Shown here in pieces: positions 1-64,000 of a DNA stretch of 64,000 nt. The stretch is from Thermoplasmata archaeon (lineage in GTDB: Archaea; Thermoplasmatota; E2; JACPAO01; JAHFTW01), in the NCBI GenBank assembly GCA_034667725.1, contig JAXDQS010000003.1:384001-448000 (forward strand), written 5' to 3'. Under the pieces are notes generated by a model that had not been told where the DNA came from, made no database searches, and saw only the letters and a program-made list of their open reading frames with translations. The position numbers were made by a program, and so were the translations under genes. Numbering within the stretch: the stretch's first letter is position 1; the number at the start of each line of letters is the position of its first letter.

Positions 1-89
1 CGCATGGCTGTCGAGAGGCCGCCCGCCATTTGATGGTTTCACCCGCCCCCCGAAACGGCTGGAATACCCCCGGCGGCTTTCTGTCCCTC

Positions 90-320
90 ATGGCCCGCCT
101 TACCCTCACCACCGGCCTCTGCCCCGTCTGCGGGGACGAGGTCACGCGCACCGTCAGCATCCACCACGGCCTCGCCTCCGAAGCCTACCATTGCCCCGTG
201 CATGGCCGCCGCGCCGCCAGTCCCTCCGGCCTGAACGCCCTCGAATGGGCCGCCACCCCCAGCATGTCCACCCTCGGCGAGGTCCTCGGCTTCGCCACCC
301 CGGCCCCCTGGGTCCGTTAG
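90..320 (+). CDS. small putative Zn-ribbon protein (76 aa)
   Basis: ATG at 90; CPVCG and HCPVHG motifs; GC3-rich codons. Confidence 0.6.
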   Translation: MARLTLTTGLCPVCGDEVTRTVSIHHGLASEAYHCPVHGRRAASPSGLNALEWAATPSMSTLGEVLGFATPAPWVR

Positions 321-429
321 CTCATCGGAAGCCGCAGGGGCGCAGCCGGGACGCAGCCCCCCTTGGTCACCACCCCTGCGGCCTCCCCCTGCCAAAAGCC
401 TCATGTCGGCCCATCCGCGGTTCCCCCTG

Positions 430-2412
430 ATGCACAAGACCGTCGTCGCCCTCCTCGTCGCCGCCCTGCTGGCCGGCTGCGTCAACCCTGACCCCAGCGG
501 GTCGGACGAGCCTGCGCCTGCGCGGTTGCGCGCCGAGGACATCGTGGTCCCCGCCGGCGCCACCCTGAAGGCCATCGAGGGCGGCTTCGCGCTTGCCTTC
601 GGCGCCGACAAGCTGCCCTTCGAGTTCAGCCTCCCCGCCGGCGCCACGATGGTGCGCGCCACCTCGGACGACGTCCGGCTCACGATGGTCAACGCCGACA
701 CCGGCCGCCGCCGCTGCAACACGCCCACCGTCGAGTCGTTCTCCGTCAGCCATGGCCCGCCCTACACCTGCTCCTCCGTGGCCGCCTTGGACGAGGCGGG
801 CGCCAAGTGGCGCGTCGGCGGCACCGGCTCGGGCGCGGTCCGCGTCGAGCTCCTGGACCTCCCGCTCGACGGCCTGGCCGGCATGGTCCGGCTCGACGGC
901 CTCAGCAAGCCCACCCTGAAGCTCCAGGAGACCCAGGTCCTCGCGGTCCCGAGCTTCGACGGCACCACCCTCCGCGTCGAGGTCACCATCCCCGAAGGCG
1001 ACGGCCCCTGGCCCGCGATCATCGAGTCGAGCCCCTACCACGGCGACGGCGCCCGCGACGCGCCCGCCTCCTGGGCCTACTTCGTGCAGGACTGGGCCAA
1101 GCGCGGCTACGCCGTGGTGGTCGCCGACGTGCGCGGCTTCGGCCACTCCGGCGGCTGCGTCGAGGTCTGGGGCCCCAACGAGCAGGCCGACCAGCGCTTC
1201 CTGGTGGACTGGACCGCCAAGCAGTCGTGGTCGAACGGCCGCGTCGGCTTCTACGGCCAATCCTACGTCGCCACCACGCCCGTCGAGGCCGCCGTCCAAG
1301 CCCCCGAGGCGCTGAAGGCCATCATCGCGGTGGCGCCCGTCATCAACGCCTACAACGACTGGCACTTCGGCGGCGTCCCCAACGGCGAGAACGCCCTCAG
1401 CCCGGTCGCCTACCAGGCCCAGACCGACTCTCAGGAGCCGTCCACCGACCCCGCCTTCCTGCTGTCGTCCGCCAGCAACGGCCCCTGCGACCCGGCCCTG
1501 GTGGTCCGCGCCAACGACCCGCGCGCCGTCTACGACGCCTTCTACCGCGAGCGCGACTTCTCGCGGAGAGCCGGCGAGGTCCGGGCCGCCGTCCTCTACA
1601 CCCAAGGCTTCGAGGACGCCAACGTCAAGTCTGCCATGATCCCCGGCTGGTTCAACGAGCTCCAAGGCCCCAAGCTGGGCGTGTTCGGCCACTGGCTGCA
1701 CCAGCACCCGTCCCGCCTCGACACGGAGCTCCTGATGGTCGCCTGGATGGACCACTACGTCAAGGGCGTGGACCTCGGCCTCGACCAGCTCCCGCAAGCC
1801 GTCATCACGGCCGACCGCGGCCGCGAGCGCTACGCGGACACCTGGCCGCCGGTCGAGCCGGAGGTCGCGACCCTCCACGCCGACTTCGCGGGCGGAACGC
1901 TCGGCCCCGACCCCGCCGACGGCAGCGCCACCCTCGCCCTCGACCCGGCGGGCACGGGCACCTCGCCCCTCGGCGACGACCTCCTGGTCACGCTGGAGGG
2001 CACGCTGGACGCGCCGCTCGCGCTCGCAGGCACCGGCCTGCTGCACGTCGCCGGCACCCTCGAAGGCGCCGCCAACGCCTACGTGGCCGCCTACCTCTAC
2101 GACGGCGCCAACCTGGTGGCCTGGGGCCAGTTCAACATGGCCCACCGCGACGGCCACGAGGCGTTCTCGCCCGTCGTCCCAGGCAACCGCATTGCCTTCG
2201 ACCTGCCGCTGCGGCCGACCGAGCACGTCTTCGAGGCGGGCAGCACCCTTCGCCTCGAACTGCGCGGCGTCACCGCGGCCGACGCCGTCCACCCCGGCGG
2301 CATCCTGGGCGCCCGCTTCACCTTCGAAGGCGGCCCGGACGGCACGGCCTTGCTGTTGCCGACGGTCCCCGCTGACAGCTACCACGCCATCCCGCTGTCG
2401 GCCATGCCCTAG
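430..2412 (+). CDS. CocE/NonD (peptidase S15) family hydrolase, lipoprotein
   Basis: lipobox LLAGC; GYAVVVADVRGFGHSGG; nucleophile GQSY; C-terminal PepX_C-like domain. Confidence 0.85.
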   Translation: MHKTVVALLVAALLAGCVNPDPSGSDEPAPARLRAEDIVVPAGATLKAIEGGFALAFGADKLPFEFSLPAGATMVRATSDDVRLTMVNADTGRRRCNTPTVESFSVSHGPPYTCSSVAALDEAGAKWRVGGTGSGAVRVELLDLPLDGLAGMVRLDGLSKPTLKLQETQVLAVPSFDGTTLRVEVTIPEGDGPWPAIIESSPYHGDGARDAPASWAYFVQDWAKRGYAVVVADVRGFGHSGGCVEVWGPNEQADQRFLVDWTAKQSWSNGRVGFYGQSYVATTPVEAAVQAPEALKAIIAVAPVINAYNDWHFGGVPNGENALSPVAYQAQTDSQEPSTDPAFLLSSASNGPCDPALVVRANDPRAVYDAFYRERDFSRRAGEVRAAVLYTQGFEDANVKSAMIPGWFNELQGPKLGVFGHWLHQHPSRLDTELLMVAWMDHYVKGVDLGLDQLPQAVITADRGRERYADTWPPVEPEVATLHADFAGGTLGPDPADGSATLALDPAGTGTSPLGDDLLVTLEGTLDAPLALAGTGLLHVAGTLEGAANAYVAAYLYDGANLVAWGQFNMAHRDGHEAFSPVVPGNRIAFDLPLRPTEHVFEAGSTLRLELRGVTAADAVHPGGILGARFTFEGGPDGTALLLPTVPADSYHAIPLSAMP

Positions 2413-2456
2413 CGCGTTGGCGAAGGCTTAAGCACCGCGGACGGAGGGCGACAGCC

Positions 2457-3659
2457 ATGGCCCATCCCCTGGGCGGACCGGACCTCGTCGACTCGCCGAC
2501 GGCGGAGCGGTACGCAGGGTCGCGCCACCTCGGCGTCCTCCCCCTCGGCTGCATCCAGTGCCGCGAGGGCGCCAAGCTGGTGCTGTTCGTGACGGGCCTG
2601 TGCGACAAGGAGTGCTTCTACTGCCCCGTGTCGCGCAACAAGATGTACCGCGACGTCATGTTCGCCAACGAGCGGCCCATCCACCCCGGCAAGTGGGACG
2701 ACTTGATCGACGAGTGCCAGCTGATCGGCGCCAAGGGTGCCGGCATCACCGGCGGCGACCCCATGATGGTCCCCGAGCGCGTCTGCGAGGCCATCTGTGT
2801 CCTGAAGGAGCGCTTCGGCGCCGACTTCCACACCCACCTCTACACCTCGTGCAGCTTCGACCTCGCCTGGATCGCCAAGCTCAAGGAGGCCGGCCTGGAC
2901 GAGATTCGCTTCCACCCGGAAGTTTCCGACTACGCCCGCCTGGAGGAGTCGTGGCACGGCCCCGCCGTCAAGGAGGCCCGCCGCGTCGGCCTCACCACCA
3001 CCATCGAGATCCCCTGCATCCCCGGCAAGGCCGCCGACATCCTCCAATTGGCCCGCGACGCCGAGCGGCTGGGCTGCAACGGCCTCAACATGAACGAGCT
3101 GGAGTTCAGCGACCCCAACATCGCCAACCTCAAGGCGCGCGGCTTCACAGTGGCGGACGACGAGTCCCAGCGCGTGGCCGGCAGCCGCGACACGGGCATG
3201 GAAGTCCTCGACGCATGGCAGACGGAGGCCCGCGGCAAGGGCACCATGGGCGGCAGCCGCGGCACCAGCCAGTTCGCCGTCCACTTCTGCAGCAGCCCCT
3301 ACAAGGACGCCATCCAGCTCATGCAGCGCTTCCGCCGCCGCGCCAGCAACACCGCCCGCCCCTTCGAGGAGGTCACGGACGAAGGCACCATCGTCTACGG
3401 CGTGCTGCGGCCCCACGACCCCGCGACCCTGGGCGAGGCGGCCGAGCGGCTCCGCACCGAGTACGAGGTCCCCATGGAGTGGGTCGCCGTCGTGGGCGAC
3501 CGCATCGAGACCGCGCCGGCCGTGGCCGAGGAGCTGGCCGAGTCGGGCGAGCTTGAAGGGCTAGGCTGCAAGGCGTGGTTGAGCGAAGTCCACCCGACGG
3601 CGGACCGGCTCGAGGTGGAGCGGGTGCCGCTGCCCATCGTGGATGCTCCTGAGGAATGA
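2457..3659 (+). CDS. radical SAM protein (archaeal COG2108-like)
   Basis: GCIQC..GAKLVLFVTGLC; CxxxCxxC (CDKECFYC); ITGGDP; GLDEIRFHP; TATA-like CTTAAG about 28 nt upstream. Confidence 0.9.
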   Translation: MAHPLGGPDLVDSPTAERYAGSRHLGVLPLGCIQCREGAKLVLFVTGLCDKECFYCPVSRNKMYRDVMFANERPIHPGKWDDLIDECQLIGAKGAGITGGDPMMVPERVCEAICVLKERFGADFHTHLYTSCSFDLAWIAKLKEAGLDEIRFHPEVSDYARLEESWHGPAVKEARRVGLTTTIEIPCIPGKAADILQLARDAERLGCNGLNMNELEFSDPNIANLKARGFTVADDESQRVAGSRDTGMEVLDAWQTEARGKGTMGGSRGTSQFAVHFCSSPYKDAIQLMQRFRRRASNTARPFEEVTDEGTIVYGVLRPHDPATLGEAAERLRTEYEVPMEWVAVVGDRIETAPAVAEELAESGELEGLGCKAWLSEVHPTADRLEVERVPLPIVDAPEE

Positions 3660-3664
3660 GCGGT

Positions 3665-4013
3665 CGGTGTCCTCGGTGGCGACGCCTCACCGCCGACTGG
3701 ACGCAGATTCGGCAGAGTTCTGTGAGAATCTTCTGAATCTGAGGAAATCAGTGCTCGTCGCGGGCCACCGACTGGACACAGATTCCACAAATCTTCTGTG
3801 GGAATCTTCTGAATCTGAGCGAATCGGTGCCCGTCGGGTGACCGACGCACACAGATTCCACAGACCCTGACTTTGGTTCTGGCGGGGCCTAGCCAAAAAC
3901 TCCACAGGGTTCTGTGGGAATCTTCCGAATCTGGGGAAATCAGTGCCCGTCGCGCGCCGCCGACCGGACACAGATTCCACACAAAGTTCCGAGGGAATCC
4001 ACCGAGGGCACCG
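3665..4013. repeat. modular hairpin repeat element, copy 1 (REP/BIME- or MITE-like)
   Basis: about 4 tandem units of about 74 nt with core GATTCCACAGA-NN-TCTGTGGGAATC; 15-bp inverted ends CGGTGTCCTCGGTGG (3665-3679) and CCACCGAGGGCACCG (3999-4013); lies between convergent genes. Confidence 0.85.
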
Positions 4014-4023
4014 CGACCGACCG

Positions 4024-4422
4024 TCAGCCGACGTGCACCACGCCGCGCATGTCCGACTCGTGGTGGCGGTGGCACCAGATGGTCCAGGCCCCGTCCTCAT
4101 TGAGGGTCGCGTTGTACGACATCCCGGCGTCCACCGAGTATTGCGGCTCGTGCAGCTTGGGCGAGAAGAACCGCGGGTAGTCCTCGCTCGGCGGGTCGCC
4201 CACGTAGGCGGCCACGTCATGCGCCTCCTGCCCCGCGTTGACCCACACCACGGTGGCGCCGGAGGGGACGCGCGCCTCCGCCGGCTCGAACCGCAGCGCG
4301 TCGGTCATCCGGATGACGTAGCGGCCTTGGTCGTCCATGGGCGGCACCGTGCCCTTCGCAGAGCAGCCCGCGGCCATCACGGCGACCAAGACCAAGGCGA
4401 GCCAAGGACCATAGGTGGGCAC
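4024..4422 (-). CDS. cupredoxin/plastocyanin-family blue copper lipoprotein
   Basis: lipobox AAGC; RFEPAEARV..G.TV.WVN; HDV; C-x2-H-x4-M ligands (WCHRHHESDMRG). Confidence 0.85.
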   Translation of the reverse strand: MPTYGPWLALVLVAVMAAGCSAKGTVPPMDDQGRYVIRMTDALRFEPAEARVPSGATVVWVNAGQEAHDVAAYVGDPPSEDYPRFFSPKLHEPQYSVDAGMSYNATLNEDGAWTIWCHRHHESDMRGVVHVG

Positions 4423-4521
4423 GACGCCCCATCGGGCCCTCCTGAATCTAGGTTTTGGCTATTGCCGGCAAGCGGGGGCCCTTCAATCGCCCTTATCTAG
4501 CGGCGTTTCCTCGAACGCGTC

Positions 4522-4938
4522 ATGACGCAACGGCAGGTCCGCATCCTGGTGGCAAAACCTGGGCTGGACGGCCACGACCGCGGCGCCAAGGTGGTCGCCC
4601 GTGCCCTGCGCGACGCCGGCTACGAGGTCATCTACACGGGGTTGCGCCAGACGCCCCAGCAGATCGCGGCGGCGGCCGTCCAGGAGGACGTCCATCTGGT
4701 GGGCCTGAGTTGCCTCAGCGGCGCCCACATGACCCTGTTCCCCAAGGTGAAGCAGCTTCTCGTCCAGGAGGGCGCGGAGGACGTCATCGTGTTCGGCGGC
4801 GGCATCATCCCCGACGACGACGCCAAGCGCCTGCGGGAGTCCGGCATCGAGGCGGTCTTCGGCCCCGGCACCGACACCCGCGACATCGTGAAGTTCATCG
4901 AGCAGCACCCCCGCCTCGCCGCGGCCGCGACCGCGTAG
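4522..4938 (+). CDS. cobalamin-binding domain of methylmalonyl-CoA mutase family (small subunit)
   Basis: [13 protein letters not shown]; GLSCLSGAH; FGGGIIP. Confidence 0.95.
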
Positions 4939-4941
4939 GCC

Positions 4942-5907
4942 ATGCAGCTCGCCGACGTCGTCGCAGGCGTCCAGGCCGGCCAACGCCGCGCCATCGGGCG
5001 CCTCATCACCCTCTTGGAGTCGGACGACCCGACGGGCCCCGCCGCCCTGCACGCCCTGCGGGAGCGGCTCGGCCGCGCCCACGTCGTCGGCGTCACCGGC
5101 GCCCCCGGCACCGGCAAGTCCACCCTCGTGGACCGCCTCATCGCGGAGGCGCGCCGCCGCGGCTTGCGGGTCGGCGTCGTCGCCGTCGACCCCTCCAGCC
5201 CCTTCACCGGCGGCGCCATCCTGGGCGACCGCATCCGCATGGGCGGCCACGCCAACGACCCCAACGTCTTCATCCGCAGCATGGGCAGCCGCGGCGCCCT
5301 CGGCGGCCTCAGCACCCACACCTTGGAGGCCGTGCAGGCGCTCGACGCCGCCGGCTTCGACCTGGTGCTGGTGGAGACCGTCGGCGTCGGCCAGGCCGAG
5401 GTGGACGTCGCCCGCCTCGCCGACACCGTCCTCGTCGTCCTGGTCCCCAACCTCGGCGACGACGTCCAGGCCGTCAAGGCCGGCATCATGGAGATCGCCG
5501 ACGCCTTCGTCGTCAACAAGGCCGACCTGGTGGGCTCCGACAAGGTGGCCGCCGAGGTCGAGGCCAGCCTCATGCTCGCCCACCCCGCCATGCCGCCCGC
5601 CGGCGAGCCCTGGACGCCCCCGATCCTGCGCACCGTCGCCGAGCGCGCCGACGGGGTCGCCGCCGTGCTGGACGCCGTCGCCGCCCACAAGGCCTGGAGC
5701 CAAGCCTCCGGCACGTGGGCGGGCCGCCGCCGCGCCCGCCTCGCCGCCGAGGTGCGCGCGCATTTGCAGCGCGCCGTCTGGGAACGCGCCTTCGCCCGCG
5801 ATGGCTCCTTCCGCCCAGGCTACGCCGCCCTGGAGGCGCGGCTGGCCCGCGGCGAGCTGTCCGCCCGCGAGGCGGCCGCCCAGGTGCTGGCGTCGCCTAC
5901 GCCGTGA
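4942..5907 (+). CDS. meaB: MeaB/ArgK GTPase metallochaperone
   Basis: GAPGTGKST; AVDPSSPFTGGAILGDRIRM; ETVGVGQ; VNKAD. Confidence 0.95.
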   Translation: MQLADVVAGVQAGQRRAIGRLITLLESDDPTGPAALHALRERLGRAHVVGVTGAPGTGKSTLVDRLIAEARRRGLRVGVVAVDPSSPFTGGAILGDRIRMGGHANDPNVFIRSMGSRGALGGLSTHTLEAVQALDAAGFDLVLVETVGVGQAEVDVARLADTVLVVLVPNLGDDVQAVKAGIMEIADAFVVNKADLVGSDKVAAEVEASLMLAHPAMPPAGEPWTPPILRTVAERADGVAAVLDAVAAHKAWSQASGTWAGRRRARLAAEVRAHLQRAVWERAFARDGSFRPGYAALEARLARGELSAREAAAQVLASPTP

Positions 5908-6595
5908 CGGCGGGCCGGCTCATCGGCGGCGGCACGCTCGCCTGCATCGCCTGGACCTGCGCGTCGGTGTAGTTGCCGAACGCGAACAGCACCGCCTCGC
6001 CGTCCTTGACCTGATAGTCGAGGTAGTCGCCCATCGGGTGCTCGGCCCACTCGCCGTCGACGTCCTGGAGCCAGAACCGCAGCGTCTGGTTGCCGTTGTT
6101 CTCCCACTCGCCGGCGAACCCGGTGGTGGCGTGCTGGCCTGCGATGACCAGGCCGTCGGCGCTGAGGCCCACGTCGGCGATGTCGAGCGCGGTGCGCAAT
6201 CCGACGCAAGTGCCCCCTTCGTAGTGCAACTGGGCAGGACCCAACGCCTCGGAGCCTTGCTCAGGGCCCGACTGGTGCATGTGGATGGCGAGGCGCATCT
6301 TGCCGGTGCCCAGGTCGTAGTAGGGCCGGCCGCCGGCGTCCTTGGGGAGGTTCATGTCCAGCATCCGGGGCGACCCGTCCTCGTTCGGCGTGTAGACGCG
6401 GAACGTCCCATGCCAGTGGTCCGGGCACTCCGGCCGCAGGTTCTTGAGGGCGACGATCGCCAAGGCGCCCAAGCCGATCACCAGGAAGATGACCAGGGGA
6501 ACCTTCCAGGCGCCGGCCTTCGACGGGCCCTTGTGCTTGGTGCCGGCTTCCTTGGCGCGCTGGGCACGGCGTTCACGAGGCGAAAGGTCGTCCAT
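5897..6595 (-). CDS. membrane-anchored His-motif hypothetical protein (paralog of 7938-8615)
   Basis: N-terminal TM helix; DHWH..IHMH..LHYE motifs. Confidence 0.75.
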   Translation of the reverse strand: MDDLSPRERRAQRAKEAGTKHKGPSKAGAWKVPLVIFLVIGLGALAIVALKNLRPECPDHWHGTFRVYTPNEDGSPRMLDMNLPKDAGGRPYYDLGTGKMRLAIHMHQSGPEQGSEALGPAQLHYEGGTCVGLRTALDIADVGLSADGLVIAGQHATTGFAGEWENNGNQTLRFWLQDVDGEWAEHPMGDYLDYQVKDGEAVLFAFGNYTDAQVQAMQASVPPPMSRPAVTA

Positions 6596-6735
6596 GGGTG
6601 CGGCTCCGACTTGGGGGCGCGTTTAGAACCTTGTTGATGCAGAAAGTTGCAACGACGCGGCGCGCCTTGGGGCATGCCGTGGGCTGGGGAAGGGAAAACG
6701 TTTGCGTGGACCTGGGCGTTCGGCGCCGGGCCGGT

Positions 6736-6763
6736 CCACCGAGCCCACCGAGGGCACCGAGAC
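6736..6763. repeat. isolated terminal remnant of the hairpin repeat element
   Basis: CCACCGAGC-CCACCGAGG-GCACCGAGAC matches the ends of the copies at 3999, 12418 and (reverse) 19310. Confidence 0.6.
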
Positions 6764-6779
6764 GTCGGTTTCGCCCAAC

Positions 6780-7913
6780 CTAGCCCTTGAGCAGGTTGTT
6801 CGCGATGACCATCCGCTGGATCTCGCTGGTGCCTTCGTAGATCTCGGTGATCTTGGCGTCACGGAAGTGGCGCTCGACGGGGTAGTCCTTGGTGTAGCCG
6901 TTGCCGCCGTGGATCTGGATGGCCTGCGTCGAGGCCCACATCGCGGTCTCGCTGGCGAACACCTTGGCCATGCTGGCCTCCTTGGAGTAGGGGACCTTGT
7001 CGTCCTTCATGCGGGCGGCGCGGTGGATGAGCAGGCGGGCGGCGTCGATGCGGGTCGCCATGTCCGCGAGCATCCACTGGATGGCCTGGTTGCTGCCGAT
7101 GGGCCGGCCGAACTGCTTGCGCTCCTGGGCGTAGGCGAGGCTGGCCTCGAAGCTGGCGACCGCGATGCCAAGGGCTTGGGAGGCGATGCCGAGGCGGCCG
7201 CCGTCCAGCGTCTTCATGGCGACCTTGAAGCCCTCGCCGACGGGGCCGAGGACGTTCTCCTGGGGCACCTCGACGCCTTCGAAGAACAGCGGGCAGCAGG
7301 GGGCGGCGCGGATGCCGAGCTTGTCCTCGGGCTTGCCGATGCCGAAGCCGGGCGTGCCCTTCTCGACCAGGAAGGCGGTCTGGCCCTTGTGGCCGGCGGC
7401 CTTGTCGGTCTGGGCGAAGACGACGTAGGTCTCGGCGAGGCCGGCGTTGGTGATGAACAGCTTCTGGCCGTCGAGGATCCAGGCGTTGCCGCGCTTGGTG
7501 GCCGAGGTCTGCATCGACACGACGTCGCTGCCGGCGTTGGGCTCGGTGAGGCCGTAGGCGCCGAGCTTCTTGCCCTCCAGCATGGGGCGCAGGTAACGCT
7601 CGTGCTGCTCGGCGTTGCCGTAGGTGTGGATGGGCCAGCCGGAGAGGGAGTTGTTGACGCTGCAGATGACGCCGGTGGCGGCGCACGCCCGCGACAGCTC
7701 CTCGATGGCGATGCAGTAGCTCACCATGTCGGCGCCGGCGCCGCCCAATTCGGCGGGGAAGTTCATGCCCATGAGGCCGAGGCTGCCCATCTCGCCGGCT
7801 AGGCTCGCGTCCCATTGGTGGGTGTCGTCCATCCGCTTGGCTTGCGGCTTGACGCGGCGCTCGGCGAACTCCCGGACCGTCTGACGGATGAGGTCGTGCT
7901 CGGGCGTGTGCAC
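6780..7913 (-). CDS. acyl-CoA dehydrogenase (short/branched chain)
   Basis: [10 protein letters not shown]; GQKLFITN; [14 protein letters not shown]; QIHGGNGY; [10 protein letters not shown]. Confidence 0.97.
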
Positions 7914-7937
7914 GGGGGCGGCGACGGGCTCGCGGCT

Positions 7938-8615
7938 TTAGACCTGCGCGGGGCGGCCGATGGGCGCCGGCACGAGGTCCTGCATCTCGGCCACTTGGGC
8001 GTCGGTGTAGTCGCCGAAGGCCACCAGGATGGATTCGCCGTCGCGCAGCTGGGTCTCCAGCACGTCCGCGGGGGCGTGCTCGGCCCAGGCCCAGTCGATG
8101 CCTTGGATCCACGTCCGCAGCACGCCGCCCTGGCCGTCGGTCCAGTTGCCCGTCGAGCCGGTCTGGCTGTGCTGGCCGTACACGCGCAGCGAGGCGGCCT
8201 GGAGGTCCACGTCGGCCACCATGAGGGAGTTGTGGACGTCGACGCAGACGCCGCCCTCGTAATGGAGCTGCGCGGGCCCGAGGGCCGCCGACCCTTGCTC
8301 GGGGCCCGACTGGTGCATGTGGATGGCGAGGCGCATCTTGCCGGTGCCCAGGTCGTAGTAGGGCCGGCCGTGGGCGTCCTTGGGCGCGTTCAGGTCGAGC
8401 ATCCGGGGCGCGCCGTCGTCGCCGGGGAGGAAGACGCGGAAGGTGGCGTGCCCGTGCGCCGGGCAGGCGTCAGGCTCGGCGGGCGCGGCGCGCGTCGCCA
8501 GCGTGGCCTTGGTCGCGGCCGTCGTCGTCCCCGTCGAGGTGGTCTTGGCGCCGGGGGCGGCGCAGCCGGCCAGCACGATGAGGGCAGCCAGGGACAAGGC
8601 GAGGAGGACACGCAT
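7938..8615 (-). CDS. His-motif hypothetical lipoprotein (paralog of 5897-6595)
   Basis: MRVLLALSLAALIVLAGC lipobox; Thr-rich linker; same IHMH/LHYE core. Confidence 0.8.
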   Translation of the reverse strand: MRVLLALSLAALIVLAGCAAPGAKTTSTGTTTAATKATLATRAAPAEPDACPAHGHATFRVFLPGDDGAPRMLDLNAPKDAHGRPYYDLGTGKMRLAIHMHQSGPEQGSAALGPAQLHYEGGVCVDVHNSLMVADVDLQAASLRVYGQHSQTGSTGNWTDGQGGVLRTWIQGIDWAWAEHAPADVLETQLRDGESILVAFGDYTDAQVAEMQDLVPAPIGRPAQV

Positions 8616-8666
8616 GCGCCTGCCACGCCACGGCGGCTTCTTGGACCCCGCGGTCCTGGCGCCGGC

Positions 8667-9854
8667 GTGGACGACGTGCACGCGCCGCTGGGCGACGGCT
8701 CGCCGCTGGCGGAGGCCGCCCTGGAGGCCTACCTCGCCGGGGTCGCGGCCGTCGACCCCACCGTCCTGGTGCGCGGCGCCGTCCGCCAAGGCCTGCTCGA
8801 CGACTGGCTGGTGTCGCGCGAGCGGCCGCACGCCCTCCAAGTCCTCGCCCTTGGGAAGGCCGCGCCGCGGATGCTGTGGGGCCTCGTCGAGACCGCGGTG
8901 CCGTTCTTCGGCTTGGGTGTGGCCCCGCGTGGCGTCCCGGCCCCGACGGTGGACACGTTCCGCTGGCTGCCCGGCGACCACCCGGTCCCCGCCGCCGCCT
9001 CGTTCGCCGCCGGCCAGGCCGTCCTCGACTGGGCCGCCGCGCTTCCCAACGACGCCCCGGTCCTGGTCCTGCTGTCGGGAGGCGCCAGCGCCTGCGCCGA
9101 GGCGCCCGCCGACGGCTGGGCCCCGGCCGAGGTGGCTGCGCTCCACACGCTGTTGCTGGCCTCCGGCAAGCCCATCGAGGCCGTCAACCGGGAACGCGCC
9201 GCCGCGTCGCGCCTCAAGGCCGGCGGCCTCGGCCGCGCCCTGCTGGCGCGCACGCCCCGGGTCCGCGTCTGGCTCCTCGCCGACACCGACCCCGCCCACG
9301 CGCAGGCGGCGGTCGGGTCGGGCCCGTGCGACGCGCCCGGCGTGCCCCATCGCGTCCTCGCCTCGGCCAGCGAGGCCATCGTCGGCGCCGGCCTCCGGCT
9401 CGGCGCCCTCGGCTGGCAGGCCTACCGCCACGCGCCGCGCGTCGAAGGCGACGCCGCGGCCGCGATGGAGGGGTTCCTCGCGGCGCTCGACGCGCTGCCG
9501 GCCGACCGCGACGTGGCGCTCGTCGGCGGCGGCGAGGCCACGGTGCAGGTCCCGCCCGGGGCGCCGCCCGGCGGGCGCTGCCAGCACGCAGCACTCGCCG
9601 CCGCCCGCGGCCTGGCGGCGCGCGGCTCCGAGGCGCTGGTGCTGTGCGGCGCCACCGACGGCGTCGACGGCGCCGGCGCGGCCGGCGCGTGGGCCAGCGC
9701 GCGCGACTGGGACGAGGCGGCCGGCACGGCCGCCCTCGCCCACGGCGCCGCGCAAGGCTACCTGGCGGCGCGCGGGCGGCTGATCCCTGCGGACCCGACC
9801 GGGACGAACGTCAACGACCTGTGGATCGCGCTCAGGCCAGGCCGGCGCCGCTGA
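8667..9854 (+). CDS. glycerate kinase type 2 (DUF4147/MOFRL)
   Basis: LGKAA..M; HPVP; LLSGGASA; GGEATV; TDGVDG; TGTNVND; GTG start inferred. Confidence 0.85.
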   Translation: MDDVHAPLGDGSPLAEAALEAYLAGVAAVDPTVLVRGAVRQGLLDDWLVSRERPHALQVLALGKAAPRMLWGLVETAVPFFGLGVAPRGVPAPTVDTFRWLPGDHPVPAAASFAAGQAVLDWAAALPNDAPVLVLLSGGASACAEAPADGWAPAEVAALHTLLLASGKPIEAVNRERAAASRLKAGGLGRALLARTPRVRVWLLADTDPAHAQAAVGSGPCDAPGVPHRVLASASEAIVGAGLRLGALGWQAYRHAPRVEGDAAAAMEGFLAALDALPADRDVALVGGGEATVQVPPGAPPGGRCQHAALAAARGLAARGSEALVLCGATDGVDGAGAAGAWASARDWDEAAGTAALAHGAAQGYLAARGRLIPADPTGTNVNDLWIALRPGRRR

Positions 9855-11019
9855 GGCAGTCGGCCTCGTTGGCGGCGGCCTGCGCGCACCAGGCGCGGCG
9901 GGCGCCGTCGTCGGTCTCCAGCACGGACAGCATGGCGCCGACGGCGCGCCAGCAGGTGGCGCGGCTGGCGGTCGGTGTCGTGGGGCAGAACGCGAAGCCG
10001 GGCGCGACGTCGCCGGCGTAGTTGACCATCTCCTGCGCCGCGCCGTAGATGCAGTCCGGGACGTAGGGCTCGGAGCCTTGGCCGCACTGCTGGAGGATTT
10101 GCGGACCGTCGCGCAAAGTGCGGCCCGAGATGTCGCGGCCCATGGACTGGTAACACAGCCGGACGTATTCTTCGGGGGCGCCGTCGCAGGTGGCGAACGC
10201 CTCCGTGAGGCCGAAGCCCTGCTGAAGGACGGCGGAGGACTGGAGGAACCAGCAGGTGCGCTGGTGGCGCGGCTCCACGACGTCGCAGGGATAGCTCAGG
10301 TCGTCGGGCTTGAGGCGGACCCAGGTCGAGGCGTTGCCGTGGTGATGGTGGTCCGCCACCATGGTCTCGCCCATGATGTTCTCCATGAAGGCGCCGCCGT
10401 GGCACGAGTCCTGGTGGCCGCCGTCGCCCAACAGGTCGCACCACGCCAAGGCCTGGGGCAGGTCGTGGCCGGCCACCATCGTGAGCCCGTGGCCGAGGCC
10501 GTGCAGGCACTGGAACTGCCGGTTCCAGCCGCCGTCGGGGGTGCACAGGCCGGCGACGTCCGCGGCGGCCGCGGGCGGGCCCTGCCGGCCGAAGTGCGCC
10601 TCCAGCACGCCGTGGAAGCAGCCGGACGCCATGTTGAACGGGCACACCGCCAGCGCCGCCGTGGTGTTCGGGTAATGGTCGATGCTCGCCCGGCCCAGGT
10701 CGTGGGCAAGCTGGTGGTCCTGCGGCCGCAGCGACGCGTCGGCCTGCGTCGTCTCGGCCAGCAGGCGGAACGCCTCCGGCGAGCCGCGCACGGCCAGCAC
10801 CCGCTCGGCCTCCTGGAGCACGCAGCCCTGCAGGTCGGGCTGCGGGCGGCAGAACGCCAGCAGCTCCGCAGCCCTTGCGTGCAAGGGGCCGGCGTCGGCG
10901 GCGTCAGCGTCCGGGCCGGCCGAGCGATCGGGGTCGGCCGCAGGCGCCGCGGGCCAGAGCAGCCCGACGGCCAACGCGAGGCCGGCCACGACGACGCCGA
11001 CCCGGGACACCGCATCCAC
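9832..11019 (-). CDS. secreted Cys/His-rich helical-repeat protein
   Basis: signal peptide; HQLAHDLGR, GCFHG, CLHGLGHG, CHGGAFMEN; start GTG 11019 or 11010. Confidence 0.75.
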   Translation of the reverse strand: MDAVSRVGVVVAGLALAVGLLWPAAPAADPDRSAGPDADAADAGPLHARAAELLAFCRPQPDLQGCVLQEAERVLAVRGSPEAFRLLAETTQADASLRPQDHQLAHDLGRASIDHYPNTTAALAVCPFNMASGCFHGVLEAHFGRQGPPAAAADVAGLCTPDGGWNRQFQCLHGLGHGLTMVAGHDLPQALAWCDLLGDGGHQDSCHGGAFMENIMGETMVADHHHHGNASTWVRLKPDDLSYPCDVVEPRHQRTCWFLQSSAVLQQGFGLTEAFATCDGAPEEYVRLCYQSMGRDISGRTLRDGPQILQQCGQGSEPYVPDCIYGAAQEMVNYAGDVAPGFAFCPTTPTASRATCWRAVGAMLSVLETDDGARRAWCAQAAANEADCLSGAGLA

Positions 11020-11141
11020 GCCGACCCATGGGCGGGCCGCTCTTGGACCCTGCGACGGCGGCCTCCGCGCCCCCGCTTGCGCCCGCGGCAGCCGCCGTGG
11101 CAAAGCCAAAACGTGCCGCGGCGAACGCCTGGACGCGAGCC

Positions 11142-12032
11142 ATGTCCGCAGCGCAAGCAGTCGATCCGTTCCCGTACGGCCGCGATCCCTGGTGGGGCAA
11201 GGCGCTCATCCTCACCATCGTCATCCTGCCGCTGTTCGCCCTCGCCTACGCGGCGTGGCGCTGGTGGGGCCACGGCGTCACCGGCCTCGAGGTCGGCCTC
11301 CTGCTCGGCCTGTGGGCCTTCACGGGGCTCGGCATCTCGGTCGGCTTCCACCGCATGGTGACCCACCGCGCCTTCGTCGCCAAGCCCGCCGCGCGCGCCG
11401 TCCTGCTCTTGGCCGGCACCATGGCGGTCGAGGGCCCGCCCTCCGGCTGGGCGGCGACCCACCTGCGCCACCACGCCATGGCCGACCGCGACGGCGACCC
11501 GCACAGTCCGCTCGAAGGGTTCTGGCACGCGCACTTCGCCTGGATGCTGCGCGACCGCATGGTGCACGGCGGCCTGGCGCACGACAAGCTGATGCGCGAC
11601 CCCGTGGTGGCGTTCTTCTCGCGCACCTGGATCTTCTGGACCTTCCTCTCGTTCCTGCTGCCCGCCCTCGTCGGGCTCGCCGTCCACGGGACCTTCTGGG
11701 GCATGGTGGACGCCTTCGTCTGGGGCGGCCTGCTGCGGATTTTCCTGCTGCACCACACCACCTGGGCCGTCAACTCCATCGGCCACATGTTCGGCACCCG
11801 CCCCTACCGAAGCCCCGACCGGGGGGCCAACAACGCCATCGTCGCCGTGCTGGGCTGGGGCGAAGGCTGGCACAACAACCACCACGCCTTCCCGCGCGCC
11901 GCCTACATCGGGATGCGCTGGTACGAGTTCGACCCCGGCCGCTGGGTCATCCAGCTCCTCAAGGCCTTGGGCCAAGTCGAGCATGTTTGGAACCCGACGC
12001 CGGAGGAGCGGGCGCAAAGGCTGCGGGCGTGA
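11142..12032 (+). CDS. membrane fatty-acid (acyl-CoA delta-9-type) desaturase
   Basis: His boxes HRMVTH, HLRHH, HNNHH; DPHSP; VNSIGH; GEGWHNNHHAFP. Confidence 0.92.
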   Translation: MSAAQAVDPFPYGRDPWWGKALILTIVILPLFALAYAAWRWWGHGVTGLEVGLLLGLWAFTGLGISVGFHRMVTHRAFVAKPAARAVLLLAGTMAVEGPPSGWAATHLRHHAMADRDGDPHSPLEGFWHAHFAWMLRDRMVHGGLAHDKLMRDPVVAFFSRTWIFWTFLSFLLPALVGLAVHGTFWGMVDAFVWGGLLRIFLLHHTTWAVNSIGHMFGTRPYRSPDRGANNAIVAVLGWGEGWHNNHHAFPRAAYIGMRWYEFDPGRWVIQLLKALGQVEHVWNPTPEERAQRLRA

Positions 12033-12033
12033 G

Positions 12034-12437
12034 CCGCCGACTGGACCCGGATTCCACAGAGTTCTGTGGGAATCTTCCGAATCTGAGGGAATCAGTGCCC
12101 GTCGCGGGGTCGCCGACCGAACAAAGATTCCGCAGAGGTCTGCGGGAATCTTCCGACTCTGAGCGAATCGGTGCCCGTCGGGTGGCCGACGCACACAGAT
12201 TCCACAGACCCTGACTTTGGTTCTGGCGGGGCCTAGCCAAAAAATTCCACAGATCTCTGTGGGAATCTTCCGAATCTGGGAAAATCAGTGCCCGTCGCGG
12301 GCCACCGACTGGACACAGGTTCCGCAGAGTTCTGTGGGAATCTTCTCAATCTGTGCGAATCAGTGCTCGTGGCGGGGCCGCCGGCTGGACGCAGATTCCA
12401 CAGAGTTCTAGAGGAGTCCGCCGAGGGAACCGAGACG
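12034..12437. repeat. modular hairpin repeat element, copy 2
   Basis: about 5 units; 12158-12243 matches 3814-3899 with one mismatch; lies between convergent genes. Confidence 0.85.
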
Positions 12438-12447
12438 AGCGTGGACC

Positions 12448-12786
12448 CTAACGCCAGGTCGAGTAGCGGTCCATGATGCCCAGGATCCGCTGCTGCGTGG
12501 CGGGGTCGACCGCCTTCTCCTTGACCTTCTCCATGAGCCAGACCTTCGCCTCGGTGACGGCGTCGCGCGAGCCCTTGGCCCACAGCGTCTGGATGAGCGA
12601 GTTGTGCAGCTCCACGGCCACGGGGGAGGCCTTCAGGATGTCCTGCAGGTCGTACTTGAAGTAGTTCGCCTTCGACTGGTCCAAGAGCTTCTCCCGCTGG
12701 CGCGACTCGCGGGTGTTCTTGTTCGTCTGGTTGTGCTTGGGCGCCCGCGGCGTGCCCGGCACTTGCGGGACCCGCGGCGCGCGCAT
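12448..12786 (-). CDS. hypothetical protein (112 aa)
   Basis: ATG 12786; strong codon bias; ANYFKYDL..LWAKGSR..RYSTWR. Confidence 0.75.
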   Translation of the reverse strand: MRAPRVPQVPGTPRAPKHNQTNKNTRESRQREKLLDQSKANYFKYDLQDILKASPVAVELHNSLIQTLWAKGSRDAVTEAKVWLMEKVKEKAVDPATQQRILGIMDRYSTWR

Positions 12787-12891
12787 CCGGCGTGCCACGC
12801 CTTCCCCTGAACGGCGCAAGCATATCGCCGTGCCGGTGAGGCCATCGTCTGCTGCCTTGGCGCGACAATGCTGCTTATCTGGAGCGCTCCC

Positions 12892-14157
12892 ATGGCAAAG
12901 TCCGTGCCCAAGGCGGTCGCGTCCGGCCTGCTGGAAGAAGGCGTCCGCCGCATCGCGTGGGCGCGCACCCACATGCAGGTGCTGGCGGCCATCCGCGCGC
13001 GCTTCGCCGAGGAGCAGCCGTTCGCGGGCCTTCGGGTCGGCATGGCGCTGCACGTCGAGGCCAAGACCGCGAACCTTGCCCTCGCGCTCCAAGAAGGTGG
13101 CGCCGACGTGCGCCTGGCCGGCTGCAACCCGGAGTCCACGGACGACCGGGTCGTGGCCGCCCTCAACGAGCACCACGGCCTTGCCACCATGGCGCACAAG
13201 GGCCAGGACCGCAAGGCCTACTACGCCGCGCTGGACTGGGTCCTCGACCACAAGCCGCACTTGGTGATCGACGACGGCGGCGACCTCGGCTTCCTGGCGC
13301 ACACCCGCCGCACCGACGCCCTGAAGCACCTCAAGGGCGGCGCGGAGGAGACCACCACCGGCGTGATGCGCTTCAAGGCCATGCACGCGGAGGGCAAGCT
13401 CCAGGTGCCCATCCTGAACGTCAACGACGCCCAGATGAAGCACCTGTTCGACAACCGCTACGGCACCGGCCAGAGCACCTTCGACGGCCTGTTCACGGCC
13501 ACCAACCTGCTCATCGCGGGCAAGAACATCGTCGTGGCCGGCTACGGCTGGTGCGGCAAAGGCATCGCGATGCGCGCCAAGGGGCTCGGCGCCACCGTCA
13601 CCGTCACCGAGGTGGACCCCGTCAAGGCCATCGAGGCCCGGCTGGACGGCCACCAGGTGGCCCCCATGCTGGAGGCGTGCGCCCACGCCGACTTCATCGT
13701 CACCGCCACCGGCTGCAAGGACGTCGTCGCCGAGAAGCATCTTGGGAAACTGAAGGACGGCTGCGTGCTGGCCAACGCGGGGCACTTCAACAACGAGGTC
13801 AGCCTCACGGCGCTCCAGGCCCGCAGCAAGTCCGCCAAGACCGTCCGCGCCGGCGTCACCGAGTACCTGCAGGCCGACGGCCGCCGCCTCTACCTGGTCT
13901 CCGACGGCCGCCTCGTCAACCTCGCCAGCGGGCAGGGCCACCCCGTCGAGATCATGGACATGAGCTTCAGCATCCAAGCCCTTGGCCTGGAGCACCTCGC
14001 GCTGCACCACAAGCAGCTCGCGCCCGGCGTCCACGACATCCCGCCGCACATGGACCTTGACGTCGCCCGCCTCAAGCTCGCCACCCTCGGCCTGCGCATC
14101 GACACGCTCACCAAGGACCAGACCGCCTACCTCAGCACTTGGGAGCATGGCACGTGA
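12892..14157 (+). CDS. ahcY: adenosylhomocysteinase (HxExK subtype)
   Basis: LHVEAKT; DDGGD; EETTTG; KHLFDNRYGTGQS; GYGWCGKG; NAGHF; GHPVEIMDMSF. Confidence 0.97.
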   Translation: MAKSVPKAVASGLLEEGVRRIAWARTHMQVLAAIRARFAEEQPFAGLRVGMALHVEAKTANLALALQEGGADVRLAGCNPESTDDRVVAALNEHHGLATMAHKGQDRKAYYAALDWVLDHKPHLVIDDGGDLGFLAHTRRTDALKHLKGGAEETTTGVMRFKAMHAEGKLQVPILNVNDAQMKHLFDNRYGTGQSTFDGLFTATNLLIAGKNIVVAGYGWCGKGIAMRAKGLGATVTVTEVDPVKAIEARLDGHQVAPMLEACAHADFIVTATGCKDVVAEKHLGKLKDGCVLANAGHFNNEVSLTALQARSKSAKTVRAGVTEYLQADGRRLYLVSDGRLVNLASGQGHPVEIMDMSFSIQALGLEHLALHHKQLAPGVHDIPPHMDLDVARLKLATLGLRIDTLTKDQTAYLSTWEHGT

Positions 14158-15095
14158 CCACGGTCGCCCCCGCCGCCTTCCTCGCCGTCTGCGGCCACAC
14201 CAACCTCGACGTCCACCTCCAGGTGCAGGACCTGCCGCGGCCCGGCCAGTCCGTCCCCGTGCTGGAGCGCCGCACCCTGTGGGGCGGCACCGCGGCCAAC
14301 ATCGCCCGCCAAGCCGCCGGCCTCGGCGTGCCGACCCGGATGTGGAGCCGCGTCGGCGACGACTTCCCCGCCGCCTGGCGCCAAGCCTTGGCGGACGAGG
14401 GCGTAGACCTCGCGTTCCTGGAGACGGTGCGCGGCGGCCGCACCCCGACCTGCTTCATCCTCACCGACCTGCTGGACCGGCAATGCTACGCCATCGACCA
14501 GGGCCCCATGGCGCGCATGGAGGAGGCCCCCATCGGCAAGGAGTTCCTCAACGGCCTCCCCGACGGCGCGTGGCTGCACGTCAGCACCGGCAACCCCATC
14601 GCCTACGCCCAGGTGGCGCACGCCGCCCGCGACTCCGGCCTGCACGTCGGCTTCGACCCCGGCCAGGAGATGCGCTTCCAGTACGACACCCGCAGCTTCG
14701 AAGGCCTCCTCGACACCGCCGAGGTGTTCTTCTGCAACGAGGAGGAGCTCCGCGTCGCCTGCGACTTCCTGAGCTACGGCGACCCCGTCCAGTTCCTCGA
14801 CCACGTCGACGCCGTCGTCGTCACCCGCGCCGCCAAGGGCGCCAGCCTGTACCGGTCGGGCAAGAAGGCCGTGACCGTCCCCGCGTTCCCCACCCGCGTC
14901 GTCGACCCCACCGGCGCCGGTGACGCCTTGCGGGCCGGCTGGTACGCCGCGTTGCGCGCCGGCAAGGGCATGGAGGAGGCGCTGCGCTGGGGCAACGCCG
15001 CCGCCGCGCTCAAGCTGCCGCACATGGGCGGGCAGGAGCACGTCCTCCGGATGCCCGAGATGGCGCGGCTGCTGGAGAAGGAGACGCTGGCGTAG
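14154..15095 (+). CDS. PfkB-family nucleoside/carbohydrate kinase
   Basis: GGTAANIA; FDPGQ; NEEE; DPTGAGD; GTG start overlaps the ahcY stop (GTGA). Confidence 0.92.
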   Translation: MTTVAPAAFLAVCGHTNLDVHLQVQDLPRPGQSVPVLERRTLWGGTAANIARQAAGLGVPTRMWSRVGDDFPAAWRQALADEGVDLAFLETVRGGRTPTCFILTDLLDRQCYAIDQGPMARMEEAPIGKEFLNGLPDGAWLHVSTGNPIAYAQVAHAARDSGLHVGFDPGQEMRFQYDTRSFEGLLDTAEVFFCNEEELRVACDFLSYGDPVQFLDHVDAVVVTRAAKGASLYRSGKKAVTVPAFPTRVVDPTGAGDALRAGWYAALRAGKGMEEALRWGNAAAALKLPHMGGQEHVLRMPEMARLLEKETLA

Positions 15096-15155
15096 CCGCC
15101 CCATTCGATTCCGATCAGCCAATGCCGTTAAGCCGCCCCCGGCCGGCTCCCCCGC

Positions 15156-16697
15156 ATGGCAAGCCTGGGCGCGTTCGGCCAGTTCCTTCTCGACGGCGAG
15201 GCCCGGCTGCAGGAGTCCGCCCGCAAGGCGGCGCCCGCCATCGGCCCCATCCTGCGCAACGGCAGCGGCAACGACCTGCGAGACTGGATGCGCAAGGTCT
15301 ACGCTGATGCCTATGGCTCCGGCCATGCCTTCGTCCAAGCGCTCGCGCAGCCGGGCGTGAACTACTACCGCATCGACTCCGCCAAGGCCATCCAGTATCC
15401 CTTCGCCCCCGCCGCCCGGCCGCTCATCCTGTTCCTCGCCAACCAGGCCGACTGTCCACCAACCCGATTCGCATGGGAGGCCACGGCCGAGGAGCGGTTC
15501 CGCGAATACATGGGATGCGGCCCAGGCCCGTTCGCGGCCGCCGTGGCCCAAGGCCTTTTGCTCCCCACCGTCGGCCCGATGCGTCCCGACGGCAAGCCCG
15601 GCTACACGGGACCGTTCATGCGAGGCCTGTTCCAGCGCCTGGCCGCCTTGGACGACCGGACTTGGCCCGTCTCCGCGAACGTGCTGGACATGCTGGGCCT
15701 GCGGCCGGGCCGCCACGCTCGCCGCTGGGCCGGCGCCCTCGACGCCATCGGCAAGCGGCACCCCCGTCTCCTGGAGGACCGCTACACCCACCGAATCCTT
15801 GGCGAGGACAGCACGCTGGCGCCCGTGGTCCCCCGTGCCTACCTGAAGGAGCGGGCGCCGTGGTTCGACCTCGCCATGCCCGACACGCCGCGCGCCGTTT
15901 TTGACGTCCAGCTCCGGCAGCTGCGGCGCGAGCCGGGCCCCAAGCGGTTGGCGCGACTGATGGATTCCGCCTTCGTGCTGCACCATCTCTACGCTGCTCC
16001 CGCCTACTACTCGAAGGGCCCCTCCATCCGGGTCAGTGGCCGCGACCTGGGCCACTGGGTCTCGGTCCTGCAGCAGGCAGGCCAGGCCTTGGACGAGGAG
16101 GCCCGCCGCCACCGGGATGCCAAAGAGCGGCTGGAGCATGCCCGGAACGCCCTCGACACCGTGGCGCAGCATCTGCCTGCGGTCGTCGTGGGAGGCATCG
16201 AGGGCGTCGGCCGCCGAGCCGGCCGGCGGTTCGAGCGCCACATTCCCCAGTGCCTCTCCGACGACCGGATGGAGGCCATCCTCGACGCCCTGGACCGGAT
16301 CGGCGGGCCGCCTGACCCGGAGGCGGCCGCCGCGCACCAGGACGCCCAGAAGGTCTTCATCGAGCGGCCTCCCGGCAAGGAGCCGGACATGGCGCGGCTC
16401 CAGCGCTCCGTCGAGGCGCTCAACGACACCATTGGCGGCCTGGACGCCTGGAAGAGCCGCTTCGACTTCGCGCGGCGGGAACGGGTCCGGGCCACGGTCC
16501 AGGTCGGCGGCACCGTGCCCGCCCTTGCGATGCCCGCCCTCAAGCCCGCCCTTCGCATCCTGGACTCGGCCTGGTTGGCAGCCAACAAGCTCCGCCACGC
16601 CCAGGCGCCCAAGGACGGCGCAGGCAGCAATCCGAACCTGCAGCTCGGCCTTGACTACCTCCAGACGCCGCCAGGCGACCCGTTCGTGCGGGCCTAG
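15156..16697 (+). CDS. hypothetical protein (513 aa)
   Basis: long ORF fills the gap between neighbours; protein-like composition; no recognised motif. Confidence 0.65.
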   Translation: MASLGAFGQFLLDGEARLQESARKAAPAIGPILRNGSGNDLRDWMRKVYADAYGSGHAFVQALAQPGVNYYRIDSAKAIQYPFAPAARPLILFLANQADCPPTRFAWEATAEERFREYMGCGPGPFAAAVAQGLLLPTVGPMRPDGKPGYTGPFMRGLFQRLAALDDRTWPVSANVLDMLGLRPGRHARRWAGALDAIGKRHPRLLEDRYTHRILGEDSTLAPVVPRAYLKERAPWFDLAMPDTPRAVFDVQLRQLRREPGPKRLARLMDSAFVLHHLYAAPAYYSKGPSIRVSGRDLGHWVSVLQQAGQALDEEARRHRDAKERLEHARNALDTVAQHLPAVVVGGIEGVGRRAGRRFERHIPQCLSDDRMEAILDALDRIGGPPDPEAAAAHQDAQKVFIERPPGKEPDMARLQRSVEALNDTIGGLDAWKSRFDFARRERVRATVQVGGTVPALAMPALKPALRILDSAWLAANKLRHAQAPKDGAGSNPNLQLGLDYLQTPPGDPFVRA

Positions 16698-16747
16698 CCG
16701 CCGCCACCCCCACAACCTTCATCCCACCCTCCCAAGTCGCGCCCTCC

Positions 16748-17212
16748 ATGGCACTCCAGACCGGCCAGAAGCTCCAGGACTTCACCCTCAAGTTGGCGAC
16801 CAAGGACGGGGCGCAGGAGTTCACCCTGAGCCAGCACCTTTGGCAGGGCCCGCTGGTGATCGGGTTCTTCCCGCTCGCCTTCAGCGGCACCTGCACGAAG
16901 GAGATGTGCGAGTTCCGCGACACGCTCGACAAGTTCGGCGGCCTCGGCGCCAAGGTGGTCGGCTTCAGCACCGACTCCCACTTCACCAACATCCACTTCG
17001 CCAAGGAGCACGGGCTGCCGCTGGGCATCCTGTCCGACCCGAACCGCGAGGTCGTGGGCAAGATTTGGCAGACGATGGAGGTCGCGGGCGTCAAGAACGT
17101 GGCCAAGCGCGGCGTGATGGTGCTGGACGCCGACGGGACCGTGAAGTGGACCAGCGTGTCCGACGACCCGAAGGTCTGGATCGGCACCGACGAAGTGCGC
17201 AAGCACCTCTAG
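16748..17212 (+). CDS. peroxiredoxin (Bcp/AhpC-TSA family)
   Basis: FFPLAFSGTCTKEMC (PxxxT/SxxC); LSD; KRGV. Confidence 0.92.
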   Translation: MALQTGQKLQDFTLKLATKDGAQEFTLSQHLWQGPLVIGFFPLAFSGTCTKEMCEFRDTLDKFGGLGAKVVGFSTDSHFTNIHFAKEHGLPLGILSDPNREVVGKIWQTMEVAGVKNVAKRGVMVLDADGTVKWTSVSDDPKVWIGTDEVRKHL

Positions 17213-18186
17213 ACGACGACGAGCACGGCGGCGGCGTTGTTGGCGTAGTCCGACTCGACGTAGAGCCGCTCGGGGTTGACCTCGGCCTCCAGGACGTACG
17301 GCCCCGGCGCCAGCCCGGTCACGTCGACCCATTGGCCGTCGAGGAACAGGGAGTACTTGTCGGCCCAGAACGAGGTGATGCCCTGGCCCTCGGAGCAGTA
17401 GCGGAACTGGCGCGGGTTCACGGTGCCGGCGACGGGGCTGCCCCAGGGCAGGAAGTCGATGATGCAGAAGCCCTGCTTGTGTCCGGCCACCATGTGCTCC
17501 AGCAGCTCGGGGTAGGCGGCCAGCACGGCGGCGGGCGGCATCCCCGGGTGGGCGGCGCGCACGGCCTGCCACGCGGCGTAGCCGGCGGGGTCCCACAGGC
17601 GGTAGTCGGCGTACTCGCTGAAGTGCCAGTGGCCGTGGCAGGTCCCCCACTCGAACCATTCGGGGTGGTCGGCGGGCCGTCCGACCTCGAGGTCGCCGAG
17701 GCCGATGTTGGGGCTCACGAAGTCGAACCGCAGCAGCGTCCGGGTGCCGGCGGCCGTGCTGTTCTCCGCGACCGCGCAGTGGTCGGCGGCGAACGCGCGC
17801 GTGTCGAGCCGCACGGTCGAGGCCAGCGAGACGGGATCCACGATGAGGTCCGGGCAGTGCGGCGCGTCCGCGCACGGCACCTGGCCGGAGGCGCCGTCGC
17901 CCTCGCCGTCGGTCCAGCCGGCGTCCGCGCCGACGGCAAGGAAGCCGCCGAGGACGGCCGAGGCGTGGGCGTCCACCGACGGCAGGCCGACGGGCACCGC
18001 CGTCATGCCGAAGTCGGCCGGGTCCAGGTCGCCGCAGGCGCGCAGCAGCGCCTCGCACAGGCCGTGCAAGTCGGCCTCCACGGCGACGGGGCCATGGACG
18101 CCGACGGTCGCGGCGGGCCCGCCTTGGGCGGCGGCGCCGAGGGCAAGGACGAAGGCAAGGAGGGCGGCCGTCGGGAGGCGGGCCAT
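17209..18186 (-). CDS. lysyl oxidase-family secreted copper enzyme
   Basis: signal peptide; RTLLRF; WGTCHGHWH; GHKQGFC; QGI..WADKY; QWVDVT; VNP..ESDYANN. Confidence 0.88.
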   Translation of the reverse strand: MARLPTAALLAFVLALGAAAQGGPAATVGVHGPVAVEADLHGLCEALLRACGDLDPADFGMTAVPVGLPSVDAHASAVLGGFLAVGADAGWTDGEGDGASGQVPCADAPHCPDLIVDPVSLASTVRLDTRAFAADHCAVAENSTAAGTRTLLRFDFVSPNIGLGDLEVGRPADHPEWFEWGTCHGHWHFSEYADYRLWDPAGYAAWQAVRAAHPGMPPAAVLAAYPELLEHMVAGHKQGFCIIDFLPWGSPVAGTVNPRQFRYCSEGQGITSFWADKYSLFLDGQWVDVTGLAPGPYVLEAEVNPERLYVESDYANNAAAVLVVV

Positions 18187-18279
18187 GCGGCTCGATGCGG
18201 GCCGCGGTATTTCATGCGCGTTGCCGCTTCCTGACCCACCCCCCGGCGACTTTAAGCGGCGAGGGCCTCGCGCGGTCGA

Positions 18280-18942
18280 ATGACCTGGCTGTGGACGGTG
18301 ATGCGGCCGCTGGCGGTGCCGGTCGTCCGCCTCGGCTTGCGGGTCAAGGTGAAGGGGCGCCGCCACATCCCGAGGAAGGGGGCCGCCATCCTCGCCTCCA
18401 ACCACTTGTCCGCGCTCGACCACGTCGTGCTACCGATGGCGACCCGGCGCACCATCGTCAACATCAGCAAGGCCGAGCACTTCGCCAAGCCCGTCAAGGC
18501 CTGGTTCTTCCGGCAATGGGGCGTCATCCGGCTGCAGCGTGGCGCCGGCGACAAGGGCGCCTTCGAGGCCGCCAAGAACGCCCTGCTGGAGGGCCACCTG
18601 TTCTGCATCTACCCGGAAGGGACCCGCAGCCTCGACGGCAAGCTGCACAAGGGCCACACCGGCGTCGCCCGCCTCGCGCTGGCGACCAAGTCCCCTGTCG
18701 TCCCGGTCGCCATGGTCGGCACCTTCGAGTCCTGGCCCAAGGGCGGCAAGCTCCGGCTGTTCAAGCCGACCGGCGCCCTCGTCGGCCCGCCCCTCGACTT
18801 CAGCCGCCACTGGGGCAAGCAGGACGACAAGGCCGTCTGCCGCGAGGTCACGGACGAGGTCATGCGCGCCATCCAGAAGCTCTCGGGCCAAGAGTACGTC
18901 CACGAGTACCAGCGCAACCCCGAGGTCCCCACCCACCGGTGA
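18280..18942 (+). CDS. plsC: lysophospholipid/1-acyl-glycerol-phosphate acyltransferase (PlsC family)
   Basis: NHLSALD (HX4D); YPEGTRS; VVPVA; TTTAAG box about 27 nt upstream. Confidence 0.9.
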   Translation: MTWLWTVMRPLAVPVVRLGLRVKVKGRRHIPRKGAAILASNHLSALDHVVLPMATRRTIVNISKAEHFAKPVKAWFFRQWGVIRLQRGAGDKGAFEAAKNALLEGHLFCIYPEGTRSLDGKLHKGHTGVARLALATKSPVVPVAMVGTFESWPKGGKLRLFKPTGALVGPPLDFSRHWGKQDDKAVCREVTDEVMRAIQKLSGQEYVHEYQRNPEVPTHR

Positions 18943-18945
18943 CCC

Positions 18946-19296
18946 ATGGCGTCCGGCATCACGCTGTGGGGACGCGCCGGCGAGCCGGACACCGCCGACG
19001 CGTTGCAGTTCCTCAAGCGCCACGGCTACGCCGCCGACGCCGTGCGCGACCTTGCCAAGTCGCCGCCCAGCCCCACGGAGCTGGCGGCCTTGGGCAAGGG
19101 CTTCGGCGGCTCGCTGCTGCCGCTTGTGGCCCCCGGCGCCGCCCCGCCCGCCGGCGACGACGTCGCGGCGTGGCTTGCGGCCGACTGGAGCCGGGCCCGG
19201 AGCCCGGTGCTCTTGACGCCAAAGGGCGCGGTGGCGGGGTTCCGGGAACGGCGGTGGAGCGAGTTCCTGGGGATCACGGGCCGGCAGCGGGGCTGA
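18946..19296 (+). CDS. ArsC/Spx-like thioredoxin-fold protein lacking CxxC
   Basis: ALQFLKRHG; RDLAKSPPSPTEL; RSPVL..AVAGF pattern. Confidence 0.6.
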   Translation: MASGITLWGRAGEPDTADALQFLKRHGYAADAVRDLAKSPPSPTELAALGKGFGGSLLPLVAPGAAPPAGDDVAAWLAADWSRARSPVLLTPKGAVAGFRERRWSEFLGITGRQRG

Positions 19297-19313
19297 GGAA
19301 GGTTCGGTGGTCT

Positions 19314-19470
19314 CGGTGCCCTCGGTGGATTCCCTCTGTGTCTAGTTGCGGTCCGCGACGAGCACTGATTCGCACAGATTCAGAAGATTCCCACAGAACT
19401 CTGCGGAATCCGTGTCCAGTCGGCGGTGAGGCGTCGCCCCACCAATCCACCGAAACCACCAAGGACACCG
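19314..19470. repeat. modular hairpin repeat element, copy 3 (inverted, one full unit)
   Basis: reverse complement of the copy 1 unit; ends CGGTGCCCTCGGTGG and CCACCAAGGACACCG; lies between convergent genes. Confidence 0.85.
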
Positions 19471-19476
19471 AAGGCG

Positions 19477-19767
19477 CTACCAGTTCTGCTTGTCCGCCAC
19501 GTCGTAGTTGCGGATCACCGACAGCGTGCCCCGCTTCGAGATGGCCTTGACCTTGCGCATGTCCTCGGCGGACAGCTCGATGTCCTCGAACTTCAGCACG
19601 TCCTTCTGGCCGCCGCGGCCGGAGGGCAGGTTCATCGCGACCGAGACCACCTTGCCGGAGCCGCGCACGGGGTGGCCGAGCGCCTGGAGGATTTCCAGGG
19701 CCTTGCCGGGCTCGACGTGGTCGAGGACGGTGCCGTTGCGGATGGGGACGATCTTGAACTCCTTCAT
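19477..19767 (-). CDS. pyrI: aspartate carbamoyltransferase regulatory chain, allosteric domain only (96 aa)
   Basis: IRNGTVLDH; MNLPS..KD.LK; TLSVIRNYDV; no Cys at all; overlaps pyrB stop (ATGA). Confidence 0.85.
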   Translation of the reverse strand: MKEFKIVPIRNGTVLDHVEPGKALEILQALGHPVRGSGKVVSVAMNLPSGRGGQKDVLKFEDIELSAEDMRKVKAISKRGTLSVIRNYDVADKQNW

Positions 19768-20645
19768 GCGGCGCGCTCCAGAAGATGGGCGAGGACCGCC
19801 ATCCGGACGGGCACGCCATTCCGGGCTTGGTCAAAATACTTGGCCGCAGGCAGCGCGTCGACGTCGGTCGCGATCTCGCCGACGCGCGGCAGCGGGTGCA
19901 GCACGATGGCCTTGCTGGCGGTGCGCGCAAGCAAATCGGCGTCGACCGTGTAGTGCAGCTTGACGCGCTCGTACTCGGAGGCGTCGGTGAAGCGCTCGCG
20001 CTGGACCCGGGTCATGTAGAGCACGTCGCACTCGCGCGCCGCCGTCTCCAAATCGGTTTCCGGGATGCCGTCGGACAGCTTGGCGGGCAGGCCCAGGCCG
20101 GGGGCCGCGACCGCGACCGGCTTGGCACCGAGGCGGTGCAGCGCAGGGACGAGGCTGTGCACGGTGCGGCCGAACTTCAGGTCCCCGACCAAGGCGACCT
20201 TGAGGCCGCGGACGTCGCCGCACGCCTTCTGCATCGTGTAGACGTCCAGCAGCGTCTGGGTCGGGTGCTCGCCGGGGCCGTCGCCGGCGTTGACGATCGG
20301 CACCGACGAGACCACGGTGGCGGCGCGCGCGGCGCCCTCCTTCGGGTGGCGCATCACGATGAGGTCGGAATACCCGCCCATCATGCGCACCGTGTCCTCC
20401 AGCGACTCGCCCTTCGAGGTGCTGGTGTTGGCCGGGTCGGAGAAGCCGAGGACGCGGGCGCCGAGGCGGTGGGCGGCGGCCTCGAAGCTCAGGCGCGTCC
20501 GGGTCGACGGCTCGAAGAACGCGGTGCAGACGATGCGGTCCACCAGGCGCTCGCGTTGGCCCTGCTGCTCCATCCCGGCCGCCGCCTCCAGGATGCCGCG
20601 CATCTCCTTGTCGGAGAGGTCATGGATGCTGACCAAGTGCTGCAA
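19764..20645 (-). CDS. pyrB: aspartate carbamoyltransferase catalytic chain
   Basis: FFEPSTRTRLSFE; NAGDG..EHPTQ; GDLKFGRTVHS; HPLPR; TTG start at 20645 inferred from QHLVSIHDL. Confidence 0.95.
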   Translation of the reverse strand: MQHLVSIHDLSDKEMRGILEAAAGMEQQGQRERLVDRIVCTAFFEPSTRTRLSFEAAAHRLGARVLGFSDPANTSTSKGESLEDTVRMMGGYSDLIVMRHPKEGAARAATVVSSVPIVNAGDGPGEHPTQTLLDVYTMQKACGDVRGLKVALVGDLKFGRTVHSLVPALHRLGAKPVAVAAPGLGLPAKLSDGIPETDLETAARECDVLYMTRVQRERFTDASEYERVKLHYTVDADLLARTASKAIVLHPLPRVGEIATDVDALPAAKYFDQARNGVPVRMAVLAHLLERAA

Positions 20646-20646
20646 G

Positions 20647-20719
20647 TAGCCCCGACCGGATTCGAACCGATGCCAAAAGCTCCAGAGGCTCCTATCCTTG
20701 ACCACTAGACTACGGGGCT
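20647..20719 (-). tRNA. tRNA-Gln (anticodon CTG)
   Basis: AGCCCCG/CGGGGCT acceptor with A1-U72; GGAGC-ctCTGga-GCTTT; GGTTCGAATCC; no CCA. Confidence 0.93.
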
Positions 20720-21116
20720 GAGTGTCTCTCTTTGGTGCGTATCCATACGGTGTTGGGCAGCTCTGGACGCTGTCCATGGACACGGGGAGAAGGGACAGGT
20801 GCCGGCGACTCGGCCCCGCTACATAAACCGGACGGGAAACCGATGACCGCCAGCCAGCACAGCACCACGAAGAACACCGACGCCGCCCTCGCCCGCTTCA
20901 GCGACGCCAACCGCGCCTTCATGCGGACCTTCATCCAACTGCGCCGCCACAGAGGTTCCCCGGATTGGGGGTTACGGCAAGGCTGGAAGCGTCCTGGTCG
21001 AGGAAGACGTGATCGACATGGACCCTCAGCATTCGGGCCGTGGGGCCGTGGCGACCATGGCAAGGGGCCCGGCCTGGCTGCCGCCTTGTGGGAGCCAGGG
21101 CCGGGCAGGCCTTTGT

Positions 21117-22202
21117 CTAGGCGACCAAGGAGCCGTCGGTGGCGTCGATGACGAAGACGCCGCCCAGCCGCTGCTGGCTGGCCGTGATGCGCCACAAGGG
21201 GTGGGGGTTCGTCGTGCGCTTCGTGAGCGTGTACTGGCTCCAGACTCCCGGAGCCACGCCCGCGGCCGCCATCGCGTCGTCGGCGTCCATGTAGGTGCCG
21301 CTGAGCTGCATGGCGGTGTACTCGTCGGCCGTCCAGTAGGTGGTCAGCGAGTCCCCCTTCACGGGGACGAGCCCGCCGACCAGGATGATGGGGTACGTCT
21401 CGCCGGTGTTGGCGTTGTGGTAGATGAGCACCCACTGCACGGCCTTGCCGTCGCCGGGGAACAGGTCGGGGGCGAAGAGCAGGGAGTCCAGGTCGTGGTA
21501 GTTGAGGTACACCTCAATGGAGCCGCCCAGTTGGCTCTCCACGGTCGTGACCTCCACCAGCTGGTCGCCTGGCAGAAGCAGGCCGGGGGAGGCCTCCACC
21601 GTCGTGATGGCGGTGTCCATGTCGATCTCCGCGGACGGCACGAGCGCCGTGACCGTGCCTAGGAAGGCATCGACGTAGATGGTCGAGGGCGTGCCCACCG
21701 CGGGCATGAACACGATCTGCCAGACGTCCAGCGTCCCCACCTTGGAGAGCCAGTAGTTGATGGTGTCCCCGACCGTGGGCGTGGCCAAGGAGGCCTTCAG
21801 GGCCGTGACGGCGGCCTTGAGCGCCGCCGCCGAGCCGACCGTCACCGTCGGGCTCACGGGCTGGACGTAGAGCTGGTAGTCCATCGCCGCAGGCAGGTCC
21901 TGCTCGGCGGTCGTGCCATCGGCGAAGACGTCCACGAGGTGGAACGCCTGGTGCTCGGGGACGTAGTAGCCGATGGTCCACTTCTGGAGGGCGCCGTCCG
22001 CGACGCCGGCGCCGGTGAAGCTGGTGTAGCCTTCGGAGCCGGAGACGTAGACGAGCTGCGCTGTGCCGGGGAGGAGGGCGCGGACCATGTCGAGCGCCGT
22101 CTCGGCGTCGATCTGGACCACGGCAAGCGGGGCGTTGGCCGGGCTCATGCAGCCGGCCACGAGGACGGCCGCGAGGGCCGCGACAAGGGTTTTGGTGTTC
22201 AT
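21117..22202 (-). CDS. lipoprotein with PepSY-like repeats
   Basis: lipobox LVAGC; internal duplication; VWQIVF..IYVDAFLGTV and LWRIT..FVIDATDGSL. Confidence 0.75.
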   Translation of the reverse strand: MNTKTLVAALAAVLVAGCMSPANAPLAVVQIDAETALDMVRALLPGTAQLVYVSGSEGYTSFTGAGVADGALQKWTIGYYVPEHQAFHLVDVFADGTTAEQDLPAAMDYQLYVQPVSPTVTVGSAAALKAAVTALKASLATPTVGDTINYWLSKVGTLDVWQIVFMPAVGTPSTIYVDAFLGTVTALVPSAEIDMDTAITTVEASPGLLLPGDQLVEVTTVESQLGGSIEVYLNYHDLDSLLFAPDLFPGDGKAVQWVLIYHNANTGETYPIILVGGLVPVKGDSLTTYWTADEYTAMQLSGTYMDADDAMAAAGVAPGVWSQYTLTKRTTNPHPLWRITASQQRLGGVFVIDATDGSLVA

Positions 22203-22204
22203 GT

Positions 22205-25200
22205 TCAGCACCCCGTGCAGGTGGGGATGTAACGGACTGCGTCGAACGGCCCGGCCGCCGCGGCCGTGGCGGTGTAGGCCCCGTCCCAACCGGCGCGGTT
22301 GCTCACGCTGCCGGCCGACCCGTCGAGGTCGAAGTCAAGCTCTTTCGCGTAGGCGCTGCCGGCCGGCCACGTGTTGTCGTGGTAGTGATCAAAAATCATG
22401 CGCCACGTGGAGGGCGCAATGTTCGGCGCAGGGGCGTCCTTGAAGCGGTAACCGTCCAGGTACGCGGCCACGTCCGCGTACGCTGTCGCGTACCCTGGCG
22501 CCCCCGGCATCAAACCGGTCTGCTCCGGCGTGTAGGCGGTCCCGGCCGGCTCGTTGTACGCCGCGCCGTAGAAGCGCCACTGGATGGCGTCTTGGTTGCA
22601 TGGGCCGCCGGCAGCGTAGTCCGCGTCGCGCGAGAACTCGGTCGCGTCGCGGGGGTTGGGGATTGCGGATGCGCCCATGATGCTGGGCGGGCACCAAGCG
22701 CCGCATTGTCCGTGGCCTCCATTATCGAACTGCACGTATTCCTCGTGCAGGAAGAAGGCGAAATGGCCCCACTCGTGGACAAGCATGTTGGGCCAGATGT
22801 CATCGCCGGGGTTGTGGCCGTTGACCAGGTAAGGCATCTCGATGGGTGCGTCGTTCCCGCCACTTTGGATGCCTCCAAACCATGCGGTCCCTGCCTCAAA
22901 TCCGCCGCCAGTGCAGGAGCCAGTGGAATCGGTGTTGGTGCCGGTCCAGATGCGCACGTCCGCATCGTCCCACTCGCCGGTGGAGGCCGACATTTGGACC
23001 TTGACGGGGCCGAACAGGAACCTGCCATCCGTGAGGTCCCACAGGAGGTCGTTGGCCTGCTGGACGGCCTCTTTGAGGCTCGCTTTCCAAGTGGCGTCTC
23101 CCGGGCCGTTCACGGCGATGGTCAGGGGCATGGCGTTGACGTCCTTCCACAGCGGGTCGAGGCCCAGCTTGTACTCCTGGAGGTTCGTGAGGCCGTCGCC
23201 TTGGGCAACGCTGGAGGTCCGGTGGATATCGATGTCGTCGCCGTCGTCGGGGGTGAAGGGCGTCAGGTCGGTCCAGAACTGGCCGAGGGTGGCGGTGGGC
23301 CGCCGGTCGTACTCGTAGTAGAACGGCAGGAAGTCGCCGTCGGCGCCCGCGGCGCCGCTGGCCCCGCCTTGGAAGGCGTGGAACCAGACCTCGCCCTCGT
23401 CGGAGCCGGACGGCATGCCGTCCTCGGCGCCGCTGCAGTGGCCATAGCCGTTGGGGTCGAAGTAGGAGGTGCCGCCGCCGCGGGGCTCGTCGTCGCCGTA
23501 CCATTCGCCGCTCCATGGGTCGTAGACGATGACGCACTCGCTGTTGGAGACCGAGATGTCCATCTGGTCGTCGGCGCCCGAGACGCCGCTGTCGACGTCG
23601 ATGAGGTCGATGTGGACCACGGAGTAGGCGTCATCCGGGGTGTCGAAGACGAAGTCCTTCTGGAAGTCGCGCCGCGTCGGCGTGTTGTCCACGCTGTCGC
23701 CCTCGTTGTCCTGGGTGGCGACGCCGACGACCTCGACCTTGTAGTAGGCGTCGATCTCGGAGCCGTCGTCGACGGTGTGGCTCAGGTCCTGGAAGCCCAG
23801 CATGCGGATGGTGACGGACAGCTTGGTCTGCGGGTCGGCGTCGTGGCGGTCGTTGACGCCGTCGCCGTCGCGGTCCACCGCGAGCAGCGCCGTCGTCATG
23901 GTGCCGGAGGCGAGCTGGGCCTTGTTGGTCGGGTAGGTGCCCAGGTCGTAGGCCTCGTACTTGTCCCCCAAGCCGTCGCCGTCCGAGTCCCATCGGTTGG
24001 GGTCGGTGAAGAACTTTCCAATGGTCGGGAACATGTCCGCGGGGGTCGCGCCAGGGCCGTGCGGCGGGTTCCAGCCTTGGTCCTCCTCGTGGTCCATGAG
24101 GCCGTCGCCATCCGTGTCGGGGTTGGTAGGGTTGGTGCCAATCTGGCCCTCGCGACAGTTGCCGAGCAGGTCGGTGTCGGTGTTGGCGTTGGTCACGGTG
24201 ACCGTGCGCTGGAAGGGCGCGGAGCTGGCGCCGCTGGGGTCCTTCGCGACCAAGCGGATGTTGAAGTCGCGGCTGGGCGGGGGCGGGCAGGCGTAGTCGT
24301 GGGTGGCGGTCGGGCCGGGGGAGGAGCTGCCGTCGTCCCAGTTCCACGTGAACGTCAGCGTCGAGGTAGGGTCGTCGGCGTCCTTGGTCACGTCGGGTGC
24401 GTAGTTGACGGCATCCACGCTGACCTTGTAGCCGCCAATGCCCGTCTGGCTCACGACGCGGAAGTTTGCCACCGGCGGGTCGTTGACGGCGGCGATGGTC
24501 AGGGTCACGGTCCCGACGTTGCTGCACAGCGAGCCGGCGCAGGCCTTGAAGGTGAAGCTGTCGGCGCCGTTGTAGTTGGCCGTCGGCGTGTAGGTCCGCG
24601 TCGCGCCGGAGCCCGACACGGTCCCGTAGTAGGGGTTCCGGACGATGCTGTAGGTGGCCGTGGCCGCCGAGGTGGCCGACAGGGTCATCGTCTTCGAAGT
24701 GTCCTCGTTGAGGGTGTAGGCCCCGTCATGCGCGACCGGCGCGGTGGGCGAGGGGGGTGGCGCCGAGGTGGTGGTCGTCGAGGGCGGGCCGTAGCAGAAG
24801 GTGCAGGGGGAGCTGCCGCCTGCGCCCGAGGAGCTGCCGGTCGTCCAGCTCACCGCGACGTTGTCGGTGTAGCCGATGACGGCGGGGGTGATGGAGCCGC
24901 CGTAGCCGTAGGTCGTGACGCCGACCTTGGTGAAGGAGAAGTCCGACGACGACGTCACCGTGTAGGATCCGGACCCGCAGGTCGTGCTGCCCTCGTCCAG
25001 CGCCAGCGTCATCACGCGAGAACTGGGGCTGTAGGTCATCCGGAAGGTGTAGGTTGGGCCTGACAGCGAGGTCGGGGTGCAGTGGGCGTGGATGCGCTGG
25101 TTGCCGTAACGATCGATGTAGCCCAAGTGGTACACTGGGAGGGCGGAGGGCGATCCGGACTCGTACCAGAGGTAGGCCGCGTTGCCGTCCTCGATGGGGG

Positions 25201-26785
25201 CGGAGGTCGAGGAGCCGCCGATGAAGATGGGAATGGCGAACTGGCCGTCGCCGTGCTGGGTGGTCCGCCAGGTGGCGCTCATGCTGATGGTCTGCGCCGT
25301 CGTGAGCGTGGAGCCCAGCGACCGGCTGACGACCTCGTCCCAGGGGTCGTCCTTGTAGGACATCACCCGCAGCGCCTTCGCGGACGAGCTCCACGAGATT
25401 TCGCTGTAGGTCTGGTAGGCCTCCTTGGTGAAGCCGTCCGCGCTGCTGGCGAAGCTGGCGGTCATGGTGCTGAAGTGCGGCATCTCGACGTAGTAGGCGT
25501 CGTCGTCCTCGGTGAACGGCAGGACGTGGCCGTCGTCGTTGGTGAAGCGGACGCTCCACAGGCCCATGCCGTCGAGCCACTTCCGGTTGAGGCGGACCTG
25601 CTGGCCGGAGTGGTCCACGCCGTCGAAGCCCAGCACGAGGTTGCCCGCGGGGGGCGCGGCCACCAAGGTGCGGGTGGCGGGCGGGGACGGGAAGGCCTCG
25701 TTGGAGATGTCGAGGCGGGTGTCCGGCGGCGACGAGGGCGCGGCCGGCATGGACAGGAGGCTGATTTTCATGGCGCGGTCGGCGAGCTGGACCGACGCCG
25801 TGGAGCCCAGCGTGTACGCGCCGGCCGGGCCGCCAAAGGGGGACGAGACGTACAGCCAGGAGGAGGAGCTCGGGGAGTCGAAGAAGCGCAGGAACGTCGT
25901 GCCGATGCTGGGGAGCACCTCGAAGGCATGGGCAGAGGCCAACGACAGGGAGGGCGGGACCACGATGGCGGCGAGGTCGTAGAGCTGGACGTCGGGGCTG
26001 CTGGGCACGAGGCCGCGCATGGCGCCGCTGGCGGCGAGCTGCTGGGCCGCCTGCCAAGCCTGGTCGGGCAGGTGCTGGACCATGCCGATGGCGGCCTGGC
26101 CGGGCACGTCGGAGGGAATCTCGACCGCGCCGTTGACCGTCGTGATCTCGACGTGGGCGGCGGCCTCGAAGACCGCGGCCTTGACGTCCAAGGGCATCGT
26201 GTATTCGATGGCGGCGGGCCCGCGCACCATGGGGACGACGGCGCGCTGCTGCAGCAGGTTGTCGCCCTCGGAGACCTCGGTGGCCTCGTTGGCCGAGTCC
26301 GCAAAGGCCTCGAAACTGTGCAGGCCGGGATGCCAGGTGGGCCACTGGACGGGGACGGCCTGGGAGGCCCCGGCGGGGATCGTGATGTCGGGAACCGTGG
26401 CAATGAAGATCGCCGGGCCGACCACGGGATAGACCGAGAACCGGACATCGATGCCGACCGCGGCCTGGAAGCCATCGTTGGCCACCTCGGCCAGGACGGC
26501 GACGCCTGCGGCCGTCTGGCGCAGCTCGATGCCGCGCACGGCCAGGTTGGGGCCCGTCGTGGCGGCCGCGGCCAGCTCCTCCAGCGTGGGCACCGGGGGC
26601 GCATCGACCGACGGCTGGAGGCCGAGCAGGTTCTGCTCCTGGCCCTCGAGGAAGCGGGGGGCGTCCTGGACCTCACGGGCCACATCGTCGGGGCTGATGG
26701 CGTTCGCGAACGACGGGACGCACATCAGAAACAACAGGATGCAAGCAACGGCGACGCGCCGCGACGAGGGCGGAAGGGACGGCAT
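22205..26785 (-). CDS. large secreted multidomain protein: CARDB, Ig-like, PKD, Ca-binding DxDGDG repeats, C-terminal CLCA-like zinc metalloprotease
   Basis: signal peptide; ADSANEATEVSEGDN; LNEDT..YTPTANYNGADSF; FTWNWDDG; DTDGDGL; VHEWGHFAFFLHEEY. Confidence 0.85.
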   Translation of the reverse strand: MPSLPPSSRRVAVACILLFLMCVPSFANAISPDDVAREVQDAPRFLEGQEQNLLGLQPSVDAPPVPTLEELAAAATTGPNLAVRGIELRQTAAGVAVLAEVANDGFQAAVGIDVRFSVYPVVGPAIFIATVPDITIPAGASQAVPVQWPTWHPGLHSFEAFADSANEATEVSEGDNLLQQRAVVPMVRGPAAIEYTMPLDVKAAVFEAAAHVEITTVNGAVEIPSDVPGQAAIGMVQHLPDQAWQAAQQLAASGAMRGLVPSSPDVQLYDLAAIVVPPSLSLASAHAFEVLPSIGTTFLRFFDSPSSSSWLYVSSPFGGPAGAYTLGSTASVQLADRAMKISLLSMPAAPSSPPDTRLDISNEAFPSPPATRTLVAAPPAGNLVLGFDGVDHSGQQVRLNRKWLDGMGLWSVRFTNDDGHVLPFTEDDDAYYVEMPHFSTMTASFASSADGFTKEAYQTYSEISWSSSAKALRVMSYKDDPWDEVVSRSLGSTLTTAQTISMSATWRTTQHGDGQFAIPIFIGGSSTSAPIEDGNAAYLWYESGSPSALPVYHLGYIDRYGNQRIHAHCTPTSLSGPTYTFRMTYSPSSRVMTLALDEGSTTCGSGSYTVTSSSDFSFTKVGVTTYGYGGSITPAVIGYTDNVAVSWTTGSSSGAGGSSPCTFCYGPPSTTTTSAPPPSPTAPVAHDGAYTLNEDTSKTMTLSATSAATATYSIVRNPYYGTVSGSGATRTYTPTANYNGADSFTFKACAGSLCSNVGTVTLTIAAVNDPPVANFRVVSQTGIGGYKVSVDAVNYAPDVTKDADDPTSTLTFTWNWDDGSSSPGPTATHDYACPPPPSRDFNIRLVAKDPSGASSAPFQRTVTVTNANTDTDLLGNCREGQIGTNPTNPDTDGDGLMDHEEDQGWNPPHGPGATPADMFPTIGKFFTDPNRWDSDGDGLGDKYEAYDLGTYPTNKAQLASGTMTTALLAVDRDGDGVNDRHDADPQTKLSVTIRMLGFQDLSHTVDDGSEIDAYYKVEVVGVATQDNEGDSVDNTPTRRDFQKDFVFDTPDDAYSVVHIDLIDVDSGVSGADDQMDISVSNSECVIVYDPWSGEWYGDDEPRGGGTSYFDPNGYGHCSGAEDGMPSGSDEGEVWFHAFQGGASGAAGADGDFLPFYYEYDRRPTATLGQFWTDLTPFTPDDGDDIDIHRTSSVAQGDGLTNLQEYKLGLDPLWKDVNAMPLTIAVNGPGDATWKASLKEAVQQANDLLWDLTDGRFLFGPVKVQMSASTGEWDDADVRIWTGTNTDSTGSCTGGGFEAGTAWFGGIQSGGNDAPIEMPYLVNGHNPGDDIWPNMLVHEWGHFAFFLHEEYVQFDNGGHGQCGAWCPPSIMGASAIPNPRDATEFSRDADYAAGGPCNQDAIQWRFYGAAYNEPAGTAYTPEQTGLMPGAPGYATAYADVAAYLDGYRFKDAPAPNIAPSTWRMIFDHYHDNTWPAGSAYAKELDFDLDGSAGSVSNRAGWDGAYTATAAAAGPFDAVRYIPTCTGC

Positions 26786-26961
26786 CGCGCCAACGACTCT
26801 GCGGGCTTACTTCAGGCTTGGTGTCGCTTTGTTCCTCCGCAACGGCAAAGCTGGCGCAGTAGGCTTGCCGTCTCTGCGGCCTGCCCGAGAGCACCAAGGC
26901 CTGCCAGGTCCGCTCGTCCGGGCCCGGGCTCCCTTTCCCCGCTCCCATTTCCCCGACCGAG

Positions 26962-27035
26962 TGGGCCCGGCCGGAATCGAACCGGCGGCCTGCGCTTTGT
27001 AAGAGCGCCGTCATGGACCGCTAGACCACGGGCCC
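26962..27035 (-). tRNA. tRNA-Val (anticodon TAC)
   Basis: GGGCCCG/CGGGCCC acceptor; GCGCT-ctTACaa-AGCGC; GGTTCGATTCC; TTTTAT box about 27 nt upstream. Confidence 0.95.
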
Positions 27036-27076
27036 GCGCTCGCGGCACCTGGCCGGCGCGATAAAACGCGGCCGGG

Positions 27077-27738
27077 TCAGGCGCGGCGGGCCGCGGCGGG
27101 CTCCTTGGCGGGCTCCAGCGCGTGGGTGGCGGGGCCGCGCCGCACCTTGCCGTCGGGCGCGAAGCGCGACCCGTGGCACGGGCAGTCCCAGCTTTGCTTC
27201 GCCGTGTTCCAGCCGACGATGCAGCCCATGTGGGAGCAGGCGGCGGACACGGCGTGCAAGGCGCCGTCGCGGCTCCGGCAGACCGCGACCTTGTCGAGGC
27301 CGTGGTTCATGACGCGGCCTTCGCCGGGCGCCAGCTCGCCGGCCAGGTGGTGCTGGAGGCGCTGCCCGACGAGGCCTTCGAGGCTTTTCCCGGCCTCGCG
27401 GTAGAGGGCGGGGCGGGCAAGCTGCTTGAGGGCGCGGGCGGCGTGGAACGGGCCGTACGGCTCGCCCCAGGGGCTCTTGTCCTTGAGGACGAGGTCCGTG
27501 AGGATCATGGCGGCGAAGGTGCCTTGCGTCATGCCCCTGTGACCCCTTCGAGGATGTGGCCGCGGTCCACCAGCACGACCGACTTGCCCTCCCGCGCCAG
27601 CAGGTAGGCGGCGGTGACGCCGACGATGCCGGCCCCGACGATGGCGACGTCCGCCTCCGCCATGCCCGAAAGCGGCGGCCGCGGGCCGGAGGGCGCGGTC
27701 GCGATCCACAGCGATTTGTGGGCGCCAGGGAGCTCCAC
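27077..27738 (-). pseudogene. internally deleted, frameshifted FAD oxidoreductase-Rieske fusion (YhfW-like)
   Basis: N-terminal SLW..DVAIVGAGIVG..EGVTG stops at 27529; C-terminal GMTQGT..CSHMGC..WDCPCHGSRF continues in another frame. Confidence 0.8.
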
Positions 27739-27821
27739 GCCACCGCCCCCTTCGGTCCAATATCGGCGGCCCGATCGCGGCAAAAAAGGTCATGTCGGCA
27801 GCCCCCTTTGCGCCCTGGTCC

Positions 27822-28523
27822 ATGGACGGCTTCGTCATCCGCGCCGACCGCCTGGAGCGCGTCTATGGGAGCCAGCCCAGCCAGGAGGCCGCGTTGCGCG
27901 GCGTCGACTTCCGCGTCCGCCCCGGCGAGATGGTCGCCATCATGGGCCCTAGCGGCTGCGGCAAGACGACGCTCTTGAACTGCCTCTCCGGCCTCGACAC
28001 GCCCACCAAGGGCACGGTGGTCTTGGCCGGCCAGTCCCTCGGCGCCTTGCGCGAGCCGCGGCTCACGCGCCACCGCGCCCGTTCGGCCGGCTTCATCTTC
28101 CAGGCCTACAACCTGATTCCGGTCCTCACCGTCGAGGAGAACGTCATGCTGCCGCTGGTCACGGCCGGCATCAAGGAGGCGGAGGCCCGGCCCAGGGCGC
28201 GCGACCTGCTGGCCCGCCTCGGCATGGCTGGCCTCGAGGGCCGCCTGCCGTCGGAGCTGTCGGGGGGCGAGCAGCAGCGCGTCGCCATCGCGCGCGCCTT
28301 GGTGGCCAAGCCCGCGGTCGTGTTCGCGGACGAGCCGACCGGCAACCTCGACAGCGCCCGCGCCGCCGCCCTCCTGGACCTGCTGCGCGCCGCCAACCGC
28401 GACGGGCAGACCTTCGTCATCGTGACCCACGACGCCCAGGTCGCGGCGGCGTGCGGCCGCGTGGTCCGGATGGCGGACGGCCGCATCGTCGGCGACGACG
28501 GGCGCGACGGGCAGGCGGCCTGA
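27822..28523 (+). CDS. ABC transporter ATP-binding protein (LolD/MacB type)
   Basis: GPSGCGKT; LSGGEQQR; ADEPTGNLD; VTHD. Confidence 0.95.
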   Translation: MDGFVIRADRLERVYGSQPSQEAALRGVDFRVRPGEMVAIMGPSGCGKTTLLNCLSGLDTPTKGTVVLAGQSLGALREPRLTRHRARSAGFIFQAYNLIPVLTVEENVMLPLVTAGIKEAEARPRARDLLARLGMAGLEGRLPSELSGGEQQRVAIARALVAKPAVVFADEPTGNLDSARAAALLDLLRAANRDGQTFVIVTHDAQVAAACGRVVRMADGRIVGDDGRDGQAA

Positions 28524-31500
28524 TGGCCCGCCGGGGCGGCCTGGTCCGGTTGCCGATGCTGGCCCGCCTCGCGGCCCGCTACGCCCGGCGGCACCGCGCC
28601 CAGACGGTGCGGGCGGTCCTCGGGCTCTTGGTCGTGTCGCTCATCCTGACCGTGGGCATGGGCCTCGGCGACTCGTTGCAGGCCTCCTTGGGCCAGTCGG
28701 TCGAGACCCGGTTCGGCCCGGTCGATGTCGTGGTGCGCGGCCCGCCGCAGTTCAATGCCACCTTGCTGCCCGAGCTGGAGCAGGTCGCCGGCGTCCAAGG
28801 CGTCCCGACCCTCGTCGTGGTGGGCTCCGCGAGCAACCCGCGCAGCGCACGGGCGGAGGCGTTCGCGTCGCTGCGCGGCGTCGATTCCAAAGAGCCCGCC
28901 CTGCTCGGCCCTCTGCCCGGCGGCGTGGCGGAGCCCGGCCCGGGCGAGGTGGTGCTGTCGGCCGGCCTGGCGACCCGCCTCGACGCCCAGCCTGGGGACC
29001 TGCTGACGCTGCGCCTGCTGCCGCAGGACCTGAACGAGACCCTCGGCATCCAGGCCACGACGGCCGCGGGCAACCTGACGGCAGGCGGCCGCGTCGAGGT
29101 GCCGTTCACGGTCGGCGCCGGCGCGCTCGGCGTGCTGGCCAACGCCGACGGGGCCGGGCTGGAGGCCGCGCTCCGGTCGCCCACCGGGCAGATCCACCCC
29201 GCCGAGCAGGGGGAGGTGCGCGTCCTCGGGCAGGTGGCGGCCGGCGGCTGGAACCTCACCCTCACGGCGTCGGCGGCAACAAGCTACGAGGCGGTCGTGC
29301 GGGTCGGCTACACGCCGCCCGACCTGGAGGCGCTCGTGGTGGTGCTCAACGCCACCGTGGCCGGGATCGCGCCGACCGAAGGCCGCGCCGCCATCACGCC
29401 CCGCCCCGGCGCCCTGCTGCCGCTGGCCGACCTGGAGGCCGCGCTGGGCCAGACGGGCCTGGCGTCGCACGCCTACTTCACGGCGCCCGGGCCCGGCGAG
29501 GCCGTCCGCGCCGCCGAGGCGCTGCGGGCGCACCTCGACAACCGCACCTGGCGCGCCGACGCCGTCAAGGAGGACGCCGTCACCCGGATCCGCACCGAGG
29601 CCGGGCAGGTGACGGGCTTCATCCTGGTCATGGGCGGCTTCACCATGGTCGCGAGCATGCTGCTGGCCTACGTGCTGTTCAGCTCCTTGGTGGAGGAGCG
29701 CCGCGTCGAGCTCGGCATCGCGCGCGCCCTCGGGCTCACCCGCGGCGAGGTCGGCCTCGCCATGCTGCTGGAGGCGCTGCTCTACTCCGTCCTTGCCGCC
29801 GTCGCCGGCGTCGTCGCGGGCCTCGGCCTGCTGCTGGCGCTCCAGCCGGTGGCCAACGGCTACTCGGCGCAGTTCAACGGCCCGCCGCTGTTCTTGCACC
29901 TTGAGCCGAACACCGTCCCGCTCGCGTTGGCCGGCGGCGTCCTGCTGCCGCTTGCGACCATCGCCCTCGGCACGCTGCGCTTCACCCGCCTCGACCCGTC
30001 GCGCGCCATCCGCGGCTCCCCCGAGGACGTCCGGGTCCACCGCCGCCTCGCCGACGTCGCTGGCTGGCTCCTGTTGGCCTTCGGCCTCGCCCTCCTGCTG
30101 GACCCGCTCGGCCGGCTCGTCGGCATGGGCGTCGCCGCCGCGGGTGCCGCGACCTTGCTGCTGGCCGCCCGCCGCCGCGGCTGGGCCGCCGTCGCCGCCC
30201 TCGCCGGCATCGCCGCCACCGCCTGGACGCTCTACACGTTCGAGGAGTTCCCCCGCCTGCGCCGCGACCTCGACCCGGTGTTCACCATGCTGCGCGCCCT
30301 CATGCTGGCCCTGCTGTTGGCGACCCTCGCGGTGTGCTCGCCGCGGCCGTTTGGCGCCGCCGGCCGTCTGTTCGCGCGCGTCGCGGGGCTGCGCCGCGCC
30401 GCCTACGCCGCGTTCCGCTACCTCGGTGCCCGCCGCGTCCAGGCCGGCCTCACCGCCGCCATGGTCGCGGTCGTCGCCGTCGTCGTCACCGTCATGGGCA
30501 CGCTTGCCGCCGTGTTCGCGGGCACGCTCGTGACCCAGGAAGCCGGCTACGACCTGATCGGCCAAAGCCCGTTCCCGCTCACCACCTTCCCGCGGCCCTT
30601 GGACCCCGCCGACGCGGCCGGCATCGCGCGGGCCGACTTCGTCGCGGTCCACAACCCGTTCGGCGGCGCCCGCGTCCTGTTCGAGGGCGAGCCGTTCCGC
30701 GAAGGCCGCTTCGTCCGCTTCGGCGGCGTGACCCCCGGCTTCGCCGGCGCCAACGAGTACCAGTTGAGCGACCGCGACGCCCGCTACCCGAGCGACCGCG
30801 CGGCATGGGAGGCCGTCGCCCGCGGCGAGGCCGCCCTGCCGCCGTCGTGGTACTTCGGCAACGGCGAGCTGGAGGTCGGCGGCACGCTCCAGGTCGGCGC
30901 CGGCGCCGGCGAGCGCAGCTACGTGGTCGCGGGCGCCATCGCCAACGCGCGCCGCGGCGAGATTTTCCTGGCCCACGACCACGTGCGCGGCATGGGCTTC
31001 CCGCAGTCGGCCATCGTGTTCGTGCGGGTGGCGCCCGGCACCGACCCGGCGCGGCTGGCGCACAGCCTCACCGACGCCTACCAGGCGGACGGCCTCGCCT
31101 TCGAGAGTGTTGCGGAGGAGGCGCAGGAGGCCGCCGACCTGCTGCAGGCGAGCATCCTCATCGTGCAGGCGTTCCTGTTCCTCGGCGTCTTCGTCGGCAT
31201 CGCCTCCACCGGCTTCCTGGCCGCGCGCGCCGTCCACGAGCGCATGCGCGAGATCGGCACGCTCCGGGCCCTCGGCTACGAGGAAACCGACGTCCGGCGC
31301 GCCTTCGTGCTGGAGTCCACCGTCGTGGCCGCCCTCGGGCTCCTGCTCGGGACCGCAGTCGGCCTGCTGGTGGCGCACAGCATCTGGTGGCGCACGGTGC
31401 GGCAGGGCGCCGGCCCGTTCAACGTCCCGTGGGACGTGCTGGCGGTCTTCTGGGCGGCCGTGCTGCTGCTCACGGCACTGGCGTCGTGGAGCCCGACCCG

Positions 31501-31549
31501 GCGCGCCGCCCGCCTCGACCCGGCCGCGGCGCTACGCCACGTCGAGTAG
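28523..31549 (+). CDS. FtsX/MacB-type ABC permease (two permease domains)
   Basis: ERRVELGIARALG and ERMREIGTLRALG; multiple TM helices; RLDPAAALR. Confidence 0.92.
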   Translation: MARRGGLVRLPMLARLAARYARRHRAQTVRAVLGLLVVSLILTVGMGLGDSLQASLGQSVETRFGPVDVVVRGPPQFNATLLPELEQVAGVQGVPTLVVVGSASNPRSARAEAFASLRGVDSKEPALLGPLPGGVAEPGPGEVVLSAGLATRLDAQPGDLLTLRLLPQDLNETLGIQATTAAGNLTAGGRVEVPFTVGAGALGVLANADGAGLEAALRSPTGQIHPAEQGEVRVLGQVAAGGWNLTLTASAATSYEAVVRVGYTPPDLEALVVVLNATVAGIAPTEGRAAITPRPGALLPLADLEAALGQTGLASHAYFTAPGPGEAVRAAEALRAHLDNRTWRADAVKEDAVTRIRTEAGQVTGFILVMGGFTMVASMLLAYVLFSSLVEERRVELGIARALGLTRGEVGLAMLLEALLYSVLAAVAGVVAGLGLLLALQPVANGYSAQFNGPPLFLHLEPNTVPLALAGGVLLPLATIALGTLRFTRLDPSRAIRGSPEDVRVHRRLADVAGWLLLAFGLALLLDPLGRLVGMGVAAAGAATLLLAARRRGWAAVAALAGIAATAWTLYTFEEFPRLRRDLDPVFTMLRALMLALLLATLAVCSPRPFGAAGRLFARVAGLRRAAYAAFRYLGARRVQAGLTAAMVAVVAVVVTVMGTLAAVFAGTLVTQEAGYDLIGQSPFPLTTFPRPLDPADAAGIARADFVAVHNPFGGARVLFEGEPFREGRFVRFGGVTPGFAGANEYQLSDRDARYPSDRAAWEAVARGEAALPPSWYFGNGELEVGGTLQVGAGAGERSYVVAGAIANARRGEIFLAHDHVRGMGFPQSAIVFVRVAPGTDPARLAHSLTDAYQADGLAFESVAEEAQEAADLLQASILIVQAFLFLGVFVGIASTGFLAARAVHERMREIGTLRALGYEETDVRRAFVLESTVVAALGLLLGTAVGLLVAHSIWWRTVRQGAGPFNVPWDVLAVFWAAVLLLTALASWSPTRRAARLDPAAALRHVE

Positions 31550-32992
31550 CGCCGGCAGCGCCACGCGCAGCCCGCCGAACTCTGCGACCCCCGAGGGCGC
31601 CGGCGCCGCGGCGTAGAGCGCGTGGTGGCCTGCGACCGCGAGCCGCAGCGTCTCGCCTGCGCGCAGGCGCAGCGCCACGGGCGCCAGGTCGAAGGCGAAC
31701 GGCTGCGGCGAGCCGGAAGGCACGACGCGCTGCGGCATGGCTTGGCCGTTGGCGGCGCGCGCGTGCCCTTCGGCGTCGACCGCCTCCAGCGACCAGTAGA
31801 CCACGCCGCTTGCCGCGGTGGGCGCGACGGTGCCTTCCAACCGCGGGACGCCGACGAGGGCCCCGTCCCCGCCGGCGGGCCGGACGGGCGTCGCGGCGCG
31901 CGCCGTCATGTTGCCGACCTGGAGCCGAAGCGGATCGGCGGGATGCGTGGCGTGGTTCGGCTCGGGCAACGCAGGGAGGGTGAGGACGCCGCCGCCGTCG
32001 AGCGCAAGGCACACCGTGGGCGTCGCTGTGTCCTCGCCGAGCAGGTGGCGCTGGAACCAGGCGAGCGCCAGCGCGTCAGGCAGGCCGCACGGGTGGCGTG
32101 ACGGCGGGGCGGTGGCGTTGCCGCGCACCGGCGTGTCGAGCGAGTGCCCGCCGAGGTGGGCCACGAGGGCGACGGGGCCCGTGGCCTGGGCGTGGTTCCG
32201 CAGCGCCTCGCCGAGGTCGAACAGCGAGTCGTTGGCGCCTTGGACGAACAGCGCGGGCACCGCGACACCGCCGGCTTGGTGGCTCGGGCTGCTGGCCGCG
32301 AGCGCGGCGGCAAGCGAAGCCGGCACGGCGCCGTCGCGCAGCGTCTGCTCGAAGCCGGCGCGGATGTCCGGATGGATGCGGCCCTGGATGGCGGCGGACA
32401 GCCAGAGCGACGCCACCCACGCCGTCTTGGGGACGCCGTTGGGCGCAAGCGCGTGCACCAAGTCGTTCCAAGTGTCCTCCGCGACGACGGCGTCGAGCCG
32501 CGAGTCGAGGGCCGCCGTCAACAAGGGGAACGCACCGCCGTAGCTCTCGCCCATGGCGCCCGCCACCGGGTCGCCGGCTGCCTCCTGGCGAACCCAGTCG
32601 AGGCCGGCGAGGTGGCCGAGCACCGCCTGCACGTCGCGAATCTCGAAGTCGGGGCTTGCGACCCGGGCCTGGCTGGTGGCGCGCGCCTCGCCGTGGCCGC
32701 GCATGTCGATCGACACGACCGCGAGGCCCGCGTCGGTGAACGCGCGGAACGCCTCCAGCCGGGTCTCGCGCGCGCCGCCCCAGCCGTGGCTGTGCAGCAC
32801 GACGGGCACGGGCGCCGCAGCACTCGCGCCTTCCGGCCGGTAGATCGTGACCGGCACCGGATGGCCGTCGAACGACGCAATGGTCAGGAACGTGGCACGC
32901 TCCGGCGGCGCCGTCGAGGACCCCGGTCCCTGGCCGAGGCAGGCGCTCAGGGCGACCGCCGCGACGACCAGGACTAGGAGGGCGGGGCGCAA
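31532..32992 (-). CDS. CocE/NonD alpha/beta hydrolase lipoprotein
   Basis: lipobox LSAC; HGWGG; DMRGHG; GESYGG; QGANDSLF; TTG start inferred. Confidence 0.85.
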   Translation of the reverse strand: MRPALLVLVVAAVALSACLGQGPGSSTAPPERATFLTIASFDGHPVPVTIYRPEGASAAAPVPVVLHSHGWGGARETRLEAFRAFTDAGLAVVSIDMRGHGEARATSQARVASPDFEIRDVQAVLGHLAGLDWVRQEAAGDPVAGAMGESYGGAFPLLTAALDSRLDAVVAEDTWNDLVHALAPNGVPKTAWVASLWLSAAIQGRIHPDIRAGFEQTLRDGAVPASLAAALAASSPSHQAGGVAVPALFVQGANDSLFDLGEALRNHAQATGPVALVAHLGGHSLDTPVRGNATAPPSRHPCGLPDALALAWFQRHLLGEDTATPTVCLALDGGGVLTLPALPEPNHATHPADPLRLQVGNMTARAATPVRPAGGDGALVGVPRLEGTVAPTAASGVVYWSLEAVDAEGHARAANGQAMPQRVVPSGSPQPFAFDLAPVALRLRAGETLRLAVAGHHALYAAAPAPSGVAEFGGLRVALPALLDVA

Positions 32993-34482
32993 GCGGCAGG
33001 ACGAAGGCCACGGGCGCAAAAAGCCAGCAGCAGGAGCAGCAGCCCCACGCTGGCGCCCGGCGCCCGCTCGTCCGGCTGGCCGAAGTCGAACACGGGCGCG
33101 CGCTCCAGCGGCGACACCAGGTGGCGGATGGTCCGCCCCTCCCAGGTCGCCTCGGCCTCGCCCACGACGGGCACGCCAGCCACGAACGCCGGCTCCCACA
33201 GGAGGGTCGCGGTGCCGTCGGCGGCCGTCATGCCCGAGAGGCCGTCGAGCCGCACGGTCGCGTTCGCGACGGGGGCGCCGACGGGGTCGAGCACGGTGGC
33301 CTGCACCTGGTACATCGCGCGCACCGGCTTGGTGGCGGCGGTGGAGTAGCTATTGCCGTCGAGCGCGAGCAGGGTCGGGTTGGCGGCGAACACGTCGGTC
33401 TCGCCGGTGCCGTTGAACACGGTGCGCTCGACCCGCAGGCCGGCGTCCTTGACCGAGACGCCGCCGACCGAGTTGCCGGCGAGGCGGCTGTCGGCCACGC
33501 GCAGCTCGGCGTGCTCGGCGAACAGGCCGACCGTGGCCTGCGCCTCCGGCTTGGGCGAGACGTCGCAGGCGTTGACCTCGACGACGCCGGGCGTGCCAGG
33601 CACGGGCGCCGGCTGGTGCGTGAGCCCGAAGTTGCCGTAGCGCAGGCGGCAGCCATGCAGCGTGGCCGAGGAATCGACCAGGACGACGGCGTTGCGCGCC
33701 GACAGGTCCACGTCGTCCGCGACGACGGTGCTGCGGGTGGCGTGCAGCGCGACCCGGTCGGTGCGCGCCGTGACGTTGCGCAGCGTGAGTTGCGACGAGG
33801 CGACCCGGATGCCCTCGATGCCGGTGTTGAGGTCGGCGTCCTCGAGCACGAGCGTGCCGTTGAGGGCCGCGAACGCGCCGCTTGCGATGCGCACCGTGAC
33901 ATCGCGCGCGAAGGCCGCGCCGCCGTCGTGGGCGAACAGGGCGGGGCCCTTGATGTCGGCGACCGCGGTGTGGTTGAGGTAGGCGCGGCCGGTCTTTGTG
34001 GCCAGGAGGCCGCCGCCGAGGAACGACTCCGCCATGAAGCCCTCCAGGCCCCGGATCTGGACCGGGTTGCCGGGCAGGCCTTCGGCGACGAAGACGCCCT
34101 CGACGGTGACGGTGTAGCCGTAGCTGGCGTTGGCGGGCTCCATCGTGGCGGCGCGCTCGGGCGTGGAGCGCAGCTCCAGCCGGCCGCCCGCCTCGACGCG
34201 CACGTCCAAGCCTTCGCTGGCTGCGCCCAGCCACTTGTCCTGGTAGGGCGGGGAGGCGATGCGCAGCGTGCAGCCTTCAAGCACCAGGGCGCCGCCGGCC
34301 ACGACCCGGAGGTCCTGCTCGACCAGCACGGTGTCGTCGCGGCAGTGGACCTCGGTGTCGATGACCTTCCAGGCGGCTTCGCTGGACCCGTCCGCCTGCC
34401 CCTGCGCGGGCAGCGGGAGGAGGACGAGGAGGATGAGGCCGGCCAGCAGGGCGCGCCTAGGGTTCGGCGACACGGAGGTCAT
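32974..34482 (-). CDS. secreted right-handed beta-helix protein with C-terminal anchor
   Basis: signal peptide; parallel beta-helix-type repeats; C-terminal APG + hydrophobic run + Arg. Confidence 0.75.
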   Translation of the reverse strand: MTSVSPNPRRALLAGLILLVLLPLPAQGQADGSSEAAWKVIDTEVHCRDDTVLVEQDLRVVAGGALVLEGCTLRIASPPYQDKWLGAASEGLDVRVEAGGRLELRSTPERAATMEPANASYGYTVTVEGVFVAEGLPGNPVQIRGLEGFMAESFLGGGLLATKTGRAYLNHTAVADIKGPALFAHDGGAAFARDVTVRIASGAFAALNGTLVLEDADLNTGIEGIRVASSQLTLRNVTARTDRVALHATRSTVVADDVDLSARNAVVLVDSSATLHGCRLRYGNFGLTHQPAPVPGTPGVVEVNACDVSPKPEAQATVGLFAEHAELRVADSRLAGNSVGGVSVKDAGLRVERTVFNGTGETDVFAANPTLLALDGNSYSTAATKPVRAMYQVQATVLDPVGAPVANATVRLDGLSGMTAADGTATLLWEPAFVAGVPVVGEAEATWEGRTIRHLVSPLERAPVFDFGQPDERAPGASVGLLLLLLAFCARGLRPAACAPPS

Positions 34483-37400
34483 CCACGTTCCAGCCGGGGC
34501 CGTCCTCGAGGCTCAGGTCGCTCACGAACGAGAGCTGCACGCGCACCATTTGGCCTGCGTAGGCCGACAGGTCGAAGGTCGCGGTCTGGTAGTCGGGGCT
34601 CTGGCCCGAGAACGAGCCGAGGGTCGCGAGGGTCGCGCCGGTGGCGTCGGCGATGTTGATGTGCAGGTAGTCAAAGCCGGCCTCCGAGCCGCCCGCGACA
34701 CTCAGCGTGAACTGCGGGGCGACCGCGGTGGTGAGGTCAATCACGGGCGAGTCGAGCTTGGCGCCGCCGGAGTAAGTGTCCTCGTTGCCGACGTAGCCCA
34801 CGCCGGGGTAGGGGGCGCCGACGTACCAGTAGTGGGTGCCGCTCTGGGCGTTGGTGCCGGAGGCCGACGGCGTGGTGGCCTGGTCGACCAGCTGCCATTT
34901 GTTGAGGGAGTCGTTCGGCGTATAGCCGAGGTCGCCGCCCTCGACGTCGTCGCAGAAGTACTCGCCGCCGACGCAGGGGCCGGCGCCGCCGGGCACCGGG
35001 TTCACGGTGTCCATCACGTGCTGCACCTCGGCGAGCACGGTGGCCACGAGGGTGGTGGCGAGGTTGTTTGCGATGGCCGCGAGCGCGCCGGCGAGGCTGC
35101 CGGCCGCCGCGGCCGCGGGGCCGAGGCAGCTGACGGGCACGAACGGCAGGTCGGCGTCCATGGTGAGGCCGGTGGTGCCCTTCTCTTCGCAGGCATTGTT
35201 GCCGGCGGAGGCGCCCGAGTAGGCGTCCTTCTCGGCGCCGTCGACCAGCAGGCCGAGCGCCGCCCAGGAGGTGCTGGACTCGCCGTAGCCGCGGCTGACG
35301 GCCGGGTCGGGGACGGTGTAGCTGTCGCGGCCGGAGAGGTCCACGAGCACGCCGAGCGGGGCGTCGATGGCCGTGCCCTGCGAGCCGGCGCCGGCGCTGT
35401 AGTCGTCGCGGCCTTCGCGGTCGATGAGCACGCCGACGCCGCCCGCCGAGCCGCTGCCCTGCGAGTTGTCGCCGGCCGTGTAGGCGGCTCGGTGGGCCGG
35501 GCCGCCGCCGATGGTCTCGTCGTCGTTGTCCACGAGGACGCCGACGCCGCCTGCCGAGCCGCTGCCCTGGCTGCTGGCGCCCGCCAGGAGGCGGTCGGCC
35601 TTCACGCCGGGGCCGGCGGGGGGCGCGTCGCCGGGGCTGGCGACGGCGACCGTGCCAGGCTCGAGCGTGATGCTGGCGGCGTCCTGCAGGCCGTCGACCA
35701 GGATGCCGACGGCGCCGCGGCCGGCGCCTTGGCTGCCGGCGCCCGCGGTGTAGGCGTCGGTGCCGTCGGCGTCCACCAGGATGCCGACGCCGACGCCGAT
35801 ACCCGTGCCGGCGCCCTGCGAGCCTTCGCCCGCGGTGTAGGTGTCGTGGCCGCTGGCGTCGATGAGGACGCCGAGGAGCGGCTGCATGGGCAGAAGCACC
35901 CAGGCGGCGCCTTGGGAGCCGTCGCCGGAGACGTAGGCGTCGTCGCCGCCAGCGTCCACCAGGTAGCCGCCGCACACGGCGCGGGAGGAGCCCTGACCGG
36001 CGGCGGCCGTGTAGGTGTCGTCGCCGGAGCCGTCGAACAGCAGGCCGCCGGCGCCGTCGATGCCGGTGCAGACGCCTTGGCCGAGGTTCGAAGCCTGGTA
36101 GCGGTCGTCCCCGCTGAAGTCCAGGAGGGCGCCCAGCCCATTGCCGACTCCGAAGCCCTGCGCCGCGTAGATGTTGGCGAGATACTGGTCGTCGCCGGCG
36201 CCGTCGATGAGGAAGCCGTTGGCGAGGCCGAGGGCGGCGCCCTGCGCAAAGCCGTCGCTGGTGTTGGGCACGAGCGCTCCCGTGACGCTGTAGGTGTCGT
36301 CGCCGCTGGCGTCCACGAGGTAGTTGCCGGAGCCCTGCACCAGGCCGGTGCCGGTGTAGGTGTCGTCGCCGCCTTGGTCGAACAGGACGGCGGGCGCGGT
36401 GGGGGCGGGGAACGGCACGAAGCGGCCGCCTTGGCTGGCGGTGCCGGCGAGGTAGGTGTCGGCGCCGTGGCCGAGGTCCAGCAGGTAGCCGGCGTCGCCG
36501 GAGCCCTGCACGCGGCGGGTGCCTTGGTAGTTGTCGCTGCCGGCGCGGTCGGCCAGCACGCCGACGCCGTAGCCACCCGTGGCCGAGCCTTGCGCCGCCA
36601 TGAGGGCCGTGTAGATGTCGTCGCCGCCGTCGTCGTAGAGGACGCCCACGGCGTTGAGGCCGGCGCCCTGCGCGTAGTTGGCGGTGTCTTCGTACGTGTC
36701 CTGGCCGGCGCCGAGGTCGATGGAGATGGAGGCAGGCTCGGTGGCGCCGAGGGTGGTGGCGCCGCCGGCGCGGTTCTGGTACAGCTCGTTGCCGCCCAGG
36801 TCGACCTGGAGGACGTGGTGGACCGTGTCGGTGTCGTCGCAGGTGCCCCGCACGACCACGAGGTTCTGGGGGTCCGCGAAGATCGGCGGCTTGGGGCAGG
36901 CCGCGCTGGAGGATGCCGAGGCGGACATGGAAGGGGTCACGGCCTCGATGGTGGCCAGCAGGCTGGCGGTGGCGCGGGCCGAGGCGGTGGCGTCGGCGGC
37001 GTGGACGGCGTCGATGGCGTCGTTGACCGACGCCACCAGCGCGCCCAGGCCGGCCGCGGCCGCGGGGCTCGCGGCCTCGAAGCGGGCGGTGGCGGCCGAC
37101 AGGCGGGCCATGTCCAAGGCGCCTGGCAGGATGCCGTGGCGCAGGTAGAGGCCGACCATCGCGACGCGCAGCGCGGCGGGCGCGTGCGCCGCCGGCTCGA
37201 CGGCCGGCAGGCCGGCCGCGGCCGCGAACGCGTCCGAGGCGGACGCGGCGCCGGCGAGCGAGGCCAGGAGGGCGGCGCCGTCCGCGGCGGCCGCGCTGGG
37301 CGAGGCCAGGCGCGCGCCTTGGGCACCGAGCATCGCCTGGACGGCGGCGGCGTCGATGCCGGTCTCGCCGTCGACGCCGGCGAGGGCGAGCAGGTCGTCC

Positions 37401-37528
37401 AGCAGCAGCGTGCTGGCGGCGGGGGTCGGCGCCGGAAGGGCCGGACCCTCGGCGGTGGCGCCGCTGAAGGATGCGGTCGTGAACATGGCGGCCAGTAGAA
37501 GGGGCAGAATCCCAGGCTTGGACAACAT
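34457..37528 (-). CDS. large secreted Gly/Asp repeat protein with C-terminal InhA/MAM-like beta-sandwich
   Basis: more than 12 repeats of G.G.L.D..G.D.Y...SQG; LDSPVIDL..EAGFDY..GWNVDD; GGTGA SD upstream. Confidence 0.85.
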   Translation of the reverse strand: MLSKPGILPLLLAAMFTTASFSGATAEGPALPAPTPAASTLLLDDLLALAGVDGETGIDAAAVQAMLGAQGARLASPSAAAADGAALLASLAGAASASDAFAAAAGLPAVEPAAHAPAALRVAMVGLYLRHGILPGALDMARLSAATARFEAASPAAAAGLGALVASVNDAIDAVHAADATASARATASLLATIEAVTPSMSASASSSAACPKPPIFADPQNLVVVRGTCDDTDTVHHVLQVDLGGNELYQNRAGGATTLGATEPASISIDLGAGQDTYEDTANYAQGAGLNAVGVLYDDGGDDIYTALMAAQGSATGGYGVGVLADRAGSDNYQGTRRVQGSGDAGYLLDLGHGADTYLAGTASQGGRFVPFPAPTAPAVLFDQGGDDTYTGTGLVQGSGNYLVDASGDDTYSVTGALVPNTSDGFAQGAALGLANGFLIDGAGDDQYLANIYAAQGFGVGNGLGALLDFSGDDRYQASNLGQGVCTGIDGAGGLLFDGSGDDTYTAAAGQGSSRAVCGGYLVDAGGDDAYVSGDGSQGAAWVLLPMQPLLGVLIDASGHDTYTAGEGSQGAGTGIGVGVGILVDADGTDAYTAGAGSQGAGRGAVGILVDGLQDAASITLEPGTVAVASPGDAPPAGPGVKADRLLAGASSQGSGSAGGVGVLVDNDDETIGGGPAHRAAYTAGDNSQGSGSAGGVGVLIDREGRDDYSAGAGSQGTAIDAPLGVLVDLSGRDSYTVPDPAVSRGYGESSTSWAALGLLVDGAEKDAYSGASAGNNACEEKGTTGLTMDADLPFVPVSCLGPAAAAAGSLAGALAAIANNLATTLVATVLAEVQHVMDTVNPVPGGAGPCVGGEYFCDDVEGGDLGYTPNDSLNKWQLVDQATTPSASGTNAQSGTHYWYVGAPYPGVGYVGNEDTYSGGAKLDSPVIDLTTAVAPQFTLSVAGGSEAGFDYLHINIADATGATLATLGSFSGQSPDYQTATFDLSAYAGQMVRVQLSFVSDLSLEDGPGWNVDDLRVAEP

Positions 37529-37770
37529 GATGAGGTCACCTTGGGGTCCGCGAAAAAACCGCGGACGCAAGCCGCTGGAGCCATGGGTGTCACTTAAGGG
37601 TCGCCGCCGAATCATGTCCCACCCGGCGTCAAGTGGGGGGGAACCGCGGCAAGCCGGATTGAAAAATGGTTGCGCTGGCCAAGCGGGCTGGCGGCCGTTG
37701 TGGGAACGTCCTCGACGCCGCGGTCGGTCCCCAAAAGAGGAAAGAGGGGAAAAGGAAAGTTGGCTGGGAC

Positions 37771-38706
37771 CTACATCTTCTCGTTGTTGTCCGCGGGGTT
37801 GTACAGCATCGTGATCGGGCTGATGCACTGGGGGTCGGCCGCGTCAATCAGTCCGTCCTGGTCGTTGTTGTCGATGCCGTCGCTGCACTCCGGCTCCTCG
37901 CTGGTGTCGTCGTAGCTGCTGCAGCCGGAGTCGTCGAAGTCGATGGTGGTGTCGGCGTCGGCGTTGTCGACCTTGTCGTCGCACTGGGGCGGCGTGCAGC
38001 CGACCGCGCCGACCTTCATCCAGACGTCGTAGGTGCCGGCAGAGATGCCGGCGCCGATGTTCGGGGTGAAGGGGTCCGCGCTGACCCAGTTGCCGATGAA
38101 CACCACGATCTGGCCGGCGTTCCACGGGTTGGGCGCCATGCCGGGAATGGCCGGCATCATGCAGAAGTTGGCGCGCTCGGCGTCCGTCGGGTCAAGGCCG
38201 CAATCCTTGTCGTCCTTGGACTTCTCGGGGTCCGAGCAGGCGGCGGTGGCGACCTGGGCCTGGTTGGAGTAGTCGCTGCGCAGCTGGTCGTCGTTGTCGT
38301 TGACGTTGGTGCAGATGCTGTCGAAGTCGCGGTCGTTGCAAGTGGTCATCTCGAAGCCGGTGACGAACTGGCCCGTGGTCCACTCCGCCCAGACGCTCAC
38401 CGCGACGTTGACCGGCAGGGCCGGCAGCGCGTTGCCAGGGAAGATGGCGGCGCCCGGGTTGGCCGTGCCGGCCGTGAAGCACGGGAAGGGCAGCGGGAGC
38501 GCGGGGTCGGTGCAGACGCCGGCGCCAACGCCGATGACGGGCTTGACAGTCACGCTGCCGGGGCCGAGCACGGTCAGACACTCGATCTTGTCGCCGTCCG
38601 CGTTGGTGTTGTCTTCAGCCCCACAGTTGACGTCGTAGGGCGCGCCCTGGACCGCAAGGGTGGCCGAGGCGAACATGGCCGCCAAAAGCACGTATGTCAG
38701 TTTCAT
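37771..38706 (-). CDS. secreted Cys/Asp-rich protein with CxDGxDND..G.ID..DxxC repeats
   Basis: signal peptide MKLTYVLLAAMFASATLAVQG; QCDDKVDNADAD; ECSDGIDNNDQDGLIDAADPQC. Confidence 0.8.
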   Translation of the reverse strand: MKLTYVLLAAMFASATLAVQGAPYDVNCGAEDNTNADGDKIECLTVLGPGSVTVKPVIGVGAGVCTDPALPLPFPCFTAGTANPGAAIFPGNALPALPVNVAVSVWAEWTTGQFVTGFEMTTCNDRDFDSICTNVNDNDDQLRSDYSNQAQVATAACSDPEKSKDDKDCGLDPTDAERANFCMMPAIPGMAPNPWNAGQIVVFIGNWVSADPFTPNIGAGISAGTYDVWMKVGAVGCTPPQCDDKVDNADADTTIDFDDSGCSSYDDTSEEPECSDGIDNNDQDGLIDAADPQCISPITMLYNPADNNEKM

Positions 38707-38807
38707 TTTGTGTCAATCCTGCGGGACCTTGCCCGCGTTTCCCCGCGAAACGTGTGTCCGACATAAGCCCGTTTACCCAGCCGTTCCTCATGGGGAACGA
38801 CCTGGGT

Positions 38808-39470
38808 TCACAAGAGGACGCGTAGCCCCAGTTCGGTCGTTGACCCGTTCGTGGCCGAAGTGGCCTCGCCCGCCACCACGCTTTCCTCCGCCTCGCGCGG
38901 CAGGTCGCCGAGCGCCTCGAGCAGGCTGCTTGCGAGCACGGTGCGGCGCAGGCCGCCCTCGGACTCGACGGTCAGGAGGTCCATGTCGGCCAGCTGGCGC
39001 AGGTGCCAGCGGACGGCGCGCGGCGTGATGCCGACCTCGCGGCTGACGGCGCGCCAGCTCAGGTCCGGCTGCCGCACCAGCATCCCGAGGATGCGGCGGC
39101 GGGTGTCGCCCTGGATGCTGCTGACGGCGCGGTGGACGGTGGCGGGGCCGGCGCCGCGCGGGAAGAAGTGGACCTTGCGGCCCTCGGGGTGGGCGGCGAC
39201 CAGGCGGCCGCGCACCAGGCGCTGGAGATGGTACTTGACGTTGTCCCGGCCAAGCCCCGTGAGGCGGCCGAGCTCGGTCTCGCACAGGCCCCACTGCTGC
39301 TGGATGAGGTCGAACAGCGCCCGCCGGGTGGGGTGGGCCAGCAGGGCCGCGGCCTCGGGGTCCCGGATGGCGTCGCGCAACTCGTTGGATGGCTGGGGCG
39401 CCCGGTCGCCTTCCGTCCTAGGAGCGGGCGGATCACGGAAGCCTGCCGTCCAAGGGGAGGCGTGCGTCAC
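38808..39470 (-). CDS. soluble double winged-HTH transcriptional regulator (COG3398/ArsR-like)
   Basis: HPTRRALF..ELGRL..VKYHLQRL; second RRRIL..VRWHLRQL; GTG start inferred. Confidence 0.85.
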   Translation of the reverse strand: MTHASPWTAGFRDPPAPRTEGDRAPQPSNELRDAIRDPEAAALLAHPTRRALFDLIQQQWGLCETELGRLTGLGRDNVKYHLQRLVRGRLVAAHPEGRKVHFFPRGAGPATVHRAVSSIQGDTRRRILGMLVRQPDLSWRAVSREVGITPRAVRWHLRQLADMDLLTVESEGGLRRTVLASSLLEALGDLPREAEESVVAGEATSATNGSTTELGLRVLL

Positions 39471-39502
39471 AGCGCGCGCATTTGGATGGTGACTCAAAGG
39501 GA

Positions 39503-39526
39503 GATTGGGCCATTTTGTTAGCCAAT
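39503..39526. promoter_or_regulatory. candidate operator GATTGGGCCA-N6-TAGCCAAT, copy A
   Basis: 18/24 identical to 42928-42951; ATTGG-N13-CCAAT dyad; 32 nt upstream of inferred start 39470. Confidence 0.6.
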
Positions 39527-39555
39527 CGACGCAAAGCGCGGTTTTGGGGCGCCGG

Positions 39556-42500
39556 CTATGCGGATGCCGCGGCCGGATAGATCTGCTTGACCAGCCCACG
39601 GCGCTCGCCACGGACCAAGCCGGCCTTCTCCATGCGGCGGATGTGGTAGTGCAGGCCCTTGCTGGAGACGCCCAGCGCCCGCGCCATCGAGGTGGCGTCC
39701 TGGCCGGGATGCTGCTGCACCCGCTCCAGGATCTGCTGCGCCAGCGGCGCCCGCAGCACCCGTGACTCGGCCAGCTGCGCCCGCGGGTAGCCCTTCGGGT
39801 AGTAGCAGGTGTAGCCCTGCACCTCCGAGGACTGCAGCACGCCGTGGCCCAAGAGCACGCCGAGGTGGTAGGTCACGACGCGGCGGGAACGGCCGGCGCG
39901 GCGGGCCAGTTCGCGCTGGTGGATGCCCGGGAGGGCGAAGACGAGGGCGGAGATTTGCGCGCGCACCGGGTGGTCGAGCGCGTCGCGGCCGGTGAGGCGG
40001 CTGAACTGGTACAGCAGCGCCGGCACCAAGCGCTTGCGCCAGCGGAACAGCCAGGCCAGGCCTGCGACCGCCACGGCGGCGGCCACCCAGCCCCAGGCCG
40101 AGGAGCCTCCGCCGGAGTCCGCGCTCAAGGCGGCGGCCGGGCGGGGCGCAAGGCGCGACCGGTCGCCGGCCAAGAGGCCGGCGCAGGCGTCGCCCGCGCC
40201 CGCGGCGTCGCTGTCGAGCTGGTCCGGGTTGGGGACGGTCGGGCAGTTGTCGAGGTAGAGCGCCGCGCCCTTGTCCGCGACCGTGTCGCCGTCCATGTCG
40301 GCGTCGCAGGCGTCGCCCGCCCCGTCGCGGTCGAGGTCCTCCTGGCTGGCGTTGGCGTCGAACACGCAGTTGTCGGCCAGGTCCTGGATGCCGTCGCGGT
40401 CGGTGTCGCGGCCGCCGGTGCCAGGCCGGGGCACGAAGGGCTGGTCGGCAACGTAGGGGACCGTGTCCTCGCAGGCGTCGCCCACGCCGTCCTGGTCGAG
40501 GTCGGCCTGGTCGAGGTTGGGCGTGCCAGGGCAGTTGTCGGCGGCGTCCTGGACGCCGTCGCGGTCGACGTCGGAGTCGAGGCCGCGCACGTTGACGCGC
40601 ATCGACTCGCGGTCGTAGGCGAAGCCGTCGAACGCCTCGAAGGTGAGGGTGTGGACGCCGGTGTCCCAGCCCTGCGTGACGAAGGTGTAGCTGCCGGTGG
40701 CGAAGTTGATGCCGGGCGAGGTCACGAGCGCGCCGTCGGGCTTGCCCACCACGACGCGGACGTCGAGGGTGGGGCCGTCGGAGTCCGTGGCGGCAAGCGG
40801 GATGGCGATGCTCTGGCCCGGGGTCGTGTAGATGTCCTTGAGGGTGGCGAGGTCGGGGACGCAGTTGGGGTCGCCCGGCGCCGGGTACTCGACGGTGGCC
40901 GCGGTGCTTCGGCCGTCGTCATCGTAGGCCGTCAGCGTGACCGTGACGGGGTCGGAGGTGGCGAACTGGTGGATGGCGGGGTTGCCGTCCGCGCCGTCGC
41001 CGTCGCCGAAGTCCCAAGTGAAGGTGAGCGGGGCGCCGCCGTCGGGATCGTAGGAGAGGTCGGCGAAGAAGTGGACCCGGTTGTCGACGCAGTCGGCGCC
41101 GCCGCCGCCCAGCCGGATGACGGCCACGGGGGGGACGTCGCACTCGATGACGCGCACCGGCTTGCTGACGGAGTCCCGCGCGCCGGCGTCGTCCCACACC
41201 GTGAGCTTCACCGTGTAGGTGCCGGGGAGGGCGAAGACATGGGACGCGGTTGCGGACCAAGGGTCGTAGGTGGTCGTGAGGGAGTCGCCCCACTCCCAGA
41301 GGCTCTTGTCCAAGGCGCCGACGCCCGGGGTGGAGAAGTCGTTGAACGAGCGGGCCTTGCGGGCGCACGCGACGGTCGGGTCCCAGCCGGGGGGCGTGTA
41401 GGGGCCGCGCGGGCCGGTGGGCGCCGAGCCGGTGGTGGGCGCGAAGTCGGCCACGGGCACCGGCGGGAACGAGCCCGAGGCGCTGTACCACATGCGGTTC
41501 TCGTTGCTCGACTCGACCATGATGCTCGCGAACACGTTGGAGTCGGAGACGATGCGATGCTGACCCGGCGTCACGGACAGCATCTGGCAAGCGTAGCCGC
41601 TGCTGCCGACAGGGGAACCGAGCGAGAACGGCACGCCGTCCATGTTGGCCACGGCGCCGGCGGGGCCGACGACGTAGACCGCGCGGCCGGTCCAGTCATG
41701 GTCGGGGACCCAGAAGTCAAGTTGCGGGGCCCAGCGGGTGGTGGGGCGCGGCACCAGGATGGCGGGGTCGCCGAGGACGGTGGCGGTCTGCTCGGCGGCC
41801 ACGACGGAGACGGCCACGTCCTGGGTGGCGTTGAGGTGCATGTTGGTGCCGAGGTCGAACTGATACCAAGAGCCGACGCCGGAGAGCTGGACGCCAGTGG
41901 GCGTGATGGTGAAGCCCTTGCCGGTGGCGTAGTAGCCGGAGGCGGGCGGGCTGGAGCCGCGGAACATGCTCGGCGACACTGGGACCGGGTCGATGGTGAC
42001 GTCGGTAAGGCCGGGCTTGGTGGCCACGACACGGTAGCTGTTGAAGCTCCCACCGGCGGCGCAGCCAACGTACTCGGTGCCAAGGTGGTGCGCCGGCAAA
42101 GTCGGGTCCTCGAGGTGGTTGCACTGCGAGGCGCCGGCCTTGGCGCAGAGGCTGGAGCCGAACACCGCCACCGGATGGTCGGACTCCAGGATGGAACCGG
42201 TGACGTCGCCCATCGCGTCCAGCCGGCGCGACTCGTAGGGGCCGAGCGTGAACGTGGTGGGGACGTCCTTGGCCATGGCCGGGAAGGTGGGGTCCGCGGG
42301 GGAGAAGCTGAAGCCGCTGCGGTAGACGCCATAGTCGATGTTGGCCGCCGGCGTGAGGGTCACGGTGGCGCCGTCGGCGGTGGCCACAACAGACAACGTG
42401 TTGGCGCCCTTCTCCTCGTAGTGGGCCAGGAAGTGGCTGTAGCCGAGGGCGCTCGTGGGCAGCAGGGTGCTGGCCTCGGCGACGGCGCTGCGGCCGCGGA

Positions 42501-42897
42501 TTGCGGCGAACTGGGAGACCACGATGTCGTCGCTGGTGCTGGTGAACCAGTGGACGAACAGCGGCGTGTGCAGGCGGCCGCCCGGGAACGAGTTGTCGCC
42601 GTAGGGGCTGACGTAGGTGTACAGCGCCGTGGTCATGGCGGGGACGGTCAGGGTGGCGGCCAGGCCGACCGTGGAGTTGTGGACCTCGACGGTGGCGTCC
42701 ACGGTGCCGATGTTGGAGATGGACCAGGTGGTGGACGGCGGGCCCGCCGCGGCAGTGTTGCCGGGCGAGTAGCTGAACGGCAGCGAAATCCCGATGTGCT
42801 CGGAGGCGGCGTCGGCGGAAGGGGCGCCCACCGCCACCAGCAAGGCCAGCAGGGCGGCGCCAGCTAGTGCCAAGGCTGCGCGGCCAAGACCACTCAT
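39556..42897 (-). CDS. membrane-spanning regulator: IgGFc-binding-like, 2 PKD, TSP3 repeats, TM, double wHTH
   Basis: signal peptide; VVATADGATV..SDHPVAVF..NHLE; WDFGDG; DxDGxxDxxDNC repeats; TM; PGIHQREL..YHL; PGQD..YHIRRM. Confidence 0.9.
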   Translation of the reverse strand: MSGLGRAALALAGAALLALLVAVGAPSADAASEHIGISLPFSYSPGNTAAAGPPSTTWSISNIGTVDATVEVHNSTVGLAATLTVPAMTTALYTYVSPYGDNSFPGGRLHTPLFVHWFTSTSDDIVVSQFAAIRGRSAVAEASTLLPTSALGYSHFLAHYEEKGANTLSVVATADGATVTLTPAANIDYGVYRSGFSFSPADPTFPAMAKDVPTTFTLGPYESRRLDAMGDVTGSILESDHPVAVFGSSLCAKAGASQCNHLEDPTLPAHHLGTEYVGCAAGGSFNSYRVVATKPGLTDVTIDPVPVSPSMFRGSSPPASGYYATGKGFTITPTGVQLSGVGSWYQFDLGTNMHLNATQDVAVSVVAAEQTATVLGDPAILVPRPTTRWAPQLDFWVPDHDWTGRAVYVVGPAGAVANMDGVPFSLGSPVGSSGYACQMLSVTPGQHRIVSDSNVFASIMVESSNENRMWYSASGSFPPVPVADFAPTTGSAPTGPRGPYTPPGWDPTVACARKARSFNDFSTPGVGALDKSLWEWGDSLTTTYDPWSATASHVFALPGTYTVKLTVWDDAGARDSVSKPVRVIECDVPPVAVIRLGGGGADCVDNRVHFFADLSYDPDGGAPLTFTWDFGDGDGADGNPAIHQFATSDPVTVTLTAYDDDGRSTAATVEYPAPGDPNCVPDLATLKDIYTTPGQSIAIPLAATDSDGPTLDVRVVVGKPDGALVTSPGINFATGSYTFVTQGWDTGVHTLTFEAFDGFAYDRESMRVNVRGLDSDVDRDGVQDAADNCPGTPNLDQADLDQDGVGDACEDTVPYVADQPFVPRPGTGGRDTDRDGIQDLADNCVFDANASQEDLDRDGAGDACDADMDGDTVADKGAALYLDNCPTVPNPDQLDSDAAGAGDACAGLLAGDRSRLAPRPAAALSADSGGGSSAWGWVAAAVAVAGLAWLFRWRKRLVPALLYQFSRLTGRDALDHPVRAQISALVFALPGIHQRELARRAGRSRRVVTYHLGVLLGHGVLQSSEVQGYTCYYPKGYPRAQLAESRVLRAPLAQQILERVQQHPGQDATSMARALGVSSKGLHYHIRRMEKAGLVRGERRGLVKQIYPAAASA

Positions 42898-42927
42898 AGG
42901 GGCACATTGGTGCATGATTCTAAACAC

Positions 42928-42951
42928 GATTGGGCCAGTCCACTAGCCAAT
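42928..42951. promoter_or_regulatory. candidate operator GATTGGGCCA-N6-TAGCCAAT, copy B
   Basis: 30 nt upstream of ATG 42897, just upstream of a minus-strand TTTAGA TATA-like box. Confidence 0.6.
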
Positions 42952-43100
42952 TTGGGTCAAAACGATAGCCAAAGTGGGCCCAGGCTTTGTTTTCGGCAAC
43001 GCCGCGCGCGCCTGCGGGACTGCGCCTTCTCCCGGCCTTCCCCGCAATTTCAGCGGTCGGTCCACTCTGGCTTTTATTCGGTGGACCCTTTCGTTTTCCC

Positions 43101-44576
43101 ATGCGGCGACCGTCCCTGCTCCCGCTTCTTGCGCTCGTGGCGCTCGTGGCCGCCGCGCTGCCCCACGCCGCGGCCGAGGGCTACGACGGCGGCGACGGCG
43201 GGCTCCTGGGCGGCCTTGGCGATCTGGACCGCCTGCTGCCCGGCCCCGACGACCCCGGGCCTGAGGTGGCCCCGGTGGAGTTGCCTGCCGTCGAGGAGCC
43301 GCCCCTCGTCGCCGACGCGCTCGAAGCGGTCCGCCTGGTGCGCGACCTGGCGCTCAAGCTCGGCACGCCCATGCCCAAGGTCGACCTCTCGATGCTGACC
43401 GACCTGATCGCCCCGTCCGCGCCGTGCGCCCCGCCCGCCGTTTGCCCGCCCCCGCCGCCCCCGCCGCTGTCGCCGGGCCCCACGGTCTCTGTCGGGCCCG
43501 CGCTGGAGGACGACCCGGAGCCCTCCGTCGTCCCGGGGGCGGCCCGCGAGCGGCCCACGCCCGAGGAACCGGCCTGCCGCGACCCGGCCTGCGGCGCCCT
43601 CCCTCTCCTGGGAGCGCTTCTCGCGACGCCTGGCGACGGCCGCGCCGACGCTGCCCAGCCGCCGCACCGCGCCGCCCCGGTGCAGGACCAGGACAAGGAC
43701 GGCATCGGCGACGAAGCCGACAGCTGCCCCGTCGACCCCAATCCGCTCCAGGAAGACCTCGACCGCGACGGCGTGGGCGACGCCTGCGACCCCGACCTGG
43801 ACGGCGACGGCATCGCCGAGGACGGGCCGTTCGGGGACAACTGCCCCACCGTCCCGAACCCGGACCAGCTCGACAGCGACGCCGCGGGCGCGGGCGACGC
43901 CTGCGCCGACGCCGCCCCCGCCCCAAGCCTCAAGGGCCGCGCCCCCGGCCGCCTCGCCGCGGCGCCCGCGTGGGAGTTCCCCTGGTGGCTGCTCGGCGCC
44001 CTCGCCGCCGCCACGGGAGCCGCCGCCGCGTGGACGCACCGCCGCAAGGCCCCCCTGCTGTTCGCCCTGCTGTTCTCCCGCCTCGCCGGCGACGACATCC
44101 CCTCCCAGCCGGCCCGGTCGCGCATCCTCAAGGAGGTCGCCGCCGCGCCCGGCATCCACTTCAACGAGCTCGCGCGCCTGTCCGCCTGCGGCCGCAGCGC
44201 GCTGCGCCACCACTTGCGCGTGCTGCAGCGCTCCGGCCACGTCCGCCTGCGCGCCTCCGGCCGCTACGTCTGCGTGTACCCCGCCGACGTCCAGCCCCGC
44301 CACGCCGAAGGCTTCCTCAAGAGCGCGCTGGCCTGCCGCGTCCAGGCGATCGTCGTGGGCAACCCCGGCATCACCGTCGCCGAGGCCGCCCGCCAGCTCG
44401 GCGTCAAGTACGGCGCCGCCGCCTACCACATGCGGCGCCTCGGCGACGCCGGCGTCGTGCAGTTGCACGGCTGGCCGATTCGGGCGTTCCCCGCGACCAC
44501 CGCGGCAGGCACCGCGGAGGCTGGGGCGCCGCCTGCGTTCGGCGCGGGCACGGCGCGGCCGGGGCTCCAGACCTAG
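43101..44576 (+). CDS. membrane-spanning regulator: Pro-rich linker, TSP3 repeats, TM, double wHTH
   Basis: signal peptide; [10 protein letters not shown]; [11 protein letters not shown]; TM; LFSRL; [11 protein letters not shown]; [11 protein letters not shown]; TTTTAT box about 25 nt upstream. Confidence 0.9.
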
Positions 44577-44904
44577 CGTCCCGCGCATCCTGCCGCCGCG
44601 CGCATGTTCCCATCTTGGAAGGTCGCCGCCGTCAACCTCGCCGGCCCGGGGACGCTTTCGAGCGAGGTGTTCACGCTGGGCGCGGCGATTTGAAAAAGGA
44701 AGGTCCAGCGGGTCCCTCCTTTTTCTTTTTCTCGGATTTGCGTGAGCAGCAGCGGCGACCTGACTTTTTTTTTGGAGCATCCGGGCCAAAGTCCGGGCAA
44801 CCCAGCTTCGCCCAACCGGTTCGCAAGAATGGGTGCTTCAGCCACCTCGTCCACAACCCGGCCCGATGCAGCGTTTGAGCAGATTCCGGAACGTGGCCAC
44901 GAAC

Positions 44905-46935
44905 CTACAAAGGTCCGCAGGTCGGCACGATGCCGCCGTATCCCCCGTTGTTGCCGGGGTTGCCAGGCGGCAGGGAGCCAGAGGAGGCCGTGCCCGCCGA
45001 ACCGCCGGGCGCTCCAGGTGCGCCAGGCGTGGCGGCGCCCGGGGCACCGCCTGCACCACCAGGCGCCCCTGCTCCGGGTGCGCCTCCTGCCAGCAGGCCG
45101 GGGGCGCCGTTGCCGCCATCGCCGCCGTGGCCCGCAAGGCCGCCCCAAGCGATGGCGTCGCCGCCGTTCCCACCCGGGTAGCCGTAGAGTCCTTCGCCGC
45201 CGGGTCCGCCCGTGGCCGCGTTGCCTGCGCCGCCACTGTTTCCTGCGCCCCCGGGGCCGCCGGCGCCGCCGTTGATGCCGCAGGCACCCGTTCCGCCGTT
45301 GCCACCGGAGCCGCCGCGTCCGCCTTGGGCGCTCGCGGAGCCGCCGGCACCCCCTGGGCAGCCTGCACCGCCGCCCCCGCCAAACGCCGGAGAGGCGGGA
45401 GACCCGGGTGTACCATCGGTGCCGGGGTGGCCGGAAGCGCCGCTGGCCGGCGGAGCCCCGTCGGCGCCGTCAAAGCCGTCAAAGCCAGGGTCGCCGTCAC
45501 CATTGCCGCTGCCGCCGGCACCTCCGGCGCCGCACGCAGTCTCGGTCCCCCCGCTGCCGGACGTGTTGTCGCAGTCCGCATCCACCTGGTCCGCCAGGAG
45601 GCTAGATTCGGATGCCGAATAGAGGACAACGGCGCCGCCGTCCCCGCCATCGCCGCCGCGGGCCGAGTTGATGCCGAGCAGGTTGCGAAGGAGGGTGGCG
45701 TGCCCGCCCCTGCCGCCCGCGCCTGAGGCGTAGGTGGACGGGCTGCCGGAAAAGGAGGCTGCTCCGAAGTAGAGGTTTCCGCCTTGGCCGCCGTGGCCAC
45801 CGGTGGCGGGCGCGGCGGCTTCGGTGGCCGCGTCGCCGCCGTCGCCGCCGTCGCCTGAGCGCGTCATGCCGGAGAGCGTGATGCTGCCAGCGGGCGCCAG
45901 GAGCATCAGGAGACCACCGCCTTCGCCGTTGGTGGCGATGGCACCTGAGCTTCCCGACGCGCCCGTGGCGCTTGCCAAGGTGCCGGTGACGCCGACGTTG
46001 CCAGACTTGGAGACCAGGACGAGGTGGGACCCGGGGCGGCTGGTCGTCATGGTGCCGCCGATCAGGATGTCGCCGTCGGCGATGATGCAGGTGTCGCCGT
46101 CAAATTCCGTGGTGTAGCCAGGGGCGAGGGTGTAGCTGGGGTGGCGGTAGGTGCCTGACGGCAACACGGCATGGTGGACGGGCGTCTGGTACCAAGGCGA
46201 GGCCGAGTCGCAGGACAGCGCCCCAGACGGAATCGAAGAGGTCGGAGCGCTGACTGTGTAGGTGTTGACGGCGCCACTGGCAGGCGCTTCCAAGGCGAAC
46301 AGGCTGATGTGGCCCTCGTTGACGGCGTCAAGCCACGCCAGGTCCACCGTCACGGATTCTGCGGGGCCCGTCACGCTGCAATCGGTGCCAGCGACCTGCG
46401 AGAACATCGGAACCGGGGTTCCGTCGCTTGTGAGCTGGAACGTGACGTATTGGCTGCGGGAGTAGGCCGTGACGGAGCCCATGGGGAAGTCGGCGTTGTT
46501 GCAGAATGTAGGGGCCGTGGTGGTCGTGTAGCCGTCGTACTTGCCGTTGGAGATGCCGCTCGGCTGGCAGAAGCCGCCCGCATCGTCGTAGCCAGCGCTC
46601 GCATAGCACAAGCCGCCGCGACCGCCGGAGCCCAACTGGGCGGCGTCTCCGTTGGACTCGCAGACCGTCAAGCCGAGGAGCACATCGCCTTGCCGTAGGC
46701 CCGACACGCTGCCCCCTAGGCACAACAAGTCGACGAGGAAACCGAGGATGGCGTGGAGCGGATCTGCAGCCAGCAGGTCGCAGGCCAGCATCGTTGGGTC
46801 GTCGGCAGGCATGCGGGCGCCGATGGAGTCGGTCCATTGTGCAGCGTCGCTCCCCGTCATGTGGTGGGCAGACGCATCCGAAACCAGGGGCATCAGCAGA
46901 AGACCGGCCAGCAGGGGGACAACCGTTCGCGTCAT
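44905..46935 (-). CDS. secreted protein with Gly-rich (collagen/PGRS-like) C-terminus
   Basis: signal peptide ending ASA; long GGxGGxG and GxP repeats. Confidence 0.8.
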   Translation of the reverse strand: MTRTVVPLLAGLLLMPLVSDASAHHMTGSDAAQWTDSIGARMPADDPTMLACDLLAADPLHAILGFLVDLLCLGGSVSGLRQGDVLLGLTVCESNGDAAQLGSGGRGGLCYASAGYDDAGGFCQPSGISNGKYDGYTTTTAPTFCNNADFPMGSVTAYSRSQYVTFQLTSDGTPVPMFSQVAGTDCSVTGPAESVTVDLAWLDAVNEGHISLFALEAPASGAVNTYTVSAPTSSIPSGALSCDSASPWYQTPVHHAVLPSGTYRHPSYTLAPGYTTEFDGDTCIIADGDILIGGTMTTSRPGSHLVLVSKSGNVGVTGTLASATGASGSSGAIATNGEGGGLLMLLAPAGSITLSGMTRSGDGGDGGDAATEAAAPATGGHGGQGGNLYFGAASFSGSPSTYASGAGGRGGHATLLRNLLGINSARGGDGGDGGAVVLYSASESSLLADQVDADCDNTSGSGGTETACGAGGAGGSGNGDGDPGFDGFDGADGAPPASGASGHPGTDGTPGSPASPAFGGGGGAGCPGGAGGSASAQGGRGGSGGNGGTGACGINGGAGGPGGAGNSGGAGNAATGGPGGEGLYGYPGGNGGDAIAWGGLAGHGGDGGNGAPGLLAGGAPGAGAPGGAGGAPGAATPGAPGAPGGSAGTASSGSLPPGNPGNNGGYGGIVPTCGPL

Positions 46936-47312
46936 GGAACCGCGCGCATCACTCCATGGTCTCGATTAGTCGTTGAGGCCAAAGTGGGTGCAGGGGACAC
47001 CGTCGCTAATCCCATGGTGCGGCTTTTGCCTGATCAGCATCAAGGGCGCCCCAATCGCGTTGCGCCCAACCATGGCACGCCATTGCACCATCCCGGGCAG
47101 CGGCTTCGATGCCACTCCGACCGTCAAGTTCGGCGCCGCTAGCTCAAGCGACGGCCGCATGCTCCTGCAAGCTCGTCGTGCGTCCCGCCATCCCCCGGTG
47201 CGTTCCTTTTAAGAAGCAGCCCCGAGTCGCCGCATCGTCCCTCTTGGGCGCCGGACGGGCCGTTCCATCCCGTCTTCTCCGTGGAGCCGGCGCATCCGAT
47301 GATGGAACGATT

Positions 47313-47398
47313 GCCCAGGTAGTCTAGACCGGTAAGGCGCAAGCCTGGAAAGCTTGTGGGGGGAAACTCCCGCGTGAGTTCAAATCTCACCCTGGGCG
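47313..47398 (+). tRNA. tRNA-Ser (anticodon GGA)
   Basis: GCCCAGG/CCTGGGC acceptor; CAAGC-ctGGAaa-GCTTG; long variable arm; G discriminator; no CCA. Confidence 0.93.
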
Positions 47399-47547
47399 CT
47401 GAAAGAAGCCCATAGGTCAGTCTCATTTGGTCGGTCCTGCGGTCCTCGACCGCGAATCCCTGCCAAACTCCTGCCCGCCTTAAGCCGCGTTCCCAACCGG
47501 GTCCTCGGGGAACGAAGCGGCAAAAGTGCCACACTTGTGCCGAAAGC

Positions 47548-47868
47548 CTACGCCAACGCCGGCAACTGCACTTCCAGCACCCCTTCCCGCACCCGCGTCG
47601 GGTACACGGTCAGCGCGCCGGCCCACTCTTCACCAGGACGGGGGCGCCCGGTGGCCAAATCAAAAGTCGCCGTGTGCATGGGGCAGGTCAGCATCCGCCC
47701 CGCCAGCGTGCCGTCGGCCAACGCCCCGAACTTGTGGGGGCAATGCGGCGTCATGGCGTGCACCTCGCCCTCGGCGCGCACCATGAGGACCGCGACGCCG
47801 GCGACGGTGCGCTCCTGCATCTGGCCTTCGGCAAGCTCGGCCGCGGGGCCCACGGCGTGCCATCCCAT
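47548..47868 (-). CDS. Rieske [2Fe-2S] ferredoxin
   Basis: CPH..CPMHTATFDLATG; resembles oxygenase ferredoxins. Confidence 0.9.
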   Translation of the reverse strand: MGWHAVGPAAELAEGQMQERTVAGVAVLMVRAEGEVHAMTPHCPHKFGALADGTLAGRMLTCPMHTATFDLATGRPRPGEEWAGALTVYPTRVREGVLEVQLPALA

Positions 47869-47947
47869 GCCGGTCAACGCCGTGGCCAGGCGCCCCCTCG
47901 TATAAAGGAGGGGAGCCTTCAAGACGGGAACACCCCGTCGCCGGCCC

Positions 47948-48820
47948 ATGGCCCAGTCCACCGTCCAGTCCGCCCTGAAGCTCACGCCGATGGCGAACAA
48001 GCTCGTCAACTACGGCACGACCCCGAACGGCATCGCCGTCATCGAGCTGGCGTCGGACTCGGCGGGCGCCCCGCTGGCCGCCGGCGCGTCGGGCCCGAAC
48101 ACCTACACGCACGAGATGATGCGCGACCTCGACGAGGCCATCCTGAAGGCCCGCTTCGACGACGCCGTGTCGGTCATCGTCCTCACCGGCAACGGCGAGA
48201 AGTTCTTCTCCGCGGGCGCCAGCATCCAGATGCTCAACCGCGTCACGCCCGGCTACAAGTATTTCTTCTGCCTGCACGCCAACGAGACGCTGTCGCGCCT
48301 GGAGCAGACCCCGAAGCTGGTGATCGCGGCCCTCAACGGCCACGCGGTCGGCGGCGGCCTCGAGATCGCGATGGCGGCGGACCTGCGCATCGCGCGCAAG
48401 GACGCCGGAAAGGTCGGCCTCCCCGAGATCAACCTGGGCGTGCTGGCTGGCACCGGCGGCACCCAGCGCCTGGCCCGCATGGTGGGCAAGACCAAGGCCA
48501 TCGAGCTCATGGTCACGGGCACCAACATCAGCTTCGAGAAGGCCGCCGAATTGGGTCTCGTCAACATCATCCTGGAGGGCGACGCCGCCGCCTTCCGCCG
48601 CGACGTGCTGGACTGGGCCGCCCAGTTCTGCCCGCCCAACAAGGCCGCCCTCGCCTCCGGCATGATCAAGCGCGCCGTGCAAAGCGGCGCCGAGGTCCCC
48701 CTCGAGTACGGTCTTGCCATGGAGCGCGAGATGCAGGCCAAGCTGTTCGCCTCCAAGGACGCCAAGGAAGGCATCGCGGCCTACGTCGAGAAGCGCGTGG
48801 CCGACTTCAAGGGCAACTGA
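47948..48820 (+). CDS. enoyl-CoA hydratase/isomerase (crotonase), possibly a ring-opening lyase
   Basis: KFFSAGA; ALNGHAVGGGLE; LPEINLG..GTGGTQRL; alternative start 47990. Confidence 0.9.
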   Translation: MAQSTVQSALKLTPMANKLVNYGTTPNGIAVIELASDSAGAPLAAGASGPNTYTHEMMRDLDEAILKARFDDAVSVIVLTGNGEKFFSAGASIQMLNRVTPGYKYFFCLHANETLSRLEQTPKLVIAALNGHAVGGGLEIAMAADLRIARKDAGKVGLPEINLGVLAGTGGTQRLARMVGKTKAIELMVTGTNISFEKAAELGLVNIILEGDAAAFRRDVLDWAAQFCPPNKAALASGMIKRAVQSGAEVPLEYGLAMEREMQAKLFASKDAKEGIAAYVEKRVADFKGN

Positions 48821-48883
48821 GCGCCTCGCGGCGGCCGGTTGCCGGCATCCCTCCGCTTCCTAGCGGGACGCGGATGGCCTGGC

Positions 48884-49372
48884 ATGGCCCGCGCCGCGCA
48901 AGCCAAGGCACGCCCCCAGCAAGGCACCCCGCGGTCGGCCCGCCCGCGCCGCCCCTTGGCCGGCGACGACGCCTCCGAGGTGCAGGCGTTCCTCGACGGG
49001 TTCGCGGCCGCCGTCACGGCCGGCGACGGCAAGGCCGCGGCGGCCTGCTTCGACTACCCGGCCCTGATGGTCATGGGCGACGCCACGCAGCCGTTGGAGG
49101 AGCCCGAGGCGGTGGCGGCGTTCTTCGCGCAGGCGCCGGAGCAGTACCACGCCAAGGGCATCGAGGACACGCGGGCCGACATCCAGGACGTCGAGTGGCT
49201 CAACGACCGCCTGGTGCTGGTGCGCACGCACTTCCCGTACCTGGACGCGGCCGGCGCCGACACGGGCGACGGCGAGACCTCCCTGTACCTGATGCGGCGG
49301 CGCAAGGACGGCAGCCTGGGCCTGTGCGTCGCGGTCCCGCTAGGCACCGACTCCGGCCGGGATGCGCCCTGA
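48884..49372 (+). CDS. NTF2/SnoaL-like protein
   Basis: FLDGFAAAV..GD..AAACFDYP pattern; beta-rich C-terminus. Confidence 0.7.
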   Translation: MARAAQAKARPQQGTPRSARPRRPLAGDDASEVQAFLDGFAAAVTAGDGKAAAACFDYPALMVMGDATQPLEEPEAVAAFFAQAPEQYHAKGIEDTRADIQDVEWLNDRLVLVRTHFPYLDAAGADTGDGETSLYLMRRRKDGSLGLCVAVPLGTDSGRDAP

Positions 49373-49423
49373 GTCAAACGGTCGGCTGGGCATCTTCATA
49401 ACCCCCAGGCGGTCGTGCGGGTC

Positions 49424-51451
49424 ATGGACGCGTCCCGCGCCTTCGCCTGCCTGCTGCTCGCGGCACTGCTGGCGCCCGCCCCCACCCAAGCCAGCCACGA
49501 TGGCGACCGCCTCGACTACGCGGGCACGCTCGACCTGCTGCGCACGTTCGGCCTGCGCTTCGGCGGCGACCCCGTCGAGAACCAGACCGTCAAGGCGGCC
49601 TCGCTCGACCTGGTGCCCATGGGCGACCTGGACGGCGACGGCGCCGACGACGTGGTGGCCAGCGTGTACCGCTACGGCGCGGACGTCGAGGTCCGGCGCA
49701 CCGTGCAGGCGCTGTCGGGCCGCGACCTGGCCACGGTGGTGTGGAACCTGCCCATCGCCGACGGCCAGTCCGCCAGCATGGTGGGCGACCTGGACGGCGA
49801 CGGCCTCGGCGACGTCATCAAGTCCGCCTCCCACGGCGAGGTCACCGCCTACCCGACCTCGGTCGGCTTCGCCACCGCCGGCCCGATGGCGTACGGCTTC
49901 GACTTCGACCGCGAGGTATTCTCCGGCAAGGGCCTGAAGCAGCTCCACAAGCAGGCCGACCACAACGCCCAGGACTCCACCGAGGCGTCCGCGTTCCCCC
50001 CGGCCGGCTACGTCGACGCAAGCCGCTCGACCTATGACGTCAACGGCCTCGTCCCCCTCGGCCAAGGCGGCTTCGGCACCCTCGGCTTCACCTACGACTC
50101 CACCGACACCTTCGCCTTCACGCCCGCGGGCTACAGCTGGGCCGGCTCGGAGCGCACCCACGCCTCCTACACCGGAAGCGGCGGCACCGTCGCGTTCGAG
50201 GGCGACCTGCAGGACGTCCAAGGCGTCGCGGCCGCCCAGCTGGACGGCGCCGGCGGCGACGACTTCGGCTTCCTGGTGGCCGAGGACGCCCTCGAGACGT
50301 ACAGCTACGGCATGGGGGCGCCGCCCCTGTCGCAGGCGCGCAGCCACCGCGTCGCCGCGGTCGGCGGCGTGGACGGCAAGCTGCTGTGGGAGCGCGTGTT
50401 CGAGACGGAGCCCGCCCCCGCCCTGCTGCGCGAGGCCGCCCTGCTGCCGCTCGGCGACCTCGACGGCGACGGCAACGACGAGCTGGAGTTCCTCCACTTT
50501 GCCAGCAGCGACGGCGCCAGCCTGGCGGGCGCCGTGCGCATCCTGTCCGGCAAGGACGGCGCCACCCTGCACGAAGTCGCCGTCTCGTCCGACGTCCTCA
50601 CGGTCGCGCTGCCCTACGGCGACCTGGAAGGCGACGGCAAGGACGAGGTCCTGGCGGCCGCCATCACGTTCAGCACCGGCGACGTCAAGGCCGGCCCCGC
50701 CAAAGGCGACCTGGTGCAAATCTGGAGCGTGCCCGTCACGGACCAAGGGCCCCTGACCCTCCACGGCGACGAGCACTCGGACTGGACCGGCGACGGCGCC
50801 CCGGACCTGGTGCTCCTGAGCGAGACCGGCGACGACGGCCGCGCCGTCAAGGTCGAGGCGCTCGACGGCCGCACCGGCAAGCCCGCCTGGGTGCTGGAGC
50901 GCGACGACGTCGAAAGCATCCGCGTGGTGGAGGACGTCAGCGGCGTCGGCGCCGTGGACCTGTTCGTCGGCTACGCCACCGACGCGGAGGACCTGACCAA
51001 CGCCACCGTCAGCTTCGAGCTCCTGGCCGGCGAGACCGGCGCCGTCGTCCTCGGCAGCACCTTGGTGCAGCCGGGCGGCGCCTACGACGAGATCGGCCTC
51101 CTCGCCCGCACCCTCGGCGACCTGGACGGCGAGGGCGGCCCCGAGTTCGGGGTCCGCGTCAGCCGCAGCGACGACGACATCGACGACGGCGCCCCCACGA
51201 TGGAGTGGCGCGTGTTCGCCGGCACCGCCGGCGCCGAGACCATCGTCGTCACGCCGCCGCCCGCGGCGTCCGGCACCGACGCCGTCCCCGCGCCCGTCCA
51301 AGTGTCGCGCGCGGCGCCGCCCGAGGTCCACGACGCCCCGCCGGCCAGCGCGACCGAGGAGCCCGCCAAGGGCTCGCCGCCCGCGAGCCTGGCGGCCGCG
51401 GTGGCCGTCCTGGCGGCCGTCGCCGTGCTGGCCGCGCGCCGCCGCGCCTGA
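49424..51451 (+). CDS. FG-GAP repeat cell-surface protein with C-terminal sorting signal
   Basis: repeated GDLDGDG..D; signal peptide; SPP + hydrophobic run + RRR terminus. Confidence 0.85.
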   Translation: MDASRAFACLLLAALLAPAPTQASHDGDRLDYAGTLDLLRTFGLRFGGDPVENQTVKAASLDLVPMGDLDGDGADDVVASVYRYGADVEVRRTVQALSGRDLATVVWNLPIADGQSASMVGDLDGDGLGDVIKSASHGEVTAYPTSVGFATAGPMAYGFDFDREVFSGKGLKQLHKQADHNAQDSTEASAFPPAGYVDASRSTYDVNGLVPLGQGGFGTLGFTYDSTDTFAFTPAGYSWAGSERTHASYTGSGGTVAFEGDLQDVQGVAAAQLDGAGGDDFGFLVAEDALETYSYGMGAPPLSQARSHRVAAVGGVDGKLLWERVFETEPAPALLREAALLPLGDLDGDGNDELEFLHFASSDGASLAGAVRILSGKDGATLHEVAVSSDVLTVALPYGDLEGDGKDEVLAAAITFSTGDVKAGPAKGDLVQIWSVPVTDQGPLTLHGDEHSDWTGDGAPDLVLLSETGDDGRAVKVEALDGRTGKPAWVLERDDVESIRVVEDVSGVGAVDLFVGYATDAEDLTNATVSFELLAGETGAVVLGSTLVQPGGAYDEIGLLARTLGDLDGEGGPEFGVRVSRSDDDIDDGAPTMEWRVFAGTAGAETIVVTPPPAASGTDAVPAPVQVSRAAPPEVHDAPPASATEEPAKGSPPASLAAAVAVLAAVAVLAARRRA

Positions 51452-51461
51452 GCCCCCTGCG

Positions 51462-52085
51462 CTAGGGGTGCTGGGTGCCGGCGACCATCTGGCGCACGGC
51501 GTCCTGCTCCATCTTCTTCTTCTGCGCCGCGGTGAGGTTGGCGGGCCAGCCGAGGCTCCAGGCGTGGCCGAAGGGGTCGCGCAGCTGCCCGTAGCGGTCG
51601 CCCCAGAACTGGTCCGCCAATGGCATGATGGGGCTGGCGCCGTTGTCCATGGCGCGCTTCCACACCTCGTCGAGGTCCTTGCGCTGGAGGTGCAGCGTCA
51701 CGCCCACCATCTTGTCCGGCACCGGCCCCGCGAACGGGTCGGCCAGCATCAGGGTCGAGTCGCCCAGCTGGAGGGTGGCGTGCATCAGCTTCCCGTTGGG
51801 CAGCGGCATCCGGGCCAGCTCCTTGGCGCCGAACACCGTGCCGTACCAGCGGATCGCCGCCTCGGCGCCGTCCACCACCAGGTGCGGCGTCACGGCATGG
51901 AACGGCGCCTTGCCGGAGCCGGGCGCGCCCGAGCCGTCGGCCTTGCGCCCGCCGGCCGCCGCCTTCTTGGGCGCGGCCTTGCGGACGACCGTCTTGGAAG
52001 GCTTGGAGCGCTTGGCGGCCGCCTTGCGGACGGTCTTCGAGGCCTTGGCGGGCTGGGGTTTCTTGGCGGGCTTGCGGGCGGCCAT
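51462..52085 (-). CDS. VOC/PhnB glyoxalase-family protein with Lys/Ala-rich N-tail
   Basis: VTPHLVV; MHATLQLG; DQFWGDRYGQLRDPFGHAW. Confidence 0.9.
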   Translation of the reverse strand: MAARKPAKKPQPAKASKTVRKAAAKRSKPSKTVVRKAAPKKAAAGGRKADGSGAPGSGKAPFHAVTPHLVVDGAEAAIRWYGTVFGAKELARMPLPNGKLMHATLQLGDSTLMLADPFAGPVPDKMVGVTLHLQRKDLDEVWKRAMDNGASPIMPLADQFWGDRYGQLRDPFGHAWSLGWPANLTAAQKKKMEQDAVRQMVAGTQHP

Positions 52086-52159
52086 CGCGGCGCCATCCGG
52101 CAGACCCTATTTCTTTCTGCGGGCAGCCATCTTTTTTTGGCGGCGCCGCTGCCGGCGGC

Positions 52160-52546
52160 ATGGACCCGGTCATCCACTTCGAGCTGCCTGCCGACGACGT
52201 GGCCCGCGCCCGCCGCTTCTACGAGGCCGCCTTCGGGTGGCGGATGGCCTCGCCGCCCGGCGGCGCCTACACCTTCATCACGACGACGCCGACGGACCCC
52301 AAGACCATGATGCCCCAGAAGCCCGGCGGCATCAACGGCGGCATGATGGCCCGCCCGCCCATGCTCAAGGGCCCGGCCATCATCGTCCAGGTGGACGACC
52401 TGGAGGCCGCGGTGGCGCGCATCGAGAAGGCCGGCGGCAAGAAGGTGTGGGGCCCGCAGGACGTCGGGCCCGGCCGCAGCGCCTACTTCGTCGACACCGA
52501 AGGCAGCGCCGTCGGGCTGTTCCAGCCGAAAGCGCCCCCCGGCTGA
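52160..52546 (+). CDS. VOC glyoxalase-family protein
   Basis: VIHFELPADD..ARRFY..FGW; PGGINGG; AYFVDTEG. Confidence 0.92.
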   Translation: MDPVIHFELPADDVARARRFYEAAFGWRMASPPGGAYTFITTTPTDPKTMMPQKPGGINGGMMARPPMLKGPAIIVQVDDLEAAVARIEKAGGKKVWGPQDVGPGRSAYFVDTEGSAVGLFQPKAPPG

Positions 52547-52821
52547 ACGCCTAGCGGTGGCGCCGGAAGGTCCCGAAGCCGCGGCCGCGGGTCGCCCGCG
52601 CCACGGAAGCCTCGGACCACATGTTCGGCCGCATCCGCTTCTCGGCCAGGCTCAAGTGGCTGGGACGGAGTGGCGACTTCTTGGCGTGGTGCCTGCGGCT
52701 GGAGTCGAAGGTGGCCATGCTGAAGGTTCTCTTTGCGCCCCGAGATGGGGCTGGCGTTGTGGGACGCCTCCAGGAGGGGCCCGACCGCACCCCTCTTATC
52801 CGAGGAACCTTAGGGAACCTC

Positions 52822-53940
52822 ATGGCCCAGGCCGCAAGCGTCCCGACCACCTTCGACGACTGGGTCGCGCAGTTTGGCGACTGGCAGAAGAAGGTCGGCT
52901 TCGACACCGCCTGGCTGGGCGACTACCGCTTCGAGGCCAAGTACGACTTCGACAACGTGGCGCCCCACATCGAGTACGGCGACTACAAGGGCCGCCCGAA
53001 GTGGGAGCGTCCGCTGCAAATCCCGCACCAGAACATCCGCGACGCCCTGATGCACCTCATCACGGTCCAGGGCGACACCGAGTTCGCCTCCGTCGAGCAG
53101 CAGCGCCACCTCCTGGCCTCGGCGCCCACCGAGTACGACCGCAAGTCCGCGCTGCGCATCATGGCGGAGGAGCAGCGCCACGGCTGGCAGATGTGCCACC
53201 TCCTGATGACGCACTTCGGCCCCGAGGGCGCCCGCGAGGCCCAGAAGCTCTTGCAGCGCGACGCCAACGACGGCAACCGCCTGCTCGGCTCCTTCAACGA
53301 GCCCACCAAGAACTGGCTCGACTTCTTCGTGTTCACGATGTTCGTGGACCGCGACGGCAAGTACCAGCTCAAGATGCTCTCCACCAGCGCCTTCAAGCCG
53401 CTCGCGGCCTCGATGGGCCCGATGCTCAAGGAGGAGGCGTTCCACCTCGGCACCGGCAGCAACGGCCTGCGCCGCATCGTCAAGGCCGGCGTCATCCCCA
53501 TCCCCGTCCTGCAGCGCAGCTTCAACCGCTGGATCCCGACCGCCTACGACCTGTTCGGCAAGGACGGCAGCACCTCCAGCGAATGGGCCTACGTCTGGGG
53601 CCTCAAGGGCCGCTACGACGAGGCCGAGAACACCGCCCCCGTCGACAAGCGCATGCTCAACCGCGACGCCCGCGAGCTGTACCGCCAGGAGATCGCGCGC
53701 GAGGTCGAGATCATCAACAAGTCGGTGCCCGACGGCCAACCCAAGCTCTACGTGCCGGCGCCCAGCTTCCACCGCGCCATCGGCCCCGACGTCGGCGCCG
53801 AGGTCACCCCGGCCGGCGAGGCCTGGAAGGGCAAGGGCAGCTACGCCGACTACCTCGCCACCGTGCTCCCCACCAAGGAGGACGACGACGTGCTCGCCGA
53901 GTGCTTTAAGCGGGAATGGATCGCCTCCAAGGCGGCGTAG
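52822..53940 (+). CDS. BoxB/PaaA-like di-iron aryl-CoA epoxidase subunit
   Basis: QGDTEFASVEQQRHL; EEQRH; RLLGSFN; FVDRDGKYQL; EEAFH (two ExxH). Confidence 0.85.
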   Translation: MAQAASVPTTFDDWVAQFGDWQKKVGFDTAWLGDYRFEAKYDFDNVAPHIEYGDYKGRPKWERPLQIPHQNIRDALMHLITVQGDTEFASVEQQRHLLASAPTEYDRKSALRIMAEEQRHGWQMCHLLMTHFGPEGAREAQKLLQRDANDGNRLLGSFNEPTKNWLDFFVFTMFVDRDGKYQLKMLSTSAFKPLAASMGPMLKEEAFHLGTGSNGLRRIVKAGVIPIPVLQRSFNRWIPTAYDLFGKDGSTSSEWAYVWGLKGRYDEAENTAPVDKRMLNRDARELYRQEIAREVEIINKSVPDGQPKLYVPAPSFHRAIGPDVGAEVTPAGEAWKGKGSYADYLATVLPTKEDDDVLAECFKREWIASKAA

Positions 53941-53947
53941 GCGCGGC

Positions 53948-54481
53948 ATGAGCCCGCTGCAAGCCTTCTTCGAGCAGGTCCCGGCCCTCTACCGCGCGGC
54001 CCAGGCGCCCGTCCACGACTCCTACCAACGGCTGCTCTACACCATCGAGCACCCGCTGGCGGAGCCCGTGACCGACGCCATCGAGCAGGCGTTCGGCCTG
54101 CCCCGCCCCAAGTGGGCCGGCCACCTGCGCCGCGACGCCATCGCGCTCCTGGACGCCCACCACTACCCGGCGACGGCGCCCATCTCGGACCTGCCGGCGG
54201 TCAGCGGCCTCGACCTGCGCACCCTCAGCCATTACCTGCACTTCTTCCACCATGCCTACCCCATCTACGACGAGGCCTCCTGCAAGGGCCTGGCCAGGCT
54301 CGGGTTCGAGGTGCCGTTCGTGCGAGAGCGCGATGCCGACGTGTACGGCGCCTACATCCAGGCCATCGAGACGCTGAAGGAGCGCATCCCGTTCTGGGAC
54401 GTGCCGGAGACCAACGTGTACCTCACGCGCATCGTGCAAGGGGCCTTGCAACAATTTGGGGCCACGACCAATCAACGCTGA
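53948..54481 (+). CDS. hypothetical protein (177 aa)
   Basis: 7 nt after the boxB-like stop; good codon bias. Confidence 0.75.
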   Translation: MSPLQAFFEQVPALYRAAQAPVHDSYQRLLYTIEHPLAEPVTDAIEQAFGLPRPKWAGHLRRDAIALLDAHHYPATAPISDLPAVSGLDLRTLSHYLHFFHHAYPIYDEASCKGLARLGFEVPFVRERDADVYGAYIQAIETLKERIPFWDVPETNVYLTRIVQGALQQFGATTNQR

Positions 54482-54512
54482 GGTTTTCTGGGCACGCGGT
54501 TCTCCAGGGTGC

Positions 54513-54671
54513 ATGAGCGACAATCCATGGCCTGGCATCCATGCTCGACGCGAACGCGATGCTGCGCGCTCCGCGGCGGTGTCCGCCCGTGCAGAGGTCG
54601 ACCACCTGCGTGCAAGGATCGCCAGGTTGGAAGCACAAGTCAAGTCGCTTGGGGAAGAGCCGGTTTCCTAG
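54513..54671 (+). CDS. small coiled-coil hypothetical protein
   Basis: EVDHLRARIARLEAQV heptad pattern. Confidence 0.45.
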   Translation: MSDNPWPGIHARRERDAARSAAVSARAEVDHLRARIARLEAQVKSLGEEPVS

Positions 54672-55733
54672 CTACACCGGATGCCGCCGCGCCATCCCCT
54701 GCGCCGCCACCCGCCACGCCCGCGGCTTGGCCGGCGGCACCCGGACGCGGGCCGCCGCCACGACCTCGCGCAACAGCGCGGGGTCGAGGAGGGCCAGGTC
54801 GCGCACGCCGGTGACGCCGTGCTCCGCCAGCGCCCGCGCCGCGCGCAGGTCCATGCCGTGCACGAGCGCGAGCTTTGCGGCGGTGCGCAGCGTCGGCGTG
54901 TGCTTGCGCGGGATGCCGACGGCGCGCGCAAACCGCCCTAGGTTCACCTCGACGACGGTGTCGAGGACGCGCAGCCCGGCCGCCTCCAGCCGGGCGCGGT
55001 CGTCGCCGCGCGGCGCCACGTCCCAGCCGAGGAACATGGTGCTGGGCTGGCCACGGTGGCGCCAGGCGTTCCAGGCCGCGCCGGCCGCCACCAGGCCGAG
55101 GAACGCCAGCGGCAGCCACTTCGACCACGGGCCCGACGGCAGCAGCGCGCTCGCGAACGACAGGGCGACGGCCCAGAACAGCGACACCGCGACGCCAGCG
55201 GCCGTGAGCCAGACGGCCAGTTTCCGCAGCGGCAGGCCGGCCAAGAGGCCGAGGAGGCAGGCGGCGATGGCGCCGGAGCCGAACCCGGGCAGGAAGTAGA
55301 AGCCCGCGACGGCCCAGACGCCCCACTTTTGGACCCAGTGGCGCTTGGCCACCGCCTCGCGCTCGAGGGTCGAGATGGGCCGGTCGATCCAGTGGAACTG
55401 GCGCAGCCGGCGGAACGCGAACGCCAGCGCCACAAGGCTGACGAGCACCGTGGCGGCGTCTTGGCTGGCGTTGAGGAGCGCCACCAGCCAGAGCGGCAGC
55501 GGGTCGGCCTGCGCGTAGGCGGACAGCATCGCCGGCTCGCGGCCGATCGCGAGGGTCGTGCCGGCAAGTTGGAGCGCCTGCCCGCCGCGGCCGACGAGGA
55601 ACGCGAAGCCCAGGACGGAGGCCCAGGCCGCCAGCGCGACGCCGGCGGCGGCCATGGTCCAGCGCAGTTCCGTCGGAATCCTGCGCTTCCCGCGCAGGTC
55701 CCGGCGGACGGCGCGGGCCAGGTCCTTGTCCAT
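54672..55733 (-). CDS. membrane protein (small multidrug export-like) with C-terminal helix-hairpin/DUF4332-like domain
   Basis: several TM helices; KWG..FYFLPGFGSG; VHGM..ALAEHGV..L. Confidence 0.75.
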   Translation of the reverse strand: MDKDLARAVRRDLRGKRRIPTELRWTMAAAGVALAAWASVLGFAFLVGRGGQALQLAGTTLAIGREPAMLSAYAQADPLPLWLVALLNASQDAATVLVSLVALAFAFRRLRQFHWIDRPISTLEREAVAKRHWVQKWGVWAVAGFYFLPGFGSGAIAACLLGLLAGLPLRKLAVWLTAAGVAVSLFWAVALSFASALLPSGPWSKWLPLAFLGLVAAGAAWNAWRHRGQPSTMFLGWDVAPRGDDRARLEAAGLRVLDTVVEVNLGRFARAVGIPRKHTPTLRTAAKLALVHGMDLRAARALAEHGVTGVRDLALLDPALLREVVAAARVRVPPAKPRAWRVAAQGMARRHPV

Positions 55734-55756
55734 GCGGAATTTTGGGCGTGGCGTCC

Positions 55757-57586
55757 TCAAGGCTCTGCCGGAGCCGGCACCACTTGGAGGCCCTGCCATT
55801 GCTGGAGCGACCAGCAGAACGGGTTGTCGGCGGGGTCGCGGACGAACGGGCGCGGGCCGAGGATGACCAACAGCTCCTGGGCACGGGTGAGGCTGACGTT
55901 GAGGCGGCGGTGGTCCTCGTGCGGCTTGGCCGGCTTGAGGGTGGTGAGGTCGAACAGGATGGCGCGGCGCTCGTTGCCCTGGAAGGCATCGACGGTGGCG
56001 GCGGTCATGCGCGCGAGCGGGGCGTCGCGGGCCTTGTCGTGCGCGAGCGCCTGGAACGCCTCGGCCTGGGCCCGGAACGGCGTGATGTAGCCCAGCTCGT
56101 CCGGACGGAAGCCCTGCTTGGCAAGCTCGGCGGCCATGCGCCAGGCGAGGCGGGCGTGCGTCGGGTTGGCGCGGCTGGTGCCGACCTGCTCGGCCTTGTT
56201 GCCGGGGACGGCGGTGGTGTCGAGCCAGACGACGGGCTGGGTGACGCGGTGGCCGGCGAGGGTGAGGCTGATGGGCTTGCCTGGGTTGGCGCTGCGGACC
56301 CGGCCGCCATAGACGGCGTCCTGGCTCCAGGCGTAGATGCGGGGATGGCAGCGGAACTGCTCGTCCAAGAGCACGGCGAGGTCGGGGCGCAGCATCTGCA
56401 GGAGCTCGAAGTGGCTGCGCTTCTGGTTCTCGTCGCGGGAGGCGCGCCGGCCGCGCACGATGGGCGGAAGCTGCAACGGGTCGCCGACCAGCACCAGGCG
56501 GCGGGCGACGAAGTGCGCCAGCGCGGTCTTGGGGAAGGCGTTCATGCCGGCCTCGTCCACGATGACGGTGTCGAACGGGCGCACCTCCTGGTTGTCCTGG
56601 TCGGCGGCCAGCACGGCGGAGGCGAGTGCGTCCAAGGTCATGCCGACGATGGGGTGCTTGTCCTGGAGGTTGGCGAACAGCGGCTTGGCGTCCTCCTCCT
56701 CGGGGTCCATGCGGAAGCTGCTGACCCGCTTGTTGAGGTGCGCCAGGTCGGCGCTGACGCGGCCCGCCTCGCCCAGCCGCACCGTCCGGTCGGCCAGCCG
56801 CGGCTCGGCCGCCAAGGCCTTCCGGAGGGCGTTGTCGATGGCGACGTGGGTGTGGCTCACGACGAGGACGGTGCGGTCGCGGCGCGCCTCCATCTTCAAC
56901 AACTGCGCGATCACCGTGGTCTTGCCGGTGCCGGGCGGGCCCTGCACCAGCAGGATGCCGCCTTCCGGCAGCGCGGCCGCCGCCGCCAGCGCCTTGGCCT
57001 GGCCCGGGCGGAGGCCTGGAGCATCGACCGCGCCGCCGCGCGCAAGCGGCGGCAGGGCGTCGGCGCGCTCCAGGTCGCCGTAGCCGGCGTGGCGGCGCTT
57101 GACCACCAGGAACGCCTTGAGGAGGTTGCGGTGGATGGTGGCGTTCGACTGGGGCGACAGCAGCACGGTGGCGCCGCGCCGCAGCGAGCCCCAGGCGCGG
57201 TCGTCGGCCAAGAGCTCGAGGTGGCCGCCCGCCTTCTGGAGGATTTCGACGGGCGTGGAGTCCTCGGCGCCGCCGTCCAGGAAGCCCTCGACCCGGCTGC
57301 CGGCCACGACCCAGCGCGGGTTGCCCTCGACGACCTGGACCCGCAGGTGCGCGCCGTCGCCCTCCTCGCGCGCCTCGTCCACCGCGGCCGTGAGGCGCTT
57401 CGCCTCGCCGTCCTCCTCCTCGGCCGCGATCTCCTCGCGCAACGCCTGGACGTGCTCCGCGAACCCGGGCACGCGGGCATCGACCAGCGGCTGGGTGTCC
57501 AAGGCGTGGCAGCCCGAGCAGGCCGTGACCAGGCTGGCGCCGAAGCGGACCGTCCGGGTCGCGCCCCCGCAGCACCGGCAAGCCAC
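55757..57586 (-). CDS. SF1 DNA2/NAM7(Upf1)-like helicase with N-terminal Zn finger
   Basis: QGPPGTGKT; THVAIDN; VDEAG; VGDPLQLPP; ITPF; TVDAFQG; RRLNVSLTRA; CRCC..CSGC; start uncertain (57586-57673). Confidence 0.9.
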   Translation of the reverse strand: MACRCCGGATRTVRFGASLVTACSGCHALDTQPLVDARVPGFAEHVQALREEIAAEEEDGEAKRLTAAVDEAREEGDGAHLRVQVVEGNPRWVVAGSRVEGFLDGGAEDSTPVEILQKAGGHLELLADDRAWGSLRRGATVLLSPQSNATIHRNLLKAFLVVKRRHAGYGDLERADALPPLARGGAVDAPGLRPGQAKALAAAAALPEGGILLVQGPPGTGKTTVIAQLLKMEARRDRTVLVVSHTHVAIDNALRKALAAEPRLADRTVRLGEAGRVSADLAHLNKRVSSFRMDPEEEDAKPLFANLQDKHPIVGMTLDALASAVLAADQDNQEVRPFDTVIVDEAGMNAFPKTALAHFVARRLVLVGDPLQLPPIVRGRRASRDENQKRSHFELLQMLRPDLAVLLDEQFRCHPRIYAWSQDAVYGGRVRSANPGKPISLTLAGHRVTQPVVWLDTTAVPGNKAEQVGTSRANPTHARLAWRMAAELAKQGFRPDELGYITPFRAQAEAFQALAHDKARDAPLARMTAATVDAFQGNERRAILFDLTTLKPAKPHEDHRRLNVSLTRAQELLVILGPRPFVRDPADNPFCWSLQQWQGLQVVPAPAEP

Positions 57587-57901
57587 GGGCGCGGCGAGAG
57601 GGCCGCCCCATTTGAGGACGGTTGCCGCGACACGCACCCTCAAGGGCAACCCCCTCCCACAAAGGGGGGCCATGCCCCTCGGACGCACCAGCCCCCTCTG
57701 CCAGCGAACCGGTTGCAGCCATCCCCAGAACGGGCCGGCCGCCACCGGCCATTTCCACGGTTCCGGCCGTCGTCCCGGCCAAGGCCCCTGCAAGGCGCCC
57801 GCCTGCGAGTGCGCGGCGTTCCAGCCCGAGGCCGAATTGGCGCCCCTGGCCGCCTGACACCAAGCGTCGGCCTTTAGCATCCGCGCGGCTCCGATGGGGC
57901 C

Positions 57902-58132
57902 GTGCCAGGAAGATGCCAGCGGCCCGCCTGCGGCCACCCCAAGACCGGATACGGACGCGAAGGCCACTACATCGGCTCCGGCCGGAAGGGCAAGTGGGGC
58001 GAAGGCGCCTGCAAGGCCAAGGGCTGCGACTGCACGGCCTACGTCCAGCCGCCCGAGGAGGCCGCCAAGCCCCGGCTGGGCCTCCAGCCCGGCTGGACCG
58101 GCGCCCCCGAGGAAGGACCGCCCGTCCGGTAG
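57902..58132 (+). CDS. small Cys/His Zn-binding protein (76 aa)
   Basis: CQRPACGH..H..C..GCDC; TTTAG box about 27 nt upstream of GTG. Confidence 0.65.
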   Translation: MPGRCQRPACGHPKTGYGREGHYIGSGRKGKWGEGACKAKGCDCTAYVQPPEEAAKPRLGLQPGWTGAPEEGPPVR

Positions 58133-58166
58133 GAACGCCCATCAAGGACCCCTCCGTCCCGGCGGC

Positions 58167-58964
58167 GTGGCCCTCCGGCACGAGCTCGACGCGAAGGCCG
58201 GCATCCTCCGCCTCGTGCTGGCCCGCCCCGAGAAGAAGAACGCCCTCGACCTGACCACGCTGGCCGCCCTCGCCACCGCCTTGGAGGCCGCCCGCGACGA
58301 CCCCGCCGTCCGGGTCGTGGTCCTGGCGGCCGACGGCGACGCCTTCAGCGCCGGCGGCGACATCGAGGTCATGCGCCAGTTCGCCGGCGACGCGCAGGCG
58401 ACCCTGGCCCGGCTGCGTGGCGGCCTCAACCGCCTGGTCGCGGCCATCCACGCCCACCCCAAGCCGGTGCTGGCCGAGGTGCAGGGGAACGCCTACGGCG
58501 CCGGCGCCATCCTCGCGTTCCAATGCGACCTCACGGTGGCTGCCGAGGAGGCGACCTTCAGCCTGAGCTTCCGCCACGTCGGGCTGGTCCCCGACACCGG
58601 CGGCACCTGGCTGCTGCCGCGCGCCGTCGGCCTGCAACGCGCCAAGCACCTGGCCTGGACCGCGGCGCCGTTCTCGGCCGCCGAGGCCGCCGCCTGGGGG
58701 CTGGTCCTGAAGGCCGTGCCGCGCACGCAGCTCGCGGGCACGGTGCGCAACCTGGCCCAGGCGCTCGCCGACGGCCCCGCCGCGACCATGGCGCTCGCCA
58801 AGCGCGCGCTCCAGGAGAACCAGCACGCCGGGCTGGGCGAGGCGCTGGAGCGCGAGGCCCACCTGCAGGCGGCGGCGTTCCTGACGCCGGAGCACGCCGA
58901 AGGCCGCGATGCGTTCTTCGCACGCCGGAAGCCGGATTTCCGAGGCCTGGGGCGCAAGGCCTAA
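58167..58964 (+). CDS. enoyl-CoA hydratase/isomerase, PaaG-like
   Basis: RPEKKNAL; FSAGGD; AYGAG; GLVPDTGG; EGRDAF. Confidence 0.9.
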   Translation: MALRHELDAKAGILRLVLARPEKKNALDLTTLAALATALEAARDDPAVRVVVLAADGDAFSAGGDIEVMRQFAGDAQATLARLRGGLNRLVAAIHAHPKPVLAEVQGNAYGAGAILAFQCDLTVAAEEATFSLSFRHVGLVPDTGGTWLLPRAVGLQRAKHLAWTAAPFSAAEAAAWGLVLKAVPRTQLAGTVRNLAQALADGPAATMALAKRALQENQHAGLGEALEREAHLQAAAFLTPEHAEGRDAFFARRKPDFRGLGRKA

Positions 58965-58989
58965 AGGGCGGCAAGGGAACCGGCCCCCG

Positions 58990-59598
58990 ATGCGCGCCCT
59001 CCTGGCCATCCTCCTCCTGACGACGGCCCTGCTGGCCGGCTGCACCGGCGGCACCGACGACCCCGCCACGACGGCCGCCTCCTCCCCGAGCACGACGGGC
59101 GACGCCTCCGGCCTCGACTCCTCCACCACCGCCGCGCCGCCCACCACCTCGGGGACCAGCACAAGCCAGGCCACGACGGGCACCAACGGCACCACCACGA
59201 CTGGCACCACCACGACCAACACCACCACGACCGGCGGCGGCAACCAGACCACCGGCCCCAGCACCCCCGACCCCGTGTCGCAGGAGTGCGCCATCGGCGG
59301 CGGCGTCTACGGCAACACGGCCCAGTCCTGCACCCTGCCCGACTTCGCCTCCAGCAACGGCGCCTCGTTCACCAAGGGCACCGCCACCTTCACGTACCAA
59401 GGCAACGCGCTGCCCCAGCCCACCCTGCTGCTCACCGACGGCGCCGGCAACGAGATCGCCTCCGCGAGCGGCGCCTCCCCCATCACCATCAACCTCGACG
59501 GCAAGGTCCCCGCCGGCGCCCTCGTCCAGATCACCGGCAAGGCCTCCGCTGTCCTGTTCGCGGGCTTCGGCGGCACGCTCAAGGTCGACCTGTCCTAG
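58990..59598 (+). CDS. Thr-rich lipoprotein
   Basis: lipobox LLAGC; Thr/Ser/Gly linker; small beta domain. Confidence 0.85.
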   Translation: MRALLAILLLTTALLAGCTGGTDDPATTAASSPSTTGDASGLDSSTTAAPPTTSGTSTSQATTGTNGTTTTGTTTTNTTTTGGGNQTTGPSTPDPVSQECAIGGGVYGNTAQSCTLPDFASSNGASFTKGTATFTYQGNALPQPTLLLTDGAGNEIASASGASPITINLDGKVPAGALVQITGKASAVLFAGFGGTLKVDLS

Positions 59599-59645
59599 AG
59601 AAGCCCGCCACGAAGCTCAAGTAAGCCGGGCGCCGCGTGGCCTCC

Positions 59646-60107
59646 ATGCGCGCCCTGCCGCCCATCCTCGCCCTCGTCCTGTTTGCCGGCTGCGCCTCGG
59701 ACATGGACACGCCGGAGCAGCCTGCCGCCGTGCCCGACGCACCCGGCGGGACCCCGGGCGCCGTCGCGGCCGCGCCCGCCACGCCGACCCCGGTCGAGGC
59801 CAGCTGCGACCTGCCGGCCGCCGCGGCCGTCCTCACCACGACCACCTGCGACCCGGGGACCGTCACGCCCGACGCCGGCGCGTTCACCATGGGCACCGTG
59901 ACCTTGACCGGCCAGCCCGCCGCGGTGCCGGCCACGCTGCGGATCCTGGACGAGGCCGGCAACCTGCTTGGCGAGGCCACCGGCCCGCTGCCGCTCACGG
60001 CCACCCTCGCCAAGGTCCCGGCGGGAGCGTTCAAGCCCGTGGCGGAAGCCAGCCAGACCGGCGGCACCGTCCTCGTCGACGGCGTGGCCGCGTTCAGCTT
60101 CGCCTAA
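59646..60107 (+). CDS. lipoprotein, probable paralog of 58990-59598
   Basis: lipobox FAGC; TLRILDEAGNLLGEATG similar to TLLLTDGAGNEIASASG. Confidence 0.75.
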   Translation: MRALPPILALVLFAGCASDMDTPEQPAAVPDAPGGTPGAVAAAPATPTPVEASCDLPAAAAVLTTTTCDPGTVTPDAGAFTMGTVTLTGQPAAVPATLRILDEAGNLLGEATGPLPLTATLAKVPAGAFKPVAEASQTGGTVLVDGVAAFSFA

Positions 60108-60139
60108 GAAGCCTTCAAACCGGGAGCACCTCCCGCGCC

Positions 60140-61024
60140 GTGGACATCCGCTCCGTCGCGGTCGTGGGGGCCGGCACCATGGGCGCCGGCATCGCCCAGG
60201 TCGCGTGCCAGGCCGGCTACGAGACCCACCTCGTCGACGCCAGCCCCGCCAGCCTCGACAAGGGCACCGCCGCCATCCATGCCTTCTGGGCCAAAGGCGT
60301 CGCGAAGGGCAAGACCACGCCCGCGCAGCGTGCCGCCTGGGAGGCGCGGCTGCATCCCGGCGGCGAGCTGGCGGCCGCCGTGGCGCGCGCCGACCTGGTG
60401 ATCGAGGCGGTGCCGGAGTCCTTGGACCTGAAGCGCAAGGTGTTCGCCGCCGCCGACGCCGCCGCCCCCGCCCATGCGATCTTGGCCACCAACACCTCCA
60501 GCCTGAGCGTTGCCGCCATCGCCGCCGCCACCAAGCGCCCCGGCCGCGTCCTCGGGATGCACTTCTTCAACCCGGTCCCGCTGATGCAGCTCCTGGAGCT
60601 CGTCCGGCACGACGGCACCGACCCGGCCACCCTCGACGCCGCGCAGCAGGTCGGCAAGGCGATGGGCAAGTCCACCATCGTGGTGCGCGACGTCCCCGGC
60701 TTCGCCACCAGCCGCCTCGGCATCGTCCTCGGCAACGAGGCCATGCGGATGCTGGAGGAAGGGGTCGCCTCCGCCCGCGACATCGACACCGCGATGCGCC
60801 TCGGCTACGGCCACCCCATGGGGCCCCTGGAGCTGTCGGACCTGGTCGGCCTCGACGTCCGGCAAGCCATCGGCGACTACCTGCACGCCCAGTTCGGCGG
60901 CGCCCACTACCGCAACCCGCAACTGGTGCGCGACCTCGTGGCCAAAGGCGAGCTGGGCAAGAAGACCGGGAAAGGCATCTACGACTGGGGCGACGGCACC
61001 CCGCGGGAGCGCGTGCTGCGATGA
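60140..61024 (+). CDS. 3-hydroxyacyl-CoA dehydrogenase (PaaH/Hbd-like)
   Basis: GAGTMG; IEAVPE; ATNTSS; GMHFFNP; HPMGPL. Confidence 0.95.
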   Translation: MDIRSVAVVGAGTMGAGIAQVACQAGYETHLVDASPASLDKGTAAIHAFWAKGVAKGKTTPAQRAAWEARLHPGGELAAAVARADLVIEAVPESLDLKRKVFAAADAAAPAHAILATNTSSLSVAAIAAATKRPGRVLGMHFFNPVPLMQLLELVRHDGTDPATLDAAQQVGKAMGKSTIVVRDVPGFATSRLGIVLGNEAMRMLEEGVASARDIDTAMRLGYGHPMGPLELSDLVGLDVRQAIGDYLHAQFGGAHYRNPQLVRDLVAKGELGKKTGKGIYDWGDGTPRERVLR

Positions 61025-61773
61025 GCCTGGTCTCCGCCCGCGACGACGGCCGCGTCCGCGTCCTCACCCTGGAGCGGCCCGAGGCGCGCAACGCCCTCAA
61101 CGCCCAGATCCGGCTCGACCTCATCCTCGCCTTGCAGGAGGCCGAGAACGACGCCAGCGTCGGCGCCGTGGTCGTCACCGGCTCCGGCACGGCGTTCGCC
61201 GCCGGCGCCGACCTCCGCGAACTCCTTGCCCGCACCCCCGAGCAGCAACGCGCGTTTCTCGCCCCGCCCAACGTCTACGGCATCGTCGAGGGCCTCCGCA
61301 AGCCGGTCGTCGCCGCCCTCAACGGCCACGCCCTCGGCGCCGGGCTCGAGCTTGCCACCGCCTGCGACCTCCGGGTCTGCGGCGCCGAGGCCAAGCTCGG
61401 CCAGCCGGAGGTGACCCTCGGCCTCGTCCCGGGCGGCGGCGGCACGCAGCGGCTCGTCCGCCTCGTCGGCCACGGCGCCGCCAGCCGCCTGGTCCTCACG
61501 GGCGACGCCATCGACGCCGCCGAGGCGCTGCGCATCGGCCTCGTGGACCTCGTCGTCCCGAAGGGCGCGGTGGTCGCGGAGGCCGTCCGGCTCGCCCAGG
61601 CGATGGCGCGCCACGACGCCGCCGCGCTCGCCGCCGCGAAGCAGGCGCTGGCGGCCGGGCGCGACCTGCCCTACGCCCAAGGGCTCGCCAAGGAGGTCGA
61701 GCTGTTCCTCGGCCTGCACGCCAGCCCGGTGGCGCGGGCGCGCATCGAGGCGTTCCTGGGCAAGGCGAAGTGA
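61021..61773 (+). CDS. enoyl-CoA hydratase (PaaF-like)
   Basis: RPEARNAL; FAAGAD; ALGAGLE; QPEVTLG..GGGGTQRL; overlaps previous stop (ATGA). Confidence 0.92.
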   Translation: MSLVSARDDGRVRVLTLERPEARNALNAQIRLDLILALQEAENDASVGAVVVTGSGTAFAAGADLRELLARTPEQQRAFLAPPNVYGIVEGLRKPVVAALNGHALGAGLELATACDLRVCGAEAKLGQPEVTLGLVPGGGGTQRLVRLVGHGAASRLVLTGDAIDAAEALRIGLVDLVVPKGAVVAEAVRLAQAMARHDAAALAAAKQALAAGRDLPYAQGLAKEVELFLGLHASPVARARIEAFLGKAK

Positions 61774-61776
61774 GCG

Positions 61777-62601
61777 ATGCGCCCCATCGACGCCCACGTC
61801 CACGTCAACCGCTTCGACCTCATGACGCCGGCGGCGCACGCCTTGATCGCGCAGAACCCGACGTTCCCCCAGATGGAGCGCTTCGTGCGCGACCCCGACG
61901 CGTTCCTTGCCCACCTGGACGCCGAGGGCATCGAGGCGGCGTGGCTGGTCAACTACTGCGCCAAGGAGGTCATGGGCTACGGCTGGGAGGTCAACCCCTG
62001 GATCGCCGAATACTGCGCCGCGGACCCGAGGCGGCTGGTCGCGGTGGGCGGCTACGACCCCCGCCACGACGGGGACGGCGCGGCCGCCATCGGCCGGCTG
62101 CGGGACCTCGGCGTGCGGGCCCTCAAGCTCCATCCCGTCCACCAGCGCGTCTCGCCCGCCGACCCCGCGCTGTGGCCCGCCTACGCCCGGCTGGAGGAGC
62201 TTGGGATGCCGCTGCTGGTCCACACCGGCACGAGCATCTTCCCGGGTGCCGACAACGCGCACGCCACCGTCGCCCCGCTGGCGCAGGTGCTCGCCGCCTT
62301 CCCCGGCCTGCCCGTCATCCTGTGCCACGGCGGCCGCCCCAACGAGACGGCGCAGGCGCTCGCCCTCCTGGACCGGTTCCCCAACGCGCGCATCGACCTC
62401 TCCTCCTGCCCGCCGGCCCGGCTGCCGCACTACTTCGGCGACCTCGCCGCCCGCGCCGACCGGTTCCTCTGGGGCAGCGACTGGCCCGGCCCCAAGGTCC
62501 CTGGCATGGGCGCCAACGTGGCCGCGTTCCGCGCCCTCGGCCTGCCCGCCGCCGCCGAGGAGCAAATCCTGTGGCGCAACGCCCGCGCCTTGGTCCCCTA
62601 G
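61777..62601 (+). CDS. amidohydrolase_2 family metallohydrolase
   Basis: DAHVH; LKLHP; HTG; CHGG; WGSDWP. Confidence 0.92.
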   Translation: MRPIDAHVHVNRFDLMTPAAHALIAQNPTFPQMERFVRDPDAFLAHLDAEGIEAAWLVNYCAKEVMGYGWEVNPWIAEYCAADPRRLVAVGGYDPRHDGDGAAAIGRLRDLGVRALKLHPVHQRVSPADPALWPAYARLEELGMPLLVHTGTSIFPGADNAHATVAPLAQVLAAFPGLPVILCHGGRPNETAQALALLDRFPNARIDLSSCPPARLPHYFGDLAARADRFLWGSDWPGPKVPGMGANVAAFRALGLPAAAEEQILWRNARALVP

Positions 62602-62663
62602 GGATTCGGTCGGCGCCAAACGACCTGGCAAGGCCTATGGACCCGACGGCGCTGCTGGAGGCC

Positions 62664-63605
62664 ATGCGCGTCCGCGTCCTGGCCGCCCTCCTGGTGCTCG
62701 CCTCCGGCTGCGTCACCCTGCCCGTCCCGCCCCAGGACTGCGGCGCGCTGGCCGCCGGCCCGAGCGGCAACGCCCCGCTCATCCCCGCGCTGCGCGACGA
62801 CCCCGAGGCCCTCCTCGGCCTGCTGCTGGCCGCCATCGGCGACCCGGCCGTCGGCGAGCTGCAAAGCACGTTCCAGGGCGACCGGGAGACGTTCGAGGCG
62901 GCGACCGCCGCGGGCGCCACCGCCACGCTCCAGACCCAGGCCGGCGCGTTCCGCGGCTTCTGGTACGAGCGCGACGGCCACGCCGCCGCCTACACCGCCG
63001 CCGCGGCCGCCAAGCTGCTGGCGCCCGTGCTGGCCCGCCTGGGCCTCGACCTGCCCGTCGCGCAGGAGGGGCCCGTCGCGTGGGGCCACCACGGCGAGGA
63101 GTCCGCCCGCGCGAGCAGCAGCCTCTACCTCGCCGGCCGGCCGGTGGCGAACCCGCAGCGCTACCTGCCGCAGCCCTACGACTGGGGGCTGCCGCTGGCG
63201 GCCTCCGCAGCACTCGACACCGGCGGCCGCGGCGGCCACAACTCCACCGACATCCGCGTCGACCCCTTGGTGGTGCTGCCCGACCCCGCCACGCTGCTCG
63301 ACGACGCCGCCCTCGCCGCCAAGGGCGAGGCGTGGGTCGCCTGCCGCGTCGCGGGCACCTGGCTCGAAGGCCCGGTCGAGGGCTGGGTGGACCGCGACGC
63401 CTGGTTCGTGGTCGACGGCTCGGTCGCCGCCGCCGTCCTGGTCGAGTACGGCGCGCCCTGCCCGCCCGGCGCCTGGAACGACGGCCTGCGCCACGAGGCC
63501 ACGGTCCTGGTGGACGCCGCCACCGGCGCCATCCTCGACGTCGAGCCGGGCCGCTGGAACTGCATCGGCGTCCCCGCGCCCGACGAGGCCGTGCTGCCCG
63601 GCTAA
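62664..63605 (+). CDS. hypothetical lipoprotein
   Basis: lipobox LASGC; C-terminal VLVDAATGAI (PepSY-like strand). Confidence 0.75.
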   Translation: MRVRVLAALLVLASGCVTLPVPPQDCGALAAGPSGNAPLIPALRDDPEALLGLLLAAIGDPAVGELQSTFQGDRETFEAATAAGATATLQTQAGAFRGFWYERDGHAAAYTAAAAAKLLAPVLARLGLDLPVAQEGPVAWGHHGEESARASSSLYLAGRPVANPQRYLPQPYDWGLPLAASAALDTGGRGGHNSTDIRVDPLVVLPDPATLLDDAALAAKGEAWVACRVAGTWLEGPVEGWVDRDAWFVVDGSVAAAVLVEYGAPCPPGAWNDGLRHEATVLVDAATGAILDVEPGRWNCIGVPAPDEAVLPG

Positions 63606-63767
63606 AGACGCTCGCAGGATTTGGGGAAGTCATTTCGGAGCACGAGGGGCGTGGCGGATTCTAGGAGGCCGACGCAGACGTGCCCGGAGGGCACGGCGAG
63701 GAGGCCGACGACGAAGCCGCCCGTCCCGCGCCGGTCCGAAATCTGAACCAAATCCGGAGAGCGTCTG

Positions 63768-64000
63768 TTAAGGGACGCGCGCCAGCCAGTCCAGCAAGGT
63801 GCGGTGGAACGGCTCCGGCTGCTCGACCGGGGAGGCGTGGCCGGCGTCGGGGACCATGAAGAACTCGCTGCCGCGGAACGCCTGCGCCATCCGCATCGCG
63901 CCGTCCATCGGGGTGATCTGGTCGAGCTCGCCGGCCACCACCAGGCACGGGATGTTGAGGCCCGACAGCTTGCCGCGCATGTCCGGGCGGTCCATCATGC
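63768..64000 (-). CDS. alpha/beta hydrolase, C-terminal fragment (cut by window end)
   Basis: PCLVVAGELD; PDAGH..EQP; PcaD/MhpC-like. Confidence 0.8.
   Translation of the reverse strand, partial: MMDRPDMRGKLSGLNIPCLVVAGELDQITPMDGAMRMAQAFRGSEFFMVPDAGHASPVEQPEPFHRTLLDWLARVP

Follow-up and report, generated by a model that had tools for sequence, protein, structure and literature searches.

Candidate membrane-tethered autoregulators and a genome-unique promoter box at a locus of a Thermoplasmata archaeon

How signals from outside an archaeal cell reach its genes is poorly understood, and ArnR is the only membrane-bound archaeal regulator system cited as studied in a census of transmembrane transcription regulators (TTRs; PMC10269533). 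A Thermoplasmata locus, lying in a 64,000-nucleotide stretch of one contig (here called the window), puts the question in an unusually clean form: it holds three candidate regulators together with three copies of a 21-bp box that is unique in the genome. Do two of these proteins face the outside of the cell and, from the membrane, act on promoters of their own locus? We consider it moderately probable that P0002 and P0003 are type I transmembrane one-component transcription regulators in an auto- and cross-regulatory circuit, with action from the membrane favored. Such a receptor family would reverse the classical ToxR topology and recruit its ectodomains from the organism's own surface proteins, and many Thermoplasmatota genomes hold tens of matches to its DNA-binding module. 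Because three regulators occur with a unique box, synthetic genes would allow tests of DNA binding, the sign of regulation, and membrane-resident versus released action without a culture of the host.

Domain architecture and predicted topology

An earlier note on this DNA had described two divergent fusion genes and a third gene encoding only winged-helix (wHTH) domains; all three open reading frames are present as described (Table 1), and a Pfam search agrees with the domain layout proposed for each. P0002 runs from a signal peptide through an IgGFc_binding domain, two PKD domains, and three TSP3 repeats to a transmembrane (TM) helix and a tandem wHTH. P0003 carries a Pro-rich region and TSP3 repeats between its signal peptide and the TM-wHTH end, and the Pfam content of P0001 is two wHTH domains only. 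The large secreted proteins said to lie on either side of the trio are there as well, a signal peptide beginning each of the four flanking genes (32974-34482, 34457-~37560, 37771-38706, and 44905-46935).

Table 1. Features of the locus, in window coordinates; the last row lists split cassettes elsewhere by genome and contig
Feature	Position	Strand	Details
P0001	38808-39470	-	220 aa, soluble tandem wHTH; GTG start; no TM, no FSRL motif
P0002	39556-42897	-	1113-aa type I receptor/transcription factor (predicted)
P0002 signal peptide	42808-42897	-	MSGLGR...APSADA, then AS; read from sequence
P0002 IgGFc_binding-type domain	41527-42474	-	PF17517, 2.8e-34
P0002 two PKD domains	40894-41328	-	PF18911, 1.2e-21, two stretches
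P0002 TSP3 calcium-binding repeats, membrane-proximal stalk	40165-40605	-	TSP_3, 1.4e-20
P0002 last TSP3 repeat	40179-40251	-	One arm of 73-nt inverted repeat
P0002 transmembrane helix	40045-40101	-	KD 1.65 over 19 residues, then RWRKR
P0002 basic patch, hydrophobic juxtamembrane stretch, FSRL motif	39994-40044	-	
P0002 tandem wHTH	39577-39966	-	HTH_HVO_0163_N (3.2e-12) + HTH_24; Pfam
P0003	43101-44576	+	491-aa type I receptor/transcription factor (predicted)
P0003 TSP3 repeats	43656-43925	+	TSP_3, 1.1e-12
P0003 last TSP3 repeat	43836-43908	+	Other arm of 73-nt inverted repeat
P0003 predicted TM helix	43977-44033	+	KD 1.2, Ala/Gly-rich, Trp-flanked, uncharged, then HRRK
P0003 basic patch and juxtamembrane motif (FSRL)	44034-44084	+	AF2 confidence low here
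P0003 tandem wHTH	44103-44462	+	HTH_HVO_0163_N (6.2e-15) + HTH_24; Pfam; AF2 pLDDT 85
Box 1	42930-42950		4 nt upstream of TATA-like TTTAGAAT (42917-42924) of P0002
Box 2 (TTGGGTCA-N6-TAGCCAA)	42952-42972		In tandem with box 1, divergent P0002/P0003 intergenic region
Box 3 (TTGGGCCA-N6-TAGCCAA)	39505-39525		5 nt upstream of TATA-like TTTGAGT (39492-39498) of P0001
GGTCCAC-N15-GTGGACC inverted repeat	43059-43087		Brackets TATA-like TTTTATT of P0003
Split receptor + wHTH cassettes	G000 C10:164120-165984; C5:149464-152263; G005 L150 15121-17195		

Several features argue for the orientation that had been proposed, with the N terminus outside and the wHTH domains inside. A Sec-type signal peptide stands immediately after the start codon in P0002 and P0003, as it does in 14/14 fused paralogs of the genome. 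Each of the two proteins has a single uncharged hydrophobic stretch where a helix had been expected, past the TSP3 repeats and ahead of the wHTH domains; by the TTR criterion of at least one predicted TM region, P0002 is a clear case and P0003, only weakly hydrophobic in comparison, a weak one. Orthologue-type proteins of G004 and G005 show an unambiguous TM at the position matching that of P0003, and across 102 relatives the net charge is +1.4 after the TM versus -1.0 before it, as the positive-inside pattern predicts. TM-linked members carry a juxtamembrane motif, L[FY][ST]R[ILF], that soluble paralogs lack. We define a membrane-tethered subgroup by a feature derived in the present analysis, namely, a TM, a basic patch, and this motif ahead of the module; P0002 and P0003 have it and soluble P0001 does not. 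The prediction that P0002 and P0003 are type I proteins, N-out/C-in with a cytoplasmic tandem wHTH, is thus supported.

In all three proteins, a second wHTH directly follows a PF24266 domain (39.5 bits in P0001, 46.8 in P0002, and 55.4 in P0003; cut-off, 31). P0002 and P0003 exceed the cut-offs for HTH_HVO_0163_N (PF24266), HTH_20, HTH_24, and MarR_2, and the AF2 model of the P0003 module contains two confident wHTH domains. The HMM of an ArsR/SmtB subfamily (NF033788; cut-off, 55 bits) scores 64.3 against P0001, 33.9 against P0002, and 33.3 against P0003; ArsR/SmtB metalloregulators are homodimers of single-wHTH chains with metal-sensing sites, and each chain here has two wHTH domains. Fold and sequence searches of the PDB returned generic tandem-WH or single ArsR matches only, none of them to both domains, and the best Foldseek matches of the two-domain model are the tandem-WH scaffolds of ESCRT-II, SelB, ScpB, and TFIIIC, with TM-scores of at most 0.37. 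These last matches are what would speak for a tandem WH that serves as a protein-interaction module or a nonspecific DNA tether, as in ScpB, ESCRT-II, and RPC62, in which case the receptors would serve as envelope anchors for the chromosome or for other factors. We judge such a role very improbable: each domain lies well above the cut-off for ArsR/MarR/IclR DNA-binding HTH profiles, P0001 passes the ArsR/SmtB model, and a locus-specific box with two half-sites sits beside TATA elements.

For P0001 as a soluble partner that binds a receptor, as the earlier note had it, we found no evidence. A complex prediction for P0001 and the cytoplasmic module of P0002 scored 0.14 (mark, 0.32), which speaks neither for nor against binding. 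In a tree of modules, the wHTH domains of P0001, P0002, and P0003 are not each other's closest paralogs, and recent common descent of the three is not supported. An origin of the trio by local duplication was rejected on the same tree.

A large archaeal family with surface-protein ectodomains

What the first reading of the sequence missed is that this locus is one member of a very large family. The 2.3-Mb genome alone encodes 23 members, comprising 14 fusions and 9 soluble paralogs, and its roughly 20 histidine kinases are comparable in number to the 14 fused receptors. The succession of signal peptide, ectodomain, TM, and wHTH is far beyond chance. We found it again in 12 more paralogs from the same genome, in independent assemblies (P0078), and in further genomes within the genus. 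Across the order, genomes have 13 to 83 module matches each, and an exhaustive HMM search found 24,602 representatives of the module in public data; such a search was required, as a word-based search with the P0003 C terminus yielded two relatives only. The nearest atlas clusters are 93 to 100% archaeal and consist mostly of 180- to 270-aa forms, and among the best 150 public representatives, 83 have an N-terminal hydrophobic segment and a single TM just before the C-terminal module. A homology search with full-length P0002 returned bacterial and archaeal TSP3/PKD proteins only and no full-length relative. In the papers searched we found nothing on the function of the HVO_0163-like/PF24266 family and no experiment on any member.

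The TSP3 repeats pass the PF02412 cut-off and contain the Asp-rich motif DxDxDGxxDxxDxC, from which calcium binding is predicted. Sixteen other surface proteins of the genome end in TSP3 repeats, a TM helix, and an RRR tail, and two proteins, C10_278332 and C10_211497, combine IgGFc_binding, TSP3, and a TM without any wHTH. Given the TSP3-TM ending common to those 16, the receptors resemble normal surface proteins to which a transcription factor has been attached, and TSP3 is better described as a common membrane-proximal stalk than as a dedicated sensor. The identical peptide reported for P0002 and P0003 is present in both (24 residues) and corresponds in the DNA to a 73-nt inverted repeat. 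The arms of this repeat, the last TSP3 repeats of the two genes, are 97% identical versus 71 to 78% for neighboring repeats, and this, judged by sequence comparison, is a gene-conversion tract.

Could the three genes simply be independent neighbors drawn from a huge paralogous family, with at most P0002 and P0001 sharing an operator? The density of 23 paralogs within 2.3 Mb is consistent with this, as are modules that are not mutual closest relatives. The trio, too, is not conserved: the TSP3-TM-wHTH genes of G004 and G005 occur singly, and we found no orthologue of the P0002 ectodomain in 31 genomes of the taxonomic family. TSP3 repeats, moreover, undergo concerted evolution in a family of 23 genes, and a conversion event is therefore no necessary sign of shared function. 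We still regard independence of the three genes as unlikely, since the conversion tract links precisely P0002 and P0003 and since three genome-unique 21-bp boxes mark the promoters of P0002 and P0001 as well as the divergent region between P0002 and P0003.

Promoter boxes and probable action from the membrane

The 2.3-Mb genome has three copies of the box, TTGGG[CT]CA-N6-TAGCCAA (0 to 1 mismatch), all at this locus. The adjacent TATA-like elements of P0002 and P0001 sit 27 to 28 nt before the start codons, the P0002 ATG at 42897 being 27 nt downstream of its element. The transcripts are predicted to be leaderless, with start sites about 25 nt past the TATA-like elements. The DNA flanking the boxes shares no further similarity, and the boxes are therefore not a mobile repeat. 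A locus-unique box at both promoters upholds the regulatory link between the genes that had been inferred earlier. The companion proposal, that the system controls surface-protein genes, fared otherwise: a search for further boxes or half-site pairs found none ahead of the flanking genes for secreted proteins and none elsewhere in the genome. An intact box was not found in the 31 genomes of the taxonomic family, where one-mismatch matches are scattered (13, versus 4 for the reversed control), so that any function of the box is argued from one genome. No box adjoins the TATA of P0003, and the inverted repeat that brackets this element is not significant alone because 4/15 upstream regions have a comparable one. 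As the modules are not close paralogs and the trio is not conserved, P0003 may be linked to the other two genes by position only.

If P0002 and P0003 are membrane-tethered autoregulators, Sec export and signal-peptide cleavage would leave the ectodomain outside on its calcium-binding TSP3 stalk, a single helix would span the membrane, and the ArsR/MarR-like tandem wHTH (PF24266 + HTH_24) would lie on the cytoplasmic side. With two wHTH domains, each chain would be a pseudo-dimer in itself and could recognize both of the unequal half-sites in the 21-bp box, which are about 13 to 14 bp apart. The box, located beside the BRE/TATA region in the promoters of both P0002 and P0001, is the candidate operator, and its presence at both is why we propose a circuit that is auto- and cross-regulatory. 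Any of the three proteins might be the one that binds it, and the effect on transcription could have either sign; P0001, as a putatively co-regulated soluble paralog, would most likely compete for or add to box occupancy. Candidate external signals are an ectodomain ligand, a calcium-dependent state of the stalk, or damage to the ectodomain.

Regulators that are membrane bound and work from the membrane are established, ToxR/TcpP/CadC and archaeal ArnR being instances (PMC10269533). At this locus, the candidate operators stand beside the regulators' own genes, where a tethered factor could reach them, and because the locus encodes exported proteins, coupled transcription, translation, and insertion should keep it near the membrane. 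It is on these two grounds that we favor membrane-resident action.

Regulated proteolysis, with the logic of Notch or of anti-sigma factors, would instead keep the tethered wHTH inactive until ectodomain damage, shedding, or a ligand-induced cut, followed by an intramembrane cut, frees the tandem wHTH as a soluble fragment of about 17 to 20 kDa, the counterpart of P0001. The ectodomain-TSP3-TM layout that the receptors share with 16 surface proteins, the two wHTH-less IgGFc_binding proteins included, is in keeping with this, for ectodomains that copy the organism's TSP3-stalked surface proteins would, as sentinels, register attacks on the surface proteome. The conserved juxtamembrane motif is confined to tethered members, and soluble tandem-wHTH paralogs occur, so a free form is functional. 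The genome encodes one rhomboid and two or three homologues of site-2 proteases; both families were, however, detected in 14/14 control genomes, and their presence discriminates nothing. We found neither a cleavage site nor a site-1 protease, and the operators occur solely at the regulators' own locus, within reach of a tethered factor. Proteolytic release thus seems rather doubtful. Less likely still is a full Notch-like system running much of the envelope sensing in Thermoplasmatota, in which wHTH-bearing TSP3 surface proteins would be sentinels, intramembrane proteolysis would be set off by loss or cleavage of the ectodomain or by a stalk that unfolds in a calcium-dependent way, and the released factor would switch a locus-specific operator together with a soluble paralog such as P0001. 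If true, these receptors would work by proteolysis and need no kinase, would have no sequence relationship to Notch, and would match histidine kinases in numbers in these genomes.

Comparison with known systems

Membrane-tethered regulation from the locus would resemble the TTRs ToxR, TcpP, and CadC, in which one polypeptide likewise holds an extracytoplasmic domain, a TM, and a DNA-binding wHTH and which share with P0002 and P0003 a one-component logic without phosphorylation. The topology is reversed, as the earlier note recognized: the chains here start with a cleavable signal peptide and the ectodomain and carry their DNA-binding part at the C-terminal end. Whereas those TTRs use a single OmpR-type domain, P0002 and P0003 have a tandem ArsR/MarR-like wHTH, with no Trans_reg_C match in a Pfam search of the trio, and their ectodomains are made of surface-protein modules. 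The TTR census includes HTH_20 and HTH_24 TTRs, PKD and TSP_3 are absent from the supplementary tables used here, and the archaeal mean it gives is 4 TTRs, versus 14 fusions in this 2.3-Mb genome (PMC10269533). ArnR and ArnR1 of Sulfolobus acidocaldarius are its archaeal examples (PMC10269533, references 6 and 7; PMC6396743).

ArnR is an archaeal one-component factor, bound to the membrane, whose targets are the promoters of genes for surface structures; P0002 and P0003 are likewise archaeal and predicted to be membrane bound. The HTH of ArnR is N-terminal and cytoplasmic and is anchored by C-terminal TM helices. To our knowledge, ArnR has no large ectodomain and no PF24266-type tandem wHTH. 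With HVO_0163-like proteins (PF24266; COG3398 in the earlier note), all three proteins of the locus share PF24266 and a second wHTH; those proteins are mostly 180- to 270-aa forms, whereas the module here closes two chains of 491 and 1113 aa with large ectodomains.

Notch offers a resemblance only, that of a repeat-rich, calcium-binding, adhesion-type ectodomain, a single TM, and an intracellular regulator; it implies no membership, the two being unrelated in sequence and in fold. Unlike Notch, a regulator in a cell with no nucleus does not require release by proteolysis. A counterpart lies in the same genus, where split cassettes (Table 1) place a single-pass receptor immediately upstream of a soluble wHTH of the same family, which it putatively controls. 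In P0002 and P0003 the regulator is instead fused to the receptor, and P0001 follows a receptor that has a wHTH of its own.

Architecture and relationships of the three genes

The earlier note described three genes flanked by secreted proteins; the reading frames of P0001, P0002 and P0003 match its account, and the neighbouring genes do begin with signal peptides. The window has a G+C content of 72%, in a genome of 2.32 Mb (26 contigs, 90% complete). Beyond its single hydrophobic helix, P0002 continues with RWRKR and a short hydrophobic stretch that closes with FSRL, followed by a module of two tandem winged helix-turn-helix (wHTH) domains, HTH_HVO_0163_N (PF24266) and HTH_24; the same two domains follow the Ala/Gly-rich, Trp-flanked hydrophobic stretch of P0003. 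An AF2 model of the P0003 module contains two confident wHTH domains (mean pLDDT 85) and a poorly defined juxtamembrane segment, and PDB searches return either single ArsR-type hits, with 5duk the best, or tandem-WH scaffolds of a generic kind. The secreted protein directly downstream of P0001 has no Pfam match, and the first-codon-position G+C of its gene, 0.58, is below that of its neighbours.

Coordinates of the genes, boxes and related loci (window positions unless a contig is named)
Feature	Coordinates	Strand	Description
P0001	38808-39470	minus	220 aa from GTG; tandem wHTH only
P0002	39556-42897	minus	1113 aa; Sec-type signal peptide, IgGFc_binding-type, PKD x2, TSP3 x3, hydrophobic helix, module
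P0003	43101-44576	plus	491 aa; signal peptide, Pro-rich region, TSP3 repeats, hydrophobic stretch, module
Box 1	42930-42950		P0002/P0003 divergent region
Box 2	42952-42972		P0002/P0003 divergent region
Box 3	39505-39525		upstream of P0001
Secreted protein	37771-38706	minus	311 aa, Cys-/Asp-rich; same strand as P0001
FtsX-like permease	27953-31549	plus	very large, about 1,000-1,200 aa; ~12 hydrophobic segments
TSP3 surface protein	C10:278332-281595		with IgGFc_binding-type domain
TSP3 surface protein	C10:211497-214016		with IgGFc_binding-type domain
TSP3 surface protein	C3:9948-16889
Split locus, source genome	C10:164120-165984
Split locus, source genome	C5:149464-152263		small secreted protein gene precedes receptor
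Split locus, G005	L150:15121-17195
TSP3-TM-wHTH receptor, G004	L151:9470-11023
TSP3 protein, G004	L151:8091-8954	opposite to receptor	287 aa, four TSP3 motifs, C-terminal TM helix, no wHTH
Near-match to box, source genome	C1:229351-229372		ATTGGCTAATGATGGGCCAAAT
Tethered paralog, source genome	C1:231220-232077		~1.9 kb from near-match

The identical peptide reported for P0002 and P0003 is real and 24 residues long. Its DNA forms a 73-nt inverted repeat of 97% identity, whereas the adjoining TSP3 repeats reach only 71-78%; this contrast suggests gene conversion between the TSP3 repeats of the two genes. When the 23 modules of the source genome are placed in a tree, P0003 groups with support with two paralogs, L031 and L032, and P0002 and P0001 fall outside that group. 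No orthologue of the P0002 ectodomain occurs in 31 family genomes, and the TSP3-TM-wHTH genes of G004 and G005, two further genomes of the genus, occur singly. The trio is therefore species-specific, held together by a shared box and the conversion tract, not by common descent.

A family of tethered and soluble modules

An HMM built from the three modules recovers 23 paralogs in the source genome, of which 14 encode a signal peptide directly after the start codon, followed by an ectodomain (80-900 residues), a single TM helix, a basic patch and a C-terminal tandem wHTH; nine are soluble. The receptor/wHTH layout thus recurs outside this locus. In tethered members the motif L[FY][ST]R[ILF] follows the TM helix at a median distance of 14 residues; soluble members lack it. 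Searched with the profile, 1.84 billion representative proteins give 24,602 matches at E <= 0.001, of which 1,464 reach E <= 1e-30, and 83 of the best 150 have exactly one N-terminal hydrophobic segment and one TM helix just before the C-terminal module. Net charge around the TM helix of relatives is -1.0 before and +1.4 after it, and a C-in orientation of the module fits this difference. The nearest atlas clusters are 93-100% archaeal, and one named relative is encoded by a Thermoplasmatota MAG. All 24 other genomes searched from the order have module matches, 13-83 each; genomes from the remaining orders of the class have 0-10, and those of many other Thermoplasmatota families 10-50. One public representative, P0008 (911 aa), is a poly-wHTH protein in which five stretches match the tandem-wHTH profile, with no TM helix.

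Outside the HTH part, most long relatives match no Pfam family. Four paralogs in the source genome bear TSP3 (P0002, P0003, L031 and L032), two of them with PKD too. The earlier note had raised misassembly of the fusions; P0078, from an independent assembly, combines PKD, He_PIG, TSP3, TM and wHTH, and G004 and G005 also encode TSP3-TM-wHTH genes, so the fusion is not an assembly artefact. In G004, a TSP3 protein gene adjoins the 3' end of the receptor gene convergently. TSP3 motifs occur in 23 ORFs of the source genome, 16 of which are surface proteins that begin with a signal peptide and a variable ectodomain, continue with one to three TSP3 repeats and end in a C-terminal TM helix and Arg-rich tail (three are tabulated; two of the 16 carry an IgGFc_binding-type domain). 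Because these 16 use the same TSP3-TM layout, TSP3 seems to serve as a general membrane-proximal stalk in this organism, and the receptors resemble ordinary surface proteins to which a transcription factor has been added behind the anchor.

Soluble tandem-wHTH genes also directly follow single-pass receptor genes elsewhere in the source genome and in G005. At these split loci the signal-peptide/single-TM receptor has a 130-150-aa cytoplasmic tail, and the soluble gene directly follows or overlaps it.

The box and the proposed mechanism

The 21-bp box TTGGG[CT]CA-N6-TAGCCAA has three genomic copies at 0-1 mismatch, all within the P0001-P0003 locus; allowing two mismatches adds 3 sites, the number given by shuffled sequence. 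In the P0002 promoter, box 1 ends 4 nt upstream of a TATA-like element, TTTAGAAT; the corresponding distance from box 3 to the TATA-like TTTGAGT of P0001 is 5 nt. Both elements begin 27-28 nt before their start codons, a spacing that fits leaderless transcripts. Around its TATA-like element, the promoter of P0003 has a separate 7-bp inverted repeat, but of a kind seen in 4 of 15 upstream regions. Sequences flanking the boxes are unrelated to one another, and the box is not conserved among the 31 family genomes searched. Control of surface-protein genes, as initially suggested, is not supported: no box was found upstream of the neighbouring secreted-protein genes. In the window the half-site TTGGG[CT]CA is found 9 times, where the genome-wide rate predicts 2.4; the boxes account for only 3 of the 9. 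A near-match to the box lies near a tethered paralog.

We interpret P0002 and P0003 as one-component transmembrane transcription regulators of type-I topology. The tandem wHTH would be a built-in pseudo-dimer reading the two unequal half-sites of the box, and P0001 would be co-regulated and serve as a soluble competitor or in feedback. The main rival is release of the wHTH by regulated proteolysis, for which the source genome encodes candidate proteases (site-2 protease homologues and a rhomboid), but these are universal. We favour action of P0002 and P0003 from the membrane on their own locus, which would be expected to lie near the membrane because it encodes exported proteins.

Comparison with known regulators

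The literature searched describes neither a type-I topology with surface-protein ectodomains, nor the size of the family expansion, nor the private candidate operator of this locus. Transmembrane transcription regulators as a kind are already known, and Pfam lists the wHTH family. A census of such regulators gives a mean of 4 per archaeal genome and makes no mention of Thermoplasmatota (PMC10269533); PKD and TSP_3 are absent from the accessible part of its supplementary tables. Since about 20 HisKA and 24 receiver matches are also present in the source genome, the tandem-wHTH receptor family supplements two-component signalling instead of replacing it.
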